Assembly (NCBI GenBank): GCA_036231405.1
Contig: JAZAHK010000010.1
Span: 1 to 14,508 of the forward strand
Source: Nitrospinota bacterium
Lineage (GTDB): Bacteria > UBA8248
Direction of reading: 5' to 3'
Length of the DNA: 14,508 nt
The notes under the pieces were generated by a model. The model was given only the letters and a program-made list of their open reading frames with translations. It searched no databases and was not told the origin of the DNA. Shown here piece after piece: positions 1 through 14,508 of the stretch (position 1 is the first letter of the stretch; the number at the start of each line of letters is the position of its first letter). Both the position numbers and the translations under genes were made by a program.

Positions 1-234
1 ACCATATTTATCAGCAAGTGGTTTGAACTTCGTATTATACAATTCTAATTTTTTTTCAGTTGTATAGGGTGCAAATGGTTTTCCAGGAGGTCTGCCTTCC
101 CAAGAAACCCATTCGATTTGAATATCGGGATCTTCTTCAAGAACCGGAGTTCCACCCACGGTGGCAACATAACAAAAAGGTCATGTAAAGTCTGAATATT
201 TTGTGATTATGATGGGTTCTTCTAAGATACTCAT
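1..234 (-). CDS. DsbA/FrnE-like thioredoxin-fold oxidoreductase, probable selenoprotein with UxxC motif (3' end runs off the window)
   Basis: Manual translation from ATG at 234: MSILEEPIIITKYSDFT-U(TGA 181-183)-PFCYVATVGGTPVLEEDPDIQIEWVSWEGRPPGKPFAPYTTEKKLELYNTKFKPLADKYG. This matches the FrnE/DsbA pattern (Y/F)SDxxCP(F/W)CY...I.W..(F/W)E.RP with TGA at the first Cys. RBS TAAGGAG lies 5 nt upstream of the ATG. The frame stays open for 60 codons past TGA, to position 1. Confidence 0.9.
149..168 (-). promoter_or_regulatory. Putative bacterial SECIS hairpin
   Basis: The minus strand reads GUU-G-CCACC-GUG-GGUGG-AAC, starting 13 nt after the UGA. It has a 3-bp lower stem, a one-base bulge, a 5-bp GC-rich upper stem and a loop G at +22. 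It is a GC-rich patch in AT-rich DNA, with geometry similar to bacterial SECIS elements. Confidence 0.7.
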
Positions 235-274
235 AACTTCTCCTTAGTAACATAAAAACAATAAAAGTTAATGG

Positions 275-1708
275 CTAAACTACTTCTGCTCTGTCGTGAT
301 CTATTTTTCCATATCCCCCTTCGTCTACCCAAATCCCACGACTCCTAAGATAATTGACAACTGATTTAATCTCTTCGTCATCTCCCTTGAATTCACATAC
401 CTGCCATCCTGAATTAGTATTTACTTCACCCCTTATGATATTTACCTCTAATTTGAAATTCTTTCCAAGTTCCCATAATACAGGAAGACTTACTTGTGTG
501 GATGGAAAAGTGAGGACAAATCTTCTAGTTTCGCTTGGGATGTCAAATCCGTGGATACCTATTTCCTTTTTCAGTTCAATACGATTAAGAAAATTGTGAA
601 CTATATGCGTAAGTTTGTCATATTGAACTAAAAACGCATCATGTCCATAAGTAGATTCAACGGTATGGAGTTCAACTTTTTTATTTATTTCCTGCATAGT
701 TTCAGCTATTTCAGTACTGCACTCAGTCGGGAAAAGCCAGTCAGAAATAAAACTAATTAAACAACAATTAGTATTTAATGTTTCTAGTGCATCCTTCAAG
801 GAAGGAGCATTAGATTTCATGTCATAAAGATCCATCATTCTGGAAAGGTAAATGTAGGAGTTTGCATCAAAACGATTTGAAAATTTTTCTCCTTGATAAT
901 CTAGATATCTTTCTACTTCATATCGCGCGGTTACATCTTCAAGAAGATTTTCATTTTCTTTAGCCCTTCTTCCAAACTTTTCCCACATTATCCTGTTGCT
1001 TAAATAAGTTATGTGCGCAATCATGCGTGCAGTCATAAGTCCTTTGAAAGGATTTTTTGATTCATCATAATCGCCATTATTCCAATTTTGATCAGTCATG
1101 ATTGCGTGACGACCAATCTTGTTCCATGCGATTCCCATAGGGTTGAGATAAGCAGCGGCAGCAACTGGGATGATCGATTCACAGAAATCACTATATCGAA
1201 TACCCCATTCAAGAGTTTGCATTCCAGCAAGAGAACCACCGATGACAGTCTTAAGACCTTTTACTCCGAGTGATTGCATAGTTTTCATTTGCAATCGAAC
1301 CGTATCCTCTACGGTTACTACAGGAAAGTTCATTCCATACGGTTTTCCGCTTGAAGGATTAATTGATGTTGGTCCTGTTGTTCCAGAACATCCTCCTAGA
1401 TTATTTGTGCAAATTATGTAATATTTTCTAGTGTCAAGTGCTTTTCCAGGACCAATCATGGGGTCCCACCAACCTGGGCGTTCATCTTCTTTACTATTAA
1501 ATCCAGCAGCATGTGCATCCCCTGTAAGGGCATGAATGACTAGTATTGCGTTATCTTTATTTTCATTTAGGTTGCCGTAGGCTTCGTAAGCAACCTGCAA
1601 CTTCTCTAATGTATGGCCGGAGGATGTTTCGAAGGGTTCTTCGAAATTGACATACTCAGTTTCAACGAATTCTTGAGATTGTTTTTCATTTTGTTTGTTC
1701 ATAATCAT
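275..1708 (-). CDS. metX: Homoserine O-acetyltransferase (MetX family) with C-terminal NIL domain
   Basis: Motifs HALTGDAH, GWWDPMIGPGKALDT, NNLGGCSGTTGP, nucleophile elbow GGSLAGMQ, RFDANSY, SDWLFP and YGHDAFL. An extra ~70-aa NIL-like domain lies at about 320-526. The start could be ATG 1708 or 1702. Confidence 0.93.
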   Translation of the reverse strand: MIMNKQNEKQSQEFVETEYVNFEEPFETSSGHTLEKLQVAYEAYGNLNENKDNAILVIHALTGDAHAAGFNSKEDERPGWWDPMIGPGKALDTRKYYIICTNNLGGCSGTTGPTSINPSSGKPYGMNFPVVTVEDTVRLQMKTMQSLGVKGLKTVIGGSLAGMQTLEWGIRYSDFCESIIPVAAAAYLNPMGIAWNKIGRHAIMTDQNWNNGDYDESKNPFKGLMTARMIAHITYLSNRIMWEKFGRRAKENENLLEDVTARYEVERYLDYQGEKFSNRFDANSYIYLSRMMDLYDMKSNAPSLKDALETLNTNCCLISFISDWLFPTECSTEIAETMQEINKKVELHTVESTYGHDAFLVQYDKLTHIVHNFLNRIELKKEIGIHGFDIPSETRRFVLTFPSTQVSLPVLWELGKNFKLEVNIIRGEVNTNSGWQVCEFKGDDEEIKSVVNYLRSRGIWVDEGGYGKIDHDRAEVV

Positions 1709-1819
1709 CTCTTTGAAGAATAACTTGTCTCATACATAATAAAATTATATTTTAACGATCTTTTAAAGCTTTGGTAATATAAAATTACATTTTTATCATT
1801 TTTTTATTCTGAGAATTAA

Positions 1820-2593
1820 ATGATAGTTTCTAGTTTTGATCAAAGTATAAGATTAACTACACAGCATGATCATGCTCGTGTTGCAGGTACGATAGCGAGG
1901 AGTTGGAAGGGGAATGAAATCATTCCAGAGGTTGATGACCTTCTTAAGCGGTCAACATTTTTTGCAATCGACAACCATGATATCGGTTGGTATGAATTAG
2001 ATTTAAATCCTATCCTAGATCGAAAAATTCAAATACCATCTAGTTTTTTTTCTACTACTTCTGAGGACGCAGTTGAACTATGGAACAATAGTATCGAAAT
2101 ATGCCAAAGGTTTTCGGTTTTTTCTGGGTTTTTAGTGAGTAATCATTTTTATATGCTTGCAAAAGTAGGGATGGATAATGCTCCTGCATCACAGTATAAA
2201 ACATTAAATAATTTTGTGATTCAGGAAGAAAAACGCCAAAGGGAGTTAAAAAAAGGTATGAAAGAATTTGAAAACCTTCATGCAGAAAGTATTGGAGAAC
2301 TTTTAAGGTTATCTGATACCCTTTCACTTTTTCTCTGTGGGGCTCCAGAGATAACCCCAAAGCCACTCGTAGTTAGTTCTCTTTTGAAGGGTTCTATTAG
2401 AGTGAAAGTTTTTGAGAATTTCGAGAAAATGGAATTATCTCCATGGCCTTTTAAGAATGAATCTCTAATAGTTCATGTTCCTTCATTAACGATTCCAAGA
2501 ATGGATTTTAAAAATGATGATGATTTGCAAGATGCAATTTCACTTGGGAAGGTTAGTATCTATGAGACGGTTATAGTTCCTATGACACCTTAG
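1820..2593 (+). CDS. DUF3891-family protein (H...HD motif, putative metal-binding)
   Basis: TQHDHARVAGTIARSW...AIDNHDIGWYELD, LVSNH, D.LSLFLC and a C-terminal PWPF match the DUF3891 pattern as I recall it. Confidence 0.75.
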   Translation: MIVSSFDQSIRLTTQHDHARVAGTIARSWKGNEIIPEVDDLLKRSTFFAIDNHDIGWYELDLNPILDRKIQIPSSFFSTTSEDAVELWNNSIEICQRFSVFSGFLVSNHFYMLAKVGMDNAPASQYKTLNNFVIQEEKRQRELKKGMKEFENLHAESIGELLRLSDTLSLFLCGAPEITPKPLVVSSLLKGSIRVKVFENFEKMELSPWPFKNESLIVHVPSLTIPRMDFKNDDDLQDAISLGKVSIYETVIVPMTP

Positions 2594-2607
2594 TGTTTGG
2601 ATTACAT

Positions 2608-3009
2608 ATGGTATCAAAAATAGCAAAAATAAAAGTGGTGGCTGGGGTAATCTTCAACCAAGGAAAGATATTGATAACAAAACGCCCTTACAATGTTCAC
2701 CAGGGAGGGAAGTGGGAATTCCCAGGTGGAAAAGTAAATTTAGACGAAGCGGAGGAGCAAGCTTTAAAGAGAGAATTATTTGAGGAACTTTCTGTAGACG
2801 TCGATGTGGCTAATCTTATTTTAGAAACCAATCATTTTTATGAAAATTTAGAGGTGAATTTGTTGTTTTATGAATGTACAATTAATTCTAACAAGGTAAC
2901 CAATTTATCAGTTTTACAGCATAAATGGATCACACTTCCCGAACTTTTAGATTATTCTTTTCCTCCTGCAAATGAAAAACTAATATCTTTGTTACTTGAA
3001 AGATTCTAG
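2608..3009 (+). CDS. mutT: MutT-like NUDIX hydrolase (8-oxo-dGTP diphosphatase)
   Basis: Nudix box GGKVNLDEAEEQALKRELFEEL, plus HQGGKWEFPGG and C-terminal FPPAN typical of MutT. The start is ATG 2608 or GTG 2593, which overlaps the upstream stop. Confidence 0.88.
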   Translation: MVSKIAKIKVVAGVIFNQGKILITKRPYNVHQGGKWEFPGGKVNLDEAEEQALKRELFEELSVDVDVANLILETNHFYENLEVNLLFYECTINSNKVTNLSVLQHKWITLPELLDYSFPPANEKLISLLLERF

Positions 3010-3707
3010 CTCGATGTTTTTTTAATCGCACTAATTACCAACCTTCTTCCATAAAGCGATTGAGGGGAACCACTCATTTTCCAAAAATTCTTTTCCTCTT
3101 CGCTTTTGCTTTTTTTAAATTTAGATTTGCAATAAAATTTTTGTGGTATTCCAAAAATTTTTTCAATGAAATGTTTAGGTTTTTTTTCGTCTACTTCGTG
3201 TATTCTAACATCTTCAAATTTTGCTATTCTTAAGAATGTGTAAAGCCAGGGGAACGACCACGGCATTATGTGCATATGTGCACCAGGTTTCATCCTTCCT
3301 ATTAAATTCGAAAAACTTGGGAAGAAACCACAAAAAAAATATTTCAATTTTGCAAGTGGATACCAAATATTTGGAGTGGTGACGATGAGAACACCTTCAT
3401 TTTCAAGGTGTTTGAAGATAGATTCTAGAAAAAGTGTTGGGTTTCCTATGTGTTCTATGCCTTCGCATGAAACTATCGCATCATATTTTGGCAGTTCTTC
3501 AGGGATGCCAAGTTCTAGGTTGGCGGAATAAAAATTCCTATAGCCCTCTGGTTTTTCTTCAAACAAATCTATCCCATCTATTTCATCTGTTGAAGTTTGT
3601 CTTGATTTTAACCATCCATTTCCAGATGGTGCATCTAGTATTGTAGATGGTTTTTTCTCTTCCAAAATTTTCAAGACAGTTGGCATATATGATTTTGTTG
3701 GGAACAT
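3006..3707 (-). CDS. Class I SAM-dependent methyltransferase
   Basis: Motif I variant ILDAPSGNG, GID, YDAIVSCEGIEH and GVLIVTTPN. Confidence 0.85.
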   Translation of the reverse strand: MFPTKSYMPTVLKILEEKKPSTILDAPSGNGWLKSRQTSTDEIDGIDLFEEKPEGYRNFYSANLELGIPEELPKYDAIVSCEGIEHIGNPTLFLESIFKHLENEGVLIVTTPNIWYPLAKLKYFFCGFFPSFSNLIGRMKPGAHMHIMPWSFPWLYTFLRIAKFEDVRIHEVDEKKPKHFIEKIFGIPQKFYCKSKFKKSKSEEEKNFWKMSGSPQSLYGRRLVISAIKKTSS

Positions 3708-3753
3708 AAAAAAACCTAAAGGAATTCTGTATCAGAAGTTAAAAACTTTTATT

Positions 3754-5445
3754 TTATGCATCCGTCACACAACCTTCGGAAGCAGATGAGACACATTTCG
3801 CGTATTTATATAGTGTGCCTTTTGTAAACTTGAGGGGTGGTTCAGTCCATTCCGCTCTTCTTTTTTTAATTTCTTCATCTGATATCTTTAACTCCATTAC
3901 TCTTTTAATTGCATCTATTAATATGGGGTCTCCATCTTCTATCAAAGCAATCAATCCACCAGCCTGTGCTTCAGGAGTAACGTGTCCCACAACAAATCCG
4001 TGGGTTCCTCCAGAGAATCGGCCATCAGTTATCAGGGCCAAATCATTTCCTAATCCGGCGCCCATTATAGCGGAAGTGACAGTGAGCATTTCCCTCATGC
4101 CAGGACCTCCTTTGGGGCCTTCGTATCTTATAATGACTACGTCACCTTTATTAATTGAATTTTGTTCTAGTCCTTTCAAGGCATCTTCTTCAGAGTCAAA
4201 AACCCTAGCAGGTCCTTCAAATTTTTCGCCTTCTTTTCCCGTAATTTTCGCGACTGCCCCTTCTTCTGCCAAGTTTCCATAAAGGATCTGTATATGCCCC
4301 GAACTTTTAATAGGTTCACTGGCGGGAAAGATTATTTTTTGTCCTTTGGATAATCCAGGTAAACTGTCAACATTTTCTGCGAGTGTTTTTCCCGTTACGG
4401 TTAGACAGTTCCCTTCTAAGAATCCTTCTTCAAGGAGCAATTTTTGTACTCCAGGAACTCCACCGACATTGTGAAGGTCTTCCATTACGTATTTTCCGCT
4501 TGGTTTAAGATCCGCTATATAAGGTGTTTTATCGCTTATCCTCTGAAAGTCATCAATAGTGAGTTCGACATTAATAGCTTTTGCAATTGCGATCATATGC
4601 ATCACAGCGTTAGTCGAACCACCTAGAGCCATAATTACTGTTATGGCATTTTCGAAGGCTTGTTTAGTCATGATGTGACTGGGCAAAATATTTTTTTCAA
4701 GAAGATTATACATAGCGTCACCAATATTTGAGCATTCTATCTTTTTGTCTTCGCTCATAGCAGGGTTCGATGCACTAAAAGGGAGACTCATTCCAAGAGA
4801 TTCAATTGCAGAGGACATTGTATTCGCAGTATACATACCACCGCAGGCACCACCACTTGGGCAAGAATGGCGGATAATTTTGTCTAAATCATTTCTCTCA
4901 ATTTTACCGCTGAAAAATTCTCCATATGCTTGGAAGGCAGAAACTACATCTAGTTTTTTCCCGTCTAAGGATCCAGGGCTAATTGTTCCTCCATATACCA
5001 TCAAACTGGGTCTGTTTAATCTTGCCATTGCGATCAGAGATCCGGGCATATTTTTATCACATCCTGGTAAAGTAACTAGGCCATCGTACCACTGTGCACT
5101 TACTACGGTTTCAATGGAATCTGCGATTATATCTCTTGATTGGAGAGAATATTTCATTCCTTCTGTTCCCATAGAAATCCCGTCACTCACCCCTATAGTA
5201 TTGAAAATTAACCCTATCATTTTTTTATTTTCAGAAATGCTATGTTTTATTATTTCTGCCAGTCGGTTAAGATGAAAATTGCATGAATTTCCTTCCCACC
5301 ACATACTAGCTATGCCAATTTGTGGATTTTTCATATCTGTTTCATCTAATCCAGCTCCATAAAGCATAGCTTGCGAAGCAGCCTGGGATGCGGGTTCAGT
5401 CACTCTTTTGCTGTAAATATTTAGCTTTTTCCCCCCGTTTTCCAT
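3754..5445 (-). CDS. ilvD: Dihydroxy-acid dehydratase
   Basis: Motifs [60 protein letters not shown] and [11 protein letters not shown]. Confidence 0.97.
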
Positions 5446-5468
5446 TCTCTAATCTCCAAAAAAATTGT

Positions 5469-6161
5469 TTATCTAGAAATTTTATGTTTGGTCACAGTTC
5501 CATTACATTTTGCCCATGGACCCTTGAAACGTTTTGTCTCTAATGGCTGAGAACATTCATTCAATGGGTCTGAGCCCGATTTTACCTCTAAACCATCAGA
5601 ATATCCATCTAAATCGGTATCGCGATTGGTAGGGTCTAACCTGAGAATGACTTCATATCCGTCATTTAAAAAATCCTTGTCTGTATCCCTTAAAACGGGG
5701 TTTGTCCGAAATTTTTTGATCTCGTCTTTGTCCGACAGACCATCGCCGTCAGTATCTGCTTTCTTAGGATCTGTAAAGAACTTTTTTTCTTCGTCAATAT
5801 CCATTAATCCATCACCGTCTCTGTCTACACAGTTTTTTCTGTAAAGTTCCTGTTTTGCGATTTTTATTCTTCTCAGGGATTTGTTGATGAGATCTATGAT
5901 GAGATTCTCGTTCTCTTCGTCTTTCATGCTAGCAATTTGAAAAATCAGGAAACGAATCATTTGAAATTTAACGGGGACACAGAGTGCGAGATTGCCTTCA
6001 GTATCGAGTTTTACAAACACTTCCTTTAATAATTGATGTTCCTTGTATATAGAATCCTTTAAAGATTTAATTCTCTTTTCTGTGACCTCAGGTGTAAGAA
6101 AACGTGTGCAAGAAACTATGGATAAAATAAACATCGTTGTTATGCAAAATATTCGAAACAT
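5469..6161 (-). CDS. Putative lipoprotein with thrombospondin type-3-like Ca-binding repeats
   Basis: Hydrophobic N-terminus ending in lipobox-like IVSC (Cys18), then four DxDxDGxxDxxE...(D/N)P repeats. Confidence 0.75.
   Translation of the reverse strand: MFRIFCITTMFILSIVSCTRFLTPEVTEKRIKSLKDSIYKEHQLLKEVFVKLDTEGNLALCVPVKFQMIRFLIFQIASMKDEENENLIIDLINKSLRRIKIAKQELYRKNCVDRDGDGLMDIDEEKKFFTDPKKADTDGDGLSDKDEIKKFRTNPVLRDTDKDFLNDGYEVILRLDPTNRDTDLDGYSDGLEVKSGSDPLNECSQPLETKRFKGPWAKCNGTVTKHKISR
5562..5825 (-). repeat. Four tandem 22-23 aa Ca-binding repeats (protein level)
   Basis: DRDGDGLMDIDE, DTDGDGLSDKDE, DTDKDFLNDGYE and DTDLDGYSDGLE begin at residues 113, 136, 159 and 181. Confidence 0.85.
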
Positions 6162-6370
6162 TTTTTGCCCAATAAATAAATAAACTTTAATTGTCCAATA
6201 ATATTTGATTCAAAATAAGTGATTGATCTTATTTGATTAATATATTCCAAAATAGTTTTTGTGTTGTCTTTTTTGCCATACTTTTATCCATCACTCAAAA
6301 TATTAGAATTTAACTTCAAGTTTTGCTATTGTACTTGATATTAATAACTTTTACTTCTTAGGATTTGAAG

Positions 6371-7303
6371 ATGTCTAAACACGAACTTATAGCCGATCAT
6401 ACTAATATTCATTGGGGATTTTACGATGCTTCTTTGAGTCCTGTTCTCACTATTGATGATGGCGATACAGTTGTATTTTATACAGAGTCCGGAAGAAAAG
6501 ATCTCGTTTCAATTCTAGAGGAAAAAGTTTCTTCGCAGTTGAGGAATATTTTTTTGCATCATGAACAAGGTTTTGGTGCCCATATTATGACAGGTCCTGT
6601 TTTTATTAATGGTGCTAAAGAAGGTGATGTTTTGGAAGTCAATATAAAAGATATTCAAGTACGTTATGACTGGGGTTACAATGGGTTCCGACCACTTGTA
6701 GGCGGTCTTCCTGAAGATTTTCCCTATTCCAGAGTTGTTGTCATAGATGTAGACAAGGATAAAGGAATTGCAGATTGGGGAGCAGGAGTTAAAGTGCCTA
6801 TAAGGCCTTTCTTTGGGAATTTTGGAGTTGCCCCTCCAAGATCATATGGAAAAGTACCATCAACTCCACCAGCTGCCTGGGGAGGGAATACTGATAACAA
6901 GGAGTTTGTACCGGGAACTAAAATATTTTTCCCGATTTTCAATGACGGGGCTTTGTTTTCAATCGGCGATGGTCATGGTTGTCAAGGTGATGGAGAGGCT
7001 AATATTAATGGTATAGAAATGGGTTTGGTAGGAACCTTTGAGTTTAAGGTGAGAAAGGATTTAACGATTAACCTCCCTATTGCTCAAACAGAAACGCATC
7101 ATATTTTTATGGGATTTGACCCGATTCTAGATAACGCAGCGAAAATAGCACTTCGTGAAACTATTGATTTTTTGGTTAATTCTAAAGAAATGCATCCTGA
7201 TGATGCTTATACTTTGTGTAGTCTTGCGGTAGACCTTCGGGTAACCCAGATAGTGAATGGATTCAAAGGGGTGCATGCTATGCTGCCCAAGTCAATTTTC
7301 TAA
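6371..7303 (+). CDS. Acetamidase/formamidase family protein, paralog 1
   Basis: HIMTGPV..GA..GDVLEV, PFFGNFGVAP, GGNTD, FSIGDGHGCQGDGE and DAYTLCSLAVDLRVTQIVNG..GVH. AGGA 7 nt before ATG 6371 favours this start over TTG 6365. Confidence 0.92.
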   Translation: MSKHELIADHTNIHWGFYDASLSPVLTIDDGDTVVFYTESGRKDLVSILEEKVSSQLRNIFLHHEQGFGAHIMTGPVFINGAKEGDVLEVNIKDIQVRYDWGYNGFRPLVGGLPEDFPYSRVVVIDVDKDKGIADWGAGVKVPIRPFFGNFGVAPPRSYGKVPSTPPAAWGGNTDNKEFVPGTKIFFPIFNDGALFSIGDGHGCQGDGEANINGIEMGLVGTFEFKVRKDLTINLPIAQTETHHIFMGFDPILDNAAKIALRETIDFLVNSKEMHPDDAYTLCSLAVDLRVTQIVNGFKGVHAMLPKSIF

Positions 7304-7306
7304 TTT

Positions 7307-8257
7307 TTGGAGTTCGGTATCCATAAAATAATTGCCAATTCAAGTTCAGTCCAGTGGGGCTATTATGATCCTGAAGCAAAACCTTTGTTCAATGTTTCTT
7401 CTGGAGAGATTGTAGAAGTCTTTACAGAACCGGGAATGAGGGAAATTGACTCTGAAATGAAAGAGATGGTTTCTTCTGAACTACTAGATATTGTTGAGAA
7501 CGGAAAACGTATACTCGGTGGGCATATCCTGAATGGCCCAATAGGGATAAAAGATGCGTTGGCAGGAGATGTGCTGGAAGTAAAGATGTTAGAAATTCGT
7601 CCTAGGTATAATTGGGGTTTCAACAGGTTTCGTCCATTGTATGGTGGATTGCCTGAAGACTTTCCTTATGAAAGAAGGATTGTTATTGATATAGATAAGG
7701 AAAGTAATGTTTGCCATTGGAATACTGAAGTTGCCATTCCTCTTTCTCCGTTTTTTGGAAATATGGGAGTTGCGCCACCTTTAAAAATGGGGAAAGTGCC
7801 GTCTACTGTTCCGGGTCCCTGGGGTGGTAATATGGATAATAAAGAATTCACGGTGGGAACGAGTGTTTTTTTTCCAGTATTTATCGACGGTGCGCAGTTC
7901 TCAATTGGTGACGGTCATGGTTGTCAGGGAGATGGAGAAAGCTGTCTTTCCGCTTTGGAATGCGGTTTGGTCGGGAAGGTACAATTTTTTCTTCACAAAA
8001 ATTCTAATCTAGACATTCCCATGGCAGAATCTTCTACTGATTTTATTTTCATGGGTTTTGATCCTATCTTAGATAATGCGGTTAAGGATGTTATAAGGGA
8101 GACAATAAAATTTTTAGATGAACGTTTTCAAATACCGAAAGATGACGCATATACATTGTGCAGTCTTTCGTTGAACTTGCGTGTCACCCAAATTGTGAAT
8201 GGGACAAAAGGAGTACATGGTCTTTTGTCTAAATCTTTATTTAAGGATCTGACCTAG
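7307..8257 (+). CDS. Acetamidase/formamidase family protein, paralog 2
   Basis: Same motifs (GGNMD, GDGHGCQGDGE, ALE, TQIVNG..GVH). TTG start 3 nt after the paralog 1 stop. Confidence 0.9.
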   Translation: MEFGIHKIIANSSSVQWGYYDPEAKPLFNVSSGEIVEVFTEPGMREIDSEMKEMVSSELLDIVENGKRILGGHILNGPIGIKDALAGDVLEVKMLEIRPRYNWGFNRFRPLYGGLPEDFPYERRIVIDIDKESNVCHWNTEVAIPLSPFFGNMGVAPPLKMGKVPSTVPGPWGGNMDNKEFTVGTSVFFPVFIDGAQFSIGDGHGCQGDGESCLSALECGLVGKVQFFLHKNSNLDIPMAESSTDFIFMGFDPILDNAVKDVIRETIKFLDERFQIPKDDAYTLCSLSLNLRVTQIVNGTKGVHGLLSKSLFKDLT

Positions 8258-8258
8258 T

Positions 8259-9191
8259 ATGGAATATGAACTATTTGCGAAACCAGACAATGTGAATCGT
8301 GGTTTTTATGATGCCAGTTCTTCACCAGTTCTTTCTATTCAGTCAGGAGACACTCTCCGAGTTCATACAGAATCTGGTTTAGAAGAGCATTTAGAACTCG
8401 TTGGAGAACGTGCCTCGGATGAGTTTCGTGCAATTATAGAAAAACTTCCAATTGGACCTGGCCCTCACATCCTGATAGGTCCTATTGCTATTGAGGATGC
8501 TTCACCGGGGGATGTACTTGAAGTGCAACTGGAAGATATTTCTCCTAGATATGATTGGGGATACAATGGGTTTAGACCACTCATGGGTGGATTGCCTGAA
8601 GATTTTCCTTATCGCAAAACGGTAATTGTTGAGATCGACAAAGAACTTGGAGTAGCGGATTGGGGAGCAGGAATTCAAGTTCCATTATCCCCTTATTTTG
8701 GCAATTTTGGAGTTGCTCCCCCAGCCTCTATGGGCAAAATTGGCAGTTATCCACCTGGTGCTTGGGGTGGGAATATGGATAACAAAGAATTAGTTTCAGG
8801 TTCTAAAGTGTTTTTCCCTGTTTTTAATGAAAAAGCTCTTTTCTCAATAGGCGATGGTCATGGGTGTCAGGGGGATGGAGAAGTTTGTCTTACTGCCTTG
8901 GAGTGTGCGATGTCAGGGACGTTGAAATTTAAACTCCATAAAGATTTGTTTCTAATTCTCCCAAGAGCCGAAACTCCTACTCACCATATCTTCATGGGTT
9001 TTGATCCGCTTATTGATAATGCCGTGAAAATTGCACTTAGGGAGACGATAAAGTTTATGAGGAGTGAATACGATATTCATCGTGACGATGGATACACAAT
9101 ATGTAGTTTGGCAGTTGATCTAAGAGTGACCCAGATAGTCAACGGAGTGAAAGGGGTGCATGCTATGCTCCCTAAAAATATTTTTGTTTAA
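8259..9191 (+). CDS. Acetamidase/formamidase family protein, paralog 3
   Basis: GPHILIGPI, GGNMD, GDGHGCQGDGEVCLTALE and TQIVNGVKGVH. ATG 1 nt after the paralog 2 stop. Confidence 0.92.
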   Translation: MEYELFAKPDNVNRGFYDASSSPVLSIQSGDTLRVHTESGLEEHLELVGERASDEFRAIIEKLPIGPGPHILIGPIAIEDASPGDVLEVQLEDISPRYDWGYNGFRPLMGGLPEDFPYRKTVIVEIDKELGVADWGAGIQVPLSPYFGNFGVAPPASMGKIGSYPPGAWGGNMDNKELVSGSKVFFPVFNEKALFSIGDGHGCQGDGEVCLTALECAMSGTLKFKLHKDLFLILPRAETPTHHIFMGFDPLIDNAVKIALRETIKFMRSEYDIHRDDGYTICSLAVDLRVTQIVNGVKGVHAMLPKNIFV

Positions 9192-9220
9192 TTAATTTTA
9201 ATAGCTTTATGGAGAATTTT

Positions 9221-10345
9221 ATGACCGGTGACGAAAATAATCTGCGTCCAATTGGTTTGGCTATAGTTGGTTGCGGTAAAATTGGAAGAATCAGGGGGGA
9301 ATTTGCGCGGACTTATCCAGGTGTTGAGTGGATTGGTTTATGCGATGTCAACGAGAAAGTGGGTCGTCAATTGGCTGACGACGTAAATGCAGATTTTTAT
9401 ACAAATGACTACAAGGAATTATTGAATCGTCCAGAAGTGACTGCAACTATCATTGCTACAGATGAAACCGAACATGTCGACCCTACAATGCTTTCTATAG
9501 AGAAAAAGCACGACTTATTTATTGAGAAACCTCTGGCTACAAATGCAAAAGAATCACAGATGATTCTCGATGCAATTGAAGAGAATGATATTGATGCTGT
9601 TGTGGGTTACACACAGCGTTTTAGAAGAAGATTTCTTGTAGCAAAAGAAAAAGTTAGGACAGGACAGCTTGGTGAGGTGACTACTGTTGTTACTAGGGCG
9701 TTTATGAATCGACTCGTTCCTATTGCTACAGTCGAAAAAACCGAATATCGAGCCAAACTTACCCCTATGGTCGTTTCTGGTACGCATAGTCTAGATATTT
9801 GTATGTGGCTGATGGAAGGGAAGAAACCCGTTGAGGTCTATTCGAAAACTACAGATAAAACACTGGGAGCATCTTATGGCACGAAGGATGCAACACTTGG
9901 AATTTTCACATTTGACGATGGTACCATCTGGAGTATGAACATTAGTTGGGCGTTGCCGATTGTATGGCCAGGTTCTGTTTATAGTCTCGAAATAGGAATA
10001 GTGGGAACAGAAGGTGTCTTGACGATAGATGACACTCACAGAGATCTTGTTCTTGCGACAGAGAATCCGCAGCCTGCAGGTTATACTCCCGAAGTGAAAA
10101 GAAATGTCGATTTTCTCACTAGTTACCCCCCTGGTGATGTGGTTTTGAATCAGTTGTGGGGTCCTATGAGAGAGGAAACTAATGCATGGTTTGCGAGGGT
10201 ACATTCAGGTTTGGATACCCCTCACGCCACAGCAGAAGACGGTCATAATAATTTGATTCTTACCATGGCGATGGATCTTTCTTCCAAATTAGGGAAAGCC
10301 TTGCCTTTGCCTGTGGATTTAGAAGATCTAGAACAACTTAATTAA
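9221..10345 (+). CDS. Gfo/Idh/MocA family NAD(P)-dependent oxidoreductase
   Basis: Rossmann motif IVGCGKIG, EKPLA, VGYTQRF and GTHSLD. GGAG at 9211-9214 favours ATG 9221 over 9209. Confidence 0.92.
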   Translation: MTGDENNLRPIGLAIVGCGKIGRIRGEFARTYPGVEWIGLCDVNEKVGRQLADDVNADFYTNDYKELLNRPEVTATIIATDETEHVDPTMLSIEKKHDLFIEKPLATNAKESQMILDAIEENDIDAVVGYTQRFRRRFLVAKEKVRTGQLGEVTTVVTRAFMNRLVPIATVEKTEYRAKLTPMVVSGTHSLDICMWLMEGKKPVEVYSKTTDKTLGASYGTKDATLGIFTFDDGTIWSMNISWALPIVWPGSVYSLEIGIVGTEGVLTIDDTHRDLVLATENPQPAGYTPEVKRNVDFLTSYPPGDVVLNQLWGPMREETNAWFARVHSGLDTPHATAEDGHNNLILTMAMDLSSKLGKALPLPVDLEDLEQLN

Positions 10346-10375
10346 AAATCATTATCGAATGAGGAGAGTTTAAGA

Positions 10376-10783
10376 ATGCCTTTTTATCAGATTGCCGAAA
10401 TGGTCAAAAACAATAGTGAAATCAACCCTTCTATCACAGCAAAAAGTGTCCCTGGTGAATATATGAAAGCAGGTATTGTAACAAAACCGGAAGGGGAGGG
10501 TCCTCCTCTCCATATGCATCCTAACGAAGAGCAGTTCACATTGATTCTGGAAGGTAATCTTCATTATATATTGGGAGATGAAGATAAAATTGTTGGTCCT
10601 GGAGATATGATTCATATTCCGCGTTTTACAAATCATAGAAGCAGGGCAGTTAATGGAGAGGCTACTTTTTTTACTGTGAAAAGCCCGGCAGGTTCTGGAG
10701 AACTCGATCAGGATTATAATATGGTGGATGATGCAGAAGACGCTGAAAATCTTTATCCAGGTGAAAAACAAAGCGATAATTAA
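10376..10783 (+). CDS. Cupin domain protein
   Basis: Cupin motif 1 HMHPNEEQF...LEG and motif 2 GDMIHIPRFTNH. RBS GAGGAG at 10361-10366. Confidence 0.9.
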   Translation: MPFYQIAEMVKNNSEINPSITAKSVPGEYMKAGIVTKPEGEGPPLHMHPNEEQFTLILEGNLHYILGDEDKIVGPGDMIHIPRFTNHRSRAVNGEATFFTVKSPAGSGELDQDYNMVDDAEDAENLYPGEKQSDN

Positions 10784-10795
10784 AGGGAAAAATGT

Positions 10796-11245
10796 ATGGG
10801 CGTTCGTTTTTTTGAAGACTTTGAGGTTGGTCAAACTTTTACTGCTGGTGGAATTGAACTAACTCAAGATGAAATCATGGAATTTGCCCGTAATTACGAT
10901 CCGCAGCCTTTTCATGTGGATATAGATTATGCAGAAAAGTTTCAGTATGGAGGAATTATTGCCAGTGGATTTCATACCATGGCGGTTACGATGCGTTTAT
11001 TTGTAGATACAGGATTTTTGGGGACTTCTAGCCTTGGTTCCCCTGGAATAGAGTCGATCAAATGGCCGAATCCTGTAAGGCCTGGCGATGTGCTATCCCT
11101 CAGTGTTAGTCTTGTAAGTAAACGTGTTTCAAAGTCTGACCCTTCGCGAGGTGTGATGATTCTGGATTATACAACTACAAATCAGGAAGAAGAAGTGAAA
11201 CTCAAGATGACTGGTGCGGTACTTATGAAATGCAGTCCCAGTTAA
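10796..11245 (+). CDS. MaoC/NodN-like (R)-enoyl-CoA hydratase/dehydratase
   Basis: FFEDFEVGQ, hydratase motif YDPQPFHVD, IIASGFHT and WPNPVRPGD. Confidence 0.9.
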   Translation: MGVRFFEDFEVGQTFTAGGIELTQDEIMEFARNYDPQPFHVDIDYAEKFQYGGIIASGFHTMAVTMRLFVDTGFLGTSSLGSPGIESIKWPNPVRPGDVLSLSVSLVSKRVSKSDPSRGVMILDYTTTNQEEEVKLKMTGAVLMKCSPS

Positions 11246-11269
11246 ATTTTAACCGAAAGGGTTAGGAAA

Positions 11270-11431
11270 ATGGGTTTGGATGAAATAAAGGAAGAAATAA
11301 AAAATTATCCTACTCCTATAGCTGGATGTGATGTGTATTTTAACTGGCTACTCGAAGAAAGAGATAGACTTCTTTCTGGAATAGAAGAAGATGAGATTGT
11401 AAAAAGAGATCATCTGACAGGTAAGTTTTGA
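11270..11431 (+). CDS. Small (53 aa) hypothetical protein with YPTPIAGCD motif, absent from the ORF track
   Basis: MGLDEIKEEIKNYPTPIAGCDVYFNWLLEERDRLLSGIEEDEIVKRDHLTGKF*. AGGA lies immediately upstream. It fills the gap between maoC and cbiX and overlaps the cbiX 3' end by 22 nt. Confidence 0.7.
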   Translation: MGLDEIKEEIKNYPTPIAGCDVYFNWLLEERDRLLSGIEEDEIVKRDHLTGKF

Positions 11432-11835
11432 CTAGATTCTTTAAAACCTTCTTCTATTCTCTGTGAAACGATATCTATAATCTTTTCGTGGAATCCAAGA
11501 TGCGGTCCTAGGTGAATTTTCACATTAGGATTTCTGGAGGCACCTATATCTACAAGATTTGGAAGATCTTTCCTAACATGATTCCCCATGTGTAGAAAGT
11601 AGGGTGTCAAAAGAATCTCTTCTGCTCCTTTGTTTGCACAAGAATCGATACATTTAGGAATAGAAGGATCATTAATTTCCAAAAAAGCAGCAGTCACAAT
11701 TCTGTCCGGCCATTTTTTCTGGATGATATCTACTACCTTGTACATATCGCGGTTAGCACCTTCTGCCCGGCTTCCATGGCCAAGAAGAATAATTGCTTTT
11801 AGAGAGTTTGAGGAATTTTCGGCTATGCCATGCAT
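11410..11835 (-). CDS. cbiX: Short single-domain sirohydrochlorin chelatase (CbiX/SirB family)
   Basis: LLGHGSR, AFLEINDPSI, PYFLHMGNHVRKDLP and HLGFH. GAGGAG/AAGGTGA lies upstream, and the start overlaps the reductase 3' end. Confidence 0.9.
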   Translation of the reverse strand: MHGIAENSSNSLKAIILLGHGSRAEGANRDMYKVVDIIQKKWPDRIVTAAFLEINDPSIPKCIDSCANKGAEEILLTPYFLHMGNHVRKDLPNLVDIGASRNPNVKIHLGPHLGFHEKIIDIVSQRIEEGFKESSQNLPVR

Positions 11836-13631
11836 TCACCTTCTCCTCTTTCAAGAACGTAGCTTTCTTTCTTTCCCCAGTCTACAAAAATTTCTTCTTT
11901 TTCTTCTTCATTAAATTGGCCGTTAATATGAAATTCCTGAAGAAGTTTTTCAAAGGACTGATTGCCCATTCTTTCAAAGAAATCGTTGAACTTTTCGTTC
12001 TCATTCCTGTTTTCTTTGTAGAAGGTGAGTATGCGTTTCACGGCATTGGGAACTCTTTTAGCAGGGATTCTTATTCTTAAACGTTCTCCAAGTTTAGTTA
12101 AACCGTTAGTGTTTTGATGCTGTCCACCTATAAATAATTCATAGGCAGGTAGCATTTTGCCTCCAGAACGAAGAGTGCCTCCGTGAAACCCGATATTCGC
12201 AATGTGATGTTGCCCGCAGGAGTTCGGACAGCCGCTCATTTTAATCTGGAGTTCTTTCGTTAAGGTGTCTTCTATCGCTTCTTCTTCCAAAGTGTTTCGT
12301 ATGGCAGTTGCCAGACCCATTGAGGAAGTAATTCCTAGTTTACAGGAATCTGTTCCAGGACAAGAGACAATATCCGTAATTTCTTGGGCTCCATTACTGG
12401 AGAGACCTATTTTTTTGAGTTCGACCCATACCCTTTTTAAATCATTCTTTTTAATCCACCTTAAGACTATATTTTGCTGGTAACTTGTTCTCGCCCTGCT
12501 TCCAGCATATTTTCTGGAAATTTCAGCCAGAGCAAAAAATTGATCTGCAGTGATATCACCAAGGGGAAGTTTTATTTCAGCAGCATAAAATCCAGATTGA
12601 AGTTGCTCCCTTACATTTGTAGATTCCCATGCAGTATATTCGTCATGATCTCCATTCAACTCTACTTCGTCTGCAGTACTAAGAAATTCTTCGTCTGTGT
12701 CTAAATCTTCGTACTCGTTATCTTCCCATAAATATTCATCAATATTGATTGGATTTGTGGCCCATTTCCCTGTCAACTCTTTTTCTACTCTTTCTCTTAA
12801 TCCGTCTATTCCTATCCAGCCTACGAGAAATTTAATTCTTGCCTTAAATCTGCTTTTTCTAAGTTCTTTTGATTTGTTGAATACTCTTACTATCGCTTCG
12901 CTTACGCGCAGAAACTCGGTTGCAGGAATAAACTCGTACAGTGTTTCTGCCACGCGGGGAAACGTTGCCAGTCCTCCTCCTACGAGCATTTTAAAACCCT
13001 TAGTGACGACACCTTCTATCTCTTTAATGACGGGGATAAATCCAATATCGTGTATCCCTGCAACGACACAATCAGAACTGCAACTTGAAAAAGCAGCTTT
13101 AAATTTCCTAGGTAGGTTTTGTATGAAATCTTTTCTAGCAAAATAACGCGCAAAAGCACCTGCGTAAGGAGTAGAATCGAAAACCTGATCTTTACAAACA
13201 CCTGCAAATGCACAGCCGGTAACATTTCTAACAGTATTTCCACATGCTTCCCGAGTGGTTAGACCAACTTTCGCAATCAAACGCATTAAGTCGGCAGCAT
13301 CTTCTAGCCTTATAAAGTGAAACTGGAAGTTTTCTCTTGTTGTTACATGGCCCTTTTTGAGAGGGGTATAGTCGCGGGCAACTACTCCGAGAGTTTCAAG
13401 CTGATCTGCAGTCATTCCGCCAAAAGGAATTTTGATTCTAAACATTTGAGAATCAGCTTGTCTTTGCCCATAGACTCCTCTCAAAAGTCTCCACCCTGTG
13501 AATTCGTTTTCGGCAAGTTCACCGTCATGAAACTTCGTAACTTCTGTTTCGAAGTCATCAAACTCTTCTTCTAAGATAGGGATAACAGGTAAAGAAACGT
13601 TTGCTGATGATTTTGAATGACTTGCACACAT
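11823..13631 (-). CDS. Siroheme-[4Fe-4S] sulfite/nitrite reductase hemoprotein (Sir/NirA/CysI family)
   Basis: GVYGQRQ, RIKIPFG, HVTTRENFQFH, ACGNTVRNV and LPRKFK, with cofactor ligands SCPGTDSC and SGCPNSCGQH. RBS TAGGAG 6 nt before ATG 13631 supports this start rather than 13691. Confidence 0.93.
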   Translation of the reverse strand: MCASHSKSSANVSLPVIPILEEEFDDFETEVTKFHDGELAENEFTGWRLLRGVYGQRQADSQMFRIKIPFGGMTADQLETLGVVARDYTPLKKGHVTTRENFQFHFIRLEDAADLMRLIAKVGLTTREACGNTVRNVTGCAFAGVCKDQVFDSTPYAGAFARYFARKDFIQNLPRKFKAAFSSCSSDCVVAGIHDIGFIPVIKEIEGVVTKGFKMLVGGGLATFPRVAETLYEFIPATEFLRVSEAIVRVFNKSKELRKSRFKARIKFLVGWIGIDGLRERVEKELTGKWATNPINIDEYLWEDNEYEDLDTDEEFLSTADEVELNGDHDEYTAWESTNVREQLQSGFYAAEIKLPLGDITADQFFALAEISRKYAGSRARTSYQQNIVLRWIKKNDLKRVWVELKKIGLSSNGAQEITDIVSCPGTDSCKLGITSSMGLATAIRNTLEEEAIEDTLTKELQIKMSGCPNSCGQHHIANIGFHGGTLRSGGKMLPAYELFIGGQHQNTNGLTKLGERLRIRIPAKRVPNAVKRILTFYKENRNENEKFNDFFERMGNQSFEKLLQEFHINGQFNEEEKEEIFVDWGKKESYVLERGEGECMA

Positions 13632-13659
13632 TTTTAGTCTCCTATACACAATTGCGTAA

Positions 13660-14508
13660 CTATATCGATAATTGCAATTTTTTATTTTCAAGAAGAGGGT
13701 TGGATTTATGAGATTCTGACTGAAAAGAATTAGAATCTGTTTTTCTGCCTTTTTTAAACCAATCTAGTTTTTCGCTAAGTTTTGCTACTTCTCCTACTAC
13801 AAAAATTGCAGGAGAAGAAATTTCTTCTCTTTCTGCGAGTTTTACAGCGTTGCCCAATGTGTCTGTGAAGTTCCTCTGATTCTCTTTTGTGGCATTTTCA
13901 ACAATAGCAATTGTTGTTTCTTTCGCCATCCCGTTTTTGATAAGTGTAAAAGAAATACGACCAATAGAACGTGCAGACATTAAAAAGACTAGAGTTCCTT
14001 TATCTTTTGCTAAATGGATGTAATCGAGATTGTCGGATTCTTTATTTGGGTCTTCATGGCCAGTAATGAATGTTACGCTTGAAGAAATTCCTCTGTGTGT
14101 TACAGGTATACCAGCAAAAGCAGGTGCAGAGATTGCGGAGGTTACACCTGGAACAATTTCAAAAGGAATATTTTCTTTTTTTAGTTCTAGTGCTTCCTCT
14201 CCACCTCTGCCAAAAACAAAGGGGTCGCCACCTTTGAGACGAACAATAGTTTTATTGTCTTTTGCAAAATCTATCATTAGTTTATTGATATTGTTCTGTG
14301 AAATTGTGTGATGGTCAGCAGATTTTCCTGCATAAATAAGTTCACAATCTGAATGACAGAAATTAAGAATTTCAGGATTAAGCAATTTGTCGTAAATTAC
14401 GACGTCCGCAATTCTTAAAAGTTTTAATGCCTTTACTGTAATCAGATCAGGATCTCCAGGTCCTGCACCTACTATATAGACCACACCTTTTGTATGTTCT
14501 TCTCTCAT
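13660..14508 (-). CDS. cobA: Uroporphyrinogen-III C-methyltransferase (SUMT)
   Basis: VGAGPGDPDLITVKA, YDKL, RLKGGDPFVFGRGGEE, VPGVTSA, GIPVTHRG and ITGH. The ATG is at the window edge, so the true start cannot be verified. Confidence 0.95.
   Translation of the reverse strand: MREEHTKGVVYIVGAGPGDPDLITVKALKLLRIADVVIYDKLLNPEILNFCHSDCELIYAGKSADHHTISQNNINKLMIDFAKDNKTIVRLKGGDPFVFGRGGEEALELKKENIPFEIVPGVTSAISAPAFAGIPVTHRGISSSVTFITGHEDPNKESDNLDYIHLAKDKGTLVFLMSARSIGRISFTLIKNGMAKETTIAIVENATKENQRNFTDTLGNAVKLAEREEISSPAIFVVGEVAKLSEKLDWFKKGRKTDSNSFQSESHKSNPLLENKKLQLSI

Follow-up and report, generated by a model that had tools for sequence, protein, structure and literature searches.

The left end of the window, as the whole 14,508-nucleotide stretch of DNA analysed here is called, very likely carries on its minus strand (234..1) the 5' part of a gene encoding a cytoplasmic thiol-disulfide oxidoreductase of the FrnE type, a DsbA-fold protein whose attacking residue is selenocysteine (Sec) within a U-P-F-C active site (Table 1). 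The codon in question, codon 18, is an in-frame TGA, and the residue inserted there is very probably Sec. The evidence comes from the place of the codon in the protein family, from its conservation in related genomes, from a hairpin encoded just downstream, and from the selection acting on the codons at either side.

Table 1. Features on and next to the FrnE-like gene, in window coordinates
Feature	Position	Strand	Remarks
FrnE/DsbA-like oxidoreductase gene, 5' part (codons 1-78 of about 210)	1..234	-	active site U-P-F-C; runs off the window edge
Shine-Dalgarno sequence AAGGAG	240..245	-	5-nt spacer to ATG at 234-232; read from the sequence
In-frame TGA, codon 18, proposed Sec codon	181..183	-	at the N-terminal (attacking) Cys position of CxxC
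TGT, Cys21, resolving Cys of UxxC	172..174	-	Cys in 42/42 distinct sequences
SECIS-like hairpin within the coding sequence	149..168	-	RNAalifold consensus, pair counts, frozen synonymous sites
metX (homoserine O-acetyltransferase) + NIL domain fusion	275..1708	-	NCBIfam NF001209 E 6.6e-142; Pfam NIL

The gene and its predicted product

A preliminary description of this DNA had proposed a gene with a strong ribosome-binding site that was missed by the list of open reading frames (ORFs), and both points hold: the start codon is preceded by a well-spaced AAGGAG, and the mechanical list gives for this region a 53-codon ORF from a GTG at 159-157 and nothing longer. Under table 11 the frame opened by ATG-234 ends at codon 18 (TGA, 183-181). 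Translated with TGA as U, it yields MSILEEPIIITKYSDFT-U-PFCYVATVGG...IEWVSWEGRPP, that is, 78 codons to window base 1 with no second stop, so that the claimed continuation of family-like sequence past the TGA is borne out; the orthologues are 17+1+190-198 codons long. The metX-NIL fusion ends in a TAG (277-275) 40 nt ahead of the start codon on the same strand, and the two genes are probably transcribed together.

The 78-residue fragment matches the Pfam DSBA profile (PF01323) with an E value of 1.8e-4 and 21.8 bits over profile positions 2-72 of 191, a score that stays under the gathering score of 25.6 because the fragment is only 78 residues long. None of the NCBIfam profiles matches the fragment, and PF01323 is precomputed for 19 of its 20 database relatives. 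For the full-length protein, the orthologue P0022 (locus L001, 9048-9680; 210 codons read with TGA=U) was used. The L001 orthologue is 92% identical by tblastn to P0002, the first sequence of the query alignment, which in turn shares 95% identity with the window fragment. Among PDB sequences, P0022 finds its best match in FrnE of Deinococcus radiodurans (5cnw/5cp1, E 7.6e-12), and in the alignment with 5cnw the TGA residue falls on the first Cys of CPWC, the N-terminal catalytic position to which the preliminary description had assigned it.

The fold points the same way. AlphaFold2, given an alignment of 50 rows (P0022, read-through translations of 20 of the 43 loci described below, and 29 distant homologues), returns a model of P0022 with a mean pLDDT of 94.9 and a pTM of 0.90. 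In this model, residue 18 lies between a strand (8-14) and a helix (19-33), the canonical position of CxxC in the thioredoxin fold. The active-site motif, U-P-F-C in the window and U-P-[FY]-C across all loci, thus sits just ahead of helix 19-33. Pro173, within G-I-P-S-F, is invariant in the alignments of 30 and of 50 sequences, and from its modelled place before strand 174-177 it would be the cis-Pro of the thioredoxin fold. In a Foldseek search of the PDB the top five entries are all FrnE (TM 0.79-0.81), followed by HCCA isomerases, kappa-class GSTs and the cytosolic DsbM, with periplasmic DsbAs lower at TM 0.5-0.6. The FrnE/DsbA-like assignment made at the outset is therefore upheld by the profile match and by sequence and fold comparison alike, the closest FrnE structure reaching a TM of 0.81.

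No signal peptide is visible, the N-terminus MSILEEP leading directly into strand 1 at residue 8, and this absence suggests that the protein resides in the cytoplasm. A DsbB-type gene does not occur among the neighbour genes scanned. The C-terminal helix of the orthologues (188-209) is rich in Lys and Glu and holds no Cys, hence no CxxxxC tail. The protein is a DsbA-fold member of the FrnE subfamily (PF01323 / COG2761 / cd03024) and not one of the periplasmic DsbA/DsbB type. Periplasmic DsbAs such as those of E. coli and Pseudomonas (PDB 3h93 among others) share with it the thioredoxin fold, an inserted helical domain and the CxxC at the N-terminus of helix 1, but the present protein has no signal peptide and lies much nearer the branch of FrnE, HCCA isomerases and kappa-class GSTs.

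D. radiodurans FrnE (DR_0659; PDB 5cnw, 5co3, 5xwh) is described, in the sections available of the source, as a cytoplasmic DsbA-family protein with disulfide isomerase and reductase activity (PMC8945050). Like the present protein it has a CP(W/F)C-type site at the same place and lacks a signal peptide. It differs in having Cys where the present protein would have Sec, the identity between the two being just 22-23%, and in its C-terminal CxxxxC tail, which regenerates the active site and is missing from the present proteins. According to the same sections, the tail is found in many but not all FrnE proteins, those of D. maricopensis and S. roseofulvus being reported to lack it (PMC8945050). 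By analogy with FrnE, the present protein may act as a reductase or isomerase.

The in-frame TGA and the hairpin downstream

A search for longer proteins identified 20 relatives among 51 candidates, of which 18 (P0013 and P0017 were dropped) were aligned as the query for a genome scan covering one genome per species. The scan used the patterns EWVSWEGR and R[DN]R[IV]Y[KRQ]ARW, both encoded 3' of the TGA, so that the loci recovered were not selected for the TGA itself. Matches were obtained in 78 stretches, 45 of which were confirmed, giving 44 loci; the N-terminus is present in 43 of these, L042 beginning only at residue 57. Codon 18 is TGA in every one of the 43 loci that cover the region (TGG, TGC and TGT never occur), and its context, KYSD[FY]T-TGA-P[FY]CY[VI]ATVGG, is shared throughout. 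The source genomes are metagenome-assembled genomes (MAGs) of Nitrospinaceae/Nitrospinota, two of Tectomicrobia and many further bacterial MAGs, and the GC content of the loci ranges from 35 to 73% (38% in the window). L001-L003, the nearest loci, share 83-88% of their nucleotides with the window over 234 nt. Some genomes carry two copies of the gene (L023 and L036; L038 and L039; L015 and L043). Past the TGA the frame remains open for 190-198 codons to a normal stop in 41 loci, and to the contig end in L044. The single additional stop is a TAA at codon 57 of L005, where the other loci have Tyr; the 42 other loci show no downstream decay of the kind expected of a pseudogene.

The counterpart of the TGA in more distant proteins is cysteine. 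An exhaustive search of 1.84 billion representative proteins gave 3337 matches at E <= 0.001 and eight at E <= 1e-30. Seven of these eight are fragments or 5'-truncated proteins with 59-93% identity that leave residue 18 uncovered; the eighth is a multi-domain protein with 30% identity. Among the matches listed, identity does not exceed 35% where residue 18 is covered. Out of 150 matches listed, 29 distant homologues were chosen as single-stretch proteins of about 190-220 residues starting at query residue 13 or earlier; the column of U18 holds Cys in 28 of these 29 (Ser in P0041), and that of C21 holds Cys in 27. The comparison that the preliminary description had called for, whether homologues have Cys or TGA at this column, thus gives TGA in all 43 close loci and Cys in nearly all of the distant homologues taken from the matches listed.

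Codons 24-28 (GCC ACC GTN GGT GGN) encode a hairpin with the stem CCACC/GGUGG and the loop GUN. In the window CCACC occupies 164-160, the loop GUG 159-157 and GGUGG 156-152, with lower pairs G168-C149 and U167-A150, and the loop begins 21 nt past the TGA. The third positions within the stem are frozen among the 42 distinct sequences: GCC and GGT occur in all 42 and ACC in 41, the sole ACT preserving a G.U pair. GGT is rare at other Gly codons of the gene (1/42, 3/42 and 1/42). The loop codon is variable (GTG 26, GTC 6, GTA 5, GTT 5), with 1.56 bits, in the range of the other invariant four-fold codons of the gene (1.3-1.8 bits). The peptide A-T-V-G-G encoded by the hairpin is invariant in the Sec clade and not conserved in the Cys homologues, a pattern that fits an RNA constraint on the coding sequence.

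For 39 distinct 65-nt stretches (five loci with identical stretches omitted), RNAalifold returns as its consensus precisely the 5-bp hairpin CCACC/GGUGG and no other structure, with a covariation term of -0.02. When the hairpin is extended by G19-C33 and the lower pairs 16-35 and 17-34, base 18 being bulged, 96.8% of 312 cells are paired, as against 32-64% in a control in which the 3' partners were slid. Statistical covariation was not detected among the eight pairs: four never vary, a single cell is compensatory, and shuffled alignments match the observed value in 66-110 of 500 trials, a test that is uninformative here because the pairs are nearly invariant. The published consensus model of the bacterial SECIS (bSECIS), that of bSECISearch, specifies a loop of 3-9 nt with G among its first two bases (mostly G[G/U]), an upper stem of 4-16 bp, a UGA-loop spacing of 16-37 nt and a minimum free energy (MFE) of at most -7.5 kcal/mol (PMC13188914, legend of Fig. 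2). The hairpin, with its 3-nt loop opening on G-U, its stem of 5-6 bp and its spacing of 21 nt, lies within all of these constraints. Of the 39 sequences, 38 have a 48-nt MFE of -7.5 kcal/mol or lower (-8.8 in the window), the exception being L003 with -6.3, and the hairpin forms part of the 48-nt MFE structure in 28 of the 39, being missing from it in 11. For the window alone, the fold of 110-190 has a z score of -1.54 and is equalled by 17 of 200 shuffles, which is not significant. Searched against Rfam, window positions 1-400 (E <= 10) and the whole window (gathering score) match neither a SECIS family nor any other.

The proposed role of the hairpin is that of a binding site for a SelB-type protein. 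It may also resemble the E. coli fdhF element, in which a bulged base lies below the upper stem and the U of the UGA is followed by the loop G-U at a distance of about 23-24 nt. In the mechanism envisaged, ribosomes would start at ATG 234 and, at the UGA (183-181), the hairpin 21 nt downstream would recruit a SelB-type elongation factor carrying Sec-tRNA(Sec); Sec would be inserted in place of termination, and about 192 further codons would be translated. In the finished protein U18, placed where helix 1 begins, would attack substrate disulfides through its selenolate, and Cys21 would resolve the mixed selenenylsulfide.

The genes for Sec decoding were sought in the window and the 44 loci (727,645 bases). 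The tRNA genes that ARAGORN finds on the 44 loci are those for tRNA-Val and tRNA-Ala, none being a tRNA-Sec, and tblastn with SelA, SelB and SelD of E. coli K-12 returns no homologue, the only matches being the GTPase TypA/BipA of L002 and L003. Little yield was to be expected from so small a portion of sequence, the organism of the window being represented by 14.5 kb. When the window and L001-L003 were crudely scanned for ORFs that are interrupted by TGA and bear redox motifs, no second selenoprotein gene emerged, only two antisense artefacts; the scan recovered the FrnE-like gene in the L001-L003 loci and not in the window, where the copy falls under the length cut because the window edge truncates it. 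One of the loci, L004, is a contig of the MAG FO_M_Nitrospinota_01, which in Table 2 of BSepDB, in the portion available, is listed with 54 selenoprotein genes and ranks in the ten richest bacteria (PMC13326102). A literature search of full texts combining Nitrospin* with selenoprotein or selenocysteine found BSepDB and incidental mentions only. That the organism of the window decodes Sec is probable, and the MAG of L004 lends this indirect support.

The UGA could instead be read through with an ordinary amino acid, either Cys delivered by a mischarged tRNA(Sec) or Trp or Cys inserted by near-cognate suppression stimulated by the hairpin. The sel machinery not found in the window and the 44 loci would agree with this, as would the W that the database entry P0002 has at the codon, although that W reflects only the pipeline's choice of genetic code. 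Such readthrough nevertheless seems improbable: the hairpin fits the SelB-type bSECIS model down to the loop G-U and the 21-nt spacing, the position is that of the redox-active Cys in homologues and hence a classic Sec site, and the MAG to which L004 belongs carries the same gene and is a documented Sec user. If Cys were inserted, TGC or TGT would be expected in some of the 43 genomes and is seen in none.

The start of the gene and the genetic code

The codons ahead of the TGA are translated along with those behind it, judging from the selection acting on the two. By the method of Nei and Gojobori, pN/pS in the AT-rich clade (the window and L001-L003, six pairs) is 0.063 for codons 2-17 versus 0.074 for codons 19-78, and in the 42 distinct sequences (861 pairs) it is 0.162 for codons 2-17 versus 0.181 for codons 19-56. 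Purifying selection is thus equal 5' and 3' of the TGA. At P7, S14 and T17, all upstream of the TGA, the amino acid is constant while three or four synonymous codons are used.

Gene callers have mostly chosen another start. Eighteen of the 20 database relatives begin past the CxxC, six of them at V/M-ATVGG, seven at MGG and five further downstream; the remaining two are P0002, with W at the TGA, and P0013, with an unrelated N-terminus. A CxxC occurs in none of the 20. The expectation that standard pipelines would miss this protein or call it a pseudogene needs correcting: the relatives have been neither missed nor flagged as pseudogenes, 18 of the 20 being recorded as 5'-truncated ORFs. These annotations, together with the 53-codon ORF from GTG 159 in the mechanical list, would agree with a shorter functional protein made from an internal GTG or ATG (in the window the GTG at 159-157), the 17 codons upstream of the TGA then forming an untranslated leader. 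That such a protein is the functional product is highly improbable, given that codons 2-17 are under strong purifying selection (pN/pS 0.06-0.16) with synonymous change free, that codon 1 is an ATG preceded by AAGGAG in the window, most of the 43 loci likewise having a GGAG-type motif ahead of the aligned ATG or GTG, and that the product would, judging from the model, lose the first beta strand and the entire active site. Codon 26, the internal GTG start of the gene callers, is GTG in just 26 of the 42 sequences and something else in 16, so that there is no conserved internal start.

All 13 other complete window genes are open under table 11, and the ones checked (e.g. ilvD and metX) align with their family profiles over almost the whole length. 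Six of the 13 stop at TAG, six at TAA and one, cbiX (11410-11835, minus strand), at TGA, where read-through would append low-complexity sequence only. Long non-overlapping ORFs terminate in TGA in 3 of 51 cases in the AT-rich clade; for the other, GC-rich loci the count is 175 of 445, a set that may include spurious ORFs of GC-rich DNA. At Trp codons 42 and 45, the FrnE-like gene has TGG in all 42 distinct sequences. Apart from codon 18, TGA is a stop codon in these genomes, as had been concluded initially from cbiX.

That the TGA stems from faulty sequencing or assembly, from a pseudogenising mutation or from a code in which it has sense (table 4 or 25) is effectively refuted: its rarity as a stop in the AT-rich clade (3/51 long ORFs; 1/13 window genes) would be in keeping with a recoded genome, but the same TGA stands in all 43 independent assemblies, 42 loci run intact to a normal stop (41) or the contig end (one) with L005 as the exception, table 11 leaves the window genes uninterrupted, ilvD and metX matching their profiles over the full length, and TGA serves as a stop in the GC-rich relatives while Trp here is always TGG.

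Gene neighbourhood and published relatives

In 35 of the 43 loci metX-NIL lies immediately 5' of the FrnE-like gene on the same strand, with 44-126 nt between the end of its tblastn match and the start; it is more distant (0.8-6.7 kb) in three and absent from the flank examined in five (L010, L027, L036, L038 and L043). Past metX-NIL come DUF3891 and a Nudix gene of the MutT type; on the other side, 3' of the FrnE-like gene, RidA is often encoded. The neighbours were scanned as 56 of 78 ORFs from nine loci, pieces of the FrnE-like gene and overlaps on the opposite strand being omitted. At L036, one of the second-copy loci, the upstream ORF carries two CMD (AhpD-like) domains and an IS1595-type transposase lies downstream; L038 and L043 share the start region of L036 and likewise have no metX upstream. 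A candidate SAM-II riboswitch 5' of metX in the window (1783-1819) reaches 15 bits, where the gathering score is 44, with an E value of 2, and is not significant.

Sec-containing DsbA-like proteins are themselves not new, the family having been known since 2005, and the preliminary description was right to treat UxxC proteins of this kind as already reported. A 'DsbA-like protein' of COG2761 with a UxxC motif and nine sequences was introduced, in the part of the paper at hand, as a new selenoprotein family of the Sargasso Sea with a predicted SECIS (PMC1088965). A DsbA-like selenoprotein is likewise given for Anaeromyxobacter dehalogenans, Desulfovibrio desulfuricans and Desulfotomaculum reducens in the available text of a second study (PMC1794560), and a 2026 review, again in the text available, lists a 'DsbA-like protein form 1, PF01323, UxxC' and calls the functions of such proteins largely uncharacterised (PMC13188914). 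As far as the available portions of these sources go, the DsbA-like selenoprotein form 1 and the present protein agree in their Pfam/COG family and in the UxxC motif, where Sec takes the N-terminal redox position. Both also have a stem-loop directly past the UGA whose small apical loop contains a G, and for both Cys homologues are widespread; the likeness to the published proteins (AACY01178397, NIP15863.1) is drawn from descriptions. Features seen in the present clade are its Nitrospinota/Tectomicrobia-type membership with no close Cys orthologue, the invariant coding hairpin of A-T-V-G-G, and the metX-NIL gene directly upstream, none of which is mentioned in the portions available of the three papers (PMC1088965, PMC1794560, PMC13188914). 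This last one, metX-NIL standing directly upstream in 35 of the 43 loci, is a new detail.

A more far-reaching reading would make these proteins an obligately Sec-using FrnE clade, its A-T-V-G-G peptide fixed by the SECIS, that is functionally coupled to methionine biosynthesis through the metX-NIL pair. It starts from the fact that no Cys orthologue occurs in the 43 genomes and that, among the matches listed, none above 35% identity covers the active site, and it is a tentative proposal that we consider rather unlikely as a whole. If it were true, a selenol-based reductase could keep MetX or a sulfur/homocysteine intermediate reduced, or could place the pathway under redox control.

The identification of a FrnE-type gene with Sec as its probable attacking residue has further consequences. 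The close database relatives are systematically mis-annotated, being recorded without the first beta strand and the catalytic motif, and as a result function prediction, structure modelling and selenoproteome counts are biased for these marine and groundwater lineages. The frozen synonymous sites define a compact candidate variant of the SECIS, a GUN triloop on a CCACC/GGUGG stem. The gene also adds indirect support for the use of Sec by an AT-rich, Nitrospinaceae-labelled lineage, and metX-NIL as a neighbour gives an initial clue to function in a selenoprotein family with a role described as uncharacterised in the available text of the recent review (PMC13188914).

Hairpin-borne GTG called as a start and the metX neighbourhood

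The gene for the FrnE/DsbA-like oxidoreductase that very probably contains selenocysteine (Sec-FrnE-like) is typically found next to a methionine-biosynthesis-type gene, metX, which encodes a homoserine O-acetyltransferase with a fused C-terminal NIL domain. Among the 43 related loci that include the N-terminus, metX-NIL lies immediately upstream in 35, at GC contents from 35% to 73%, and the gene block [MutT][DUF3891] <-> [metX-NIL][Sec-FrnE-like] is widely conserved. In the metX leader of the window (1783-1819, minus strand), the SAM-II riboswitch model gave a weak, non-significant match (15 bits and E 2, where the gathering score is 44), which is kept only as a lead. Within the Sec-FrnE-like coding sequence, the GTG at 157-159 (minus strand) makes up the loop at the tip of the SECIS-like hairpin, and the same codon is the start that gene callers and mechanical ORF finding assign to a truncated ORF. 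This loop codon reads GTG in only 26 of 42 distinct sequences.

Other genes of the window

Several other genes were assigned by profile matches (see the table). The minus-strand string at the end of the window, in the order cobA, NirA-type hemoprotein and CbiX-type chelatase, looks like a unit for siroheme synthesis and sulfite/nitrite reduction. At 10370-10834, ORFs overlap on opposite strands; the plus-strand ORF is probably the real gene, because it matches Cupin_2, whereas the minus-strand ORF of 154 codons matched no family in the profile search.

Features of the window assigned by profile matches
Feature	Position	Strand	Evidence
metX, homoserine O-acetyltransferase, C-terminal NIL domain fused	275-1708	-	family profile matches
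Protein of 230 aa carrying TSP3 (bacterial thrombospondin type-3) repeats	5469-6161	-	profile match
FmdA_AmdA (acetamidase/formamidase) family, three paralogues in tandem (312, 316, 310 aa), then GFO/IDH/MocA oxidoreductase	6365-9191	+	profile matches
Cupin_2 protein ORF, overlapping the minus-strand ORF	10376-10783	+	E 7.2e-14
Overlapping genes: cobA (uroporphyrinogen-III methyltransferase), NirA/sulfite-reductase-type hemoprotein (622 aa), small CbiX-type chelatase	11410-14508	-	profile matches

Divergent and duplicated relatives

Three distant relatives from the protein search (P0027, P0032 and P0035; 425-1163 aa) consist of two to five complete DSBA domains in tandem, an architecture absent from the window. 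In one Nitrospinota MAG contig (L005:5827-5829), codon 57 of the Sec-FrnE-like gene is TAA, where all others encode Tyr; the gene is otherwise intact, and the stop reflects either an assembly error or recent inactivation.

Three MAGs carry the gene twice (L036 with L023, L038 with L039, and L043 with L015). The second copy at L036 has the motif U-P-Y-C, plus GIPILEQ, and its neighbours, in place of metX, are an IS1595-type transposase and an ORF that encodes two CMD/AhpD-like domains. L038 and L043 are likely equivalents of this second-copy locus. CMD proteins form a known selenoprotein family in their own right (PMC1088965).

Follow-up and report, generated by a model that had tools for sequence, protein, structure and literature searches.

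A homoserine O-acyltransferase fused to a C-terminal NIL domain in Nitrospinaceae: a possible feedback sensor of the methionine branch

Organization of the metX-NIL locus

The window, i.e. the whole stretch of 14,508 nucleotides of Nitrospinota DNA that was analyzed, contains a complete minus-strand gene, here called metX-NIL, which encodes a MetX-type acyltransferase, a linker, a NIL domain and a short C-terminal tail (Table 1). The peptides from which the first-pass annotation had deduced this arrangement were found letter for letter in a single minus-strand ORF (275..1708), and a family search of the source genome placed the NIL domain at window positions 323-523. The span originally marked, 275-560, covers the whole extension with its stop codon except for a minor part of the linker; the 14-residue tail itself was not mentioned there. 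The database representative of the MetX-NIL proteins (P0002), with 475 aa, is two codons shorter at its start.

The genes flanking metX-NIL encode a DUF3891 protein and a DsbA-like protein. The latter gene is truncated by the end of the contig and its start near position 165 is approximate; the matching ORF in a locus of the same genus (L021, 9917-10363) yields a Pfam DSBA match of 80 bits. We treat this neighbor as context and do not claim that it belongs to the metX-NIL system. A scan of the whole window with Rfam at gathering thresholds gave 0 matches, and so no SAM riboswitch at metX-NIL.

Table 1. Features of the metX-NIL locus, in coordinates of the window
Feature	Position	Strand	Basis and details
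metX-NIL gene, complete	275..1708	-	477 codons plus stop at 275-277; ORF list, translation, Pfam, NCBIfam
MetX catalytic part, residues 1-376 (alpha/beta-hydrolase and lid)	581..1708	-	NF001209; Ser159, Asp323, His356
Linker, residues 377-395	524..580	-	Conservation counts: G384 in 30/30, P391 in 29/30 fused proteins
NIL domain, residues 396-463, with NIL-motif Asn423	320..523	-	PF09383, secondary structure, Foldseek
C-terminal tail, residues 464-477 (GG, three variable residues, IDHDRAEVV-COOH)	278..319	-	Conservation
Stop codon of metX-NIL	275-277	-	
Divergent intergenic region, upstream of metX-NIL	1709..1819	.	Sequence reading; Rfam scan without matches
DsbA-like thioredoxin-fold gene, 5' part, downstream of metX-NIL	1..165	-	Frame read by eye; context only

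The MetX part

MetX catalyzes the first committed step from homoserine to methionine in most bacteria; its only substrates are homoserine and acyl-CoA, and no sulfur is handled. The enzyme is a target for drug design and metabolic engineering. To our knowledge, its post-translational control is poorly understood, and neither we nor the literature searched know of an allosteric domain characterized on MetX.

The MetX equivalog model NF001209 of NCBIfam matches residues 6-380 with 472.8 bits (cut-off 331), and the Pfam Abhydrolase_1 match spans residues 54-359. The acetyl model TIGR01392 (442.6 bits, cut-off 500) and the succinyl "exception" model NF047916 (419.9 bits, cut-off 560) both remain under their own thresholds. 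Residues S159, D323, H356 and R228 are invariant across 65 aligned MetX sequences. Foldseek reported MetX from Leptospira (2pl5; 45% identity, target TM 0.91) as the best match of this part, and comparison of the model with the solved MetX structures 2pl5 and 2b61 gave target TM values of 0.91-0.92. Judged from its sequence, the MetX part is a homoserine O-acyltransferase with an intact catalytic triad, predicted to be active. A further 34 positions of the catalytic part are invariant in the fused clade and rare in 35 stand-alone MetX proteins, and some of them adjoin the nucleophile. The same genome encodes a MetY of the O-acetylhomoserine type (TIGR01326: 618.7 bits, cut-off 495), and MetY is present in 24/24 genomes of the family.

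Identity and fold of the NIL domain

Residues 396-461 match the Pfam NIL family (PF09383) with 48.6 bits (gathering cut-off 24; E-value 7.7e-13), and the C-terminal 101-aa piece alone scores 52.4 bits with the same profile. The only other Pfam match of the extension at E <= 1 is a chance hit of the 101-aa piece to DUF1749 (0.19). The AlphaFold model has the order beta-alpha-beta-beta-alpha-beta (E396-401, H410-417, E421-429, E434-441, H444-456, E460-463), and all 11 of the 11 PDB matches found by Foldseek at E <= 1e-3 are C2/NIL domains of MetN; the entries among the NIL matches are 3tui, 3tuz, 3dhw, 3dhx, 2qrr, 2qsw, 6cvl and 3ced. The NIL or ACT-like fold anticipated for the extension is thus present in the prediction. 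The ACT-domain feedback modules of amino-acid biosynthetic enzymes, which are likewise ferredoxin-like (beta-alpha-beta-beta-alpha-beta), are fused to the committed enzyme, pair, and bind the end-product amino acid at their interface. The likeness of MetX-NIL to such feedback modules lies in the fold only, the family being NIL, and an assignment of the extension as an ACT domain was rejected, since no Pfam ACT match appeared even at E <= 1.

The name-giving motif reads VNII (residues 422-425), with N423 conserved in 28/30 and I424 in 27/30 of the fused proteins. Cys438 is near-invariant (29/30 fused proteins) and is missing from stand-alone NIL proteins. In the family search of the source genome, metX-NIL was the only gene with a NIL match. 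The full-length model has a pTM of 0.91; the linker reaches a pLDDT of about 94-95 in it (54-81 when the extension is folded alone), and the tail 83 and 64 (~40 when folded alone). As soft evidence from modeling, this gain in the full-length context fits a fixed docking of the extension on the enzyme.

Distribution of the fusion

The fusion was found in 42/42 genomes of Nitrospinaceae, a family of abundant marine nitrite oxidizers, and in 0/9 other genomes of Nitrospinota. Of the 120 best database clusters listed, 31 carry annotations for NIL as well as MetX; elsewhere among these clusters MetX is stand-alone or carries a CBS or MetW extension, as the first-pass annotation had stated. A word-index search of longer proteins with the 101-aa piece returned 9 proteins, all of them MetX-NIL or fragments thereof, and is uninformative on other fusions.

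The possibility that the fusion is an artefact of assembly or gene calling, the true orthologs being split, has a negligible probability and is already refuted. The protein is encoded in one open frame, with matches to Pfam and NCBIfam models of both parts and a predicted fold in agreement with them. In 22 genomes of the family metX-NIL is uninterrupted and the listed matches show no internal stops, several of them lying on a single contig (G009, G014, G024); only in G015 and G021 is the gene in two pieces, and there each break coincides with a contig end. The NIL tail in all family genomes examined and in the database clusters listed speaks equally against an artefact. We therefore consider it confirmed that the fusion is real, far beyond chance. 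In six pairwise comparisons, dN/dS amounted to 0.04-0.065 for the extension and 0.065-0.13 for the catalytic part, which means that purifying selection acts on the extension no less strongly than on the enzyme. Fixation throughout the Nitrospinaceae examined together with the low dN/dS argues that the extension is functional. No description of a MetX-NIL fusion was found in the literature searched, in line with the earlier remark that no characterized example was known.

Small NIL proteins and the sulfur-carrier context

The nearest sequence relatives of the extension are stand-alone NIL proteins of ~80 residues, with 31-44% identity and an alignment free of gaps from "RRxxLTFP" to "VDP..G". 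Among the 149 other representatives listed, 87 are up to 100 aa long and 54 fall between 101 and 200 aa, and one is a 478-aa MetX-NIL; the nearest Atlas clusters are NIL proteins of 73-93 aa, a lead only given their scores below 0.8. The initial description had connected the domain with MetN and with the NIL-ferredoxin of homocysteine synthesis. Its identity as NIL holds by Pfam and Foldseek; its sequence, however, is neither MetN-like nor NIL-ferredoxin-like, but belongs rather with the small stand-alone family.

In a sister family of Nitrospinota, a tandem NIL pair occurs in 7/7 genomes, and its NIL genes lie in operons with ThrC-like, ThiS-family and JAB genes (recognized by ORFs and families in L016, by motifs in L017 and L018). 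Natural fusions also exist, namely ThiS-NIL (P0131, P0158), with the NIL domain directly behind the GG end of the ThiS-family carrier, and JAB-NIL (P0225). The ThrC-like/ThiS-family/JAB operons are of the MetM/MetO/Mec type, which in Streptomyces serves the O-phosphohomoserine route (Hasebe et al. 2024, cited by PMC13759103 in its Table 2). The stand-alone NILs of MetM/MetO-type operons resemble the extension of MetX in sequence, in their C-terminal ending and in the tie to the branch from activated homoserine to homocysteine. They differ in being free or in tandem (NIL-NIL) beside a sulfur-carrier route, whereas the domain described here forms one polypeptide with MetX and has 7 extra C-terminal residues, in a genome that uses MetX and MetY. 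No role of the small stand-alone NIL proteins was described in the literature searched, the scope of which did not extend to Hasebe et al. 2024. Assignment of the present gene to the class of free-standing NILs beside ThrC-like, ThiS and JAB genes was rejected, the domain being fused to MetX between the DUF3891 and DsbA-like genes.

This neighborhood raises the possibility that NIL is a docking or assembly module, which would tie MetX to a ThiS/CysO-like carrier, a JAB protease or MetY, with direct handing over of O-acetylhomoserine and no sensing. The sister-family operons with their tandem pairs and the ThiS-NIL and JAB-NIL fusions are in its favor. So is the source genome itself, in which a cluster of CysK-like, ThiS-family carrier (ending AIAGGI), CysM-like and JAB genes on contig 2 contains no NIL and, like the NIL-containing cluster of the sister family, lies beside ppiD-like and thiD genes. 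A JAB gene is moreover found in 23/24 genomes of the family, and the MetY of Wolinella can, reportedly from 2011 work of Krishnamoorthy and Begley, use a protein thiocarboxylate together with O-acetylhomoserine. Against docking, MetX handles no sulfur, and one would look for such a module on the carrier or on MetY instead; metX-NIL lies apart from the carrier and JAB genes and from metY, these genes being spread over three contigs of the genome; and the Asn that contacts the ligand in MetN is conserved. Co-occurrence cannot separate the readings, because MetY and JAB are both near-universal in the family. On balance we consider docking unlikely, albeit the strongest of the rival explanations to sensing.

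According to PMC5764234, NIL/ferredoxin proteins are genetically tied to homocysteine synthesis (MA1822 of Methanosarcina, DvMF_0262 of Desulfovibrio), which supports the connection drawn in the first-pass annotation. MetX-NIL has in common with this DUF39 (HcyBio) system a NIL domain tied to homocysteine synthesis. It differs in that the NIL/ferredoxin carries 4Fe-4S ferredoxin domains and its partner DUF39 starts from aspartate semialdehyde. The source genome gave no match to HcyBio, and NIL-ferredoxins are few among the near relatives listed (e.g. P0149).

The C-terminal tail

The tail is the best conserved segment of the protein, with a mean pairwise identity of 0.82 (0.75 for the catalytic part). 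Its motif occurs nowhere else among the 11,471 stop-to-stop frames of at least 50 aa in the source genome, metX-NIL being the only match. Stand-alone NILs end 7 residues sooner than the fused protein, and show a related acidic-hydrophobic ending, "VDPxEGDxVEG", with no enzyme attached. The GG pair at 464-465 is nearly invariant, and in the alignment its second Gly falls opposite the Gly of the C-terminal "LGY" of MetN C2. A role of this pair as the end of a thiocarboxylate carrier was considered and set aside on account of that alignment and of the ferredoxin-like fold, which is not a beta-grasp.

The conservation of the tail and its uniqueness in the genome would also suit a degradation or processing signal, by which the level of MetX would be set by proteolysis, NIL uncovering or masking the tail depending on how much methionine is available, with GG 464-465 as a possible JAB site. 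MetA, the homoserine acyltransferase of E. coli, is subject to proteolytic control, which offers a parallel. PMC3735405 describes the instability of MetA. In the ThiS-NIL fusions, furthermore, the GG end that precedes NIL would need to be freed by a JAB protease. The alignment of the second Gly with the "LGY" Gly nonetheless indicates a feature of the fold, not necessarily a cleavage site; the related ending of stand-alone NILs exists without any enzyme, and no protease gene adjoins metX-NIL. We regard control by degradation as very improbable.

Comparison with the C2 domain of MetN

The C2 domains of MetN (3dhw, 3dhx, 3tui, 3tuz, 6cvl), the best structural matches of the extension, share with it the Pfam family, the ferredoxin-like fold and the NIL-motif Asn and, like it, sit at the C-terminus of a protein that governs methionine supply. 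The host in MetN is an ABC ATPase, whereas here it is a soluble alpha/beta-hydrolase acyltransferase, and the IDHDRAEVV tail and the near-invariant Cys438 of MetX-NIL have no counterpart in MetN. The alignment is weak (E 0.37 for 3dhx and 0.012 for 2qrr; ~20% identity; a 4-residue insertion in MetN). HMMER, aligning the extension to 3dhx, places Asn423 opposite N295 of E. coli MetN, and a residue count puts A299 and M301 of MetN at their published positions. In E. coli MetN, N295 contacts L-Met across the C2 dimer (PMC6233128), its replacement (N295A) raises the Ki for L-Met 28-fold (PMC12357092), and the NIL (C2) domains of MetN dimerize (PMC10710835, PMC6233128). Retention of Asn423 is no specific pointer to methionine, because the whole NIL family takes its name from the motif that starts with this Asn. 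A MetN-type transinhibition module on an ABC-transporter ATPase was rejected as a description of the present protein, the host being MetX and the ABC_MetN model TIGR02314 matching residues 399-466 only, with 16.2 bits, far under its cut-off of 499.7. The 150 best sequence relatives included no MetN-sized protein.

Dimerization of the MetN domains is compatible also with a structural role, in which the extension would bind no regulatory ligand and NIL-NIL pairing together with the tail would stabilize the MetX dimer or a higher oligomer. The confident linker and the pTM of the full-length model suggest a rigid assembly, and the 34 clade-specific invariant positions might have arisen by co-adaptation to an extra domain that is always present. 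The conservation, highest in the tail, and the retained ligand-site Asn, however, exceed the needs of a plain stabilizer, and MetX of nearly all other lineages does without the extension. A purely structural role is accordingly quite unlikely in our estimate, less so than control by degradation.

Proposed function

Methionine-sensing feedback and sulfur-delivery docking, the two possibilities raised in the first-pass annotation, remain the two leading readings. That the NIL domain on MetX is a feedback sensor of the methionine branch acting in cis is a proposition to which we give even weight for and against. The NIL domain and the 14-residue tail are permanently fused to the C-terminus of the predicted active MetX, and the domain would serve as a sensor of a small molecule, with L-methionine as the likeliest ligand and homocysteine, SAM or O-acetylhomoserine as possible ones. 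The two NIL domains of a MetX dimer may pair via their beta-sheets, as MetN C2 does, with the ligand seated at the NIL-NIL interface and using Asn423. From there the change would reach the catalytic domain by way of the ordered linker, the invariant IDHDRAEVV tail or both, and would presumably lower its activity.

Feedback control is to be expected at a first committed step such as that of MetX, an enzyme that handles no sulfur. The stand-alone MetX of Leptospira meyeri is reportedly free of feedback inhibition, so such control is not universal. The presence of MetY in the genome and the lack of a riboswitch match before metX-NIL support the sensor model, as do the small NILs of the same subfamily that accompany ThrC-like (MetM-type) enzymes, which catalyze the committed step of another route. 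The identity and fold of the domain, the retained Asn423, the fixation under strong purifying selection and, as soft evidence, the model of the full-length protein likewise speak for it. A precedent is the methanogen MetX with a C-terminal CBS pair (488 aa), which, like the MetX-MetW proteins (~600 aa), shares with MetX-NIL an accessory domain at the C-terminus of MetX. The domains appended in these two cases belong to families unrelated to NIL, the CBS pair being a recognized ligand-sensing module, and the literature searched contained no functional study of either fusion. Against the sensor, the alignment to MetN C2 is weak; the nearest relatives are small NILs, some of them fused to ThiS-family carriers or JAB, which could do protein-protein work; the conservation of Cys438 is left unexplained by the sensor model.

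In a broader and more speculative form, which we put forward as a tentative and somewhat unlikely extension of the sensor model, the ~80-residue NIL would be a portable sensor of the methionine branch, acting in trans or in cis on enzymes that commit activated homoserine or its precursor to homocysteine. Beside MetM-type enzymes it would act as a free protein, beside DUF39 as part of a ferredoxin protein, and here it would have been captured by MetX. The capture may have taken place when the ancestor of Nitrospinaceae gave up the carrier-dependent route, kept in the sister family, for MetX and MetY. The IDHDRAEVV-COOH tail would then exert the effect, plugging or latching the acyltransferase as ligand-dependent pairing of the NIL domains moves it.

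Significance

Should the docking module be the correct reading, the fusion would hint at a physical connection of homoserine activation with the delivery of sulfur on carrier proteins. If the portable-sensor reading is true, the fusion would be a "Rosetta stone" that gives a function to the NIL partners of several homocysteine pathways. A NIL domain fused in cis may provide a functional handle on the small NILs of the recently described thiocarboxylate-dependent homocysteine route in several phyla, since a single recombinant protein and its truncated forms suffice for its study. Being fixed throughout a family of marine nitrite oxidizers that are abundant, the fusion may offer a natural and easily testable case of built-in end-product control.

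The MetX-NIL gene and its catalytic domain

The window is the entire contig 10 of a 2.09-Mb Nitrospinaceae genome (completeness 92%), in which metX-NIL forms a single open frame of 477 codons. Residues 6-380 match the MetX homoserine O-acetyltransferase equivalog NF001209 of NCBIfam (472.8 bits, cut-off 331), and a Pfam scan of the whole protein assigns residues 396-461 to the NIL domain PF09383 (48.6 bits, cut-off 24). The last 101 residues scanned alone score 52.4 bits against the same cut-off of 24, which confirms the NIL identity that the first-pass annotation had proposed for the C-terminal piece; the two peptides it quoted are both found in the translation, and the interval it gave, 275-560, spans most of the linker, the NIL domain, the tail and the stop codon. 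Public records name the protein plainly as homoserine O-acetyltransferase.

The catalytic residues Ser159, Asp323 and His356, as well as the conserved Arg228, are invariant across 65 aligned MetX sequences. The full-length AlphaFold2 model (mean pLDDT 90, pTM 0.91) superposes on solved MetX structures, with that of Leptospira interrogans (2pl5; 45% identity, target TM 0.91) as the best match. No solved homologue with such an extension is present among the listed structural matches, all of which have 327-375 residues. In the catalytic part, 34 positions set the fused clade apart by an invariant residue (kept in at least 29 of 30 fused sequences) that no more than 3 of 35 stand-alone MetX sequences share, for instance A161, two residues past the nucleophile (Gly in 33/35 stand-alone enzymes), M191 (Gln in 33/35), and W195, M291 and Q362 (Phe, Ala and Glu, respectively, each in 35/35). 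These positions may represent co-adaptation to the NIL domain, or altered acyl or substrate preference.

Coordinates of metX-NIL, its neighbors in the window, and sulfur-carrier loci elsewhere
Feature	Location	Strand	Remarks
metX-NIL	window 275..1708	-	see text
DUF3891 protein	window 1820-2593	+	126 bits; divergent from metX-NIL
230-aa protein with bacterial thrombospondin type-3 (calcium-binding) repeats	window 5469-6161	-	probable signal or lipoprotein-like segment at the N-terminus
Tandem array of three acetamidase/formamidase-family paralogs (312/316/310 aa)	window 6365-9191	+	Pfam FmdA_AmdA
Gfo/Idh/MocA-type oxidoreductase	window 9209-10345		after the FmdA_AmdA genes
Cupin	window 10376-10783		after the oxidoreductase gene
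MaoC-like hydratase	window 10796-11245		after the cupin gene
Uroporphyrinogen-III C-methyltransferase, NirA/sulfite-reductase-family haemoprotein, CbiX/CfbA-like sirohydrochlorin chelatase	window 11410-14508	-	operon-like row
ThrC-like/carrier/JAB/NIL-NIL cluster, sister family	L016 7450-9973 (G028 contig 2); L017 5153-7446; L018 7753-10119		see text
CysK-like/ThiS-family carrier (108 aa, ends AIAGGI)/CysM-like/JAB protease	own genome contig 2, L031 5335-8115		followed by an Rrf2-type regulator

The DUF3891 gene also adjoins metX-NIL in a locus from the same genus (L021). At the other end of the window the uroporphyrinogen-III C-methyltransferase gene is cut by the contig end, the haemoprotein comprises 622 aa and the sirohydrochlorin chelatase is small. 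As to whether the haemoprotein is a nitrite or a sulfite reductase, its best NCBIfam match is to the "NirA family", with 253 bits, below the cut-off of 523.

Fold of the extension

The model of the isolated extension and the full-length model agree in the order of elements: β 396-401, α 410-417, β 421-429, β 434-441, α 444-456 and β 460-463. A Foldseek search of the PDB with the domain model returned 11 matches at E ≤ 1e-3, every one a MetN C2/NIL domain (3tui, 3tuz, 3dhw, 3dhx, 2qrr, 2qsw, 6cvl, 3ced; query TM 0.61-0.67, identity 13-21%), in agreement with the NIL-type fold expected from the first-pass annotation. The linker and the tail are ill-defined when the extension is modeled alone (pLDDT 54-81 and about 40, respectively) and reach about 94 and 83/64 in the full-length model; this increase, together with the pTM of 0.91, suggests that both may pack against the enzyme. 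A purely structural role of the extension is conceivable here, and we regard it as unlikely.

Distribution of the fusion

With the 101-residue extension as a query, all 24 other genomes of the family gave matches, which lie in frames about 480-500 residues long, and neither of the two genomes from the order's two other families did. The full-protein query matched the same 24 genomes, reaching residue 477 in 22 of them; in the remaining two (G015 and G021) metX-NIL is interrupted by contig ends. Sixteen relatives from outside the family gave no MetX match at E ≤ 1e-30 with this query. Among 51 genomes of the phylum the extension was detected at E ≤ 1e-15 in 42/42 family members (own genome counted), several of them assembled as a single contig, and in 0/9 genomes outside the family. 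Hence the fusion is real, and the artefact considered in the first-pass annotation, for which the two broken copies might have spoken had they not coincided with contig ends, has a practically negligible probability.

In a collection of 5.8 billion proteins, 31 of the best 120 clusters listed possess both Pfam domains (423-478 residues, 57-100% identical), one of them labeled "Nitrospinota bacterium" by source. The other 89 lack NIL and mostly have about 370-420 residues with the hydrolase domain only; as previously noted for MetX in general, stand-alone enzymes prevail, and some are fused to CBS (488 aa in length) or to MetW (about 600 aa in length). The extension query against a library of 1.84 billion representatives yielded one 478-residue MetX-NIL representative and two fragments of it (best 150 of 179 matches). 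Within these best 120 clusters and best 150 of 179 representatives, MetX-NIL was found in this one clade only.

Relatives of the NIL domain and sulfur-carrier loci

The sequence relatives nearest to the extension in the exhaustive search (best 150 of 179 matches) are not MetN domains. The 149 other proteins listed comprise 87 of up to 100 residues, 54 of 101-200, 4 of 201-300, and 4 long repeat proteins matched over about 20-60 residues in several stretches only; none is MetN-sized. Compared with the 80-residue NIL proteins, the extension aligns without gaps from "RRxxLTFP" to "VDP..G" and is 7 residues longer than their "VDPxEGDxVEG" ending. In the examples scanned, Pfam identified tandem NIL-NIL proteins (P0123, P0126, P0138), NIL directly behind the GG end of a ThiS-family carrier (P0131, P0158) and NIL with a 4Fe-4S ferredoxin (P0149). 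The same small NIL family includes two other natural fusions of 237 aa, Prok-JAB protease with NIL (P0225) and NIL with a GNAT acetyltransferase (P0210). A features search of the ESM Atlas returned NIL clusters of 73-93 residues, which we treat only as a lead because their scores are below 0.8.

Two adjacent small NIL genes occur in 7/7 genomes of a sister family. In three loci (L016 verified by ORFs and families, L017 and L018 by ORFs and motifs) they follow genes for a ThrC-like PLP enzyme that carries a zinc ribbon at its N-terminus, for a carrier of the ThiS/MoaD family that ends in AIAGG plus a short extension, and for a JAB protease. The first three are the genes that Table 2 of PMC13759103 lists for the MetM/MetO/Mec route, and the cluster looks like a homocysteine route of this type with two undescribed NIL partners. 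The sister-family genomes have no MetX match (0/7, E ≤ 1e-30), and G027, of the sister family, is alone among the 16 non-family relatives in having a MetY match. Our genome encodes MetY (TIGR01326, 618.7 bits, cut-off 495), and searches of it for HcyBio/DUF39, MetW and a second NIL domain found none. Its contig 2 carries a CysO/CysM/Mec-like thiocarboxylate cluster that lacks NIL genes; ppiD-like and thiD genes adjoin it, as they adjoin the cluster with NIL genes in the sister family.

This genomic and fusion company of the closest NIL domains suggests the main rival reading, namely that NIL is a docking module that would connect MetX with a carrier, a JAB protein or MetY. However, MetX performs no sulfur chemistry, and metX-NIL is unlinked to carrier, JAB or MetY genes in its own genome, and we consider docking rather improbable.

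Conservation and predicted function

Among 30 fused proteins (P0034 was left out for its aberrant C-terminus) the mean pairwise identity is 0.75 in the catalytic part, 0.53 in the linker, 0.62 in NIL and 0.82 in the C-terminal 14 residues. This terminal stretch consists of G-G, three variable residues and a closing I-D-H-D-R-A-E-V-V. Positions conserved in all or nearly all of these proteins also include R396, P409, L411-W412-E413, N423 (28/30), R426, S433-G-W-Q-V-C-E439, G442, R455, G458 and W460; Cys438, kept in 29/30, is specific to the fused clade. Nei-Gojobori dN/dS for four genomes of the genus (six pairs) is 0.04-0.065 for residues 377-477 versus 0.065-0.13 for residues 12-376; synonymous sites are close to saturated (pS about 0.6) in the three pairs with our genome, and not in the other three. 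By these sequence measures the extension is evidently under selection, the tail most of all. The tail motif does not recur among 11,471 stop-to-stop frames of at least 50 residues in the genome. We consider it very unlikely that the tail directs proteolysis or processing.

In E. coli MetN, according to PMC6233128 and the review PMC10710835, the transporter is locked by two methionines bound at the interface of the C2 domain pair. N295 of one C2 domain forms a hydrogen bond with the L-Met held by its partner, and the N295A mutant shows no measurable binding; PMC12357092 gives a 28-fold increase in Ki for L-Met in this mutant. Counting back from the C-terminus of the HMMER alignment to 3dhx places N, A and M at 295, 299 and 301, in agreement with the published numbering. 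The counterpart of Asn423 of MetX-NIL is N295, which supplies the Asn in the N-I-(I/L) motif; the match is weak (E 0.37 for 3dhx; 0.012, also weak, for 2qrr). Asn423 is compatible with ligand binding; it is not specific for methionine, because this Asn is found throughout the NIL family.

MetX uses homoserine and acyl-CoA, without sulfur, in the first committed step, and end-product feedback is classically built from a ferredoxin-like, pair-forming, ligand-binding domain on a committed-step enzyme. For these reasons we favor, at about even chances, NIL as a sensor predicted to bind methionine or a close metabolite of the branch. The NIL domains would pair across the MetX dimer known from solved structures, and the linker (ordered) and tail (invariant) would relay the signal to the active site. 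No riboswitch was detected upstream of metX-NIL, which fits, weakly, with control at the protein level. Neither the sensor nor any other reading accounts for Cys438 and the 34 clade-specific catalytic-part positions.

The earlier remark that no MetX-NIL fusion has been characterised holds for the openly accessible full-text literature searched. There, no paper was found that mentions both a NIL domain and homoserine O-acetyltransferase. A NIL fusion is absent, judged by titles, from the listed literature on MetX feedback inhibition or CBS; the listed publications on NIL domains and homocysteine contain nothing on MetX by title and abstract start, and those listed on Nitrospina methionine biosynthesis nothing relevant by title. 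What is new is the uncharacterised, lineage-fixed combination of a known MetX with a known NIL domain and an added conserved tail. In the simplest history we can infer, the ancestor of the family would have switched from a carrier-dependent route to MetX and MetY, with the NIL module ending on MetX.
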